DNA of 61,771 bases, filler included. It is 6 parts of 6 records of this genome, joined end to end, with 100 filler letters (N's around TTAATTAATTAA, not from the genome) between each part and the next. Parts side by side here need not be neighbours in the genome. Positions count along the whole stretch, not along the records: positions 1 to 12,568 come from DRR723986_4186; 5 more parts are not named here. One strand, 5' to 3'. Position 1 is the first letter of the stretch. Each line of letters starts with the position of its first letter. The translations under genes were made by a program, and so were the position numbers. Below the pieces are notes generated by a model. That model did not search any database and was not told the DNA's origin. It worked only from the letters and a program-made list of their open reading frames with translations. Positions 1-61,771 of the stretch are shown piece after piece.

Positions 1-78
1 GCGGACGCCCCACTTGTAGCCGGCCTGGTCGGCGTCGTTGCGGACGCCCCATTTGTATCCTTGTTGCTCTGCTGAATT
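1..78 (-). repeat. 39-bp (13-aa) tandem coding repeat, two units visible, probably continuing past the edge
   Basis: Units 1-39 and 40-78 both begin gcggacgcccca(c/t)ttgta(g/t)cc and encode N-x-A-[DE]-Q-x-GYKWGVR. Confidence 0.85.
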
Positions 79-414
79 CTTTGCCGCCATCTGACTGGAT
101 GATGGGGTTACCTGAGACGCTGTAGTTTCGGATCTAGCATCATCCCACTTGTATCCATCTCGCGTCTGCTGGTTGTTAGTCCAAGCTGAAGTCGCATTTG
201 ATGTGGATACTGAAGAATCTTGCGAATTGCCCCACTTGTATCCGCCATTGGATACTGGCGAAGCTGCGTAGTTGGCGTCGGCTGCTAGAGCATGGCTGAC
301 ACGATGTACCGCGCTGATGCCGCTAGTATCGGAACCTTCTGCAAAACTCGTCCCTGATGAGGCGAGGAGTAGTGCCGCAATTGCTGTCTGTGTTCTCACG
401 TCTACCCTTTTCAT
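1..414 (-). CDS. Secreted GYKW(G)-repeat protein, 3'-truncated at the window edge (absent from the ORF track)
   Basis: Manual translation: ATG at 414 after AGGCAGGT, open to base 1 (138 codons). Starts MKRVDVRTQTAIAALLLASSGTSFA|EG (Sec-type signal peptide). Four GYKW motifs; ends ...NSAEQQGYKWGVRNDADQAGYKWGVR. Confidence 0.9.
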   Translation of the reverse strand, partial: MKRVDVRTQTAIAALLLASSGTSFAEGSDTSGISAVHRVSHALAADANYAASPVSNGGYKWGNSQDSSVSTSNATSAWTNNQQTRDGYKWDDARSETTASQVTPSSSQMAAKNSAEQQGYKWGVRNDADQAGYKWGVR

Positions 415-579
415 AATGCACCTGCCTTTTAACCTGCCTAGTAGTTGAACGCTTCTGGAAGCCACCAACCGTGGCCAATTTCCAAACACGCGATCTCCGA
501 CTGAGATCAAATACGCATCTCTTATCTGGATGCTTAGGTTCGTTATAAAGTCGAGGGGCTATTTGAAGAAGGTTCGAGT

Positions 580-595
580 TACCCCCTTTGGGGTA
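580..595. promoter_or_regulatory. 7-2-7 palindrome, candidate transcription factor site (copy 1)
   Basis: TACCCCC-TT-TGGGGTA, upstream of a minus-strand TATAAC -10-like hexamer at 547-542. Confidence 0.5.
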
Positions 596-706
596 GCTGC
601 TGATTTCTGAGGGGCGTCGGGGGGCTAGAGCGCCGGGTTTCGTTGCGACATAAGTTATTGATAAATATAGGTAAAAAGCGAAATATCGGGTTTGTCTGGA
701 GAAGAT

Positions 707-722
707 TGCCCCATATGGGGTA
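707..722. promoter_or_regulatory. 7-2-7 palindrome, candidate transcription factor site (copy 2)
   Basis: TGCCCCA-TA-TGGGGTA, the same motif as at 580-595. Confidence 0.45.
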
Positions 723-747
723 ACACGGCCAACAGGGGCCTTGCGGA

Positions 748-2727
748 TTAGTTTTTCTGGCTTTTGGGGCTGCCCGCCAGACGCTCAATTTCTGCCTTTT
801 CCTCAAGGTAGATGCGCTCCCAGTCGAAGGGGAGGTCGGGGAGGCGTGGTGCTATTTCTGCTGGTTGGGTCCGGCGTTCCACGTGCGCTTTCACCCCCCA
901 GCGGCGGTTATCGCTATGGCCTTTCTCGGATTCGTCCCCGGCGTACATGCGTTCCAGGCCGGGCAGGCTCACACGTCCGGTATCGTCCATGATCGCGGGT
1001 CCCTGGTAATGGTCCTCTCCCGCCATATCCTTGCGTATGTCCATGTCGGGGTTGCCGCAGCCGCGTTTGCCCAGGGTGATGGCCCGGGTGACGCTCACAT
1101 AGCCGTTACCTTGTTGGAAGGGGCTGTAGGCGAGGCGGCCATCGCGATTGATTGCCAGGTCTGCGCTGGTGATCAATTTGCACTTGACGTCATCGGGGCT
1201 CAGATCGGGCTGCAGTTGCAATAAAAGTGCGATCAGCCCCGAAACGAGTGCGCTGGCCTGGGAGGTGCCGGTCATCACGAACTCACCGCTCTGCAGGTGG
1301 TATTCGGGGAACTGCTCACTGAGGCTTGAGCCCGGTCGGGTCAGGCCGGTGATATGCCCGCCAGGAGCGACGATGTCAGGCTTGATATGCGCGCTCGGGG
1401 TTGGCCCGCGAGAGGAAAAGTCCGGTATGTAGTCGTCATCGGGAGTTTCCACCGTCCAGGAATCAGTGACCGCACCCACGGTGATGATATAGGGGAGATT
1501 GCCCGGTGAGCCGATAGACATCGCTTCTGGCCCCTCGTTACCCGCGGCTGCGACCACTGTGATGCCGGAATCCCAGGCCCGCATGATGGCCTGGTTAATG
1601 GGGTCGAGCCAGTAAGGCCAACGCGGCCTTGCCGCGAATGAGAGGTTCAGCACCCGGATATCAAGGCGCTCGCGATTGTCCACCACCCACTGCACGCCCC
1701 GCACGATATCCAGGAAGTCTCCCTGGCCTTCCACGTCGAAGGCTTTAACCGCCACGATCCGGCTATCGGGCGCTATCCCCTTAAATGTGCCGGTCCTCGC
1801 GCCATCTCTTGTCGTCGTGCCACTGTGGGCGATGATGCTGGTCATGTGCGTGCCATGACCGCTCTCGTCAAACACCTCGGAGTTAACCGTGTCGTCGATA
1901 GCGTTGTAGCGCCCGATGATGCGAGGTGCGCCTGCCGTGTCGGTGGCCAGTGTCGGGTGTTCCCACAGGCCCGAATCGAGAACGGCAACGGTTATGCCGC
2001 GGCCGGTGATCCCGTGCGCGTGCAGTGCGGCGGCACCCGTCACGGTGGCGAAGTAGTGGTCGCCATGGTTATTCGGGTAGCCCGGAATCAGCTCGGCCTT
2101 GCAGTCCTCCCCGAAATCCGCCTCCAGGGAGAAGTCCCGCTGTAGCGCGGTGGTCACCGGCTGGGTGAAGCGTGCACGCAGGATGGATTTGCCGGGTTCT
2201 AATGAATAGCTGTTGTCGAGTGATAACTCGCCGCTGGCAGGCTCGGTGATCTCGAGCTTGTGCTCGTCGAGGAACAGAGCCTCCAGGCTGCCTAATTGTT
2301 CCGGCCAATCGAAGCTGATTGTGTGCAGTTGGGCCGGGGCATCGTCTTTATTAAACAGGGGCCAGCCCAGTTCATTATCTTGCAGTGTCAGTTCCAGCCC
2401 GGCACCAATCTGGCAGGTCTCCGCCTCCGTCGGTTCATCGGGTTCCTCGGATACCGCGAGGTCATCGATGTAACGACTTACCAGTTCGGAGTCGCGAATG
2501 CTTTCGAATTGGGACGCGGCAAGCTCAGCACCCACGGCATTGATGATCGGCAGGTGATGGGTGACCCGCCCTCCGGCGCTTTCCACCAGGCGGGCCATGT
2601 CGGTGGCGGACGTGCCCTGCAGCATTACCCGCAGCGGTGGCGCGTCCTCAGTACTGTCTGCAGCGAACGTCGGGGCCGTGAGGGCAAGGCCGGCCAGCAG
2701 GGGAATCGGTAGTAGACGTTGGATCAT
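748..2727 (-). CDS. Secreted S8 (subtilisin-family) serine peptidase
   Basis: Signal peptide, propeptide-like N-terminus, catalytic motifs VAVLDSG, HGTHM and GTSQAS, and oxyanion motif AAGNEG. Confidence 0.95.
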   Translation of the reverse strand: MIQRLLPIPLLAGLALTAPTFAADSTEDAPPLRVMLQGTSATDMARLVESAGGRVTHHLPIINAVGAELAASQFESIRDSELVSRYIDDLAVSEEPDEPTEAETCQIGAGLELTLQDNELGWPLFNKDDAPAQLHTISFDWPEQLGSLEALFLDEHKLEITEPASGELSLDNSYSLEPGKSILRARFTQPVTTALQRDFSLEADFGEDCKAELIPGYPNNHGDHYFATVTGAAALHAHGITGRGITVAVLDSGLWEHPTLATDTAGAPRIIGRYNAIDDTVNSEVFDESGHGTHMTSIIAHSGTTTRDGARTGTFKGIAPDSRIVAVKAFDVEGQGDFLDIVRGVQWVVDNRERLDIRVLNLSFAARPRWPYWLDPINQAIMRAWDSGITVVAAAGNEGPEAMSIGSPGNLPYIITVGAVTDSWTVETPDDDYIPDFSSRGPTPSAHIKPDIVAPGGHITGLTRPGSSLSEQFPEYHLQSGEFVMTGTSQASALVSGLIALLLQLQPDLSPDDVKCKLITSADLAINRDGRLAYSPFQQGNGYVSVTRAITLGKRGCGNPDMDIRKDMAGEDHYQGPAIMDDTGRVSLPGLERMYAGDESEKGHSDNRRWGVKAHVERRTQPAEIAPRLPDLPFDWERIYLEEKAEIERLAGSPKSQKN

Positions 2728-2748
2728 CGAGCGCTTGAGGCCCGGGCT

Positions 2749-4584
2749 TCAGCCCCTGATGGCGTCATCGATTTTTCGGGAAAAGTTCTGGCGCAGGATG
2801 TCGGGCACGTCCTCGGGGTACAGTGGACGCGCGAAGTAATAACCCTGCAGCAAATCGCACTCCTTGTTGGCGAGGTAGCGCAGTTGTTCTTCGGTTTCGA
2901 TGCCCTCGGCAATTGAGCGCAGCTTGAGTGTCTTCGACAGGGCCAGTACCGCATCGATGATTGCTGCCCCGTCCGGGCTGTTGAGGTCGGCCACGAAGCT
3001 CTGGTCTATCTTGAGCGTATTGATCGGGAAGCGCTTCAGGTAGCTCAGGGACGAATAGCCGGTACCGAAGTCGTCCACTGCGAGGTCCAGCCCCAGGGCC
3101 TTCAGCTCCCGCAGTTTGGCAATGTTGGTTTCGGCATCGGTCATGATCGCGCTTTCAGTCAGTTCCAGCTCGAGGCGATCGGCGCGCAGGCCGGAGCGCC
3201 CAAGGAAATCCTCAACGTACTGGGTGAGATTGGGCTGGTTAAACTGGAGCGGCGAGATGTTCACACAGACGCGAAATTCCGGCAGCCCGAGGGTATCCCA
3301 GTAGAGGCAGTTACGCGCCACCTCGTTGAGTACCCAGCCGCCCAGTTCGATAATCTGCCCGGTGCGCTCGGCCACCGGGATGAACTCCACCGGCGAGACC
3401 ATCCCGCGCACCGGGTGCTTCCAGCGCACCAGTGCCTCCATGCTGACCACGGTGCCGCTCTTGGCGTCGATCTGTGGCTGGTAGCGCAGTTCAAGCTGGT
3501 CGGAGCGCAGGGCTTCACGCAACTCCTCTTCCATCTTGAGTTGCTCCACCGAGCGCGAATTCATTTCCTCATTGTAGAAGCGGTAGCAGGCCCGGCCTTC
3601 CGCCTTCGCTGCGTACATGGCGGTATCGGCATTACGCACCAGCGTATCGGGGTCGCTGCCATCCTGCGGGTACAGCGCGATCCCGATGCTGGGTGTCACC
3701 ACGGGGTTGTGGGATTGCAGCGGGATGGGCTCTGACAGGGATTTGAGAATACGCTTGGCCACGGTTTCTATCCCCGATGCGTCATCGACATCGGAGAGCA
3801 CTACGGTGAACTCGTCGCCGCCAAGCCTGGCGATTTCTGTGTTGCTGTCCGGATCATTCTCGGCGCTGGAGTCCGAGTAGTAGTTGATGGTGTCGTCTTC
3901 CCGCAGTTCCAGGCTCAGGCGCTTGGCAATTTCGACCAGCAGGCGGTCGCCGCGGCCGTGACCGATGGAGTCATTGATGCGCTTGAAGTGGTCCAGGTCG
4001 ATGAACAGCAGCGCTGCACTGGTGCCCCGGCGTTCGCAGCGCCGCAGGATCCGGTTGAGTTGTTCGTTGAAGCTGCGCCGATTCGGCAGTGAGGTCAGCG
4101 GATCGTAGTAGGCAAGGTAGCGCAGGCGGTCTTCCTGGCGCTTGAGTGCGTTAAAGGCATCGCTGGCGCGCAGCATGTATTGCACGTCGCGACCGAGTAA
4201 GGACCAGTTAACCGGTTTGGTCTTGTACTGGGTTGCGCCAGCCTCGAAGCCCTGGTCGATCGACTGGCGATCATCCGAGCCGGTCACAATCATGATCGGG
4301 ATTGATTCGCCCCGCGGCATTTCGCGAATGCGCTGGCACACTTCCAGCCCGCTCATCCCCGGCATTTCCACGTCGAGAAACACCAGGTCAGGCCGCTCCC
4401 GGACGAAAACGTCGATGGCTTCCGGCCCGTTGGCCGCCTCGACGACCACCATGTTTTCGGCTTCCAGACACTGGCGCGTCAGCAGCCGCACGTTCAGGTC
4501 ATCGTCGGCGACCAGGATCTTGGGTCGTTGGCGGTAGGGTGAATCCGTTGAGGCCATAAACTGCGGTTTTTCGTGGATGCTCAT
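2749..4584 (-). CDS. Response regulator with REC-GGDEF-EAL domains
   Basis: REC motifs ILVADDD, LVFLDVEMP, VTG and TKP; RLGGDEF; MEALVRW; VDDFGTGYSS. Confidence 0.95.
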   Translation of the reverse strand: MSIHEKPQFMASTDSPYRQRPKILVADDDLNVRLLTRQCLEAENMVVVEAANGPEAIDVFVRERPDLVFLDVEMPGMSGLEVCQRIREMPRGESIPIMIVTGSDDRQSIDQGFEAGATQYKTKPVNWSLLGRDVQYMLRASDAFNALKRQEDRLRYLAYYDPLTSLPNRRSFNEQLNRILRRCERRGTSAALLFIDLDHFKRINDSIGHGRGDRLLVEIAKRLSLELREDDTINYYSDSSAENDPDSNTEIARLGGDEFTVVLSDVDDASGIETVAKRILKSLSEPIPLQSHNPVVTPSIGIALYPQDGSDPDTLVRNADTAMYAAKAEGRACYRFYNEEMNSRSVEQLKMEEELREALRSDQLELRYQPQIDAKSGTVVSMEALVRWKHPVRGMVSPVEFIPVAERTGQIIELGGWVLNEVARNCLYWDTLGLPEFRVCVNISPLQFNQPNLTQYVEDFLGRSGLRADRLELELTESAIMTDAETNIAKLRELKALGLDLAVDDFGTGYSSLSYLKRFPINTLKIDQSFVADLNSPDGAAIIDAVLALSKTLKLRSIAEGIETEEQLRYLANKECDLLQGYYFARPLYPEDVPDILRQNFSRKIDDAIRG

Positions 4585-4649
4585 CGATGCCTCAGGCTAA
4601 CATTCCCCGCGGGGCGCGCCTAGTAAAGTGCGCTCGCGGTTCGTGCTTT

Positions 4650-6428
4650 TCAGGAGATAATGCGTTCACGCCGCTTGAACCGCTGCTCCTGCACGAAGCG
4701 GGGCAGCTGTTGCAATGGAATCGCCGGGCTGAAATAAAATCCCTGGACCTGCTGGCAGTGCTGTTCGGTGAGAAATTCGATCTGCTCACGGGTCTCCGCG
4801 CCTTCGGCCACCACAAGCATCTCCAGCCGCTTCGCCATCTCGATGATCATGCTGCAAACGGCAACCTGCTGGGCGTTATGGGGCAGTTCGCGAACGAAGC
4901 TGCCGTCGATCTTGAGGGCTGCGATAGGCAACTCGGTCAGGTGCGAGAGCTGGGAGAAGCCGGTGCCGAAATCGTCCAGGGAGAAGGAAATACCCAGCAG
5001 TCGCAGCTCGTCCATCCGGCTCTTGATGGTTTCCGGGCTTTTCAGGATGGTGCCCTCGGTGAGCTCCATTTCAATGCGTCGTGCATTGGCGCCGGTCCGC
5101 TTGAGGATATTCTTTACGATATCGAGGAAGCGGTCATCCTGTATCTGGCTGAAGGAAATATTGACCGCAACGTCGACCTCGCTCAGGCCCTGTTGTTGCA
5201 GCCAGACCTGGGCCGAGCAGGCGTGCTGGATGACCTGGTAGCCGATGGTTTTCAGCAGCCCCATGTCCTCGCAGGCGGCAATGAACTCCGCGGGGCAGAG
5301 CATACCGCGCTCCGGGTGATTCCAGCGCAGCAGGGCCTCGAGGCCGACCAGCTCACCGGACTGCAGGTCCATGCGCGGCTGGTAGTGCAATTCAAACTGG
5401 TTTTTACGGACCGCTGCCCGCAGTTCCGCGGCCAGTGAGTGGCTGCCGGCTTCATCGAAGTGAATCTGGTCGGTGTAGCGGCTGTAGTGGCTGCCGGGCA
5501 CGGACTTGGCCTGCTGCATGGCGCTGCGGCTGTGTTCGATCAGGTCGGCCATTTCCTCGCTGTCCTGGGGAAAGATTGCCGCGCCAATGCTGGCATTCAC
5601 CGAGACCTGGTGATCGCCAAGGGCGACCGGGTCGGAAATCGAATCGAGCATCTTGCGGGCAATCAGTTCAACGTCGGCAGCAGAGCTCACGTCCTCAAGG
5701 ATCACCGCGAACTCATCACCGCCGAGTCGTGCGATGCTGTCGGTGCTGCGGAGTTTGTTGAGCATGCGCCGGCTGAGGGTGCGAATCATGTCGTCGCCGG
5801 CCAGTTCGCCATGGTGGTCGTTGACGTTGGCAAACTGGTCGATGTTGATGTAGAGCAGCGCGGTGCTGAAGTCGTAGCGCCGTGAGCGCTCCATGGCGCG
5901 TTCCAGGTGAGCCCGGAAGCCGCCCCGGTTGAGAGCGCCGGTCAGGGGGTCGCGACTGGATAACTGCCGGATCTGCGCCCGCGCCTGTTTGAGCTGGATG
6001 CAGTAGTCGAGGATCCGGTGAACGACGCTATCCTGCAGTTGCCCACGGACAAAATAGTCCTGGGCGCCGGCGGCGCGCAGCTGTTGCAGGGAATCGTCCT
6101 GGGCCTCGTCGATCAGCAGGATGATCGGCACAGCCGTGTCGTTTTTCTGGGCCAGGCGCAGGAGGTAGTCAGTCTGTGGTCCATCGGCCATGATTACCGC
6201 ATCGACCGAGGCGTGGGTGAGGGCATCCAGGGGGCGTTCCAGTGCCTCCACGCTGTCCACGACAAAGCGTTTTGGCACGGCACGTTCCAGGCAGGCGGTG
6301 AGGATCAGTTGATCCGTCGGCTGGTCTGAAATGATTAATACCCTGTGCCTGGTCACGGCAAGTCCCACATGTTCACTCGTTTTCCGTCCCTGTCGGTAAC
6401 GGCAATCCCCATCGCCGACCGCTGGCAC
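4650..6428 (-). CDS. GGDEF-EAL protein with a degenerate N-terminal REC-like domain (true start probably near 6356)
   Basis: RSTD-SIARL-GGDEF (canonical I-site spacing), LEALLRW and LDDFGTGFS. The N-terminus VLIISDQ...GAQDYF is receiver-like. Confidence 0.92.
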   Translation of the reverse strand: MPAVGDGDCRYRQGRKTSEHVGLAVTRHRVLIISDQPTDQLILTACLERAVPKRFVVDSVEALERPLDALTHASVDAVIMADGPQTDYLLRLAQKNDTAVPIILLIDEAQDDSLQQLRAAGAQDYFVRGQLQDSVVHRILDYCIQLKQARAQIRQLSSRDPLTGALNRGGFRAHLERAMERSRRYDFSTALLYINIDQFANVNDHHGELAGDDMIRTLSRRMLNKLRSTDSIARLGGDEFAVILEDVSSAADVELIARKMLDSISDPVALGDHQVSVNASIGAAIFPQDSEEMADLIEHSRSAMQQAKSVPGSHYSRYTDQIHFDEAGSHSLAAELRAAVRKNQFELHYQPRMDLQSGELVGLEALLRWNHPERGMLCPAEFIAACEDMGLLKTIGYQVIQHACSAQVWLQQQGLSEVDVAVNISFSQIQDDRFLDIVKNILKRTGANARRIEMELTEGTILKSPETIKSRMDELRLLGISFSLDDFGTGFSQLSHLTELPIAALKIDGSFVRELPHNAQQVAVCSMIIEMAKRLEMLVVAEGAETREQIEFLTEQHCQQVQGFYFSPAIPLQQLPRFVQEQRFKRRERIIS

Positions 6429-6618
6429 TTCGTGCCTAATTCTTTATATTACATGGAGTTATACGGAATTATTGATAATAATTCTAGTGAATGTTTATTA
6501 AAAATTACCGCCCGGGAGTAGTTTCCGGTGAGCGCATCGTGGCCTCGCCCGTCATTGCCCGGCAGCGCTCCTCGATTAAGCTGCCCGTGGGCCAGAATTT
6601 CCGCCAGGAGACCCAGCC

Positions 6619-8604
6619 ATGCCAAAGGCTTATGCCGCTACTTTTGTTGCCAGTCTGCTGGGCTGCCTGGTCGCTTGCGGCGTGCCGACACCGCCGGAAG
6701 ACAGCTTTGCTGCCAGGGATTACGGCGGGCCGGAGGCGCAACCCTGCGCTGACCGGGTGGTCACCGGCAAAGCACTGTTCGGCGACCTGCATGTGCATAC
6801 GGCCTATTCCAGCGATGCCTGGAATTTCGGCGTGCGGGTTGGGCCTGGTGACGCTTACGCCTATGCCTTCGGTGAGCCGATAGCGCTGCCGCTGGCCGGC
6901 GAGCCCGGGCAGCGACAGGCCCGCATCGACCGGCCGTTGGACTTCGCGGCCGTTACTGACCACGCTGAATTTCTCGGTGAGAAGGCCGTTTGCCTCGATC
7001 CCTCATCAGCGGGCTACGCCACAGGATTCTGCGAGGCAATGCGCAGCGGCGAGGGCAGGGCTCCGGCCCTGGTGATGCGCATCATGTCGCCGTTCTCGTC
7101 CCGGGATAAAGAGGTCTGCGGGGGAGACGGCAGTGAGTGTGATCGCCGCGCCGGGCAGGCCTGGGACGACATGATCGCCGCAGCACAACACTATCAGGAC
7201 AGCAGCGACGCCTGCGAGCGCACCACCTTCATCGCCTATGAATACAGTTCCCATCGCCTGGGCTCCAACCTGCACCGCAATGTGATTTTCCGTGGCAGCG
7301 TGGTGCCGCGACGCCCGATTTCCTATATCGACGCCCATCGCGAATGGGATCTCTGGCGCATCCTGCAGGCGCAGTGCCTTGACAGCAGTCTGGGCTGCGA
7401 CGTGCTGGCCATCCCCCATAACGCCAATATCAGCAACGGTCGCATGTTCGCAGTCGATTACCCGGGCCTGCACTCGACCGAGTCACAGGCTGCCCGCGCG
7501 GCACTGCGTGCGCGGATGGAACCGGTGGTCGAGATCATGCAGCACAAGGGCGACTCGGAATGCCGGCGCGGTCTCAGCGGTGTGCTCGGTGACGTCGATG
7601 AACTGTGTGACTTCGAAAAGTTCGAGACCCAGGCGTTTGAGTCCACCCACGATCCGGGTGAGGAAGTGGGCAGCTGCTATGCCGGGCCGTTGGCCGATTG
7701 GCTGCCACACCTTGGTCCCGACTGCCTGGATCGTCTGAGCTACACGCGCTACGCACTGATTGAGGGTCTTCGCGAGCAGCAGCGTCTGGGTGTGAACCCC
7801 TTTAAGTTCGGCCTCGCCGCCAGTACCGACACCCACAATGGGCTGGCCGGCGGCGTGGGCGAGCGCGACTTCCCGGGTCACCTGGGGCTGTCAGATGCCA
7901 CGGCAGAACAGCGGGTGCGGTTTGATGCCGAGATCGCCGGCAATGCCAATAACAATCCCGGTGGACTGATCGGCGTATGGGCCCCTGAGAACTCGCGCCA
8001 TGCGATCTTCGATGCCCTGCAGCGCCGGGAAGTGTTCGGCACCAGTGGGCCGCGGATCCTGCCTCGCTTCTTTGCCGGCTGGGACTTGCCGGAGGCACTG
8101 TGTGAGCAGGGGGATATGCTCGAGCAAGCCTATGCCCGGGGTGTGCCGATGGGCGGTGACCTGGCAGGTGGTGGTGGCGGGGCGCCGGCTTTCCTGGTTG
8201 CCGCGGCGGCGGATGCCGGCGTCCCCGAGCAACCGGGCTTGCCCCTGCAGCGCTTGCAGGTGATCAAGGGTTGGGCGGATGCGCAGGGCAATCATCACCA
8301 GCGGGTATTTGACGTTGCCGGCGATCCGGACAACGGCGCCTCGGTTGACCCCAACACCTGTGAACCGCAGGGCGAGGGCTTTGCCCAGCTGTGCAAGGTC
8401 TGGCGCGACCCCGAGTTCGACCCGTCGCTGGCGTCAGTCTATTACCTGCGTGCCATTGAAAACCCGAGTTGCCGCTACAACGCTCACCAGTGCCTGCAGC
8501 TGCCAGCGGATGAGCGGCCGGCCGACTGCCAGTCCCCGCGCGTTGCCCCGATCATCCAGGAACGGGCCTGGAGTTCGCCCATCTGGTACACCCCGGCGGG
8601 CTGA
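6619..8604 (+). CDS. DUF3604-like lipoprotein (PHP-type metal-binding motifs)
   Basis: Lipobox LVAC; motifs FGDLHVHT, VTDH, NLHRN, STDTH; C-terminal ERAWSSPIWY. Confidence 0.85.
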   Translation: MPKAYAATFVASLLGCLVACGVPTPPEDSFAARDYGGPEAQPCADRVVTGKALFGDLHVHTAYSSDAWNFGVRVGPGDAYAYAFGEPIALPLAGEPGQRQARIDRPLDFAAVTDHAEFLGEKAVCLDPSSAGYATGFCEAMRSGEGRAPALVMRIMSPFSSRDKEVCGGDGSECDRRAGQAWDDMIAAAQHYQDSSDACERTTFIAYEYSSHRLGSNLHRNVIFRGSVVPRRPISYIDAHREWDLWRILQAQCLDSSLGCDVLAIPHNANISNGRMFAVDYPGLHSTESQAARAALRARMEPVVEIMQHKGDSECRRGLSGVLGDVDELCDFEKFETQAFESTHDPGEEVGSCYAGPLADWLPHLGPDCLDRLSYTRYALIEGLREQQRLGVNPFKFGLAASTDTHNGLAGGVGERDFPGHLGLSDATAEQRVRFDAEIAGNANNNPGGLIGVWAPENSRHAIFDALQRREVFGTSGPRILPRFFAGWDLPEALCEQGDMLEQAYARGVPMGGDLAGGGGGAPAFLVAAAADAGVPEQPGLPLQRLQVIKGWADAQGNHHQRVFDVAGDPDNGASVDPNTCEPQGEGFAQLCKVWRDPEFDPSLASVYYLRAIENPSCRYNAHQCLQLPADERPADCQSPRVAPIIQERAWSSPIWYTPAG

Positions 8605-8665
8605 TTTCGGAGCGGGGCAAATGTGCTAGACTTGCCCTCCTTTTTCATACCGTCCTCGCCGTCCC

Positions 8666-9739
8666 ATGAGCATCGCATCCGACAAACTGGAGACTATCCG
8701 CCAGCAGGTTCAGTATCACCTGGATCATGCGGAGCGCAAGAAATTGAGCCCCGCGCAGGAGGACGAACTCAAGCAGCAGATCAAGGCGCGCCTGAAGGCG
8801 GAGAACGCGGTTATCGTCGCGCATTACTACACTGCGCCGGCGATCCAGGCCCTGGCCGAGGAAACCGGCGGCTGCGTATCCGATTCCCTGGAAATGGCGC
8901 GCTTCGGCCATGATCATCCGGCGACTACCCTGATCGTCGCCGGGGTGAAATTCATGGGCGAGACGGCCAAGATCCTGACCCCCGAGAAGCGGGTGCTCAT
9001 GCCCACCCTCGAGGCCACCTGCTCGCTGGACCTCGGTTGTCCGATCGAGGAGTTTTCCGCGTTCTGTGATGCCCACCCGGATCGCACGGTGGTGGTGTAT
9101 GCCAACACCTCGGCGGCGGTAAAAGCCCGGGCTGACTGGGTGGTCACTTCCAGTATTGCGCTGGATGTGGCGGAGCACCTTGCCGACCAGGGTAAGAAAA
9201 TCATCTGGGCGCCAGATCGGCACCTGGGCGACTACGTACGCCGCGAGACCGGCGCCGATATCCTGATGTGGGATGGCGCCTGTATTGTGCACGAGGAATT
9301 CAAGGCCCGGGGTATTGCCGACCTGAAGAACGTTTACCCGGACGCGGCGGTGCTGGTGCATCCCGAGTCACCGGCATCCGTGCTGGAACTCGCTGACCGG
9401 GTGGGTTCTACCACCCAGATTATTCGCGCTGCCACCGAGATGCCTAACGACCGGTTTATCGTCGCCACCGACCAGGGCATCTTCTACAAGCTGCAGCAGC
9501 AGGCGCCGGACAAGGAGTTCATTATCGCGCCCACGGCAGGGGAGGGTGCGACCTGTCGCAGCTGTGCCAACTGCCCGTGGATGGCGATGAACGAGTTGGA
9601 GACGCTGGCGACGGTCTTTGACCGCAGCGACAATGAGATTTTCGTCGACCCCGAGCTGGGCCAGCGTGCCATGGTACCCCTGCGCCGTATGCTGGATTTC
9701 GCAGCGGAGCTGCGCCTGCCGGTGAAAGGGAAGGCCTGA
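8666..9739 (+). CDS. nadA: Quinolinate synthase A
   Basis: [30 protein letters not shown] and CPWMAMN motifs. Confidence 0.97.
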
Positions 9740-9745
9740 ACCCGC

Positions 9746-11263
9746 TTACAGCTCCATCTGTTCGCGCATCTCAGCGATATCCCGCAGCCGCTGGTTGATG
9801 GTCGCGCTGGTGTGGTAGTCGTTCTTCACCAGTTCCAGCGCATAGTTCAGCTGTTTCTCCGCCTGGTCCAGGATGCCGTTGAGGATAAAATACTCGGCGC
9901 GTGACTGGTGCAGGCCAATGATGTTACCCGACAGGCCCTGCACTTCTGCCAGCAGATACCAGAGCCCGGGATCATTGGGTTTCACCTTGCTCTGGTCCAC
10001 CAGGACTTCCTCGGCGACATGGGCCTGCTGGTCGCGCATCAGGGCATCCGCGTAGGCCATGGTAAGCGGGTGGTTGCCGGGTGACAGGGCCAGCCGTTTT
10101 TCCAGTTTCCTGATCGCTTTATCCGGCTCGTTGCGCACCTTGTCGATTTCGGCGTCGGCGATGATGTATTCGATCCGGTCCGGTGTGCGCGACCAGATGC
10201 CGTCCAGTTCCAGGCTGGCCTCGTCCGGTCGCCCGGCGGCGGTCAGCGCCAGCACCAGGCCGTAGCTTGCCGCCTCCCGGGAACGCGTGGTGCCGTCCAG
10301 CTCACCGCGGAACTTCTGCACGGCCTCCTCGGGGGTGTCCGCCAGCTGGTTAACCACCCGGGCCCGCATCAGCTGGTAGTCGAGGCTGGGCTCGCGAATC
10401 TGCTTGGGATACTGGCGCGCCCGGTTGCGGGTATCGGCGATGCGGTTTTCCGACAGCGGGTGAGTCCGCAGGAATTCGGGTATGCGGCTGCCGCTGGTAT
10501 AGCGGGATGCCTGCAGCATGCGCTCGAACATGGCCGGTGCCGCGTGCGGATCCATGTCCGCTGCCACCAGGGTCTGCATGCCCACCCGGTCGGCCTCGGC
10601 CTCGTTGCTGCGGCTGTAGCGCAGGGCGGAATCCTGGGCCGCGGCCTGCGCCGCCGACAGGGCAGCCATGCCGGCGTCGCTGCCGGCGGTAGCCATCAGC
10701 ACCAATCCTGCCAGCATGGCGGCGAGATTGAGCGGCTGCTGTTTCTTGGCAAACTCGACCCGCCGGGAAAAGTGACGCTGGCTGAGGTGGGCGATTTCGT
10801 GGGCCAGCACCGTGGCCAGTTCGTCCTCGGTCTGGGCGTAGAGCAGCAGGCCGTTATGTACGCCGATGATGCCGCCGGGGACCGCGAAGGCATTGATCGT
10901 CGGGTTATTGACCACGACCAGCTCCAGGCGCCGGTCTTCGAGCTGGCTATGGGTGACCAGGCGGAAGATCAGGTCCTCAAGGTAGCTGAACAGCAGTGGG
11001 TCCTCGATGGTGGGCACCTGGGACCGGAAAATCCGCAGCCAGGTCCGGCCCAGCTGGTGTTCGTATTCGGCGGAGTACAGGCTGCTGCTGCCCTCACCGA
11101 GATTGGGCAGCTTGAGCTCCTCGGTGTTGGCGCTGGCGGTCACCGCCAGGCAGGCCCACAGCACGGCGAGGCCGGTGCGTCGCAGCAACTTGGGCAGGGG
11201 TGTGGCAAAAGGTTTCAAAAGCTGGAGAACACTCGCTGGTCCGGGTCCCGGTGTGTGGCCCAT
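9746..11263 (-). CDS. bepA: M48 family metalloprotease with C-terminal TPR region (BepA/YfgC-like; start probably slightly downstream)
   Basis: INAFAVPGG, AHEIAH (HExxH), EAEADR and FLRTHP; divergent from the tusA-like and AI-2E permease genes. Confidence 0.88.
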   Translation of the reverse strand: MGHTPGPGPASVLQLLKPFATPLPKLLRRTGLAVLWACLAVTASANTEELKLPNLGEGSSSLYSAEYEHQLGRTWLRIFRSQVPTIEDPLLFSYLEDLIFRLVTHSQLEDRRLELVVVNNPTINAFAVPGGIIGVHNGLLLYAQTEDELATVLAHEIAHLSQRHFSRRVEFAKKQQPLNLAAMLAGLVLMATAGSDAGMAALSAAQAAAQDSALRYSRSNEAEADRVGMQTLVAADMDPHAAPAMFERMLQASRYTSGSRIPEFLRTHPLSENRIADTRNRARQYPKQIREPSLDYQLMRARVVNQLADTPEEAVQKFRGELDGTTRSREAASYGLVLALTAAGRPDEASLELDGIWSRTPDRIEYIIADAEIDKVRNEPDKAIRKLEKRLALSPGNHPLTMAYADALMRDQQAHVAEEVLVDQSKVKPNDPGLWYLLAEVQGLSGNIIGLHQSRAEYFILNGILDQAEKQLNYALELVKNDYHTSATINQRLRDIAEMREQMEL

Positions 11264-11400
11264 TGTAAGGCATAGGGCCGGGCGGGCGATAAATCAAACA
11301 ACATTGGCTTAGAGCGTCGCTCCCGGTGTAAAGTTCAGCGCCTTTTGGCGTACCGCGCCTAACCGATATACTGTCGCTAAAAGCACCGGGACCCAGTTTA

Positions 11401-11634
11401 ATGACCTACGCTGATCTTGTGGAAGTGGATGCCATTGGGCTCACCTGCCCCATGCCCTTGCTCAAGGCGAAGCGCGCGCTCAATGGCATGCGCAGCGGGC
11501 AGCATCTTCGGGTGTTGGCGACAGACCAGGGTTCAGTGCGCGATTTCGAGGTATTCGCCAGCCAATCGGGTAACGAACTGCTGGAATCATCAGAATCCGA
11601 CGGGGTTTACATCCACGTGATTCGCAAGAGCTGA
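11401..11634 (+). CDS. tusA: TusA/SirA family sulfur carrier
   Basis: DAIGLTCPMPLL (CPxP) and ATDQGSVRD; 77 aa. Confidence 0.85.
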   Translation: MTYADLVEVDAIGLTCPMPLLKAKRALNGMRSGQHLRVLATDQGSVRDFEVFASQSGNELLESSESDGVYIHVIRKS

Positions 11635-11652
11635 ACAGGAGCGCCTGCAGCG

Positions 11653-12568
11653 ATGCTGGATATTTTTAACAAGTGGTACCGACGATACCTGTTCGAAGAG
11701 GAGTCGATTCTGCTCCTGGTGCTGCTGATTATCAGCGTTGTCCTGCTGATGACCATCGGCAATATTATTGCGCCCCTGCTGGCCTCGGTCGTACTGGCCT
11801 ACCTGATGCAGGGCGTCGCCAATGTGCTGCAGCGCGGCGGCTTGCCGCCCTGGGCCGGGGTAAGCCTGTCCTACATCATCTTCGTGGGTGCCTTTTTCGG
11901 CATCACATTGCTGCTGCTGCCGCTGGTCTGGCGTCAGCTGGTCAGTCTTGCCAGTGAACTGCCGCGGATGCTGGAACAAGGCCGGCACTTCCTCGGCGTG
12001 TTGCCGGAACGCTATCCCGAGCTTATCAGCCAGCAACAGCTGAACGAGGCCATGGGGATGGCCCAGCGGGAACTGGCCGGTCTGGGCCAGCGCCTGGTGA
12101 CCCGCTCACTTGCCGGTATTCCGGGCCTGTTCGTGGTCATGGTGTACATGATCCTGATCCCGCTGCTGGTGTTTTTCTTCCTCAAGGACCGGGAGCTGAT
12201 CATCAACTGGCTGACGGGCTTTCTGCCGGAAAAGCGGCCCCTGCTGACCCGGATCTGGGGGGAGATGGATGTGCAGGTGGCCAATTACGCCCGGGGCAAG
12301 GTGGTGGAAATCATCCTGGTCGGCGCGGTCACGTATATCGCCTTTACCTGGCTGGGGTTGAACTACGCGGCCCTGCTCGCCTTGCTGGTGGGGCTCTCGG
12401 TCATCATCCCCTATGTGGGGGCCATCCTGGTGACCCTGCCGGTAGTGGCGGTGGCGTTTTTCCAGTGGGGCTTTGCCAATGAATTTTATTACGTTGCCGC
12501 GGTCTATCTGATCATCCAGGGCCTGGACGGCAATGTGCTGGTGCCGCTGCTGTTTTCCGAAGCGGTGA
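11653..12568 (+). CDS. AI-2E family (PerM-like) transporter, 3'-truncated
   Basis: Multiple TM helices, FFFLKD, IPYVG and IQGLDGNVLVPLLFSEAV. Confidence 0.9.
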
Positions 12569-12668
12569 NNNNNNNNNNNNNNNNNNNNNNNNNNNNNNNN
12601 NNNNNNNNNNNNTTAATTAATTAANNNNNNNNNNNNNNNNNNNNNNNNNNNNNNNNNNNNNNNNNNNN
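12569..12668. other. Artificial contig spacer
   Basis: N-run, TTAATTAATTAA (stops in all six frames), N-run. Confidence 0.99.
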
Positions 12669-12669
12669 C

Positions 12670-12894
12670 CTGGAGTACCTGGCCCGGGGGCTGGCCGCCG
12701 TTATCAACGTGCTGGATCCGGACATCATTGTGCTGGGTGGCGGCATGAGTAATGCGGAACAGATATATCGGGAACTGCCGGGAAGGCTTTCGAGCTATGT
12801 GTTTGGGGGTGAGTGTGATACGTCGATGGTGAAAGCCGCCCATGGAGATTCCAGTGGGGTGAGGGGGGCGGCTTGGTTGACCTCTCCCTTCTAG
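12670..12894 (+). CDS. ROK family sugar kinase (fructokinase Mak-like), C-terminal fragment
   Basis: [25 protein letters not shown] and [13 protein letters not shown]. Confidence 0.88.
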
Positions 12895-12978
12895 TTTATC
12901 GTAACCGGAAGATCAAACCGGCGATATCAATGCTTGATGGGGTACGGTGGTTTACCTGGCTGCAGACAAACCTTCCAG

Positions 12979-14031
12979 TTAAAGCATAAGCTGTTTCACC
13001 AACTCCCCCGCCGGAACCTCCCTGCACCCACTCACATTCTGTCCGCCCCATAACGGTGAAAAATCACTGGATCCTGCGGCTTCAGCCGCTGCCCTGAGTG
13101 GTGCTATGGCGTTGGTTGCCAGTGGAAATGCCGGTGCGAGATCTGATATTGGCCCGAGTTCTCGCATTATCCGGTTCACAATGCCCCGGGCGGGTCCGCC
13201 GGAGAACAGGTTGGTGAGGGCGGTGTGCCTGGCCTGCGGGCTTTTGAGTGCCTGCCGGTGCAGGGGGCGGGTGGTTGCCTCGGGGCATAGCATAAACGCC
13301 GTGCCAATTTGTGCTGCAACTGCGCCAAGCTTCAACGCGGCCTGTACTCCCCCTGCAGTTGCAATGCCACCGGCCGCGATAACGGGAATGTTCACGGCGT
13401 CCACAATCTGAGGCAACAGGGCGAAGGTGCCCATTTGTGTGGTCATGTCCTTCGTAAGAAAAATCCCTCGATGACCGCCCGCTTCCAGCCCTTGGGCGAT
13501 AATTGCGTCTGCGCCGTGTTGTTCCAGCCAGATGGCTTCCTCCACAGTCGTGGCGGTAGAGAATATCTTTGCCCCGGCTTGCCGGACTCTATCCAGCAAT
13601 GCCGGCTCTGGTAGCCCGAAGTGGAAGCTCACCACTGCCGGGCGGGAGGCTTCAACAATAGCTGCGGATTCTTCGTTGAAAGGCATGCGGCCGGGGCCGT
13701 TGCTGATGGTGGCTGGATCTATCTCGAATTCTTGGTAATAGGGCGCCAGTGCCTGCCTCCATCCGGCCTCCTGCGAGTCATTCGGGGCGGGCGGTGTATG
13801 GGCGAAAAAATTGAGGTTATAGGGGCCACCCTGGGTGGCTTCATTCAGTGCCTGAAGTTCTGTTTTCAGCGCATCGGGGCCGAGCATGGCGCAGGGCAGA
13901 GAGCCGAGGCCGCCGGCGTTGGTAACTGCGGCTGCCAGGCGGTAATCCTGAACGCCAGCCATGGGGGCCTGGATGATGGGTTTTTCTACGTGCAGTATGT
14001 CCAACAGTGGATGCGGCCAAGATCGGGGCAT
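12979..14031 (-). CDS. Nitronate monooxygenase family flavoprotein
   Basis: PIIQAPMAG, VSFHFG, QGLEAGGHRG and IAAGGI. Confidence 0.93.
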   Translation of the reverse strand: MPRSWPHPLLDILHVEKPIIQAPMAGVQDYRLAAAVTNAGGLGSLPCAMLGPDALKTELQALNEATQGGPYNLNFFAHTPPAPNDSQEAGWRQALAPYYQEFEIDPATISNGPGRMPFNEESAAIVEASRPAVVSFHFGLPEPALLDRVRQAGAKIFSTATTVEEAIWLEQHGADAIIAQGLEAGGHRGIFLTKDMTTQMGTFALLPQIVDAVNIPVIAAGGIATAGGVQAALKLGAVAAQIGTAFMLCPEATTRPLHRQALKSPQARHTALTNLFSGGPARGIVNRIMRELGPISDLAPAFPLATNAIAPLRAAAEAAGSSDFSPLWGGQNVSGCREVPAGELVKQLML

Positions 14032-14068
14032 AATGTGGGATCCTTAAAGGCGGTTTTCCGATGCTGAG

Positions 14069-14809
14069 TCACCTTTTGCTGTGTTGATGTCGACGGAGGG
14101 ACTCCAGTACTTCGGCTTTGATTCCTTCGCGTTCAAGTTGTTCGAGCACCTTGGCGAGTTGATCAGCGAGCACAGCATGTCGCTGGTTAAGGTAGTGGTA
14201 GAACGTAAAAGTCGTCACGGGCTTTCGGATCGGCTTTAGCCGATGCCAATGTTCGTTTGTCAGCGGTGATATGCCCTCAACATCCGAGACGAAAGCCACG
14301 TCAACTCTCCCTAGCTCCAGAAGGGAGCGGACCTGATCGTAATCGTCTGCAAGGATAGGCTCCATGCCGAGCTCTCTGGCTTTGTCCTCGGCGATGATGG
14401 CCCCCCGGAGTACAGATACCCGAAGAGGTTGATTTTTGGGAGAGTGTGGCAGGTCGTGGGTTTCTGTCTCCCGGACAACGGCCAGAAGCTTGCCCTGGAG
14501 AAGAGGGAACTCAACCCTCACGAGGTTGGGGTAATTCGATGCGACGGCATCAACCCGGTAGAGGTCGCCATCCAGGCCGCCATTGTCGGCCAGCAGAAGA
14601 GCGCGTTTGGTGGGCACCTCCATCACGGAGACACCGACACCCAAACGTTGGTAGGCGATTTCCAGGATTTGCCTTGCGGCTGTTGCGCTGGGCACACCCT
14701 CAATGGTTGCCAGTCTGACTTCTGCCGGCAACCCGTTGGCCGTCGTATGGGGCGCAACGAATGCCAGAGAGGCAAGCACTGCGATCAGTAATCGGCGTAT
14801 TGCTTCCAT
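14069..14809 (-). CDS. Periplasmic substrate-binding protein (family 3-like)
   Basis: Signal peptide plus the pattern P-x-KRAL...GGLDGDLYR...LGRVD. Confidence 0.7.
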   Translation of the reverse strand: MEAIRRLLIAVLASLAFVAPHTTANGLPAEVRLATIEGVPSATAARQILEIAYQRLGVGVSVMEVPTKRALLLADNGGLDGDLYRVDAVASNYPNLVRVEFPLLQGKLLAVVRETETHDLPHSPKNQPLRVSVLRGAIIAEDKARELGMEPILADDYDQVRSLLELGRVDVAFVSDVEGISPLTNEHWHRLKPIRKPVTTFTFYHYLNQRHAVLADQLAKVLEQLEREGIKAEVLESLRRHQHSKR

Positions 14810-14885
14810 AGTCTTTCCCCTCGGCTCCTTTCAAGGGTGTCCCTACATGTTAGTTCCGATCTGGACGTCTGGCTGTTTTTTTCGG

Positions 14886-15326
14886 TTACTGAACTTTGCG
14901 ACCAGTGTATTCCGAGAAGTCCGGCTTCTGTGGCTGGTGCTGGTCGTCGGTCATGTAGGCAGAGGTCAGCACGAACTCGGCAGTGGCCCGGTTGCAGGCA
15001 ACGGGGATGTTCCAGAGGGCGGCTATGCGCAGCAGGGCCTTGATGTCCGGGTCGTGGGGCTGGGGTTCAAGAGGATCCCAGAAAAACACCAGCAGGTCGA
15101 TTTCACCCTCGGCAATCTTGGCGCCGATTTGTTGGTCGCCACCCAAAGGCCCGCTCAGCAGACAGTTGAGATCGATTCGTCCGAGGCTTTCACTCAGTAG
15201 CCGGCCAGTGGTGCCGGTGGCGTACAAACGCAACGGGGCAAGGCGGGTGCGGTTCTCGTTCGCCCAGTCCACCAGTTCCTTCTTCTTGTTGTCGTGTGCC
15301 ACCAGGGCAACAGATTTTACGGCCAT
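14886..15326 (-). CDS. mgsA: Methylglyoxal synthase
   Basis: ALVAHDNKK, ATGTTG, SGPLGGDQQ and PHDPD. Start moved to ATG 15326, which follows AAAGGA. Confidence 0.96.
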   Translation of the reverse strand: MAVKSVALVAHDNKKKELVDWANENRTRLAPLRLYATGTTGRLLSESLGRIDLNCLLSGPLGGDQQIGAKIAEGEIDLLVFFWDPLEPQPHDPDIKALLRIAALWNIPVACNRATAEFVLTSAYMTDDQHQPQKPDFSEYTGRKVQ

Positions 15327-15534
15327 GTTGCGTCCTTTAATCTGTGAGGTTCCGTCAAAAGGGGTAGAGTGTTTCATAAACGCGTGGCCCGGGAAATAGG
15401 ACGATGGCGGCATCACACCGGCACCGGCTACGTCAATAGCCAAACACGGGGCATTGGCCGGCATTGAAGGCATGGAGGATTACGCTGGCCGGGGGTACGC
15501 TGGCGGGATAACAAGGATTTGCGGAGCGTGTGGT

Positions 15535-16338
15535 ATGGCGGGTGGTAATGTACAGAAGAAGTCTGCGAGCAAGGTATACATCACCGGTGGTGCCAGCGGA
15601 ATTGGCCTTGAACTGGCGCGGTCTTATCTGCGTTCCGGGGCAGAGGTTACCCTGTTTGATATCCAGCCAATGGAATCCGCTGTGGAGGTGTTGGCAGCCA
15701 TAGCGGGGCAGGCATCCATTCGAACATTGGCCATGGATGTGACCAAACCGGGCGGAGTGAGAGAGGCCTTTGCCTCCGCGGCGGAGTCTTCACCGCCAGA
15801 TCTGGTCATTCACTGCGCGGGAATTGCCATTGCGGCCGATTTTGAGGCCATAGATGACGATGCCTATGCCCGGGTGATCAACATCAACCTGGTCGGCACG
15901 CGCAATGTGGTGGCTGGTGTCCTGCCCCATTTGAAAGCAGGCTCGCAGCTGGTTCTGGTTGCATCCATGGCCGGATTGGTGGGGTGTTATGGCTACGCGG
16001 CTTATTGTGCTTCCAAATACGGAGTGGTGGGGTTAGCTGAGGTGTTGCGCATCGAGCTGGCAACGCGAGGCATTGATGTCTCTGTGGTGTGCCCTCCGGA
16101 AGTGGAAACGCCGATGGTAGAGGCGGAGCGCTTGAATCGCCCCAGGCAAACCGAAGCGCTGAAGTTGATGGCCGGCACCTTGCCTTTGAATGTTGCCGTG
16201 GCGCAGATCCGCAAAGGTATCGATCGCCGTCGGTTTATGATTATTCCGGGTTGGCGGGCCAGGGGGCTTTGGTTCACGAACAAGCTTTTGCCTGGCGCGC
16301 TTACCCGCAAGTTTGCTGACTTTCTGGTCAGCCGCTGA
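15535..16338 (+). CDS. SDR family oxidoreductase
   Basis: TGGASGIG and YCASK (YxxxK). Start moved to ATG 15535 after GGAG. Confidence 0.92.
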   Translation: MAGGNVQKKSASKVYITGGASGIGLELARSYLRSGAEVTLFDIQPMESAVEVLAAIAGQASIRTLAMDVTKPGGVREAFASAAESSPPDLVIHCAGIAIAADFEAIDDDAYARVININLVGTRNVVAGVLPHLKAGSQLVLVASMAGLVGCYGYAAYCASKYGVVGLAEVLRIELATRGIDVSVVCPPEVETPMVEAERLNRPRQTEALKLMAGTLPLNVAVAQIRKGIDRRRFMIIPGWRARGLWFTNKLLPGALTRKFADFLVSR

Positions 16339-16351
16339 AGCGATCCAAACC

Positions 16352-17524
16352 TCAGGAGAGTGCCTGATTAAGGTCGGCGATCAGGTCTTCCGCATCTTCC
16401 AGCCCCACTGACAGGCGCAGCATGCCATCGCCAATGCCCCGTTTGAGGCGCTCTTCCCGGCTCAGGCCGTGATGGCTGGTGGCGCTCGGTTGGCTCACCA
16501 GGCTTTCTACTCCGCCCAGGCTGGTGGCAAGCAGGAAGACTTTCAGGGAGTCCGCCACTTTTTCGGCTGCCTGCTGGCCACCGTCCACTTCAATACTGAG
16601 CATGCCGCCGAAGCCGGTCATCTGCTGTTTGGCCAGGTCGTGGCCTTCGAAGGAAGGCAGGCCGGGGTAGTGTACTTTGGTGACTTTCGGATGTTGTTCC
16701 ATCGCTTGAGCGACTGCCATGGCGTTCTCGTTGTGTTGGCGCACTCGTAATGGCAGCGTGCGCAAGCTGCGGGAGAGCAGGGCGGCGGTTTCCGGGGCAA
16801 TCAGCTGGCCCAGGTTCTTGCGCCAGGCGACCACGGGTTTTGCCAGGCTTGCAGAGGTCATCAGGGCACCGGCGGTCAGGTCGCTGTGGCCACCCAGGTA
16901 TTTTGTGGCGCTGTGCAAGACGAGGTCTGCGCCCAGTTCCAGCGGTTTCTGGTTGATGGGGCTGGCGAACGTATTGTCCACCGCCACCAGTGCGCCGTGC
17001 TGGTGGGCTGTTTCAGCGATGGCGCGAATGTCCAGGATCGCCATGTTCGGGTTGGCCGGGGTTTCGAAATAGACCAGCTTGCCCGGTTCGTTCAGTGTTT
17101 CCGCCAGTTGGTTCTGCTCTTTACGGAACAGGAAGGTCACTGGAATGCCCAGCGCCTGGCAGTGATTCTTCAGTAGTTCCTGTGTGCCCCCATAAAGATC
17201 GCCTACGCACACAATCCCATTACGGCCATGGGCCAGCAGGGTTGCCGAAATTGCCGCCATGCCGGAGGCAAACCCCAATGCTGCTTCAGCATTTTCGAGC
17301 CCGGCCAGTCCCTGTTCCAGTTCCTGGATGCTCGGGTTGGTGCCCCAGCGAGTGTACAGGTTACCGTCGCTTCGCCCCTCAATCACATCCAGCAAGTCTG
17401 CCGTGTTTTCAAACCGGTAGGTGGTGGTGTTGTAAACCGGCGAGTAGGGGCTGCCGAAGGCATCCTTATGGCGGCGATTGTGGATGATGCGAGTCGCGGG
17501 GCCTTGGTTGTTCGGGGTGGTCAT
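16352..17524 (-). CDS. PLP-dependent trans-sulfuration family enzyme (cystathionine gamma-synthase/lyase-like)
   Basis: [25 protein letters not shown] and [12 protein letters not shown] (PLP lysine). Confidence 0.93.
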
Positions 17525-17625
17525 GGTGGTTCCTACGCATTTGGTGGCCGGAGAGTGAGCTGCATTGTAGACTGTTGCGTATCCTGACGATAACCGAGTT
17601 GCTCAACCGAAAGAAGGAAGACGCT

Positions 17626-18663
17626 TTGTCGATCAAATTGACCCAGTTCAGCCACGGTGCCGGATGTGGCTGCAAGATTGCTCCGGACGTTCTGGACCGC
17701 ATCCTTCACACTGATGCTCCCGAATTTCACGATCCGCGACTGCTGGTGGGCAACAGCAGCCGAGACGATGCTGCGGTTGCCGATGTGGGTAACGGCCTTG
17801 GCATTATCAGCACCACCGATTTCTTTATGCCGGTGGTGGACGACCCGTTCGATTTCGGCCGTATTGCTGCCACCAATGCCATTAGCGATGTCTATGCCAT
17901 GGGCGGAAAGCCCGTGATGGCTATTGCCATTCTGGGCTGGCCGGTCAATGAGCTGGAACCGGAAATTGCCGCCAAGGTAATCGATGGTGGGCGTGCCGTG
18001 TGTGCCGAGGCAGGTATCGCCCTGGCCGGTGGCCACAGCATCGATTCACCGGAGCCGATATTCGGGCTGGCGGTGACTGGCCAGGTGGCTGTTGACCGTA
18101 TTATCCGAAACGATACCGCTCAAGCGGGCGATTTGCTGTATCTCACCAAGCCACTGGGCGTCGGCATTCTCACCAGTGCTTCCAAGAAAGGTAAGGTTAC
18201 TCCTGAAGACCTGGCCGTGGCGGTGGAGAACATGGCGACCCTCAATAAGGTTGGCGAAGCGTTTGCCGAGGTGGATGGTGTCAATGCCATGACTGATGTC
18301 ACCGGTTTTGGTCTTGCCGGGCATCTGTTGGAAATCTGCCGGGGCAGTGGCCTGAAGGCCACGGTAAGCCGCAAGGCTGTGCCGGTGCTGCCAAATCTGA
18401 AGCCCTATATTGATGCCGATTGCATCCCTGGTGGCACCCACCGCAACGCAGCGGCCTTCGGCAAGGCGATTTCCGGTATGACCGACCCAGACAAACTGTT
18501 GTTCTGTGATCCGCAAACCAGCGGTGGCTTGATGGTTAGCGTAGCCGAAAAGAGCCGGGAAGCCTTTGAGGCCCTCGCCCGAAAGCATGGGCTGGATCTG
18601 CAGCCTCTCGGGCGTCTTGAAGCCGCGGGCTCTGACGAAAGCCTAGTGTTTATCGAAGACTAA
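17626..18663 (+). CDS. selD: Selenide, water dikinase (Cys form)
   Basis: [39 protein letters not shown] and [11 protein letters not shown] start at 17626 after AAGGAAG. Confidence 0.96.
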
Positions 18664-18677
18664 TCCCGTCGCACTAT

Positions 18678-18717
18678 AAAGCCGCACCGGAGGCTCTCCG
18701 CTGCGGCTTTTGTTTTT
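18678..18717. terminator. Intrinsic terminator, probably bidirectional, between selD and the P450 gene
   Basis: aaagccgca...tgcggcttt stem followed by a T-rich tract. Confidence 0.75.
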
Positions 18718-18730
18718 CTGGATAAAGCTA

Positions 18731-19885
18731 TCAGCGAAACACCAGTGGCAGGTAGTTAAATCCACCCGTGGGAAACATCGCCCGCTCAGGCTGTTCGCCA
18801 TCAGCCTGCTCGATAGCTTCGATCTGCTTCAGCAACTCCTCCATGAAGATCCTGAGTTCCATTCGTGCAAGGGGGGCGCCGGGACAGACATGGATGCCGG
18901 CGCCATAGAGCAGGTTCCTGGCTGCGTTCTGACGTGGGCAGAACTGATCCGGGTTGCCGAAAGCGACTTCGTCCCGGTTGGCGGATGCCCAAAGAAGGGT
19001 GATTTTCGCGCCGGCGGGAATGGTTCTGCCGTCTATTTTGACCTCTCGGGTGGTTAATCGGCGATTGGAAATGAGTGGGGCGTCCATTCGCAGGATTTCG
19101 TCAATAGCATCGGAGAGCTGCTCCGGGGCGGCCTTAAGGTCATTAAGAAGCTCGGGATGATGGGCCAGATAGTGGGTCAGTATGGAAATGCTGGCTGAAA
19201 TGGTGGCCAGTTCTCCGACTGTCCAGTTGCGCAAGAGACTGACCAGCTCTTCGTCGGTCATGGGTTGGCCATCGATTTGCTCGCGCATTAGTCGGGTGGT
19301 GACATCATCTGGTGCGGGCTCCCGGGTCCGGCGCCGTGAGTTCAGAAGGTCGCGGATGTACCCGTCAAATTCTTCAGCAACGTCGGCCATGGCGGAACGG
19401 TCGCGGGCCAGGGTTGCTCGGTGATTCTTCATCACCCACTCGGCCAGCGGTTGATGCAGGCTATCCGGCCAGCCCATAAACGCGCACTGAATCTGTAGTG
19501 CAAAGGGGCGGCTTAGAGTGTTGACCACATCCAGCGGCTTGTTTTTGTTCAGGGATTGCACCAGCGCCCGGGCCACATCCCGGCATACCGGTTCAAAGCG
19601 TGCCATGGGCTCGGGGGCAAAATAGGGTTCGATGGCCTTGCGGTAAGGGGTGTGTTCCGGCGGGTCCATGCCATTCGGTACGGACAGGTGCGCGGAGACG
19701 GCGTTACTGAAGGTGTGATGATCCTCCAGTGCCCGCATGACATCGGCATGGCGAAACAACGTCCACTGCTGGTAATCACTCCAGGCTACCGGGCATTCCT
19801 TGCGCATGGCATCGTAGGAGCGGATCTGGTCCGTCTGAACCTCGGCTGATCTGGGATCCCAGTCTTCGTGGTGCTGCTCTGCCAT
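18731..19885 (-). CDS. Cytochrome P450
   Basis: MDPPEH, EILR (ExxR), SANRD and the heme motif YGAGIHVCPG. ATG 19885 follows AGGAGG. Confidence 0.95.
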   Translation of the reverse strand: MAEQHHEDWDPRSAEVQTDQIRSYDAMRKECPVAWSDYQQWTLFRHADVMRALEDHHTFSNAVSAHLSVPNGMDPPEHTPYRKAIEPYFAPEPMARFEPVCRDVARALVQSLNKNKPLDVVNTLSRPFALQIQCAFMGWPDSLHQPLAEWVMKNHRATLARDRSAMADVAEEFDGYIRDLLNSRRRTREPAPDDVTTRLMREQIDGQPMTDEELVSLLRNWTVGELATISASISILTHYLAHHPELLNDLKAAPEQLSDAIDEILRMDAPLISNRRLTTREVKIDGRTIPAGAKITLLWASANRDEVAFGNPDQFCPRQNAARNLLYGAGIHVCPGAPLARMELRIFMEELLKQIEAIEQADGEQPERAMFPTGGFNYLPLVFR

Positions 19886-19987
19886 ACGGCCTCCTGATCT
19901 GTCGGTTAGCATTGATGAAATGCTACCACCGGAGGCCGTTCTGCCTTTGGAGAAATATCAAGTCCTGATATTTGTAAAGGAAAGTGC

Positions 19988-20374
19988 TTAAGGGTTTCGG
20001 GTAACACCGATCACTTTCAGGTGGATGGGCTTGCGGCCTTTCATGGGCCATTCGATGCTGCTGCCAATGCTCAGCCCCAGCATGGCGGCACCGGCCGGTG
20101 CCAGTATCGAGACTTTGTGATCGGCGTCGCCTACTTCATGGGGGTATACCAACGCCACTTCGTGCTCCTCGCCGGTGTCTTCGTTCAGGAAGCGCACTCG
20201 TGAGTTCATGGTCACCACGCCCTCTGGCATGTCGGCCAGTGGCTTCATATCGGCACGGCTAAGTTCGTCTTCAAGACCATCGGCCACATCAGACTGGCCG
20301 GCGACCCGCTCAAGCAAGGTGCTGAGACGGTTATAATCTTCTTCTGCAACAGTGATAGGTGGCAATTCAGCCAT
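19988..20374 (-). CDS. rnk: Regulator of nucleoside diphosphate kinase (GreA/GreB family)
   Basis: LEDELSRA, VVTMNSRV, LVYP, SILAPAGAAMLGL and IEWP. Confidence 0.92.
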   Translation of the reverse strand: MAELPPITVAEEDYNRLSTLLERVAGQSDVADGLEDELSRADMKPLADMPEGVVTMNSRVRFLNEDTGEEHEVALVYPHEVGDADHKVSILAPAGAAMLGLSIGSSIEWPMKGRKPIHLKVIGVTRNP

Positions 20375-20682
20375 AGGAATCTCCAGGTAAACAATCGATT
20401 GTTGGTTAGGCGCTGAATCCGGACGGGGAAGAGAGTGGATTCAGCGAAATCAGAGGCGGATTGCAGCCCTGCCGGTGTTCCCGAAGGAAGACCGCAGTGC
20501 CGGAGATATCGTGTAATTGCCTGAACGCAGAATGTTCACGGAAATTGCACTTCGCCTTTAGAGTTGAAGAAGCTCTGAATCTAACCCCGGGTGAGCAAAA
20601 TGGCAACTGCGAACTTGCCGAAGATCTGTGCTAGTGTCTTGCACCTGTGAACGGGCTGGTGTCTGGTAGTCGGGAGGTGGTG

Positions 20683-21501
20683 ATGCCAATGGTGGTTCAG
20701 GCTTTGATTCCTGTCTTCGTGCTGATCATGTTGGGCCATGGCTTGCGCCGCGTGGACTTTCCCGGAGGTGATTTCTGGCCCCGTGCAGAGCGCTTCACCT
20801 ATTACGTGCTGTTTCCTGCCATGCTGGTGTTCAAGCTTGGGCAGGCCCGGCTGCCTCCTTCCGCCTACGGTGATACGGCGATGCTGATTATCGCCATGCT
20901 GCTGGCGATGACGCTGGTGCTGGTGGCTGCACAGTGGCTCTGGGGCTGGTCTGGTCCGGTGTTTTCATCGGCATACCAGGGTGCGATTCGTTTCAATTCC
21001 TACGTGGGTCTGGCCGCGGGTGGCATGCTCCTGGGGGATGATGGGCTCTCGCTCACGGCTATCGCCGTGGCCATTATGGTGCCGTTGTTGAACCTGCTGT
21101 GTATTCTGATGTTCGCTCTGGTAGCAGGGCGAGAGCAAATCAATCTGGCGGCGGTGATTCGGGCGATTGTCACCAACCCGTTGATCGTCGGTTCGGTCAT
21201 TGGCGTGCTCTGGAGCTATTTTCAGGTAGGGTTTCATCCCTTGCTGGCGGGCATACTGGAGCCGTTGAGTAATCTGGCGCTGCCGATGGGGCTGATGTGC
21301 GTGGGGGCTGGTTTGCAGCTCAGTGCCCTGCGTGGCGGTTCGGTTCCGTTTATTGTCTCCTCGGCTCTTAAACTGGTGGCGTTTCCACTGATGACCGCAG
21401 GCCTGGCCTGGATGCTCGGGCTGGAGGGGCTGCTGGTGCAAGTGGCGGTGCTGTTGGCGGCCTTGCCTACTGCCACGTCGGCCTACATTCTGGCGCGCCA
21501 G
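20683..21501 (+). CDS. AEC family transporter, 3'-truncated
   Basis: YYVLFPA, RFNSYVGL, NPLI and PTATSAYILARQ. Confidence 0.9.
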
Positions 21502-21601
21502 NNNNNNNNNNNNNNNNNNNNNNNNNNNNNNNNNNNNNNNNNNNNTTAATTAATTAANNNNNNNNNNNNNNNNNNNNNNNNNNNNNNNNNNNNNNNNNNN
21601 N
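21502..21601. other. Artificial contig spacer
   Basis: N-run, TTAATTAATTAA, N-run. Confidence 0.99.
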
Positions 21602-21850
21602 ACCGATCCAGTGGTTGATCCGATTGTGGATCCTATCCTTGATCCTGTGACGGATGCCACTGATCCTCTGTTGGAGCCAATTCTCGACCCCATCATCGGC
21701 GGTGGCGGTTTGTTGTCTGGTTTAACCAGTTCTCCAAGCGAGTCCGATTCAGGCTTGCTGGATTCACTAAGCAGTGGGATTTCCTCAAGCGCAGGCGCTG
21801 AAGGTGGGGCCTTGGATGGCCTACTGGGTTCCCTGGACCAAACCAAATAA
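21602..21850 (+). CDS. C-terminal fragment of an acidic DPxx-repeat protein (5'-truncated)
   Basis: TDPVVDPIVDPILDPVTDATDPLLEPILDPIIGGGG, then a Ser/Gly/Leu-rich tail; a hairpin follows the stop. Confidence 0.75.
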   Translation, partial: TDPVVDPIVDPILDPVTDATDPLLEPILDPIIGGGGLLSGLTSSPSESDSGLLDSLSSGISSSAGAEGGALDGLLGSLDQTK

Positions 21851-21883
21851 AACTCACCCCCTTTTTTGATAGGGGGGTGGTTT
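21851..21883 (+). terminator. Hairpin, likely terminator
   Basis: caccccct...aggggggtg stem followed by gttt. Confidence 0.55.
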
Positions 21884-21944
21884 GAATCCAATTTGAGTGG
21901 CCTATCGTATAAAATGGTAATACGTCACGAAAAAAATTGGGTTT

Positions 21945-22778
21945 ATGTCAAATTCCGTCATTCAATTGTCAGTGCAGACTGATCACAGCTACTCTGCTGG
22001 TGAGCTGCTCGACCCTGTGAGCAGGGCGACAATCGAGTTCTTTGACAGCTATGAGCCACATTCTGGTTCATCAAAAATTTCTTTTTCGTCCTTTGACGGT
22101 CTCGATCCCAAAGAATTTTCTGGCGCGACCTCACTGGGCTTTGGTGAATTGCGCTGCATTTCCCAAGCCTGCGTCAGTGATGTCAGCGTTTTCGAGAGTT
22201 CTTCGAGCCTTGCCAATGTTGATCCGGCATTGCTTGCCAACGCAGACTCTGCAGGAATTCTGAATACCATGAATGAACAAGTCTCGTTTGAAGCCTTGAA
22301 TTCAGAGCTTTTGAGTGCCATGCCCCGGGTCAAGCACGCTCTGGGCGGAGAACTCAGCTACTCCGAGTTGACTCAGCTGATTGCCGATATTCAAGCCCAG
22401 GTGCTCGATTTGAACGCCTTGAGTCAGGATGTGTTTGGCGAGCTTTCAGGTGAAGTCAACCACGCTGTCTCTGAAGTCGCTGAGTTCGACACCGATTCAT
22501 TGCTTGCCTCGATGCAGATTGATTCGGGCCTGTTTGCGCAGCCTGAATTGGCGGGCAACGCTCATTTGCTGGCCTATGCAGCGACGCTGGACGGTTTGTT
22601 TACCTCTCCGGAAGCGTTCCCCTTGACGCTGGATTTCTCCAATCCAAACAGCATTCAGGAAGCCTCTGAACTTTTTGCCTCCGCTGGCGGCACCTCTTCA
22701 ATCAGTTCTACAGCCTCCAATTCCGATTTGGACAGCGGTTTGTCCTCAGGTGCAACCGGTTCGAACGATCTGAGCTGA
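21945..22778 (+). CDS. Hypothetical protein, acidic and Ser-rich
   Basis: 277-aa ORF with very few Lys/Arg residues and no recognised motif. Confidence 0.7.
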   Translation: MSNSVIQLSVQTDHSYSAGELLDPVSRATIEFFDSYEPHSGSSKISFSSFDGLDPKEFSGATSLGFGELRCISQACVSDVSVFESSSSLANVDPALLANADSAGILNTMNEQVSFEALNSELLSAMPRVKHALGGELSYSELTQLIADIQAQVLDLNALSQDVFGELSGEVNHAVSEVAEFDTDSLLASMQIDSGLFAQPELAGNAHLLAYAATLDGLFTSPEAFPLTLDFSNPNSIQEASELFASAGGTSSISSTASNSDLDSGLSSGATGSNDLS

Positions 22779-22824
22779 CTTCATACCGAGTTGTAGCCCA
22801 CCCGGTTCATGGTTTGGGTGGTCA

Positions 22825-23877
22825 TCACACCCGATCAAACGTAATGACGTGGTCGAGTTCAAGTTTGATTCCGATCGGCTCGCCAATGGCATGATTGTGA
22901 TGGCTTGGTACCAAGGCCAGCACGTGTACACCACTTTCCAGTTCAAGTGTGTACAAGAAATCCGCGCCGCGAAACGACTTCCTCACCACCTTGGCCTGCA
23001 TCGGGCTGGCATCGTCGTGAATAATGTCGTCAGGGCGAATCAGCACATCAAATTCATTGCTTGCTGGCAATTGATCTTCCGTCAGCCGCAGGTGGGCCAA
23101 TTCAATTTGTAAACCTTGCTCGGTTTTTTTGCCCGGCAGAAACACGCCTTGACCAATAAAGTCGGCCACCATCCGTGAATTCGGCTGATGATAAAGGCTG
23201 TAGGATGAACCCCATTGCTGTAACTCGCCAGCGTGCATCACCCCAATTCGGTCAGCCATGCTGAATGCTTCATGTTGATCGTGGGTGACCAAAATGGCAC
23301 TCATGTTTTCGGCTTTTAAGATTTCCCGAACTTCAAAGGTGAGCCGCTCTTTCAGTTCAACATCCAGGTTTGAAAAAGGCTCATCGAGCAGAATCAGCGT
23401 GGGTTTGGGGGCCAATGCACGCGCCAACGCCACGCGTTGTTGCTGGCCACCAGACAATTCATGTGGGTATCGGTCGGCCAAGGCTTCAAGTCCAATCAGC
23501 GCCAATAACTCGCCGCTGCGGTTGCGTTTTTCATGTTCACTGCGCTTGTGCAATCCAAACTCAATGTTTTTTCGAACAGTGAGGTGGGGGAACAGGGCAT
23601 AGTCTTGAAAAACCACACCGACATTGCGGTTCTCAGGGCTGCGTACCTTGCCCGGTTCGCTGGCTTTTTCACCTTTGAGCAAAATATGGCCCTGTGTGGG
23701 CATGAGAAAACCTGCGATTGCACGCAACAAGGTGGTTTTGCCACAGCCAGAAGGACCGAGCAAGCAGGCGATTTCCCCCTGCGCCAATTCAAAACTGACA
23801 TGACGAACGGCCGGCGTGCTACCGCCTGGATACAGAATACTTAGTTCACGAATGCTTAGGGCAGGGGCTTGTTTCAT
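22825..23877 (-). CDS. ABC transporter ATP-binding protein (Fe3+/FbpC-like)
   Basis: GPSGCGKT, VFQDYALFPH, LSGGQQQ, LLDEPFS and a C-terminal TOBE-like region. Confidence 0.93.
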   Translation of the reverse strand: MKQAPALSIRELSILYPGGSTPAVRHVSFELAQGEIACLLGPSGCGKTTLLRAIAGFLMPTQGHILLKGEKASEPGKVRSPENRNVGVVFQDYALFPHLTVRKNIEFGLHKRSEHEKRNRSGELLALIGLEALADRYPHELSGGQQQRVALARALAPKPTLILLDEPFSNLDVELKERLTFEVREILKAENMSAILVTHDQHEAFSMADRIGVMHAGELQQWGSSYSLYHQPNSRMVADFIGQGVFLPGKKTEQGLQIELAHLRLTEDQLPASNEFDVLIRPDDIIHDDASPMQAKVVRKSFRGADFLYTLELESGVHVLALVPSHHNHAIGEPIGIKLELDHVITFDRV

Positions 23878-23933
23878 TTTTTCGGTGGCACCGTGGTCTG
23901 TTTACTACGCAGTTCACCTTTGCTTGAGGTGAG

Positions 23934-25616
23934 TTGCATGAACTTAAAGTAAAATCGTTCTCACTTCTATTTTGCCATGTCTGGGCGGTTTGTTTGTTTA
24001 CTCTGGGGTTAAGAAGTCGCATTTCTGTTGCGCTGCTGGCTTTGTTGCTGTTGATGCCGTTCGTCTATCTGTTTGGGCTGGCAGGGGTAAGCCTCGTGCA
24101 GGCCCCTCAAGTGTTGACCCATCTGGCGAGTACCATTCTTCCTGACCTGGTTTGGCAAACGGTTTACCTGTGTTTTGGTGTGGTGGTGTTGACCAGTACC
24201 ATGGGAGTGCTGCCAGCCTGGTGGGTCTCAGCGCATGAATTTCCGGGGCGCAGGTGGCTTGAGTGGCTGTTGTTACTGCCACTGGCCATGCCATCGTACG
24301 TGATTGCTTATGCTTACACCGATGCACTTCAATATTCTGGCTGGCTGGCCAGTGGCTTGCGGGAAATTCTGGGTAACGATTTCCGAATTCCCGAGATTCG
24401 TTCGACTTCAGGTGCAATACTTGTACTTAGCTTTGTGTTGTACCCCTATGTTTACATCATGGCGAGAACCGCATTTTTGGGCCGTAGTCCCTCTATGCTG
24501 GATGCAGCGCGCTCCTTGGGTCACAGTGCCACCAGTGCTTTTCTCAAGGTAGGTTTGCCTGTCGCTCGCCCAGCGTGGGTGGTAGGGCTCACCTTGGTGC
24601 TTATGGAAACTTTGGCGGAGTATGGCGCCTTGTCTTACTTTGGTGTGCGCACCTTCACCACTGCGATATTCAATACCTGGCTCAACCTGGGTGACCGGGA
24701 GAGTGCGGCTTTGTTGGCCGTGATGTTGTTGGTCGTTATGTTGGCCTTGATCGTATTTGAATCCAAGGCACGTGGCCGTGCCCAGTTTTACACGCAGTCT
24801 GGCAAAGGAAGCACCATTGAGCGAAAACGCTTGCGGGGCTTTCAGGCCGGTTGGGTCGTATTTTTATCGGCCATGCCGTTTGTATTGGGTTTTGTGCTGC
24901 CGGTGCTGATTCTATTGGCGCTGGTGGTTGATGTAGATACTTCGATCAATTGGGCGCGCAGTTTTCAGTGGGCTTACCACTCAGCCCTCTTGGGGGGCAT
25001 GGCAGCCCTGGTTGCGGTGGTTCTGGCGGTGTTTTTGGCCTATGTAAAACGACAGGCGCATGTGTGGTGGGTTACCGCAATTTACCGTTTGATTTCTTTG
25101 GGCTATGGAGTGCCGGGTGCAATTCTGGCCATCGCAATTTTGTTGCCACTGGCCACAGTTGATCGTTTCACTTACGACATGGGCTGGCAGGTGCCGGCGT
25201 TAACCGGCAGTGTGCTGGCTTTGGTGTATGCCTACAACGTTCGCTTCACTTCAGCAGCTTTGCAGTCCGTAGATTCGGGTTTGCAGCAAATTACACGACA
25301 CATTGACGAATCGGCCCGAATTTTGGGTCGCACACCTCGCCAAGTCCTTTGGCATGTGCATTTGCCGGTACTGAGAGGGTCTGTGGCCACCGGCATGTTG
25401 TTGGTGATCGTGGATGTGATCAAGGAATTGCCAGCCACTCTGGTGTTGAGGCCTTTCGATTTTGACACCCTGGCAGTTGTTTCTTATCAGTTTGCCTCAG
25501 ACGAACGATTGACTGAGGCGGCAGTGCCAGCGCTGATGATTGTCATGATTGCGCTGGTGCCGATTTTGTTGCTGATTCGTCAGGGCGCGAGGCAGGCAAG
25601 AAGCGGCAAGCAATAA
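23934..25616 (+). CDS. Fe3+ ABC transporter permease (FbpB-like; start uncertain)
   Basis: LPLAMPSYVIAYAY, two EAA-like loops (LDAARSLG, DESARILG) and KELPATL. Confidence 0.92.
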   Translation: MHELKVKSFSLLFCHVWAVCLFTLGLRSRISVALLALLLLMPFVYLFGLAGVSLVQAPQVLTHLASTILPDLVWQTVYLCFGVVVLTSTMGVLPAWWVSAHEFPGRRWLEWLLLLPLAMPSYVIAYAYTDALQYSGWLASGLREILGNDFRIPEIRSTSGAILVLSFVLYPYVYIMARTAFLGRSPSMLDAARSLGHSATSAFLKVGLPVARPAWVVGLTLVLMETLAEYGALSYFGVRTFTTAIFNTWLNLGDRESAALLAVMLLVVMLALIVFESKARGRAQFYTQSGKGSTIERKRLRGFQAGWVVFLSAMPFVLGFVLPVLILLALVVDVDTSINWARSFQWAYHSALLGGMAALVAVVLAVFLAYVKRQAHVWWVTAIYRLISLGYGVPGAILAIAILLPLATVDRFTYDMGWQVPALTGSVLALVYAYNVRFTSAALQSVDSGLQQITRHIDESARILGRTPRQVLWHVHLPVLRGSVATGMLLVIVDVIKELPATLVLRPFDFDTLAVVSYQFASDERLTEAAVPALMIVMIALVPILLLIRQGARQARSGKQ

Positions 25617-25649
25617 CGCCTGCAGCGAGCAAGCCACGCCATGCGCAAA

Positions 25650-28373
25650 TCACGCCCCTAACAACTCCCGCAATACAAACGGCAGAATACCCCGGTGCTT
25701 GTAATATTCCACCTCGATCGGTGTATCGATGCGACTGAGCACTTTTACATCCTGCATTTCTCCGTTGGCCCGCGTAATTCTCAGCACCAGTTCAGCCTGT
25801 GGTGCAGTGTCTTCGGCCAAACCTATGACATCGAAGGTTTCTGTGCCGTCCAGCCTCAGGCTTTGAATTGAATCGTTACCCAAAAACTGCAATGGCAACA
25901 CGCCCATGCCCACCAGGTTACTGCGGTGAATGCGTTCATAACTTCGGGCAACCACCACCTTCACACCCAGCAGTTGTGTCCCTTTTGCCGCCCAGTCACG
26001 GGAAGATCCAGTTCCATATTCTTCGCCAGCCAATACGATGGTGGGGGTGCCTTGTGCGATGTATTCCATGGCGGCGTCGTACACCGTGGTTTGTTGTCCA
26101 TCTTTGAGAGTAAAGCCACCTTCAATCCGATTTCCATTGGCATCGGGTGGAATCATCAGGTTTTTAACTCGCACATTGGCAAACGTCCCGCGAATCATCA
26201 CATCATGGTTGCCACGCCTTGAGCCATAACTGTTGAAGTCTTTTTGGATCACGCCATGTTCCAGCAAGTATTTTCCTGCAGGGGTGCCTGGTTTGAACGA
26301 GCCTGCTGGCGAAATGTGGTCGGTGGTAACCGAGTCACCAAGAATCAGCAACGGTTTTGCGCCGCGTATCGTTTCGACCTGGGTGGGGAGCATGGCGAAA
26401 TCATCGAAGAAGGGCGGTTTGGCAATGTAGGTGGACTGCGGCCATGGATACACTTGGCCCTCTGGTGCGGGCACGTTGTTCCAAAGGTCGTGCCCTTCGG
26501 TGAAGTTGCTATACAGGCGAACAAAGGTAGGTGCGTCCAGCGCGGTGGGCAGTAATTGATTGACTTCGTCATTACTCGGCCAAATATCCCGCAGGTAAAC
26601 CGGTTTGCCATCGCTGCCGGTGCCAATCGGCTCAGAGGTCATGTCCATGTTGGCTTTGCCGCTGAGCGCGTAGGCAACCACAAGGGGAGGTGAAGCCAGA
26701 AAGTTGGCTTTTAAATTCGGGTGAATACGTGCTTCAAAATTACGGTTACCCGACAACACCGCGCAACCGATTACATCGTTTTTCAAAATCGTGTCGTTGA
26801 TCTCGGGTAGCAAATCACCTGCATTGCCGATACAGGTTGTGCACCCGTATGCAGCTACATTGAATCCAAGTTTGTCCAGGTAGGGTTGCAGACCTGTTTT
26901 TTCCAGGTAATCACTGACCACCCGCGAGCCCGGGCCGAGTGAGGTTTTAATGTGAGGCTGCACCTTCAAACCCTTCTCAACAGCCTTCTTGGCCAATAAA
27001 CCTGCTGCCAGCATCACACCAGGATTGGAGGTGTTGGTGCAGCTGGTAATTGCAGCCAACAATACGTCGCCATGCCCAATCGTGAGCTTATCCAGCCCGG
27101 TGGGGTAGCGTGTGCTCAGCGCAGCTTGGTCTTTGCCAAAACCGTTTGCAGTCATCGGTTCGGAAAACAGGGTGTTGAATTGCTGCTTCATGTTCCTCAG
27201 CAATACGCGATCCTGTGGTCGTTTTGGCCCAGCCAAGGAGGGCTCAACCGAGTCCAGATCGAGCGTGACCACTTCAGAATAGTCAATTGCACCAGGTGCT
27301 GGCATTCCTAGCAAGCCTTGTGCCTCAAAGTACGCCTCAAATCGATCGGCTTCGGCCGCGGTACGGCCAGTTTTGCGCATGAATTCAACTGTTTTTGAAT
27401 CGGGGGGGAAGAAACCCATGGTGGCACCATATTCAGGCGCCATATTAGCCAGTGTGGCGCGGTCGGTCACTGACAAACTTGCTGCACCGGGTCCGTAGAA
27501 TTCAACGAACTTGCCCACCACTTTTTTCTTGCGAAGCAACTCGGTAATGGCCAATACCAAATCAGTGGCAGTGATGCCTTCGCGCAGCGCGTTGGTGAGT
27601 TCAACCCCCACCACATCGGGTGTCAAAAAGTACACAGGCTGCCCCAGCATCCCAGCCTCGGCTTCAATGCCGCCCACGCCCCAGCCTACAACACCCACGC
27701 CGTTGATCATGGTGGTGTGGCTGTCAGTGCCCACCAGTGTATCGGGGTAATAGACTGTGTTGTCGTTCTCTTCGCCCGCTTTCACGGCACTGCGGATGCC
27801 ACGGAACAGGTATTCCAGATTCACTTGGTGAACAATGCCGATGCCGGGTGGCACGACCTTGAATGTGTCAAAGGCCTGCATGCCCCATTTCATGAACTGG
27901 TAGCGCTCGCTATTTCGCTCGAATTCAATTTCCATATTCTTGCGCAGTGAATCGGCCGTGCCAAAGTGGTCAATCATCACCGAATGATCAACCACCAAAT
28001 CCACAGGTACAAGCGGCTCAATTTTCTTGGGATTTTTGCCCATGTCGCTGGCTACATTCCGCATGGCAGCCAGGTCTGCCAGCAACGGAACGCCGGTAAA
28101 GTCTTGAAGTACTACGCGCGCCACGATAAAAGGAATTTCATCAGTTCGTCTGGCTTGAGGTTGCCAATTGGCCAACTGTTGAATATGTTCTTCTGAAACT
28201 TTTTTTCCATCGCAATTGCGCAACACCGATTCAAGCACAATGCGAATCGAGACTGGCAATCGGTGCAGGTTGGGGAATCCCGATTCAGCCAGTTTGGGCA
28301 GGCTGTAAAACTGGCCTTTCTGGCCAGTTTTAGTCGTGAAAGTGCTGAGTGTTGAATGCTTCAGGGTTGACAT
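25650..28373 (-). CDS. acnA: Aconitate hydratase A
   Basis: [34 protein letters not shown] and [10 protein letters not shown]. Confidence 0.98.
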
Positions 28374-28454
28374 ACCTGTTTCTCCCTTACGTGTGGAGTG
28401 CCGAAGAGAATGTCGGCACCGTATTACAAAATCAAGCGGTGTGTTGGGTACCGT

Positions 28455-29696
28455 TCAATGCAAATGCATGCTGTTTGGCAATTCAGAGTCTTCAGGCAGT
28501 TCGGCATGGAGCAACTCACCTTCAGGGTTGGGGTACAAAGGCGATCCACAATCTTCACAGTACTCCAGGGGGAAGCGCTCTTCCAGTACTTTTATTTGCC
28601 GAATTCCGACTTCTTTCAAAAGAGCTTCAATCTTTGAGCGAATAACCGGGTTGTCGGGTTCGCTTTCAATGTCTTTTTCGTAAACAGGGTCTGGCTCATT
28701 GCCATATTCTTCGCCGATCAATGGCCACACCACACCATGCACAATATCGCTGTTTCCTTCGACGGAAAAACCGATTCGGTATTCTTCGATTTCTCCCCGA
28801 TCTACAAATGCGCCTACGCTGGCATGAATTTTTTGAGTGGGAACATCGAGGGCACTTTCGAGAAAGGCGGCGGACGCTCGCACTGAGTAGGCGCGCGCCT
28901 CTTTTTCAGCCTCGCGGCACGCATTGTAAAGCCCGTTGGGCAACATCAATTCCAGCAAACAGCCGGGCATGATTTTTTGCAGGGCCTGGCCACCAGTAAT
29001 TCGCCAATTGGCCAGTACTTCCTCTTTGCTCAGAAGTGTACCGTTGCTGTGCGCTTCAACCTGCCATTTGAATGCAGGCTGCCCCGCCGGTACTGATATC
29101 GCACCAATCAAGTAACGCACGTCACTCAAAAAGCTTTGTGTTGCGGGCAGGTTCTCTGTGTCGATGCGAACCTTGACCCGGTCGATCGCAGCTTGTCCCA
29201 ATTGGCGAGCCAGTTCTGCTGCTGCGGTGTAACTCTCGGGCAGTTGGTCCGGACTGAACAGCATGTTGGTGAGCACCAGGTGGGCATGATCGGACAGCAC
29301 ATTTTTTTGAAGCAGATTGGTGAATTCAGCGACTGTCGCTTCTTCTATTTTTCCTGAAGGTATGTTGTAGGTGGACCAAGCCAGTACGGGCGCAGCCAAC
29401 AACAGAATGTCTTCTTCTTGACCCAGCTCGGGACTTTCGACGGTGTTTTCAATGGCAAAGGCCAACTCGTCATAGGCGCGGTAGTTGGTGCTGTAAAGGT
29501 GATCAAGGGTTTGCATCAGCGTGGTGTCGCTGCGTCCCTCCAGCATGGGGGCCAGAGCTGCAAACAACTTCTTTTTCCAAAACCGACGCTCAAGCCGGCT
29601 GCCAGCATCCGCCAGCAAAATTGCCAGGTTGGCCAAGGGCTTTGCGTACTTGGACAGTTTGGATCGAGAGGCGGTGTTGAGTGGTTTTCTGCGCAT
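28455..29696 (-). CDS. DUF2863-like protein
   Basis: GSRLERRFW, FSPDQLP, EEYRIGF, GVVWPL and a C-terminal CEDCGSPLYP. Confidence 0.75.
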   Translation of the reverse strand: MRRKPLNTASRSKLSKYAKPLANLAILLADAGSRLERRFWKKKLFAALAPMLEGRSDTTLMQTLDHLYSTNYRAYDELAFAIENTVESPELGQEEDILLLAAPVLAWSTYNIPSGKIEEATVAEFTNLLQKNVLSDHAHLVLTNMLFSPDQLPESYTAAAELARQLGQAAIDRVKVRIDTENLPATQSFLSDVRYLIGAISVPAGQPAFKWQVEAHSNGTLLSKEEVLANWRITGGQALQKIMPGCLLELMLPNGLYNACREAEKEARAYSVRASAAFLESALDVPTQKIHASVGAFVDRGEIEEYRIGFSVEGNSDIVHGVVWPLIGEEYGNEPDPVYEKDIESEPDNPVIRSKIEALLKEVGIRQIKVLEERFPLEYCEDCGSPLYPNPEGELLHAELPEDSELPNSMHLH

Positions 29697-29742
29697 GGGT
29701 GGTCCTTCTTAGGTTCCACCCATTGTAGTACGAGAAGATTGC

Positions 29743-39398: not shown

Positions 39399-39907
39399 AT
39401 CATGAGCGGTTCGAGAAAACCTATTTTGCCGATTATCCCGGATATTACTTCACCGGCGATGGCTGCAAACGTGATGCGGATGGCGATTATTGGATCACCG
39501 GCCGGGTTGATGATGTGATCAACGTATCTGGGCACCGGATGGGCACCGCCGAAGTGGAAAGCGCGCTTGTGGCCCATGCCAAGGTGGCGGAGGCGGCGGT
39601 TGTTGGCTACCCGCATGAGATCAAGGGACAGGGCATCTATTGCTATGTGACGTTGATGGGCGGCGAAGCGCCAAGCGACGAGCTGCGCCTTGAGTTGCGC
39701 AATTGGGTGCGCACGGAAATCGGGCCGATTGCCTCGCCCGATCTGATCCAATGGGCGCCCGGTCTACCGAAAACTCGGTCTGGCAAGATCATGCGGCGTA
39801 TCCTGCGCAAGATTGCCGAGAATGATTATGGCGCCCTGGGCGACACATCAACGCTCGCGGATCCGTCGGTGGTGGATGATCTGATCGAGAACCGGATGAA
39901 CCGCTGA
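39399..39907 (+). CDS. acs: Acetyl-CoA synthetase, C-terminal fragment
   Basis: [29 protein letters not shown] and [12 protein letters not shown]. Confidence 0.95.
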
Positions 39908-39918
39908 TCACAATGTAT

Positions 39919-39936
39919 GGGGGCCGTCCGGCCCCC
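39919..39936. terminator. GC-rich hairpin between convergent genes
   Basis: gggggccg-tc-cggccccc. Confidence 0.55.
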
Positions 39937-39950
39937 TATCCTTCGAACCG

Positions 39951-40361
39951 TTACTCTACTTCGGCCAGTAGTTTTGCGACATGCACCACGTCATCCTTGC
40001 TGAGCGGTTTGGATATGAAATCGCGCACGGCGTCATAGCTGGCTGCGCGGGCGCGATCATCGGGGGCGATGGATGTGGTCAACATAACAACGCAGACTTT
40101 GACAAACGCCGGGCCAAGATCACGGGTCGCCGCTGCCAGAAATTCAAAGCCGTTCATGCGAGGCATGTTGATATCCAGAAAAATCACATCGACCTCGGAA
40201 CGGTCCGGCCGCGCAAGGTAGTCCAGCGCTTCGGCCGCATATTGATAGCCGATCACTTGATCGACCAAACCTGACCGTTTCAGGATGCGCTCATACATCA
40301 TCTGATCAAACGGCTCATCATCGACAATCATCGCGCAGCCGATTTTATTTTGATCCGTCAT
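39951..40361 (-). CDS. Single-domain response regulator
   Basis: IVDDE, FLDINMPRMNG, MLTTS and SKPL. Confidence 0.92.
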   Translation of the reverse strand: MTDQNKIGCAMIVDDEPFDQMMYERILKRSGLVDQVIGYQYAAEALDYLARPDRSEVDVIFLDINMPRMNGFEFLAAATRDLGPAFVKVCVVMLTTSIAPDDRARAASYDAVRDFISKPLSKDDVVHVAKLLAEVE

Positions 40362-41518
40362 TTGGCATCCTCGTCAGTTCGCGCTGGCAGGATCAACGAG
40401 AAACAGCTGCCTTCACCGGGGGTGGAAGCCACCTCAAGGGTGCCTTTGTGGATCATCGCAATCCGCAGGCACAGCGGCAGCCCAATGCCAGTGCCGGCAA
40501 AGTTGTCTCGGGTGTGCAATCGCTGGAATAACGCAAAGATGCGCGGCTGGTCGGCCTCCGAGATGCCAATGCCATTGTCGGTGAACCGAATAATGACTTT
40601 GCCATCAACCGGATCAGTATCTGCATCAATGCGCACCACCGGAGCCACATCTTTTTGGTGAAATTTGATCCCGTTGCTGATCAGGTTCTGGAACAGGATA
40701 TTCATCTGGGTGGCGGCCCCGTTTACCCAAGGCAGCGGGCCAATTTTGACCTCGCCATTCGCCACCAGAATATCAGCCTGAAGCGCGGCCACGGCCTCTG
40801 CGGCGACTTTTGACAGATCCAGCGGTTCCAGCTTTGGCTCCAGACCAATAACGCTTGTGTAATCAAGGATATCGTCGATCTGGGTCTGCATCCTCGCAAC
40901 TGTCGTTTGTGCCATATCGAGGATGGATTTTGCCTCATCGCCCTCTGCGCCAAATTCCAGATGCTCCATCTCGTCCAACAGCAGTTTGAGCGTGTTTGCC
41001 GGGGCTTTCATGTCATGGGAGACAGAATAGGCAAATGATTTCAACTCAGAATTGGCCAGCTCTGCCGCGCGCCATCCCTCGCGCGCATTCTCTTCGGATT
41101 TTTTGACAGCGGTCATATCAGTATGGGCGCCCAACATGCGGATCGGCTTGCCTGTTTCATCGCGGATCGCAAGGCCGCGGCATCGCACCCAAACCACCGA
41201 GCCATCTGCATGGCGATAGCGCACCACCTGATCGTAGGGGCAATCGGGATCGGCGCAATGGGCCTCAAAATTCTTGAGGGCCAATGCCAGATCTTCGGGA
41301 AAGATGATGTCCTGCCATTCATCCGGCGAATGGGTCTTGGTCGCGGGGTCAATCCCGAACAATTGCCATAATTCGGGGCTCATCCACTCGTTCGCCGGAT
41401 CTTCCAGATCCCAATACCAGATCCCGTCAAGCGAACCTTGCTGGATAAAGTTCCAAGTGCTTTCGTCCGACTGGATCAGATCGGTCAATTCCGCTTTGAG
41501 ATAATTGTTATCTTTCAC
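40358..41518 (-). CDS. PAS-domain sensor histidine kinase
   Basis: PAS/PAC region (GIWYWD, DGSVVWV), H-box SHDMKAP, NLISNGIKF, DNGIG and GTGIGL. Confidence 0.93.
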   Translation of the reverse strand: MKDNNYLKAELTDLIQSDESTWNFIQQGSLDGIWYWDLEDPANEWMSPELWQLFGIDPATKTHSPDEWQDIIFPEDLALALKNFEAHCADPDCPYDQVVRYRHADGSVVWVRCRGLAIRDETGKPIRMLGAHTDMTAVKKSEENAREGWRAAELANSELKSFAYSVSHDMKAPANTLKLLLDEMEHLEFGAEGDEAKSILDMAQTTVARMQTQIDDILDYTSVIGLEPKLEPLDLSKVAAEAVAALQADILVANGEVKIGPLPWVNGAATQMNILFQNLISNGIKFHQKDVAPVVRIDADTDPVDGKVIIRFTDNGIGISEADQPRIFALFQRLHTRDNFAGTGIGLPLCLRIAMIHKGTLEVASTPGEGSCFSLILPARTDEDAK

Positions 41519-41810
41519 ACGTGCCCCGAACGTTGTGTGCCTGTGCAGATTGGAGAGTTAATCGATCGCTAAAGGCCAATCATTGAGAAGAGGTTAAATT
41601 TTTTCGGATTTGCCGCCCGTCCTTGCCTCGCCGCCCCAGTTTATCGGCCACTTGGGCGAAGAATTCTTGGAAATGCCGCATTTTGACCCTGCGCAATGCG
41701 CATTCGCGCCCTAGATAGAAGGTCTAAGAAACCGATCCAGAGCAGAAAAGGCGCAAGCTCCTATGGCGCGTTATGGACAATTACAGGCAGCCGTGGCACC
41801 GCTTGGCGCG

Positions 41811-42323
41811 ATGGATGACGATGTGATCACTTTTGCCCCGCAATCTGATGATGGGGCGGCCCTGCGCCACGCTTTTGGGCGGTTCGGCACAGGTGTTACC
41901 GTCGTGACAGTGGATACCCCGACGGGGCCGATTGGCATGACGGCCAATAGCTTTTCGTCGATCTCCCTTGACCCGCCGCTGGTGCTTTGGTCGCCTGCTT
42001 TGCGCTCCCAGCGCCATGACGCTTTTGTGCAGGCCTCGCATTTTTGCATTCACGTGCTGGGGGATGATCAACAACGGCTTGCCGATCACTTTGCCCGCAA
42101 TGGCGACGGGTTTGACCGCTTCGATTGGACACCCGGTGATCATGGCACACCGCATCTGGCGGGCTGTCTGGCCGCGTTCCAGTGCGAGACTTTTGCGGTG
42201 CATCCTGCTGGTGATCATTCGATTGTTCTGGGCAAAGTCACCGAGGTCACAGAGCGGCGCGGCAAAGGCGCCGGTTTGATGTTTGATCAGGGCCGCTTTG
42301 GCCGGTTTCAGCCCAACAGCTGA
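41811..42323 (+). CDS. Flavin reductase family protein
   Basis: FGTGVTVVT, GMTANSFSSISLDPPL and AGDH. Confidence 0.92.
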   Translation: MDDDVITFAPQSDDGAALRHAFGRFGTGVTVVTVDTPTGPIGMTANSFSSISLDPPLVLWSPALRSQRHDAFVQASHFCIHVLGDDQQRLADHFARNGDGFDRFDWTPGDHGTPHLAGCLAAFQCETFAVHPAGDHSIVLGKVTEVTERRGKGAGLMFDQGRFGRFQPNS

Positions 42324-42326
42324 CCC

Positions 42327-45300
42327 TCAGTAATCTTTCTCGAAAAAGATCCCCAGACCGCTGTTCCCGTCAGAGCCAAGCGTGCCCTTGGCCTTGAGGT
42401 TCGGCGTGAGGTCAAGGTTTAGCGACACCTCCCCCGTTCCATCCGAGGCCGCCGTGATGTCGGTATAGATATTCTCGGAGATATATTTGCCCGCCCGCAC
42501 GGCGGTTGCGCCATTTCTGTTGGTGGTGACGTCAAGATCATCCAGCCCAAAGCCGTCGCGCAGGTTCGAGATCACGCCGCCGCCACCACGGCCGGCCAAG
42601 GTGGCCACCGCCCCCGCCAGTTGCAGCGCCTGAAAGGCAGAGATGTCCGACAGGTTGCGATCAAACAGAAGCTGCGCCAGCACTTCGTCCTGCGGTGCGT
42701 CCGGTGTGGATTCGAACGACACTTTGGGACTATCTGCAGGGCCATCCACGATCACCCGCGCCTCGCCCATCTTGGTATCGGTCGCGGAGACAAAGCGGAT
42801 GTTGGGGATAAGATCCCCAAGGAAAAAGATCGAGCCTTCAACCAGATTGAAGCGTTTCCCCAGAATATCGAGCCGCCCGCGGATCAACTCAAACGCTCCG
42901 GTTGAGATCACCCGGTTGGTGCTGCCTGTGACCTTGAGACTGCCGCCCAGTTCGGCGTCCAGCCCTCGGCCCCGTACAAAGATGCGGCGCGGCGCGTTCA
43001 CTTGAATGTCCAGTCCAAAACCCGGTCCGCTGGCCTGTGCCGCCGGATCTGTGCCTGCCCCTGCGCCGGTCAGCCCGGCCTTTCTGCGGGTGGACAAAAC
43101 CGGCCGCGTTGCCCCGATATGGTTGATCTGCGGGATGTCACCAATACTGGTCATGCCAGTGGAGGGCACGCTTACATTGGTTTCGCCCACGTCAATTTGC
43201 CCGCTGATCCTTGCGCCGCCTGTCAATGGTCCGGCAAGGCGCAGCGCCCCGCGCAGCGAGGTTTGGTAAAGCTGTGGATCAATCAACACCAGATCGCGCA
43301 GCGCAATGTTCAGATCCGCAGGCAAGGCGGGAGTCAGGGTCACCGCCCCTTCTGCCCGCAGGGTGCCGCCGCTGACCGCTTGTCCCTGCACATCAATCAC
43401 CGCGCGGTTCCCGCCCAGTTGAACCCGCGCCGCGATATTGTGCAACGCAACGCGCAGGTTGGGCGCGGTAAAGGACGCATTGTTCGTTTGCACGGTCCCG
43501 CTGAGGGAGGACAGAGCGGCAGGGCCATTGATCGCCAGATCAAACCGGGCCTGCCCCTGCAAATTACGCGGCGCAAGGAAGGGACGGCTAAGGCCCAGCG
43601 GCACATCCCCGCGCAGTGTAGCGTTCATCGTGCCGTCGGTGTTGACCAGCCCCGCAAAATTCGCCTGAGTGCCGGATGGGCCGTTGGCGTCCGTATCAAC
43701 GCGCCAGCCGTTCCCCTGTTTGCGGGCGCTTCCACTAAGGTTGAGCGGCCCGTTCACCTTGTCCACCACCGCCCCGATGTTTGGCATCGCCAGTGTAAAA
43801 TCAACTGCCGCTGTCGGGCCTGTCACGACCCCTTGGACAGAGGCGCGGGTGTTGTAGGGACCGGTGGCATTGGTATTGACCGCGATCCCTTGCGGGGTCT
43901 GTCGCAGCACGCCTTTGGCGGCCAAGGGGCCAGATACACCGGGGGCCAGCGGGCGCACATCGGGCAAGGAAACATCAAAGGTCAGCGCCATATCCGGCCC
44001 CGTGGCAAGCCCCTCGACCAGCGCCTTGGCCCCAAAGGGACCGCTGGCCGCCGTGTCGATGAAAAAGCCCTTGTCGGTTTGTTTGACAGTGCCTGTTGCC
44101 TTGAGTGGCCCGTCAAGCTGTTCGGCCAGCGGGCGCACCTCCGGCACATCCAGTTCAAACCGGATGTCCACCGCAGGCGTCACCGCGCCATTCACCGTGG
44201 CCGTCGCCTTATAAGGACCATCGGTCTGCGCCTCGATGCGCCAGCCGCTGACGTCCTGTGTTGCGATCACCGCCGCCTGCACCGGTCCGCTATATTGAGG
44301 CAGCACCGTCCCGATGTCCTTGAGTGTGGCATTGAGTTCGGCGCGGCTGCCTTCGCTGCGCAATTCGGCATCACCGCTAAGATCCAGCGCCGCGTTGCGC
44401 AGGGACAGATCGCGCAGAAAGGTGCCATCGGCGGTGCGTTTGGCGACCACATCCAGAACCGTGCGCCCCCGCAGCAGGGCATCTGCCTGCGCCACGCCAA
44501 TGGCCAGATTCTGTGTCGTGCCTTTGATCTGCACGCCAAATTCACCGCTGAGCGGGGTCACCTCTCCGGCCACGGCCAAATCACTGCGCCCGTCCAGTTC
44601 CTGCCCCGCCAAAGCCGAGAACCGGCTGAGATCATCGGCCTTGAGCAGCATATCGAGTTGCGTGGCAAAGCCTTCGGCCAGCCCTTGAATCACCGCCATA
44701 CCAGACAGCCCGTAATCGGTGCCCGTCAAGGTCAGCCCGTCAACTCGGGTCGGTTGCCCTTCGGCATAGGACACGGTCGCCGCGCCGGTGATCCGCTCGC
44801 CCAGCGCCTCGGACATGGCCGGATCAGAAAGCGCAATGCCCGCAGCCTCAACCGTCACATCGCCGTCAAAGGCCCGCAGACTGCCCTGCGCCGATTGCAA
44901 TGATCCGTCCAGCGCGATCCGGCTTTGCCGCACCGCGATGCCGCCCATCACCAGACCCGCGGTATCGAACACCGCTTTGACGGCATCGCCCTTGGCTGCG
45001 TCATAGGCGATCTTGAGGTCGGCCTTGTCCACACTCAGACCCGCGCCGCCCGCAGGCAAAACCACAGGCGTGCCATCAGCGCTGGCGATCTGGCCACCGA
45101 TGTCGATGAGCACTGGCCAGCTTTCCGCGGTCAGCGCCAGCTTGCCCTCAACCTGCGCCGACTGCGCCTTGAGGGCGAAGGCATCCACCGCCAATGCGCC
45201 ATTGGCCTCCTGCACTGCATCCAGTGTCAGGCGCAGGTCATCGCCAAAAAACGCGCGGTATCGGGGGGCCAGCAAGGCGGTGATGTCGCCGCCAATGTCC

Positions 45301-46124
45301 GCCTGAATGCGCCGGTCCGGTGTGTCGGAGGCGCGGCGCGGGGCCTGTGCGCCGATTGTGATCTGCCCGGCCAGCCGTTCCTGCCCTTGGGTCGCAACCA
45401 CGACCTCGCTGGCAAAATCATCCAGTGGGCCGTTGCCAGCAACTTGCAGATCCACCGAAGGTTGCCCCGGCAGATTAAGCAGCTTGGCCGCGATGCCATT
45501 CTCGCCTTCGCTAAGTTGGACCAGCAAATCCAAGATGTTGTCGGTTCGGGCAAAATTGGCCCGGATTGCAAAACTGCCGCGTTTGTTGTCTGTGCGATTT
45601 GCGGTCACATCCACATCCGCCACCGCGTCCGTCAGACGCGCCGAGGCCGCTACCTTGAGCTGTGCCGCCTCGCCCAGCAGGGGCGCGCCGAGATTGATCT
45701 GCTGCACCGCAAATTCCGCCAGTTCCACCGAGACCGGCAATTCCGGCAGGCTGAAGGGGGTGGCCTCTGCCTGCGGCAATGCGTTTTCATCGGGCAAAGG
45801 CAGACGCGGGATATCCAGTTTCTGCGCGGTCAGTTTTTCCACCTCAAGCCGCCCGCGCAGCAGCGCGGAACGATTCCAGACCAGTTCCACCCCATCAAGG
45901 GTCAGCCAGACGCCATCGCGGTCGGCGATGGTCATCCGGTCGAACGATGCGGAAGAGCTGAGCGCGCCTTTGAACCCATCAATACTGACGTCGCGCCCTG
46001 CGCCGCTGAGGGCATCCTGGATGGCGCGGGTCAGGAAACCTTTGTCATCCTCTTGGGCCAGCGCTGCGCCTATCCCCAGAGCCCAGAACACCAAAACGAG
46101 GAGGAAACGAAAACAACCCATCAA
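42327..46124 (-). CDS. tamB: Translocation/assembly module TamB
   Basis: 1265 aa, N-terminal TM and a C-terminal DUF490-like region (GRGLDAELGG...FFEKDY); overlaps the tamA stop. Confidence 0.92.
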   Translation of the reverse strand: MMGCFRFLLVLVFWALGIGAALAQEDDKGFLTRAIQDALSGAGRDVSIDGFKGALSSSASFDRMTIADRDGVWLTLDGVELVWNRSALLRGRLEVEKLTAQKLDIPRLPLPDENALPQAEATPFSLPELPVSVELAEFAVQQINLGAPLLGEAAQLKVAASARLTDAVADVDVTANRTDNKRGSFAIRANFARTDNILDLLVQLSEGENGIAAKLLNLPGQPSVDLQVAGNGPLDDFASEVVVATQGQERLAGQITIGAQAPRRASDTPDRRIQADIGGDITALLAPRYRAFFGDDLRLTLDAVQEANGALAVDAFALKAQSAQVEGKLALTAESWPVLIDIGGQIASADGTPVVLPAGGAGLSVDKADLKIAYDAAKGDAVKAVFDTAGLVMGGIAVRQSRIALDGSLQSAQGSLRAFDGDVTVEAAGIALSDPAMSEALGERITGAATVSYAEGQPTRVDGLTLTGTDYGLSGMAVIQGLAEGFATQLDMLLKADDLSRFSALAGQELDGRSDLAVAGEVTPLSGEFGVQIKGTTQNLAIGVAQADALLRGRTVLDVVAKRTADGTFLRDLSLRNAALDLSGDAELRSEGSRAELNATLKDIGTVLPQYSGPVQAAVIATQDVSGWRIEAQTDGPYKATATVNGAVTPAVDIRFELDVPEVRPLAEQLDGPLKATGTVKQTDKGFFIDTAASGPFGAKALVEGLATGPDMALTFDVSLPDVRPLAPGVSGPLAAKGVLRQTPQGIAVNTNATGPYNTRASVQGVVTGPTAAVDFTLAMPNIGAVVDKVNGPLNLSGSARKQGNGWRVDTDANGPSGTQANFAGLVNTDGTMNATLRGDVPLGLSRPFLAPRNLQGQARFDLAINGPAALSSLSGTVQTNNASFTAPNLRVALHNIAARVQLGGNRAVIDVQGQAVSGGTLRAEGAVTLTPALPADLNIALRDLVLIDPQLYQTSLRGALRLAGPLTGGARISGQIDVGETNVSVPSTGMTSIGDIPQINHIGATRPVLSTRRKAGLTGAGAGTDPAAQASGPGFGLDIQVNAPRRIFVRGRGLDAELGGSLKVTGSTNRVISTGAFELIRGRLDILGKRFNLVEGSIFFLGDLIPNIRFVSATDTKMGEARVIVDGPADSPKVSFESTPDAPQDEVLAQLLFDRNLSDISAFQALQLAGAVATLAGRGGGGVISNLRDGFGLDDLDVTTNRNGATAVRAGKYISENIYTDITAASDGTGEVSLNLDLTPNLKAKGTLGSDGNSGLGIFFEKDY

Positions 46125-47938
46125 AACGACTGCCCGATACCGATGTAGACCTGCACATTCTCGCCCGTGTCCGGGCCCGAGGTTGGCACTGCCACGTCAA
46201 AACGGATCGGCCCGATGCCCGTGGCATAACGCAGGCCAAGCCCTGCGCCGGAATGCCACTCGCCGGAGCCGTCGATGAATTCCTCTGCACCGATGTATCC
46301 CGCATCGGCAAAGCCAACCAGACCGATGCTGTCGGTCAGGGAAACACGCGCCTCTGCCGACAGGCCGACAAAGCTGCGCCCGCCGACAGTGTTACCGCCC
46401 CCCAGATCGACGCCCAGCGCCTGATAGGGTTGGCCCCGCACGGTGCCGCCGCCGCCAGAATAGAAGAGGTAATCCGCCGGCGCCGTGCTCAGATCCGGGC
46501 CAAAGACCGATCCGAACTGCCCGCGAAACGCCAAAGTGACCGGGCGGGTGCTGCCAAAGGTGCGGTAGGCACGGGCGTCCACATAGGTGCGCAACCCGTT
46601 GTCAGACCCGCTGAGCGCGACAAAGGGGGTGACGGCGGCCTTGAGATAATAGCCTGATGTGGCATCCAGCCGGTCGTCGCGATAGTCAAACTCAGCCGAC
46701 AGTGGCAGGGTCAGCAGGGTATAGCGGTTGGTGCCAAAGGCATCGCGGGTTTCCGCCCGGCGCAGACCAAGGCCCAGCGTATAGGTGCGCTGTTCATTGG
46801 CGTAGCGTTTGATCCCCGCCTCAAGGTCCAACTGGCGCGAGAAAAAGTTCACCTCGTCCAACTGCGCGAGACTGGCCAGCGCATAAAAATCCGTATCCGC
46901 GTTGAATGTCGCGGGGCGATCAAATCGTGCGGACGAACGATAATCCTCGCCGCCGGAATTGCCGCCGATGCCCTTGACCTCACCCTCCAGCCGCAGGCTT
47001 TCGGCCCCGCCCAGCAGGTTACGATGCAGCCAGAACCCGCTCAGCGTCAGCCCCTCAAGCGAGGACAGTTCTGCGCCGAAACCGAACCGGCGCTTGGGCG
47101 CTTCGGTGATTTGGGCGGTGATTGGCAGTGTATCGTCCGGTCCGATCATCTCGGCCTCGATCAAGGCGGCAGAGCTGAACGCGCCCGTGCGGCGCAGACG
47201 GCGCTGGGATAATTTCAGATCATCCGGCGAAAACACCTTGCCCACTGGCAGATCGGCGATCTGGCGAATGCGTTTGGTGCGCACATCCTTGTTGCCCTTC
47301 ACCTGCAACGGACCGAAGCGCAGCTTGGGTCCGGGGGCGAGGCGCAGTCTGGCGGTGATGGTCTTGTCAGGATGCCGTGCCGACAGTTGTTGATCCGCCA
47401 GCGCGGCCTTGGCATGGCCATGCGCCCGCCATCCGTCGATGCCATCCGACACGGTCTCTTTCAAAACCCCCAGACCTGCCACTTGCCCCTTCGCAAATCT
47501 TTCGGGAAGCTCTGTGCCGGGGGCCAGCGGCGCGATTTCGACACCGCCAAAGCGGAACAGGGGGCCAGGCGTGACCGAGATCACCGCGCGGTCGATGCGG
47601 CGCGGCGGTTTGACGGGAGGGATATTGGCCGCATCCGTCCCATCCAGCGTGATCTTGATTACTGGGCCAAAATATCCGTTGTCATAAAGCACCGCCAGAA
47701 GACGACCATAATCGGCCTGCGCCGCCGCGACGGTTTCCTGCGTGGAGGGCTGTGTGTCGGATTGCCCTTGCTCAACCAACAGCGAGCCGCCCAGAAGTGT
47801 TTGATAAAGATCGCTGCCTTCCGGCACGCCAGTGATGCGGACATCCGCTGCCTCAGCCGCAAAAGCCACACCAATAGACACAGCAGCGCTCAGCAAAGCC
47901 AACCGCCCGGCCTGAAAACCCATAGACATCACACGCAC
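46121..47938 (-). CDS. tamA: Omp85-family translocation/assembly module TamA
   Basis: POTRA-like N-terminus, GGGGTVRG, GLRYATGIGPIRFD and C-terminal GIGQSF. Confidence 0.92.
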   Translation of the reverse strand: MRVMSMGFQAGRLALLSAAVSIGVAFAAEAADVRITGVPEGSDLYQTLLGGSLLVEQGQSDTQPSTQETVAAAQADYGRLLAVLYDNGYFGPVIKITLDGTDAANIPPVKPPRRIDRAVISVTPGPLFRFGGVEIAPLAPGTELPERFAKGQVAGLGVLKETVSDGIDGWRAHGHAKAALADQQLSARHPDKTITARLRLAPGPKLRFGPLQVKGNKDVRTKRIRQIADLPVGKVFSPDDLKLSQRRLRRTGAFSSAALIEAEMIGPDDTLPITAQITEAPKRRFGFGAELSSLEGLTLSGFWLHRNLLGGAESLRLEGEVKGIGGNSGGEDYRSSARFDRPATFNADTDFYALASLAQLDEVNFFSRQLDLEAGIKRYANEQRTYTLGLGLRRAETRDAFGTNRYTLLTLPLSAEFDYRDDRLDATSGYYLKAAVTPFVALSGSDNGLRTYVDARAYRTFGSTRPVTLAFRGQFGSVFGPDLSTAPADYLFYSGGGGTVRGQPYQALGVDLGGGNTVGGRSFVGLSAEARVSLTDSIGLVGFADAGYIGAEEFIDGSGEWHSGAGLGLRYATGIGPIRFDVAVPTSGPDTGENVQVYIGIGQSF

Positions 47939-48145
47939 TCAATCGCCCTTCGCTACACCACCGCCGCGGTTGTCCGCGGTCAAACCTCTGTCGAAGCACT
48001 TAGGGCGATTTAGCGTGATTTCTGCCGTAGCCGCAAACTGTCTCTTGCGGCAAAGGGTCATTCAGACCACTAAATCTGGCAATTTTCCGTGATCTGCGGG
48101 CTATCGGGACGAAAGCGGCGATAATCCGCACATGAGGGATGTGCG

Positions 48146-48793
48146 TTAGCGCCCCAGTTGCGATGCGGCGCGGGCCAACTGGGTAATGCCATCCCAATCC
48201 TGCGCAGCGACCAGATCCCTGGGGGCGACCCAACTGCCGCCTGCGCAGATCACATTGGACAGTGACAGGTAGTTTTCCGCATTGGCAGGACTGACGCCGC
48301 CGGTGGGGCAAAAGCTGATTTGTGGCAGAGGGGCGCCAATGGCCTTGAGCGCGGGTGCGCCGCCCGAGGCTTCGGCAGGAAAGAACTTCAGCATATCATA
48401 GCCGCGTGCCAACAGAACCATTGCCTCACTTGCCGTGGCCGCACCGGGCAGAAGCGGCATGTCTTGATCCGCGCAGGCCGCCAGCAAGTCATCCGTTGCC
48501 CCCGGAGACACGCCAAAGGTCGCGCCAGCCGCCTTGGCCGCACGCACATCTTCTGGGGTGATCAACGTGCCTGCCCCGACATGCCCGCCCGGCACCTGCG
48601 CCATGATGGAAATGGCCTCAAGCGCCGCGGGGGTGCGCAAAGTCACCTCAAGGGCGGGCAAGCCGCCCGCGATCAGCGCCTCTGCCAAAGGCCCCGCAGT
48701 GGCCGGATCGTCGATCACCAACACCGGCACAATCGGAGCCAAAGCGCAGATGGCGCGGGTTTGACGGCTTGCGTCTTTTGCACTCTGGGTCAT
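48146..48793 (-). CDS. eda: KDPG aldolase
   Basis: LEVTLRT, VGAGT, VSPG, LKFFPAE and CPTGG. Confidence 0.97.
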   Translation of the reverse strand: MTQSAKDASRQTRAICALAPIVPVLVIDDPATAGPLAEALIAGGLPALEVTLRTPAALEAISIMAQVPGGHVGAGTLITPEDVRAAKAAGATFGVSPGATDDLLAACADQDMPLLPGAATASEAMVLLARGYDMLKFFPAEASGGAPALKAIGAPLPQISFCPTGGVSPANAENYLSLSNVICAGGSWVAPRDLVAAQDWDGITQLARAASQLGR

Positions 48794-48796
48794 GGA

Positions 48797-50605
48797 TCAA
48801 CCTCCAAAAATCGTTGCGCCGCTGTCCGCACCGCCCACGGTGTTGCGGAACATGGCAAAAAGTTCACGGCCCGTACCGGCCTGATTGCCCGACAGATCGG
48901 CGGCGGCGGCTTTGCGGTCCGCCACCCCTTCTGTGAGGATCTGCAAGCTGCCTGCCACCGCATCCACGCGCAGCACATCGCCGTCCTGCAATCTGGCAAT
49001 CGGGCCGCTGTCCAAGGCTTCGGGGCAAACGTGGATCGCGGCGGGCACCTTGCCCGATGCGCCCGACATGCGCCCATCCGTGACCAGCGCGACCTTCTGC
49101 CCGCGCCCCTGCAAGATCGACAGCAGCGGTGTGAGGCTGTGCAATTCGGGCATGCCGTTGGCCTTTGGCCCCTGAAACCGCACCACCACGATGACATCCC
49201 CGGTCAACTCGCCCGCCTTGAAGGCCGCTTTGACGCTGTCCTGATCGGCAAAGACCCGCACGGGCGCTTCGACGATCTGATGCTCGGGCGCGACGGCAGA
49301 AACCTTCATCACCGCCGTACCTAGGGTGCCGGTCAGGCGGCGCAAACCACCGGTCGGGGCAAAGGCTTCGGCCACCGGGCGCAGAATGCCGGGGTTGAGA
49401 GAGGCGTCAGGGCCGTCCTGCCAAGAAAGCTCACCATCCAGCAGCTTGGGATCGCGGGTGTAATGGGCCAGTCCGTTCCCCGCGACGGTCTTGGTATCGG
49501 GATGCAGAAGACCGGCCTTCAGCAACTCGCCAATCATATAGCCCAAACCGCCCGCCGCATGGAAATGATTCACATCTGCCAGCCCGTTTGGATACACCCG
49601 CGCCATCAGCGGCGTAATATCGCTCAGGTCGGAAAAGTCCTGCCAATCCAATATGATACCGCCCGCCTTGGCCATGGCGACAAGGTGGATCAACAGATTG
49701 GTTGAGCCGCCCGTGGCGTTCAACCCGACAATCCCGTTCACAAAGGCGCGTTCATCCAGAATATCGCAAACCGGCGTGTAATTGTCCCCCAAGGCCGACA
49801 GGCCCAGCGCCTGTTTGGCCCCATGCACCGTCAAGGCCTCGCGCAGCGGGGTGTTTGGCGTGACAAAGCTTGCGCCGGGCAGATGCAAGCCCATGAATTC
49901 CATCAACATCTGGTTGGTGTTGGCAGTGCCGTAAAAGGTACAGGTGCCGGGGCCGTGGTAGGCAGCCATTTCGGCGGCCATCAGGGCATCGCGGCCCACT
50001 TCTCCGGCGGCAAACTTCTGGCGGACCTTGGCTTTTTCGTCATTGGCCAGACCGCTTTGCATCGGACCTGCCGGCAGGAACACCGCCGGCAAATGGCCAA
50101 AGGCCTGCGCCGCGATCACAAGGCCCGGCACGATCTTGTCACAGACCCCAAGAAATACCGCCGCGTCAAAGGTATTGTGGCTGAGCGCGACTGAGGCCGC
50201 GAGGGCAATCACATCGCGTGAAAACAGGCTCAGTTCCATCCCCGCCTCGCCTTGGGTCACGCCATCGCACATCGCAGGCACGCCGCCCGCGACCTGCGCG
50301 GTGCCGCCGATGGCCCGCACCGCCGCTTTGATCTGTTCGGGATAGGTTTCAAAGGGTTGATGCGCCGAGAGCATATCGTTGTAGGTGGTGACAATGCCCA
50401 GATTGCCCGCAGAGGTCTGCGCCAAGGCATCTTTGTCCTCGCCCGACGCCGCATAGGCATGGGCCTGACCGCTGCAAGACAGATGGGCGCGGGCCGGACC
50501 TTTGCCCTGCGCGGCACGCATCTGTTCCAGATAGGCGGCGCGGGTTGGCGCGCTGCGCTCAATAATGCGATCCGTAACGGATTTAACGGTTGGATGCAGT
50601 GTCAT
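48797..50605 (-). CDS. edd: 6-phosphogluconate dehydratase
   Basis: [34 protein letters not shown] and TDGRMSGAS. Confidence 0.97.
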
Positions 50606-50616
50606 GGTCTGTCCTT

Positions 50617-51526
50617 TCAACCAATTTCGCGCCAGCGGCGGCCATCGCGATGCAATAGCATCAGCGCATCTTCGGGGCCGGAACTTCCGGGGTCATAGGG
50701 TTCGGGTGTGGTGGTGCTGCGGCTCCATTCGTCCAGGATCGGATCGGCCCAGCCCCAAGCTGCCTCAACTTCATCGCCGCGCATAAACAGGGTCTGATCG
50801 CCGCGGATTACATCCATGATCAGCCGTTCATAGGCGTCCTGAGGCGCGGCATGTTCGCCCAATGCCTCAGCAAAGGTCATGTCCAGCGTGACCTCGGCCA
50901 GCCGCATGCCGCCCGGCCCCGGCTCTTTGATGGTGGTGCGCAGGGTGATGCCTTCATCCGGTTGCAGGCGAATGATCAGGGCATTGCCGCGCTGGTTGTC
51001 AAACTTGGGAAAGATCATATGGGGCGGGTCACGGAACACGACGACGATCTCAGAGGTCCGCGCCCGCAGCTTCTTGCCCGTGCGCAGATAGAACGGTGTC
51101 CCGGCCCAGCGCCAATTGCCGACATTCACCTTCATCGCGACAAAGCTCTCGGTGGTGCTGGCGTCATCACCTGCATGATCGCGGTAACTGCCTTCGCCAT
51201 CGCGCCCGCGGTATTGGCCGCGCACGATGTCGGATTGCGCCACGGGTTCCAGCGCCTCGATGACTTTGACTTTCTCATCGCGCACCGAATTGGGAACAAA
51301 GCGCGAGGGCGGCTCCATCGCGGTGAGGCACAAAAGCTGCATCAGGTGGTTTTGCACCATGTCCCGCATTGCGCCGGACTTGTCATAGTATTCGCCGCGC
51401 CCCTCAACGCCCAGGCTTTCGGCCACCGTGATCTGCACATGATCTACATGGGTGGCGTTCCAAAGCGGCTCCCACAGGGAATTGGCAAAGCGAAGCGCCA
51501 TCAGGTTTTGCACGGTTTCTTTGCCC
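50617..51526 (-). CDS. zwf: Glucose-6-phosphate 1-dehydrogenase, 5'-truncated
   Basis: [23 protein letters not shown] and AYERL. Confidence 0.97.
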
Positions 51527-51626
51527 NNNNNNNNNNNNNNNNNNNNNNNNNNNNNNNNNNNNNNNNNNNNTTAATTAATTAANNNNNNNNNNNNNNNNNN
51601 NNNNNNNNNNNNNNNNNNNNNNNNNN
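51527..51626. other. Artificial contig spacer
   Basis: N-run, TTAATTAATTAA, N-run. Confidence 0.99.
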
Positions 51627-51724
51627 AAGCTGTTAGCCTTAGGCTAACAGCTTGAGATGCCTGGCAATCGACCCTCAACGCAGTCAAATTCCTGCCAGAC
51701 TTACAACACGCAGCATTCGACCCT

Positions 51725-52357
51725 ATGCTTGATTCCACTAAGCCGACAAAACGACGCATTCACCTGGCGATCTTCGCCTCCGGGTCCGGCAGTAACGCAG
51801 AGCGTTTGCTGCAGGAATCACATGAAATGGATTCCGGCTTTAAGGTCGCACTCGTTCTGGGTAACAACTCCTCGGCACGCGTCATGACGCTCGGCGTGCT
51901 CTACGGCGTCCCGGTTGTGCATCTGAGCAGCAAAACACATCCGGATGCTGATGCGCGCAGCCAGGCCATGATGCAGGCCCTGGAACAACACAAGATTGAA
52001 ATGATAGCGCTGGCCGGCTACATGAAAAAATTGCCGGATGCCGTAACGCAGCACTTTGCGCAGCGCATCCTTAACGTCCACCCGGCTCTGCTGCCACGCC
52101 ACGGCGGCAAAGGCATGTTCGGCAAACATGTGCACGCCGCAGTGCTTGAAGCCGGCGAGTCAGAAACGGGTGTGACGGTTCACTACGTGAACGAAGAATA
52201 TGATGCAGGCGCAATAATCGCGCAGGAGCGCGTCTCTGTTTCAGCGGATGACAGCGTTGATTCGCTGGCGGCACGCGTGCTGGCAATTGAGCATTCGCTC
52301 TATCCGCGAATTGTTAAACAGGTAGCAGCTCAACTGTCTCAACAGAATGAACGCTGA
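51725..52357 (+). CDS. purN: Phosphoribosylglycinamide formyltransferase
   Basis: FASGSGSN, LAGYM, NVHPALLP and GVTVHYVNEEYDAG. Confidence 0.95.
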   Translation: MLDSTKPTKRRIHLAIFASGSGSNAERLLQESHEMDSGFKVALVLGNNSSARVMTLGVLYGVPVVHLSSKTHPDADARSQAMMQALEQHKIEMIALAGYMKKLPDAVTQHFAQRILNVHPALLPRHGGKGMFGKHVHAAVLEAGESETGVTVHYVNEEYDAGAIIAQERVSVSADDSVDSLAARVLAIEHSLYPRIVKQVAAQLSQQNER

Positions 52358-52436
52358 CTTGGTTAAACAGCCTTCTTCCCGGCTTTTTTGCACAGCAATC
52401 AATCAATAATACCAGCTCCCCAGACGAGGCACGAAT

Positions 52437-53531
52437 ATGCGACGAAGCAGAGATACGCGTCAGAACAAAAAAACAGTTAACAATACAGCTGTTTGGCTTG
52501 CGCTTAACTGCTGCATCGCAACATGCCTGATTTTTGGCGGGTTCATTAGCCTGGTGGCCTGTGCACCGGAGGAAAACAACAGCGGACTGGAAAGCAAGCC
52601 GGAAGCCCACGCAGTGGATAGCGCCCAGGCGCTGCAATCAGATATGTTAATTAACTGGCCGGATTCGAGCCTACACATACTGATAGAAAAAAACCTACTG
52701 CCTGCGAAACAAGAGTTTAAAGCTGTGGCGCTTAAGTTAATCCGTGCCGAAGTCGATACGAGTTTCATCTTTAGCCTGATCAACCACCCAAATGTTAAGT
52801 ACGATACACAGTACATGAAAATTAACGTGACGGGATACCTGAAGAAACCAGACTACTCTTCACATTACAACGCCTATGCCGTTAAAAAAGCACTGGCCTT
52901 TCACGAAAAACAAGATTCGATCCTGCACCTGGTGGAGGCTGAATTTGGTGTGGGCAGCGAGGCCATTAATTCGGTGGCATGGGTTGAAACGCGGCATGGC
53001 GGCTACCTGGGCAAACACAACGTCCCGAGCGTGTATTTGTGTTTGGCAATGACGGACGCTCCCAAATATGTTAAAATTAACATGGACGCACTGCACAAAA
53101 AGTTTAAAGGCGATAGCAGCGAACTTGTTAAACTCGAGAAAAAGATCCACGCGCGTTCCAAGAAAAAATCCGGCTGGGCGGTAGAGCAATTGCAGGCGCT
53201 GGAAACAATTCAGCAGATGGGACATCTGGACGTGACCGAGTTAAACGGTTCCTGGGCCGGCGCGTTTGGAATTTCGCAGTTTATCCCGAGTAGTTACGTC
53301 AGCTGGGCGGTGGACGGAAATGATGACGGCGTGATAAATCTGTATCATATGGAAGATGCACTGTTCAGCATTGGCAATTATCTGAAAGAGCATGGTTGGG
53401 ACAACACCTCAGCCGGAGAGCGCAAAGCAGTATATGGCTACAACCACAGCCAGGCGTATGTAGACGCCGTGTTACTGCTGCGCGATAAAATCCGTGCACG
53501 TGTGGGTGGTGAGCCCGGAGCAGCCGAGTAG
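52437..53531 (+). CDS. MltB-like lytic murein transglycosylase (lipoprotein; start uncertain)
   Basis: WVETRHG, GSWAGAFGISQFIPSSY, VDGNDDG, SIGNYL and YNHS. Confidence 0.9.
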   Translation: MRRSRDTRQNKKTVNNTAVWLALNCCIATCLIFGGFISLVACAPEENNSGLESKPEAHAVDSAQALQSDMLINWPDSSLHILIEKNLLPAKQEFKAVALKLIRAEVDTSFIFSLINHPNVKYDTQYMKINVTGYLKKPDYSSHYNAYAVKKALAFHEKQDSILHLVEAEFGVGSEAINSVAWVETRHGGYLGKHNVPSVYLCLAMTDAPKYVKINMDALHKKFKGDSSELVKLEKKIHARSKKKSGWAVEQLQALETIQQMGHLDVTELNGSWAGAFGISQFIPSSYVSWAVDGNDDGVINLYHMEDALFSIGNYLKEHGWDNTSAGERKAVYGYNHSQAYVDAVLLLRDKIRARVGGEPGAAE

Positions 53532-53577
53532 GTTGACCCAGAGAGTTGACCCAGAGAGTTGATCCAGAGAGTTGACC
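53532..53577 (+). repeat. 13-bp tandem repeat, about 3.5 copies
   Basis: gttgacccagaga gttgacccagaga gttgatccagaga gttgacc. Confidence 0.92.
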
Positions 53578-53758
53578 GTATAAATGGCTGAATAATTTGT
53601 ATGTTAGCTGGTTGAAGGTAGACTAGTTTCCACCTGTGCCCCCCAAATGACAATTCGACAAATCGAAACAGGTGACCACCCCTCAGGTCACAAATTGGGC
53701 CCATTGTAACTCTATTCTCAGGCGTGTGTTCTGGGACTGGATGCATTCAAAGGCGGAC

Positions 53759-54328
53759 ATGAGTTTATCCAAGAGCGAGTATCGGGATCAGAGCGACGAG
53801 CAATTGTTTGCTTTGGTACAAGACAATGATCAGCAAGCGTTTAGCGTGCTGTACGAACGTTATGACAAGCGTTTGTATAGTTACTGTTTGCGCATGCTTG
53901 GTAGCCACGCGGCGGCCGAAGACATCTTCCATGACGTCTTCGTGAAGGTGTATGACAATCGCCAATCGTTCCGGGGTGGCAGTTTTGTAAAATGGTTATT
54001 CACTATTGGACGAACGACCTGCCTGAATGCAATCCGAGACCGAAAACATTCGGACGACATTAATGATCTGAAAGACTTCCTTGTAGGCAGTGACTCCAGC
54101 AAAACAGGTGAAAACATGTTTGTGCGTGAAGCTCTGCGCAAGGCAATAGCCGGCCTACCGCCCGAATTTCGGGAAGTCCTGATCCTTAAGCAGTTTAACG
54201 AGTATTCATACGACGAGATATCGGACATTACGGGAATTAGTATCTCATTAGCCAAGGTAAGAGTATTTAGGGCGATCAAGATGTTGCAGAAAACGCTGGC
54301 GCCCTACCTGAGGGATGTAAAAAAATGA
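53759..54328 (+). CDS. ECF (sigma-70 group 4) sigma factor
   Basis: SDEQL, AEDIFHDVF, WLFTIGR, region 4 SYDEISDI...KVRVFRA. Start moved to ATG 53759. Confidence 0.93.
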   Translation: MSLSKSEYRDQSDEQLFALVQDNDQQAFSVLYERYDKRLYSYCLRMLGSHAAAEDIFHDVFVKVYDNRQSFRGGSFVKWLFTIGRTTCLNAIRDRKHSDDINDLKDFLVGSDSSKTGENMFVREALRKAIAGLPPEFREVLILKQFNEYSYDEISDITGISISLAKVRVFRAIKMLQKTLAPYLRDVKK

Positions 54329-55494
54329 CGAATGACGAATTACTGGCGAAGCTATATGACGGCACGCTGACGGAAGGAGAACGGACTGCGCTGGACCAGC
54401 GCATCCAGGACTCGCCCGAGTTTGCCGGTGAGGTTGAAGAGTTTGAGACGGTCGTTGAGCTGATGAATACACCCAGTGAAGACGATGAGCCCAAACCAGC
54501 TCTGCTAAGTTCAACCAAAGAGAGAGTGATAGCGCTGATTGGCGCCGCTGCCGGAACAGCCACCATTGGTGGTGCGGCCTCACAAATGGGTGGCGGTCTG
54601 TTTTCCTCTGCAATCGTGCAATGGGCCACCGGAATTGTTGGCGCACTCACAATCGGCGGCGTGGCCTACTGGGCCGTGACGGACGAGGAACCCCAAAACC
54701 CTGCCGCAGAGCAGACTGTTGTTGAGCAGGTTCAGCCACTCGACACAGACAACAACACAGCCGACAATCCGAATGCCGCTGCCGCTGATACAGACGAGCT
54801 CCAGGAGCCGGCAACTGCCGACCAGGATCTGCCGACTGCCGATCATCCGGGTACCGTACTGCCTGCCGAGACAAACGGCGATGAAGATGTGCCTCCAGTT
54901 GTGGAGCAGGTCAACACTTCTGGCGATCCAGTGGCTGAGCCCGAAACAGAAAGTTCCGCAGAAACATTTGCCGACGCCATGGCGAGCCTGGCTGACCCGA
55001 AACTCGCAGCCCTGCGATTAGCAAATGACGGTGACCAGCAATCCCTGCTGCGTATGCAGGCAGCGGACAATTCAGTGCGCCAGGCACATTTTCTGGCAAG
55101 AATTGCCGACCGACTGGCGCGGTTGAAGGAATTTGACGAAAGTTACGACAAAGCCAATCAAGCGATCGAACTATTGCAGAATGCTGAAAGTGATGCCAAC
55201 CTGGCGCATGCCTGGTACGGGCGCGGCGCGGCTTCAATTGGCCTGGGCAACATGGCCGAGGCGGTAGAAGCGCTGGACAAGTCCGAAACTCTGGCAGTTA
55301 ACAATAATCTGACGGAGTTACAGGGCAAAATCAACGGCCAACGCGGCCTGATGGCTCTGGCCGAAGGTGATGTTAATCTGGCGCTGGAGCGCGTTACGAA
55401 GTGCGTTATGATGCTCAAAAATGCCGGCAGTAAAGAGATTGAGGTCGGCGTTTGGGAAGAATGGCATAAAACCATCAAGGATATGGCGAATTAA
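54325..55494 (+). CDS. Putative membrane anti-sigma factor with an acidic linker and C-terminal TPR-like helices
   Basis: ATGA overlap with the sigma gene. N-terminus LLAKLYDGTL...ER..L is anti-sigma-like, followed by one TM segment and TPR-like repeats (AWYGRG...LG...EA). Confidence 0.75.
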   Translation: MTNDELLAKLYDGTLTEGERTALDQRIQDSPEFAGEVEEFETVVELMNTPSEDDEPKPALLSSTKERVIALIGAAAGTATIGGAASQMGGGLFSSAIVQWATGIVGALTIGGVAYWAVTDEEPQNPAAEQTVVEQVQPLDTDNNTADNPNAAAADTDELQEPATADQDLPTADHPGTVLPAETNGDEDVPPVVEQVNTSGDPVAEPETESSAETFADAMASLADPKLAALRLANDGDQQSLLRMQAADNSVRQAHFLARIADRLARLKEFDESYDKANQAIELLQNAESDANLAHAWYGRGAASIGLGNMAEAVEALDKSETLAVNNNLTELQGKINGQRGLMALAEGDVNLALERVTKCVMMLKNAGSKEIEVGVWEEWHKTIKDMAN

Positions 55495-55528
55495 CATTTG
55501 TGCATTTTTGCATCGCTGAGATTTTTAC

Positions 55529-55565
55529 AAATCCGCAGAGAACTTGACTTCTGCGGATTTTTTTT
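55529..55565 (+). terminator. Intrinsic terminator
   Basis: aaatccgcag...ctgcggattt followed by a T-run. Confidence 0.85.
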
Positions 55566-56098
55566 GGCCTTACTACTAAAAGTTGACTGACTCCGGCTTG
55601 ACCGCTTTGAGCCCCTCCATTCCATTCGGGTCTCAGGCTTTTTGATCTTTTTGTTAATCACCGGGTTTGCAGCCGGACAGCCTCATTTAGGGCAGATAGG
55701 ACTGGGCACTTCGTTTCCGGCTTGAATTGACAACTTCTAAACTACTCAACAGGCTCGCTGGGTTCGCCGCGTTAAACGCGATGGCGCCAACTCCTACCTT
55801 AACAGCTGACTCCAATGTTAACTGCGTAGCCACATGGTATAGACCAGTCAATTCGGCTGCATTGTCAGCAAGGGACACTCTCATCCGGCCTTTGCAACGG
55901 TCCAGTTTTTGGCAAATTTGGCCTAGGACTCTTGCAACACCTTCTATAAAGCAGGCCCATTTTTTAAGGGATTGGGCAAATACGACTTTATAATTACACA
56001 CCTGCACACGATTTTAACACGGCTAAGCACATGAGAGACACAGTGGGTAAATGAGGGCAAATTAGGCCGAAATCTGCTGAGTCATTTTCAAATTAACA

Positions 56099-56190
56099 GT
56101 GTCATAACTAGTGTCCGTCACTCTACACTATTGCTGTAAACTACAGCAATTATCATTTAACACTTCACTTGGAGAATCTCAGATGAGATC
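56099..56190 (+). promoter_or_regulatory. Conserved promoter/leader element, copy 1
   Basis: Matches 59013-59106: 28/31 identity in the first block, a hairpin, then GGAG...ATGAGATC. Confidence 0.7.
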
Positions 56191-56542
56191 GATTTTTGGA
56201 ATTTTAGCCTTTGCCCTTATCCTCTGCTTTTCCGCACCCGATGCTTCGGCATGGGTCAAACGCACAACGTCTGGTGGCGGCTGGTTTGGCTATGCAAACA
56301 CGAGCGACTACACTGACGATGATGGCAATCAAACAATCCACTGCTCTGGAGTGGGCTGGGATAGCTGCCCGGTAGCAACAGCTTCAGCTAAAGAGCAGAT
56401 GTTAATGGATCATGCCATTGGTGAAATTACTGCCGGTGTCTTGTCAGGTGAGTTCATTGACCACCCAAATCAGTTAAAGGTGATTTGGACATCGGACAAC
56501 GCAGAGATGTCCAACTCAGATATTTCAATTGATCCTTTGTAA
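56183..56542 (+). CDS. Small secreted hypothetical protein with two Cys
   Basis: GGAG RBS, signal peptide MRSIFGILAFALILCFSAPDASA|W, and mature motif HCSGVGWDSCP. Confidence 0.82.
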   Translation: MRSIFGILAFALILCFSAPDASAWVKRTTSGGGWFGYANTSDYTDDDGNQTIHCSGVGWDSCPVATASAKEQMLMDHAIGEITAGVLSGEFIDHPNQLKVIWTSDNAEMSNSDISIDPL

Positions 56543-56638
56543 GAGTTGCGATTTAACATATTGAGACGCGATCCACTGCCATAGATCCGACGATTTACAG
56601 CGATTTGTAGAAGGCGGACAAACTTCATTTAATCGCTT

Positions 56639-56689
56639 CAGCCGTCCGCATTGTTCATTCAGGCGCCACGCGGACGGCTGTACTTTTTG
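56639..56689 (+). terminator. Intergenic hairpin or terminator
   Basis: cagccgtccgc...gcggacggctg followed by tacttttt. Confidence 0.6.
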
Positions 56690-56715
56690 TCACTCAACTA
56701 CTTCAAGACAAGATT

Positions 56716-58029
56716 ATGTCACTAATTGAATTGAGAGGCGGCATCGGTCTCTTGGTCTTATGTCTGGCGCTACTACATGCGGATGCATTGGCGCAACAAC
56801 CGACAGACAACAACAAATCACTTTCCAAAATCCTGCAGTACCGCGGCAGCATATGCTCAGACTTTGAGATTGAAAGCGGGAAAACGTTAAGTGGGAACAT
56901 TTACAACAACAAGATTTTGCTGTATCTTAACAACTCCGTTAAAGACAGTGCCGAGTTTGCACTATTTGACCTCGACAACAATTCTTGTTCACGTTTGCGA
57001 CTAGCAGCCCCAGGCATGGACAGCTTAGCCGGAGTTGGCCAAGGCAACTGCCTGGCATTTAATCAACACACTGTTGCTTTAACACTCGCGAATGCAGAGA
57101 CCCTGTGGTGGCAGATATTCAATGGCCTTAGTACAGACAATTATTCGCCGGCAAGCACATTTAACAATTGCGGCAGTTCACCTGAGTACTACGAAACATA
57201 TGATTTGATTGACATTAACAACGCAGCTTCAAATTCTCGCGGGCCTGCACCCTTGGTTGCGAGTAAAATTTACAACACACATCCCCGTGCCAGTCCCACT
57301 CCAGCCCTGGTAGACTACATTGATTTGGAAGCGTGTAGTGTAACAGAGCATCTGCCTCTGAAATTCGACGCGGTCGAGATCAGCTACTTCAAGCCACATA
57401 AATGGGTGGATGTAAACAACAGGTTCGTCGCTGCTGCAAATGCCAGCCGCTATTCGATCAGGATGTTTAACCATAAAGGGCAGTTGACGACAACAATTAC
57501 TCGAGCGCCACCGGATTATTGGCAGACTCTCGATACTCAAGCAATTATCAAAGCCGCTCGCAAGATCCCTGATGGCAAGCCGCGCGCCAAAATTTCGGCC
57601 ATACGTGAACTATACTACCCAAAGAGTTCACTAAATCGCATTGAGTTCATCGACAGCAATCGCCTTGCGGTCAGAGTTCGAGCAGGTCAATCAGCTAAGC
57701 GCTTACAAATCTATTACTGGGACATTTGGCGTTTTGATGGTAAAAAGGGCTGGCAAATTGAGCACGCAGATCTTAAACAAACCTTGCGTCAGGAAAAATC
57801 AGAGGCAATTTATGGGGCGAATCATTTTCCGCTAATGACGAATCGCGATATGCTGTTCATGAATTCACGTTACTTGGTGTCATTCCGATATGCTTCGCCG
57901 CAGCCGATCCTAGGGCGCACGTACAGGCAATACATGGATGATGAGGACAGTTATATTGCAGAACATCGCCCACGACTATGGGCCGATGTTTACGAGTGGA
58001 GCTTTGCGAACGTCGAATCATCTGAATAG
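56716..58029 (+). CDS. Secreted hypothetical protein, possibly a beta-propeller
   Basis: Signal peptide (ALA|QQ), beta-rich pattern and YSIRMFNHKGQL (propeller-like by eye only). Confidence 0.7.
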   Translation: MSLIELRGGIGLLVLCLALLHADALAQQPTDNNKSLSKILQYRGSICSDFEIESGKTLSGNIYNNKILLYLNNSVKDSAEFALFDLDNNSCSRLRLAAPGMDSLAGVGQGNCLAFNQHTVALTLANAETLWWQIFNGLSTDNYSPASTFNNCGSSPEYYETYDLIDINNAASNSRGPAPLVASKIYNTHPRASPTPALVDYIDLEACSVTEHLPLKFDAVEISYFKPHKWVDVNNRFVAAANASRYSIRMFNHKGQLTTTITRAPPDYWQTLDTQAIIKAARKIPDGKPRAKISAIRELYYPKSSLNRIEFIDSNRLAVRVRAGQSAKRLQIYYWDIWRFDGKKGWQIEHADLKQTLRQEKSEAIYGANHFPLMTNRDMLFMNSRYLVSFRYASPQPILGRTYRQYMDDEDSYIAEHRPRLWADVYEWSFANVESSE

Positions 58030-58140
58030 AGTATACCTACCCTTCCTATGTTTGTCATTACCACACTCAGCATACAGAGAAATAGCTGGGCAAACCACTA
58101 ACCGCTGATTTAGGGCGCTACTTGACGATAAGGATAGACT

Positions 58141-58809
58141 ATGCACACGAAACAACGCAGACCCTTACATTTAGCATTCTTGTTATGTGTACTTAGCTCA
58201 TTGCTCTTGAGCGCTGGTGGCCCGACCAGAGAAAGTGTCAATACACTCACACGGATGCATCAATCTAATTCTTTGAAGTGTGTTACACTCAAACGCGATA
58301 CAGTTGCATTGTTTGAGCAAATTAACAATGCGCAGCTTGAAGTGGTAGCGACATATAATACGAGGTCATGCAATACTTGCATAAAACAGCTACTAATGCT
58401 TGTATACGATTCATTAATGGTCAAAGAGGGAACAGTTCGAGAAGATATCAGTGTGACAGTATTGGCGCACGGATATAATCGCTCATTAAAGCGCAGAGGA
58501 GCAATTGAACAAATCCGGGAGCTGGGACTGCCATTCCAGCCCAGAGTTGTGTTTGACTTAAACACCGCACCACCAGGTGGAGCCGCACGAGAGACTCCAG
58601 CAAGTGCGGCAATCAAAAATCCAGACATGCAGGCAGCTATTCACGATGTTGTGGCAGGGGGGATAACTCCTGCACTAATTACCTACACGCATACCTGCCC
58701 GGAAGGCCGCAAGGTATGGACGTACAAATCTATTTTCGACAATGCCGGCACTCTTAAGCATTCATTCATTGAAGGCTTTTCAGCTTTCGTAAAAGGGCCC
58801 TGCGAATAA
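58141..58809 (+). CDS. Secreted hypothetical protein with CxxC (thioredoxin-like)
   Basis: Hydrophobic N-terminus, RSCNTCI and a later ITPAL (cis-Pro-like) motif. Confidence 0.65.
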   Translation: MHTKQRRPLHLAFLLCVLSSLLLSAGGPTRESVNTLTRMHQSNSLKCVTLKRDTVALFEQINNAQLEVVATYNTRSCNTCIKQLLMLVYDSLMVKEGTVREDISVTVLAHGYNRSLKRRGAIEQIRELGLPFQPRVVFDLNTAPPGGAARETPASAAIKNPDMQAAIHDVVAGGITPALITYTHTCPEGRKVWTYKSIFDNAGTLKHSFIEGFSAFVKGPCE

Positions 58810-59012
58810 AAATTGGCAGGAAACATGCCTTGCACACCTGGAATCATACTGTCGTTTTGCATACTCGGGTAACCGACACACAGCAGCGCATACTTGTTCA
58901 ATTTGGGCCTCACGTCTGCAATGGCTACCGACACACCTGCAGCCAAAATTGACACACCTGATAATTGCTACTCAAAACGTCGCCAAATCGATGATACTTT
59001 TCTTTACCTTTT

Positions 59013-59106
59013 GTGTCTTAAATAGTGTCCGTCTCTCTACACTTACGCGTTGTGAGCTTCAGCAACTATTACTACGTTGTTAATCTGGAGACTCTCACAT
59101 GAGATC
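59013..59106 (+). promoter_or_regulatory. Conserved promoter/leader element, copy 2
   Basis: Homologous to 56099-56190. Confidence 0.7.
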
Positions 59107-59371
59107 ATGTAATTTTCCGAACCGAACATCACTTTTTGTTAAGTGCTGTGCTGTAGAGACGCACAAATATTTTGCCTGCGCGGCAGGAAAACCAGGAGGA
59201 ACTGTGCACCTCACTGTTTACCGTTCCGGCGGGCAGGACACATACAAACCAACGTACAGCAAAAACATCGGCACGCACTCCTGATCCGACGACGAAACGG
59301 CACTGGAGCGACACTGTTTTTGCGACCACCGACTTCCCGCGGTAGCTGACAGAAAATTAGCAGACTTATGA
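59099..59371 (+). pseudogene. Possible degenerate paralog of the 56183 gene
   Basis: Same leader and MRS start, residual SGG...Y...DD...HC pattern, no hydrophobic signal peptide, in-frame TGA at 59282-59284. Confidence 0.4.
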
Positions 59372-59705
59372 CTCATCAACTTTGCAGGAATTGTTGTGAT
59401 GTTTTGTTGAGCACTACATCCGCTGCCCCCAAGGGATATGCACAAAACATAACATCCGCTCAAAACATATACGATTAACAATTTGTTACATGGCCTCGGC
59501 TTTTCAGGCAGGTTACACCGCAAAGATTTGCAACAGTATACGCATTTGGCATATGCGTTTGTTTATGTGTGAGAATAAACATTGGAGGTGCCCACTATTT
59601 TGAGAACTGTTTGCTAACAGCGATTGTAGAAGACGGACAGCTTCAGACAGTCGCTAGCGCCGCCTGCAATGTAAAGTACACACATTGTGGGCGGCATTCT
59701 TATTT

Positions 59706-59733
59706 TTGCGACTTGCGACTTGCGACTTGCGAC
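59706..59733 (+). repeat. 7-bp tandem repeat, 4 copies
   Basis: (ttgcgac)4. Confidence 0.92.
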
Positions 59734-59974
59734 TGGATGTATAGCGGCGCTGCACCAGCGCCAATCTGTGTGACTCAACAGCCTGGGGCAGACTCAGAAG
59801 CTGATGGATTCTGACTCAATGCAAAACAAGAAACTCAAAAAGCAAGCCACTTCATAAGGGGCGAAGCTCAAGCGAAATTAGATGTTAAACGCTCACCTGC
59901 GCCTGGCGTACAATCAATATGTTTGCTGCAAACGCGTGCTTCCTGGCAGGATGTAGAATGCGGAGGCAAAGTCC

Positions 59975-60541
59975 ATGCAGGAATTCAGGCGACATATTGA
60001 ACAAATTACACCGGTGACGGACGAAGAGTTTGTTTACATCATGAATCACTTTACGCGGCGATCGTTGCGCAAACATCAATATTTGCTGCAGGCCGGAGAT
60101 GCCGTCCGCAATGACCACTGGGTAATTCGTGGCTGTTTAAAGGCGTATTATGCCGATGCGAGCGGGAAGAACCATATAATGCAATTTGCCACCGAAGATT
60201 GGTGGATTAGTGATTACGGTGCGCATTTCAGGCAGGAGGCGGCCAAGCTGGATATTGACTGCATTGAAGATAGTGAGGTCCTGTGTCTTTCCCTGCACAA
60301 TCGCGAAAAGCTGTGCGCGGAAATGCATAAAATGGAGCATTTTTTTCGCAGAAAAGTTCACAGCGGATATGCGGCTCTGCAGAAACGGATATCGTCACTG
60401 CTCGCGGGCTCGGCACGTGAACGCTATGAAGAATTCATTCAACTTTATCCCAAACTGAGTGAACGTATTCCACGGAAACACATCGCGGCCTACCTGGGAG
60501 TGAGCCGCGAAACTCTGAGCCGGATATACACAAACCAATAA
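59975..60541 (+). CDS. Crp/Fnr family transcriptional regulator
   Basis: cNMP-binding-like domain (LLQAGD, GCLKAY) and HTH IAAYLGVSRETLSRI. Confidence 0.93.
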   Translation: MQEFRRHIEQITPVTDEEFVYIMNHFTRRSLRKHQYLLQAGDAVRNDHWVIRGCLKAYYADASGKNHIMQFATEDWWISDYGAHFRQEAAKLDIDCIEDSEVLCLSLHNREKLCAEMHKMEHFFRRKVHSGYAALQKRISSLLAGSARERYEEFIQLYPKLSERIPRKHIAAYLGVSRETLSRIYTNQ

Positions 60542-60545
60542 TTAG

Positions 60546-60582
60546 GTGATCCAGATCACATTTTTTTAGTGAGCTGGATCAT
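60546..60582. promoter_or_regulatory. Tandem Crp-type boxes
   Basis: GTGA-tccaga-TCAC (60546-60559) and GTGA-gctgga-TCAT (60569-60582). Confidence 0.65.
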
Positions 60583-60645
60583 AGCCCATGAACCGGAACA
60601 TCTGCATATTGCGAAAACAATTTAAGCCCCTGGCGAACACAAGCA

Positions 60646-61524
60646 ATGAAAGTGAGCGGACTGATGCAATTTGTTAAGTATCTGGTGATAACACTTGCAG
60701 TAATATGCAGCCTTGCGGCTTGCAGCAGCGATAAAACTCCGCCGCGGGATTCGCACGCAGCGGCATCCACACAAACGGAGGCGGCCAATGCTGCGGACAA
60801 ATACGCAGCCAACGAGAATCAGGAGAAAATGGTGACAGAAGCGACAAATAAAAAGATCCTCTTTGTGTTAACAAGCCACGCTGAGAAAGGCGCAACCGGC
60901 GAGCCGACAGGTTATTACCTTGGCGAAGTTTCACATCCATGGGAAGTCTTGACTGAAGCGGGTTACGACATTGAATACGTCAGCCCTAAAGGCGGCGAGC
61001 CACCGGTAGATGGTTTTAACCTGGAAGATGCAGTTAACAAACGTTTTTGGGAAGACGCCGACGAGCGTAAAAAGCTGGCAAACACAATGCGCCCACAAGA
61101 CGTTAATGCCGACGAGTATGCGGCAATCCACTACGCCGGTGGCCATGGCACTATGTGGGACTTTGCCGAAAACGAGGAACTGGCCAACATTGCGGCCGAC
61201 ATTTACGAAGCCGGCGGAGTTGTGAGCGCCGTGTGCCACGGACCGGCCGGTTTGATCAATGTTAAGCTCAGCAATGGCAGTTATTTGGTAGACGGCAAAA
61301 CTATCAGCGCTTTTACCAACGAGGAAGAACACGCCGTTGAGCTGCAGGACGTGGTGCCTTACATGCTGGAAGATATGTTAATTAAACGCGGTGCCAAGTT
61401 TGATAAGGCTGGACTCTGGGAAGAACACGTCGTAGTAGACGAACGCCTTGTGACGGGACAAAATCCGGCCTCAGCCAAGAAGGTTGGCGAAGAAGTCCTG
61501 CGCCTGCTGAACTCCGACAGCTGA
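60646..61524 (+). CDS. DJ-1/PfpI (Hsp31-like) family protein with an N-terminal lipoprotein signal
   Basis: Lipobox LAAC, TGYYLGEV, AGGHG, AVCHG (nucleophile Cys) and VTGQNPAS. Confidence 0.92.
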   Translation: MKVSGLMQFVKYLVITLAVICSLAACSSDKTPPRDSHAAASTQTEAANAADKYAANENQEKMVTEATNKKILFVLTSHAEKGATGEPTGYYLGEVSHPWEVLTEAGYDIEYVSPKGGEPPVDGFNLEDAVNKRFWEDADERKKLANTMRPQDVNADEYAAIHYAGGHGTMWDFAENEELANIAADIYEAGGVVSAVCHGPAGLINVKLSNGSYLVDGKTISAFTNEEEHAVELQDVVPYMLEDMLIKRGAKFDKAGLWEEHVVVDERLVTGQNPASAKKVGEEVLRLLNSDS

Positions 61525-61555
61525 GACATCAGATATTAAAGAGAGCGACGTTTAA

Positions 61556-61595
61556 ACGCCCGACTTGATAACTCAGGTCGGGCGTCTTTTTTTTT
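61556..61595 (+). terminator. Intrinsic terminator
   Basis: acgcccgacttga-taac-tcaggtcgggcgt followed by a long T-run. Confidence 0.88.
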
Positions 61596-61771
61596 GCGGC
61601 ACAAGCGCACAATCTGATGTTATTGAATTGCGGTGGGTAAGGTGTTAAGTTCGGTAATTGCATCGTATACCGCAACTAACAGCTTGCGGCTGCTTGTCTA
61701 TTACTCAGTGAACCACGCTGGGTGGCTTTGAGCCCAATCACAGAGTCTTGGGGTTAGAAACGACCCCCACC

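Follow-up and report, generated by a model that had tools for sequence, protein, structure and literature searches.

A conserved protease, repeat-precursor and propeller-sensor cassette of Halieaceae that looks like a peptide-signalling system

For Gram-positive bacteria, peptide pheromones that membrane kinases detect are textbook knowledge, but in Gram-negatives such pheromones are, as far as we are aware, almost undescribed. In the agr and ComC/ComD systems, the peptide gene, the processing enzyme and the membrane kinase lie in one cassette and the peptides are species-specific. The propeller sensors of Bacteroides have sugars as ligands. In fungi, the alpha-pheromone precursors, whose receptors are GPCRs, belong to the Kex2-processed repeat proteins. 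As outlined in PMC6339444, these proteins carry a signal peptide and near-identical repeated cores separated by spacers, and a subtilase-family protease frees many copies of the peptide. The RRNPPA propeptides of the Bacillota (Phr, AimP), in the account given in PMC11343458, are exported by Sec and cut by extracellular proteases to a product of 5-10 residues, typically C-terminal and present in up to four copies, which is re-imported by Opp and bound by cytoplasmic receptors.

The DNA analysed here (the window; 61,771 nucleotides, filler included) begins with four genes that form the start of a conserved Halieaceae cassette, the assembly breaking inside a repeat array. The order of the cassette is GGDEF-EAL, REC-GGDEF-EAL, S8 protease, repeat precursor and two beta-propeller sensors. 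Like the Kex2 repeat proteins, the precursor combines a signal peptide with repeated near-identical cores. However, it is bacterial, has no Lys-Arg dibasic sites between cores, and is encoded beside its protease and predicted receptors, which are propeller kinases and not GPCRs. The cassette differs from RRNPPA systems in its Gram-negative host, its up to 19 peptide copies, its dedicated protease and its membrane sensors; the adjacent cytoplasmic TPR receptor typical of RRNPPA is absent, the neighbours being the S8 protease and the propeller sensors. With agr and ComC/ComD it shares the grouping of peptide gene, processing enzyme and kinase, species-specific peptides and probable autoinduction, but inspection of the cassette revealed no AgrB, peptidase-ABC exporter or LytTR regulator, and its precursor is linear and multi-copy, with c-di-GMP as output. 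The sensors have the same extracytoplasmic families, Reg_prop (PF07494) and Y_Y_Y (PF07495), as the Bacteroides hybrid two-component sensors. However, they are without AraC output, having REC plus Hpt and a degenerate-kinase partner, and their neighbours are a protease and a peptide precursor, not glycosidases. Strict word conjunctions in open-access text, by which a paper could be missed, found no published description of the cassette. Judged from its genes, it looks like an undescribed Gram-negative mode of peptide signalling.

Gene content and conservation of the cassette

The features of the window that belong to the cassette are the following:

4650..6356, minus strand: degenerate-REC-GGDEF-EAL protein, optional member (open frame to 6428; RxxD site before GGDEF)
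2749..4584, minus strand: REC-GGDEF-EAL protein, 611 aa, fixed output gene (intact receiver, GGDEF, EAL and DDFGTG motifs)
748..2727, minus strand: secreted S8 protease (PF00082), 659 aa, with signal, prodomain, insert of about 110 aa, catalytic domain and tail
1977, 1857 and 1263, minus strand, within the protease: catalytic residues D251, H291 and S489, respectively
889..906, minus strand: RRWGVK, single core-like motif in the protease tail (WG invariant in 156/156 relatives)
707..722, no strand assigned: second copy of the palindrome
580..595, no strand assigned: palindrome TACCCC-N4-GGGGTA, about 10 bp upstream of the -35 (49/60 loci)
542..570, minus strand: sigma70-like promoter with a weak -35 (570-565), 17 bp and TATAAC (547-542) (ungapped consensus of 61 loci)
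428-421, minus strand: ribosome-site motif AAGGCAGG, ahead of the precursor start
1..414, minus strand: secreted repeat precursor, 138 aa, open at the window edge
340..414, minus strand: Sec-type signal peptide, residues 1-25, ending S-F-A (by-eye reading)
268..309, minus strand: conserved leader helix VHRVSHALA...Y (alignment and model of a relative)
232..243, minus strand: first N-terminal GYKW motif, outside the array (motif search)
145..156, minus strand: second N-terminal GYKW motif, followed by D (motif search)
40..78, minus strand: array unit 1, spacer NSAEQQ and core GYKWGVR (core 60-40)
1..39, minus strand: array unit 2, spacer NDADQA and core GYKWGVR (core 21-1)

The first-pass annotation had described four minus-strand genes, a Sec signal peptide on the repeat protein and an intact D-H-S triad in the peptidase. 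All of these are present, the genes lying at 414..1, 748-2727, 2749-4584 and 4650-6428; the signal peptides of precursor and protease are by-eye calls. The protease matches Peptidase S8 with 173.6 bits (cut-off 21.8), and its triad, together with the oxyanion residue N397, is invariant in 156/156 relatives. With respect to the two REC-GGDEF-EAL regulators of that annotation, the 611-aa protein has a full receiver, but the REC of the upstream protein is degenerate (17.9 bits vs the Pfam cut-off of 30.2). The start of the latter is likely the GTG at 6356, giving 568 aa, as is usual among its relatives; the gene is absent in 6/14 loci with upstream DNA. The comparison with RiPP maturation by PatA/PatG proteases failed, since the match to TIGR03895 reaches 36.3 bits vs a cut-off of 421 and among the cassette genes no modifying enzyme was observed.

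The cassette occurs in at least 155 of the 251 sampled genomes of the Halieaceae, an abundant marine family with cultured strains. Carriers in culture include Chromatocurvus halotolerans DSM 23344, with the predicted core GYKWGIR, and Parahaliea mediterranea DSM 21924, with GYKWRIN. The association proposed for the repeat protein holds across these genomes: it lies directly behind the protease in 110/111 genomes, counting those in which both were placed, and the protease is also present in 153/155 repeat-bearing genomes. The REC-GGDEF-EAL gene is directly upstream of the S8 gene in 60/60 long loci, in two of which it is broken into pieces, and its product is 70-90% identical between relatives. 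Two propeller sensors follow the precursor in 55/60 long loci; the five loci without adjacent sensors all retain the hybrid kinase elsewhere in the genome, one of them in pieces. No further large gene lies between the regulator and the second sensor in the 60 loci, and the genes flanking the cassette were inspected by eye in 12 loci.

The gene of the first sensor lies beyond the window edge; in relatives this protein contains Reg_prop, Y_Y_Y, HisKA, HATPase_c and REC domains, and its H-box is intact in 42/42. The second sensor gave no HisKA match, and a His occupies the aligned column in 20/42. The pair would consist of a hybrid kinase that is active and carries REC and Hpt, and a divergent partner whose H-box is degenerate.

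The repeat precursor, its promoter and related proteases

The four motifs reported in the repeat protein (243-232, 156-145, 60-49 and 21-10) all read GYKW; the longer form GYKWG does not extend to the second, which reads GYKWD. No other G[YF][KR]W matches lie in a coding frame of the region, and 100,000 shuffles of the 138-residue sequence never yielded even two GYKW copies. As had been claimed, the last two form tandem 13-residue units (78-40 and 39-1) that run off the window edge. Such breaks are typical of these arrays, 53 of 137 further ones also running off their contig. The truncated precursor gave no matches with longer proteins, and its relatives were recovered by profile search; 14/186 profile matches were removed by eye as unrelated repeats, and the three long ones checked are giant proteins with acidic 13-residue G-x-N-W repeats, unrelated to the precursor. 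Relatives have about 130-380 aa and mostly 2-12 array copies, up to 19, arrays of 2-4 copies being common.

The anatomy of repeated cores was borne out. Each unit is composed of a variable spacer and a 7-residue core (GYKWGVR in the window), and the 13-residue period is conserved in 164/168 proteins. Within 53 arrays, cores show 23 amino-acid vs 320 silent alleles, whereas spacers show 227 vs 276. The core is thus constant within an array and different between species, while the spacer is free. Among 156 loci there are 76 different cores, each with Trp and a net charge of +1 to +4, most having only +2 and one Trp; whole lineages carry cores without hydrophobic residues, such as GNRWRRR or GSRWRRD. 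Cores mostly track the tree, with little switching between close kin, and the N-terminal motifs outside the array are often still G[YF][KR]W in proteins with an altered array core. Most arrays finish exactly at the core end, three residues past the last Trp (47/53 and 72/84 arrays). Ahead of the first core the spacer is irregular, excepting the Gln fixed two residues before the core Gly, and the unit junction is usually hydrophobic-Arg followed by Ser/Asn.

The precursor matched no family in the Pfam and NCBIfam profile sets and only an unnamed cluster in the Atlas; neither it nor four relatives gave a Pfam match to WXXGXW-type repeats. One relative is labelled YXWGXW repeat protein in UniRef. 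In the model of a relative, the leader helix (residues 32-45, pLDDT about 77) is the only confidently modelled part; the mean pLDDT is 57, each repeat has one short strand (pLDDT 60-65), and no PDB fold match was obtained at E <= 0.001.

The precursor has its own conserved promoter, which a generic promoter scan did not find because the -35 is too weak. The palindrome reaches a density of 3.0 per kb upstream of the precursor vs 0.03 per kb elsewhere in the loci. It is probably an activator site, a candidate operator of this promoter, and we take it to resemble the NarL-type 7-2-7 operator consensus. A genome-wide search for a regulon did not find one, nor was the palindrome found in front of S8 proteases with fused tails; no DNA-binding regulator was seen within the cassette, nor immediately beyond it in 12 loci.

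These fused-tail enzymes are relatives of the cassette protease. Among 8000 proteins scored, 1779 S8 relatives had E <= 1e-60, and the tails of the top 120 were examined: 119 carry G-x-x-W repeats, with a period of 6 in 111. Split and fused proteases form one clade (support 99), with the G-[YF]-x-W motif and with neighbours of the propeller or c-di-GMP type in common. However, the fused forms bear 6-mers on the protease itself, without an obvious cut-site residue, and the cassette has a separate 13-mer precursor. RRWGVK sits about where the fused repeats begin (position compared by eye). Two loci (L046 and L047) contain both cassette sensors and a REC-GGDEF-EAL protein 75-76% identical; in these loci the repeats are fused to the protease, and a separate precursor is lacking. 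Different outputs, propeller-GGDEF among them, also occur beside fused proteases, and 3/12 of these proteases have no sensor within 19 kb. In the model of a fused relative the repeats have a pLDDT under 50. JGI names several fused relatives AprX. No paper on S8 proteases with fused Trp-hexapeptide tails was found in open-access text. The best solved relative of the cassette protease by sequence is Tk-SP of Thermococcus kodakarensis (PDB 3AFG, 9UES; E about 1e-49), also the best fold match for a fused relative. Tk-SP is a general protease, whereas the cassette enzyme has an N-terminal insert and a WG tail and stands in a fixed signalling context; the insert of about 110 aa belongs to no known family and has no match in the Atlas.

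Protease and peptide show suggestive co-variation. Changes of cleft columns are more frequent on branches on which the core changes (38.6% vs 27.9 +/- 3.0%). They are also enriched on branches with a spacer change only (31.1% vs 23.7%), and the effect is therefore not core-specific. A basic last core residue and E398 of the S1 pocket gave 12 independent pairs, 5.4 changing the same way and none the opposite way (median p 0.06). A predicted pairing of Arg367 with a hydrophobic W+2 residue matched 79/98 held-out loci, yet is unsupported because kinship leaves about three independent pairs; three other residue pairings were likewise uninformative. Core distance does not track the propeller of the hybrid kinase (partial rho -0.09) and tracks that of the second sensor weakly (0.23; seven regions, with a permutation that ignores kinship).

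Candidate peptide signal and alternative explanations

The explanation that we somewhat favour is that the cassette is a signalling system in which the protease would release a heptapeptide and the sensors would pass this signal on to c-di-GMP. Sec would export both precursor and protease, and the latter would cut after the last core residue, usually Arg. A second cut or trimming would strip the six-residue spacer; dipeptidyl trimming was discarded as an option, the penultimate spacer residues not being Ala or Pro. The array features point to a product of 7-8 residues rather than a 13-mer. The output would be a cationic Trp heptapeptide in many copies (GYKWGVR in the window), which may bind the periplasmic propellers of the sensor pair, so that phosphate moves to the REC-GGDEF-EAL protein and c-di-GMP shifts. 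A dimeric regulator at the palindrome would probably feed back on precursor transcription, and the whole could therefore form a quorum- or confinement-sensing loop. The genomic part of the earlier interpretation is confirmed (synteny, core-plus-spacer anatomy and candidate receptors within the cassette), and the interpretation as a whole is partly supported.

The array might also act uncut, as a multivalent ligand that clusters or blocks the propellers until the protease destroys or releases it, the cell reading proteolysis or diffusion. Synteny, fused forms and identical cores fit this equally well, the rigid 13-residue period is not needed by a simple spacer, and the fused 6-mers offer the protease no evident site. 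However, core-flush array ends, the irregular spacer before the first core and copy numbers from about 2 to 19 are easier to understand as released units, and we consider an uncut ligand unlikely. A structural beta-solenoid or functional amyloid, with 13-residue rungs and Gln and Trp ladders, serving as a protease-trimmed, c-di-GMP-regulated matrix or anchor, is less likely than signalling and, taken by itself, quite improbable. The short strand per repeat in the low-confidence model and the unrelated giant proteins with G-x-N-W repeats speak for it, a fixed core with loose spacers would suit a stacked fold too, and the fixed Gln recalls curli, whose repeats contain Q-x-G. Against it stand the poor model without a fold match, the lineages whose cores have lost their hydrophobic residues, and the frequent short arrays. 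Moreover, the cassette revealed no export gene of the curli or Fap type, and its fixed neighbours are sensors; curlin and Fap families were unmatched, one CsgI-related match of a relative being spurious (17 bits vs 257).

Short Arg/Trp peptides can disrupt membranes, and all cores are cationic with Trp; released peptides could thus hit other cells as antimicrobial or anti-predator agents, the sensors only controlling production. The low charge and single Trp of most cores, the 60 loci in which neither an immunity gene nor an exporter gene was seen, and the combination of identity within an array and exchange between species, which suits a receptor better, make this very unlikely. Finally, the genes could be mere conserved neighbours, the repeat protein serving the protease alone, as inhibitor or chaperone, without a link to the sensors. 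Vertical inheritance in one family can preserve gene order, and the sensors have moved away in five genomes, but the protease-repeat-sensor link recurs in the rearranged fused layout of L046 and L047 and also where the output differs, as with propeller-GGDEF, which leaves this account hardly credible.

Returning to released-peptide signalling, a broader proposal, to which we give slightly less than an even chance, is a Gram-negative class of peptide quorum sensing. A dedicated subtilase would free Trp-core peptides from its own tail (the widespread form) or from a separate precursor (in Halieaceae), paired propellers would pass the signal to c-di-GMP, cleft, peptide and second sensor would co-diverge into species dialects, and the promoter would be autoinducing. 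The cassette supplies each part by name: signal sequence, protease, receptors, output and promoter. If true, this would assign a peptide ligand to a type of propeller sensor generally presumed to respond to sugars, and would account for the Trp repeats in the tails of many unannotated subtilases.

The cassette at the start of the window

The window contigs are joined through N spacers, and the first contig, 1-12568, contains the cassette. The spacers, of the N44-TTAATTAATTAA-N44 type, occupy 12569-12668, 21502-21601, 31861-31960, 39299-39398 and 51527-51626; the six contigs differ in GC, and the genes past 12568 possibly come from an organism other than that of the cassette. The four genes that the first-pass annotation proposed at the window start are real. 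The repeat precursor starts at ATG 414 and carries its four GYKW motifs where they had been located, a repetition of which two copies appeared in 0 of 100,000 shuffles. The S8 peptidase possesses the intact D-H-S triad ascribed to it. Of the two REC-GGDEF-EAL regulators, the 611-aa one is complete, whereas the receiver of the upstream one is degenerate; this latter gene, which probably starts at 6356, is absent from 6 of 14 related loci. The following features accompany these genes in the window:

2068-2430, minus strand: S8 insert of about 110 residues (S8 residues about 100-220) that separates the prodomain from the catalytic domain and contains two conserved cysteines
6619-8604: DUF3604 lipoprotein-like gene
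8666-9739: nadA
9746-11263: M48/TPR protease gene

Neither Pfam nor Atlas gave a match for the insert, which is common to the split protease (that with a separate precursor) and to the fused proteases (those with repeats on their own tail) of loci L046-L048 and L052. In relatives, nadA and the M48 gene usually lie upstream of the cassette; the DUF3604 gene is not a usual neighbour.

Conservation in the Halieaceae

Protease relatives at 39-61% identity are present in Parahaliea, Sediminihaliea, Chromatocurvus and other genomes, and are placed in Halieaceae. The repeat gene lies 3' of the protease in 13 of their 15 loci, and in the other two the sequence stops about 200 bases past the protease. 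In a family sample of 251 genomes, the repeat gene was found in 155 and an S8 match in 193 (both in 153, repeat only in 2, S8 match only in 40, neither in 56). The repeat match is located 130-615 bases behind the protease, on the same strand, in 110 of the 111 genomes with positions of both genes among the matches listed. Outside the family no free-standing form was found among 401 genomes of the order, since all 10 matches were family-sample genomes.

Sixty loci of 20 kb were fetched, selected because both genes are on long contigs. The REC-GGDEF-EAL gene is directly upstream of the protease in all of them (two in pieces), and a propeller sensor is directly downstream in 55; the other five genomes keep the first sensor elsewhere, one in pieces. 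Loci L101, L105, L110, L111 and L120 form one sub-clade with Arg-rich cores, in which both sensors have moved off the cassette yet are kept in the genome. The first sensor is a 1490-aa kinase (Reg_prop/Y_Y_Y/HisKA/HATPase/REC/Hpt) with an intact H-box in 42/42, and the second, of about 1030 aa, is far more divergent, with a degenerate H-box. Between the two regulators, a further GGDEF-type gene (about 410 aa) is encoded on the opposite strand in L079, L087-L091, L094, L097, L105, L113, L114 and L120, and one also lies beside the fused proteases of L046 and L047.

Repeat unit, promoter and fused relatives

Profile searches yielded 61 and 220 proteins (150 of the 220 among the matches listed), and 14 of 186 rows were dropped as unrelated. 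The period is 13 in 164 of 168 callable proteins, 133 of which end three residues past the last Trp, several others being partial; among loci with a stop codon, this end is found in 47/53 and 72/84. In 53 arrays selected by Trp spacing alone, the seven core positions (W-3 to W+3) hold 23 extra amino-acid versus 320 silent alleles, whereas the six spacer positions hold 227 versus 276, Gln at W-5 being the sole constrained one (8 versus 31). The core differs between species, with 76 cores among 156 loci (for instance GYKWGIR, GFKWTNK, GNRWGRR and RNPWARS). A core fixed within the gene, variable among species and flush with the C-terminus has the look of a multi-copy signal precursor and would place the product at W-3 to W+3, predicted to be GYKWGVR in the window. 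Precursor P0090 has 16-residue units with a spacer three residues longer and an unchanged core, and some other precursors have 10-12-residue units. P0065, P0097 and P0116 are giants, 1292-2809 aa long, in which acidic 13-residue G-[IV]-N-W repeats occur by the dozen; they belong to no assigned family and have no relation to the cassette.

In the protease-precursor gap, a 16-base palindrome is followed at about 10 bases by a weak -35 box, and TATAAC comes 17 bases after that box; this region aligns ungapped in most of 61 loci. The palindrome, present in 49 of 60 loci, is about 100-fold denser there than elsewhere in the loci, the consensus being drawn from the same regions. Of five genomes scanned with the strict pattern, three contain it once, a fourth gave no match and the fifth has two additional sites, which is the control level. 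Upstream of 16 other S8 genes, 15 of them fused, no copy was seen. The palindrome is a putative activator site for the precursor alone; it can also fold as a hairpin.

Eight family genomes that lack the repeat gene supplied 12 lower-scoring S8 loci, and in every one the protease tail bears six-residue W/F repeats, for example DGYFWN or AGNYWN. The neighbours of these proteases are a propeller sensor (8/12), a HAMP-GAF-GGDEF-EAL protein (one) or neither (three). A wider search detected such tails in 119 of the best 120 relatives. The tree unites split and fused proteases in a supported group, and the split ones retain one copy of an invariant WG in their tail. In a model of one fused protease the subtilase is confident and the repeats are of low confidence. 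The clearest cases are L046 and L047, where the fused protease is flanked by a 75-76% identical REC-GGDEF-EAL protein and by the genes that best match the two sensors; a profile search found no separate precursor in these genomes. Two individual loci are as follows:

L047:8694-11675: fused protease in which AGNYWN is repeated identically about 60 times
L058:9626-9958: secreted gene (110 aa) that lacks an array and has a single FQWG motif, after a tail-less S8 and before propeller genes

The L058 S8, more distant, lies between a REC-GGDEF-EAL gene and the propeller genes; therefore, a visible repeat is not indispensable to the cassette context, and the small gene is possibly a single-copy form. 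Propeller-GGDEF or propeller-HisKA_2 sensors and GGDEF-sigma54 activators accompany the fused proteases of L049, L053, L055, L057 and L048, and a single genome, G022, encodes five proteases of this kind.

Co-variation and possible function

The 28 cleft columns of the protease were assigned from subtilisin BPN' equivalences. In a tree of 156 non-redundant proteases, branches with a radical core change hold 38.6% of cleft-column changes versus 27.9 +/- 3.0% for rate-matched columns. This enrichment persists without residue 367, noticed beforehand, and without the largest divergent clade (p 0.005-0.03). It is also present on branches with spacer-only change, so that it may mirror the whole repeat unit or a lineage-wide acceleration. 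E398, the equivalent of S1 residue 156, accompanies a basic last core residue in 107/124 versus 15/32 (12 independent pairs, 5.4 to 0, median p 0.06). An Arg367 prediction written beforehand was right for 79 of the 98 held-out loci; these, however, amount to about 3 independent pairs. Over 42 loci, in tests that ignore kinship, core distance gave partial rho values of 0.29 with the protease catalytic domain, 0.23 with the propeller of the second sensor and -0.09 with that of the first. That the protease reads the repeat is, from this co-variation, suggestive only.

The best reading, which we consider reasonably probable, is that the precursor would be exported and cut at unit boundaries, that the released heptapeptide would be sensed by the propeller sensor pair, and that a phosphorelay would run from these to the REC-GGDEF-EAL protein, with probable feedback onto the precursor promoter. 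An array acting uncut, as a multivalent ligand or a gauge of the protease, is unlikely. We give still less weight to a solenoid or amyloid; the structure model of the precursor is too weak to fix a fold. Antimicrobial peptides as products appear improbable, and genes that are mere neighbours seem the least credible account.

Fungal Kex2 repeat precursors (PMC6339444) work similarly, but the cassette lacks defining features of that group. The same applies to the multi-pheromone propeptides of Bacillota, for which PMC11343458 describes up to four pheromone copies. A PatA/PatG RiPP assignment was rejected, the protease falling outside that family. Targeted searches of the open-access literature found no description of the cassette among the papers listed. 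Its logic has precedents; its combination of parts is not known to have one. The cassette is real, family-wide and unannotated, it is built in a way that fits multi-copy peptide signalling by a Gram-negative lineage, and every proposed step is testable in cultured strains.
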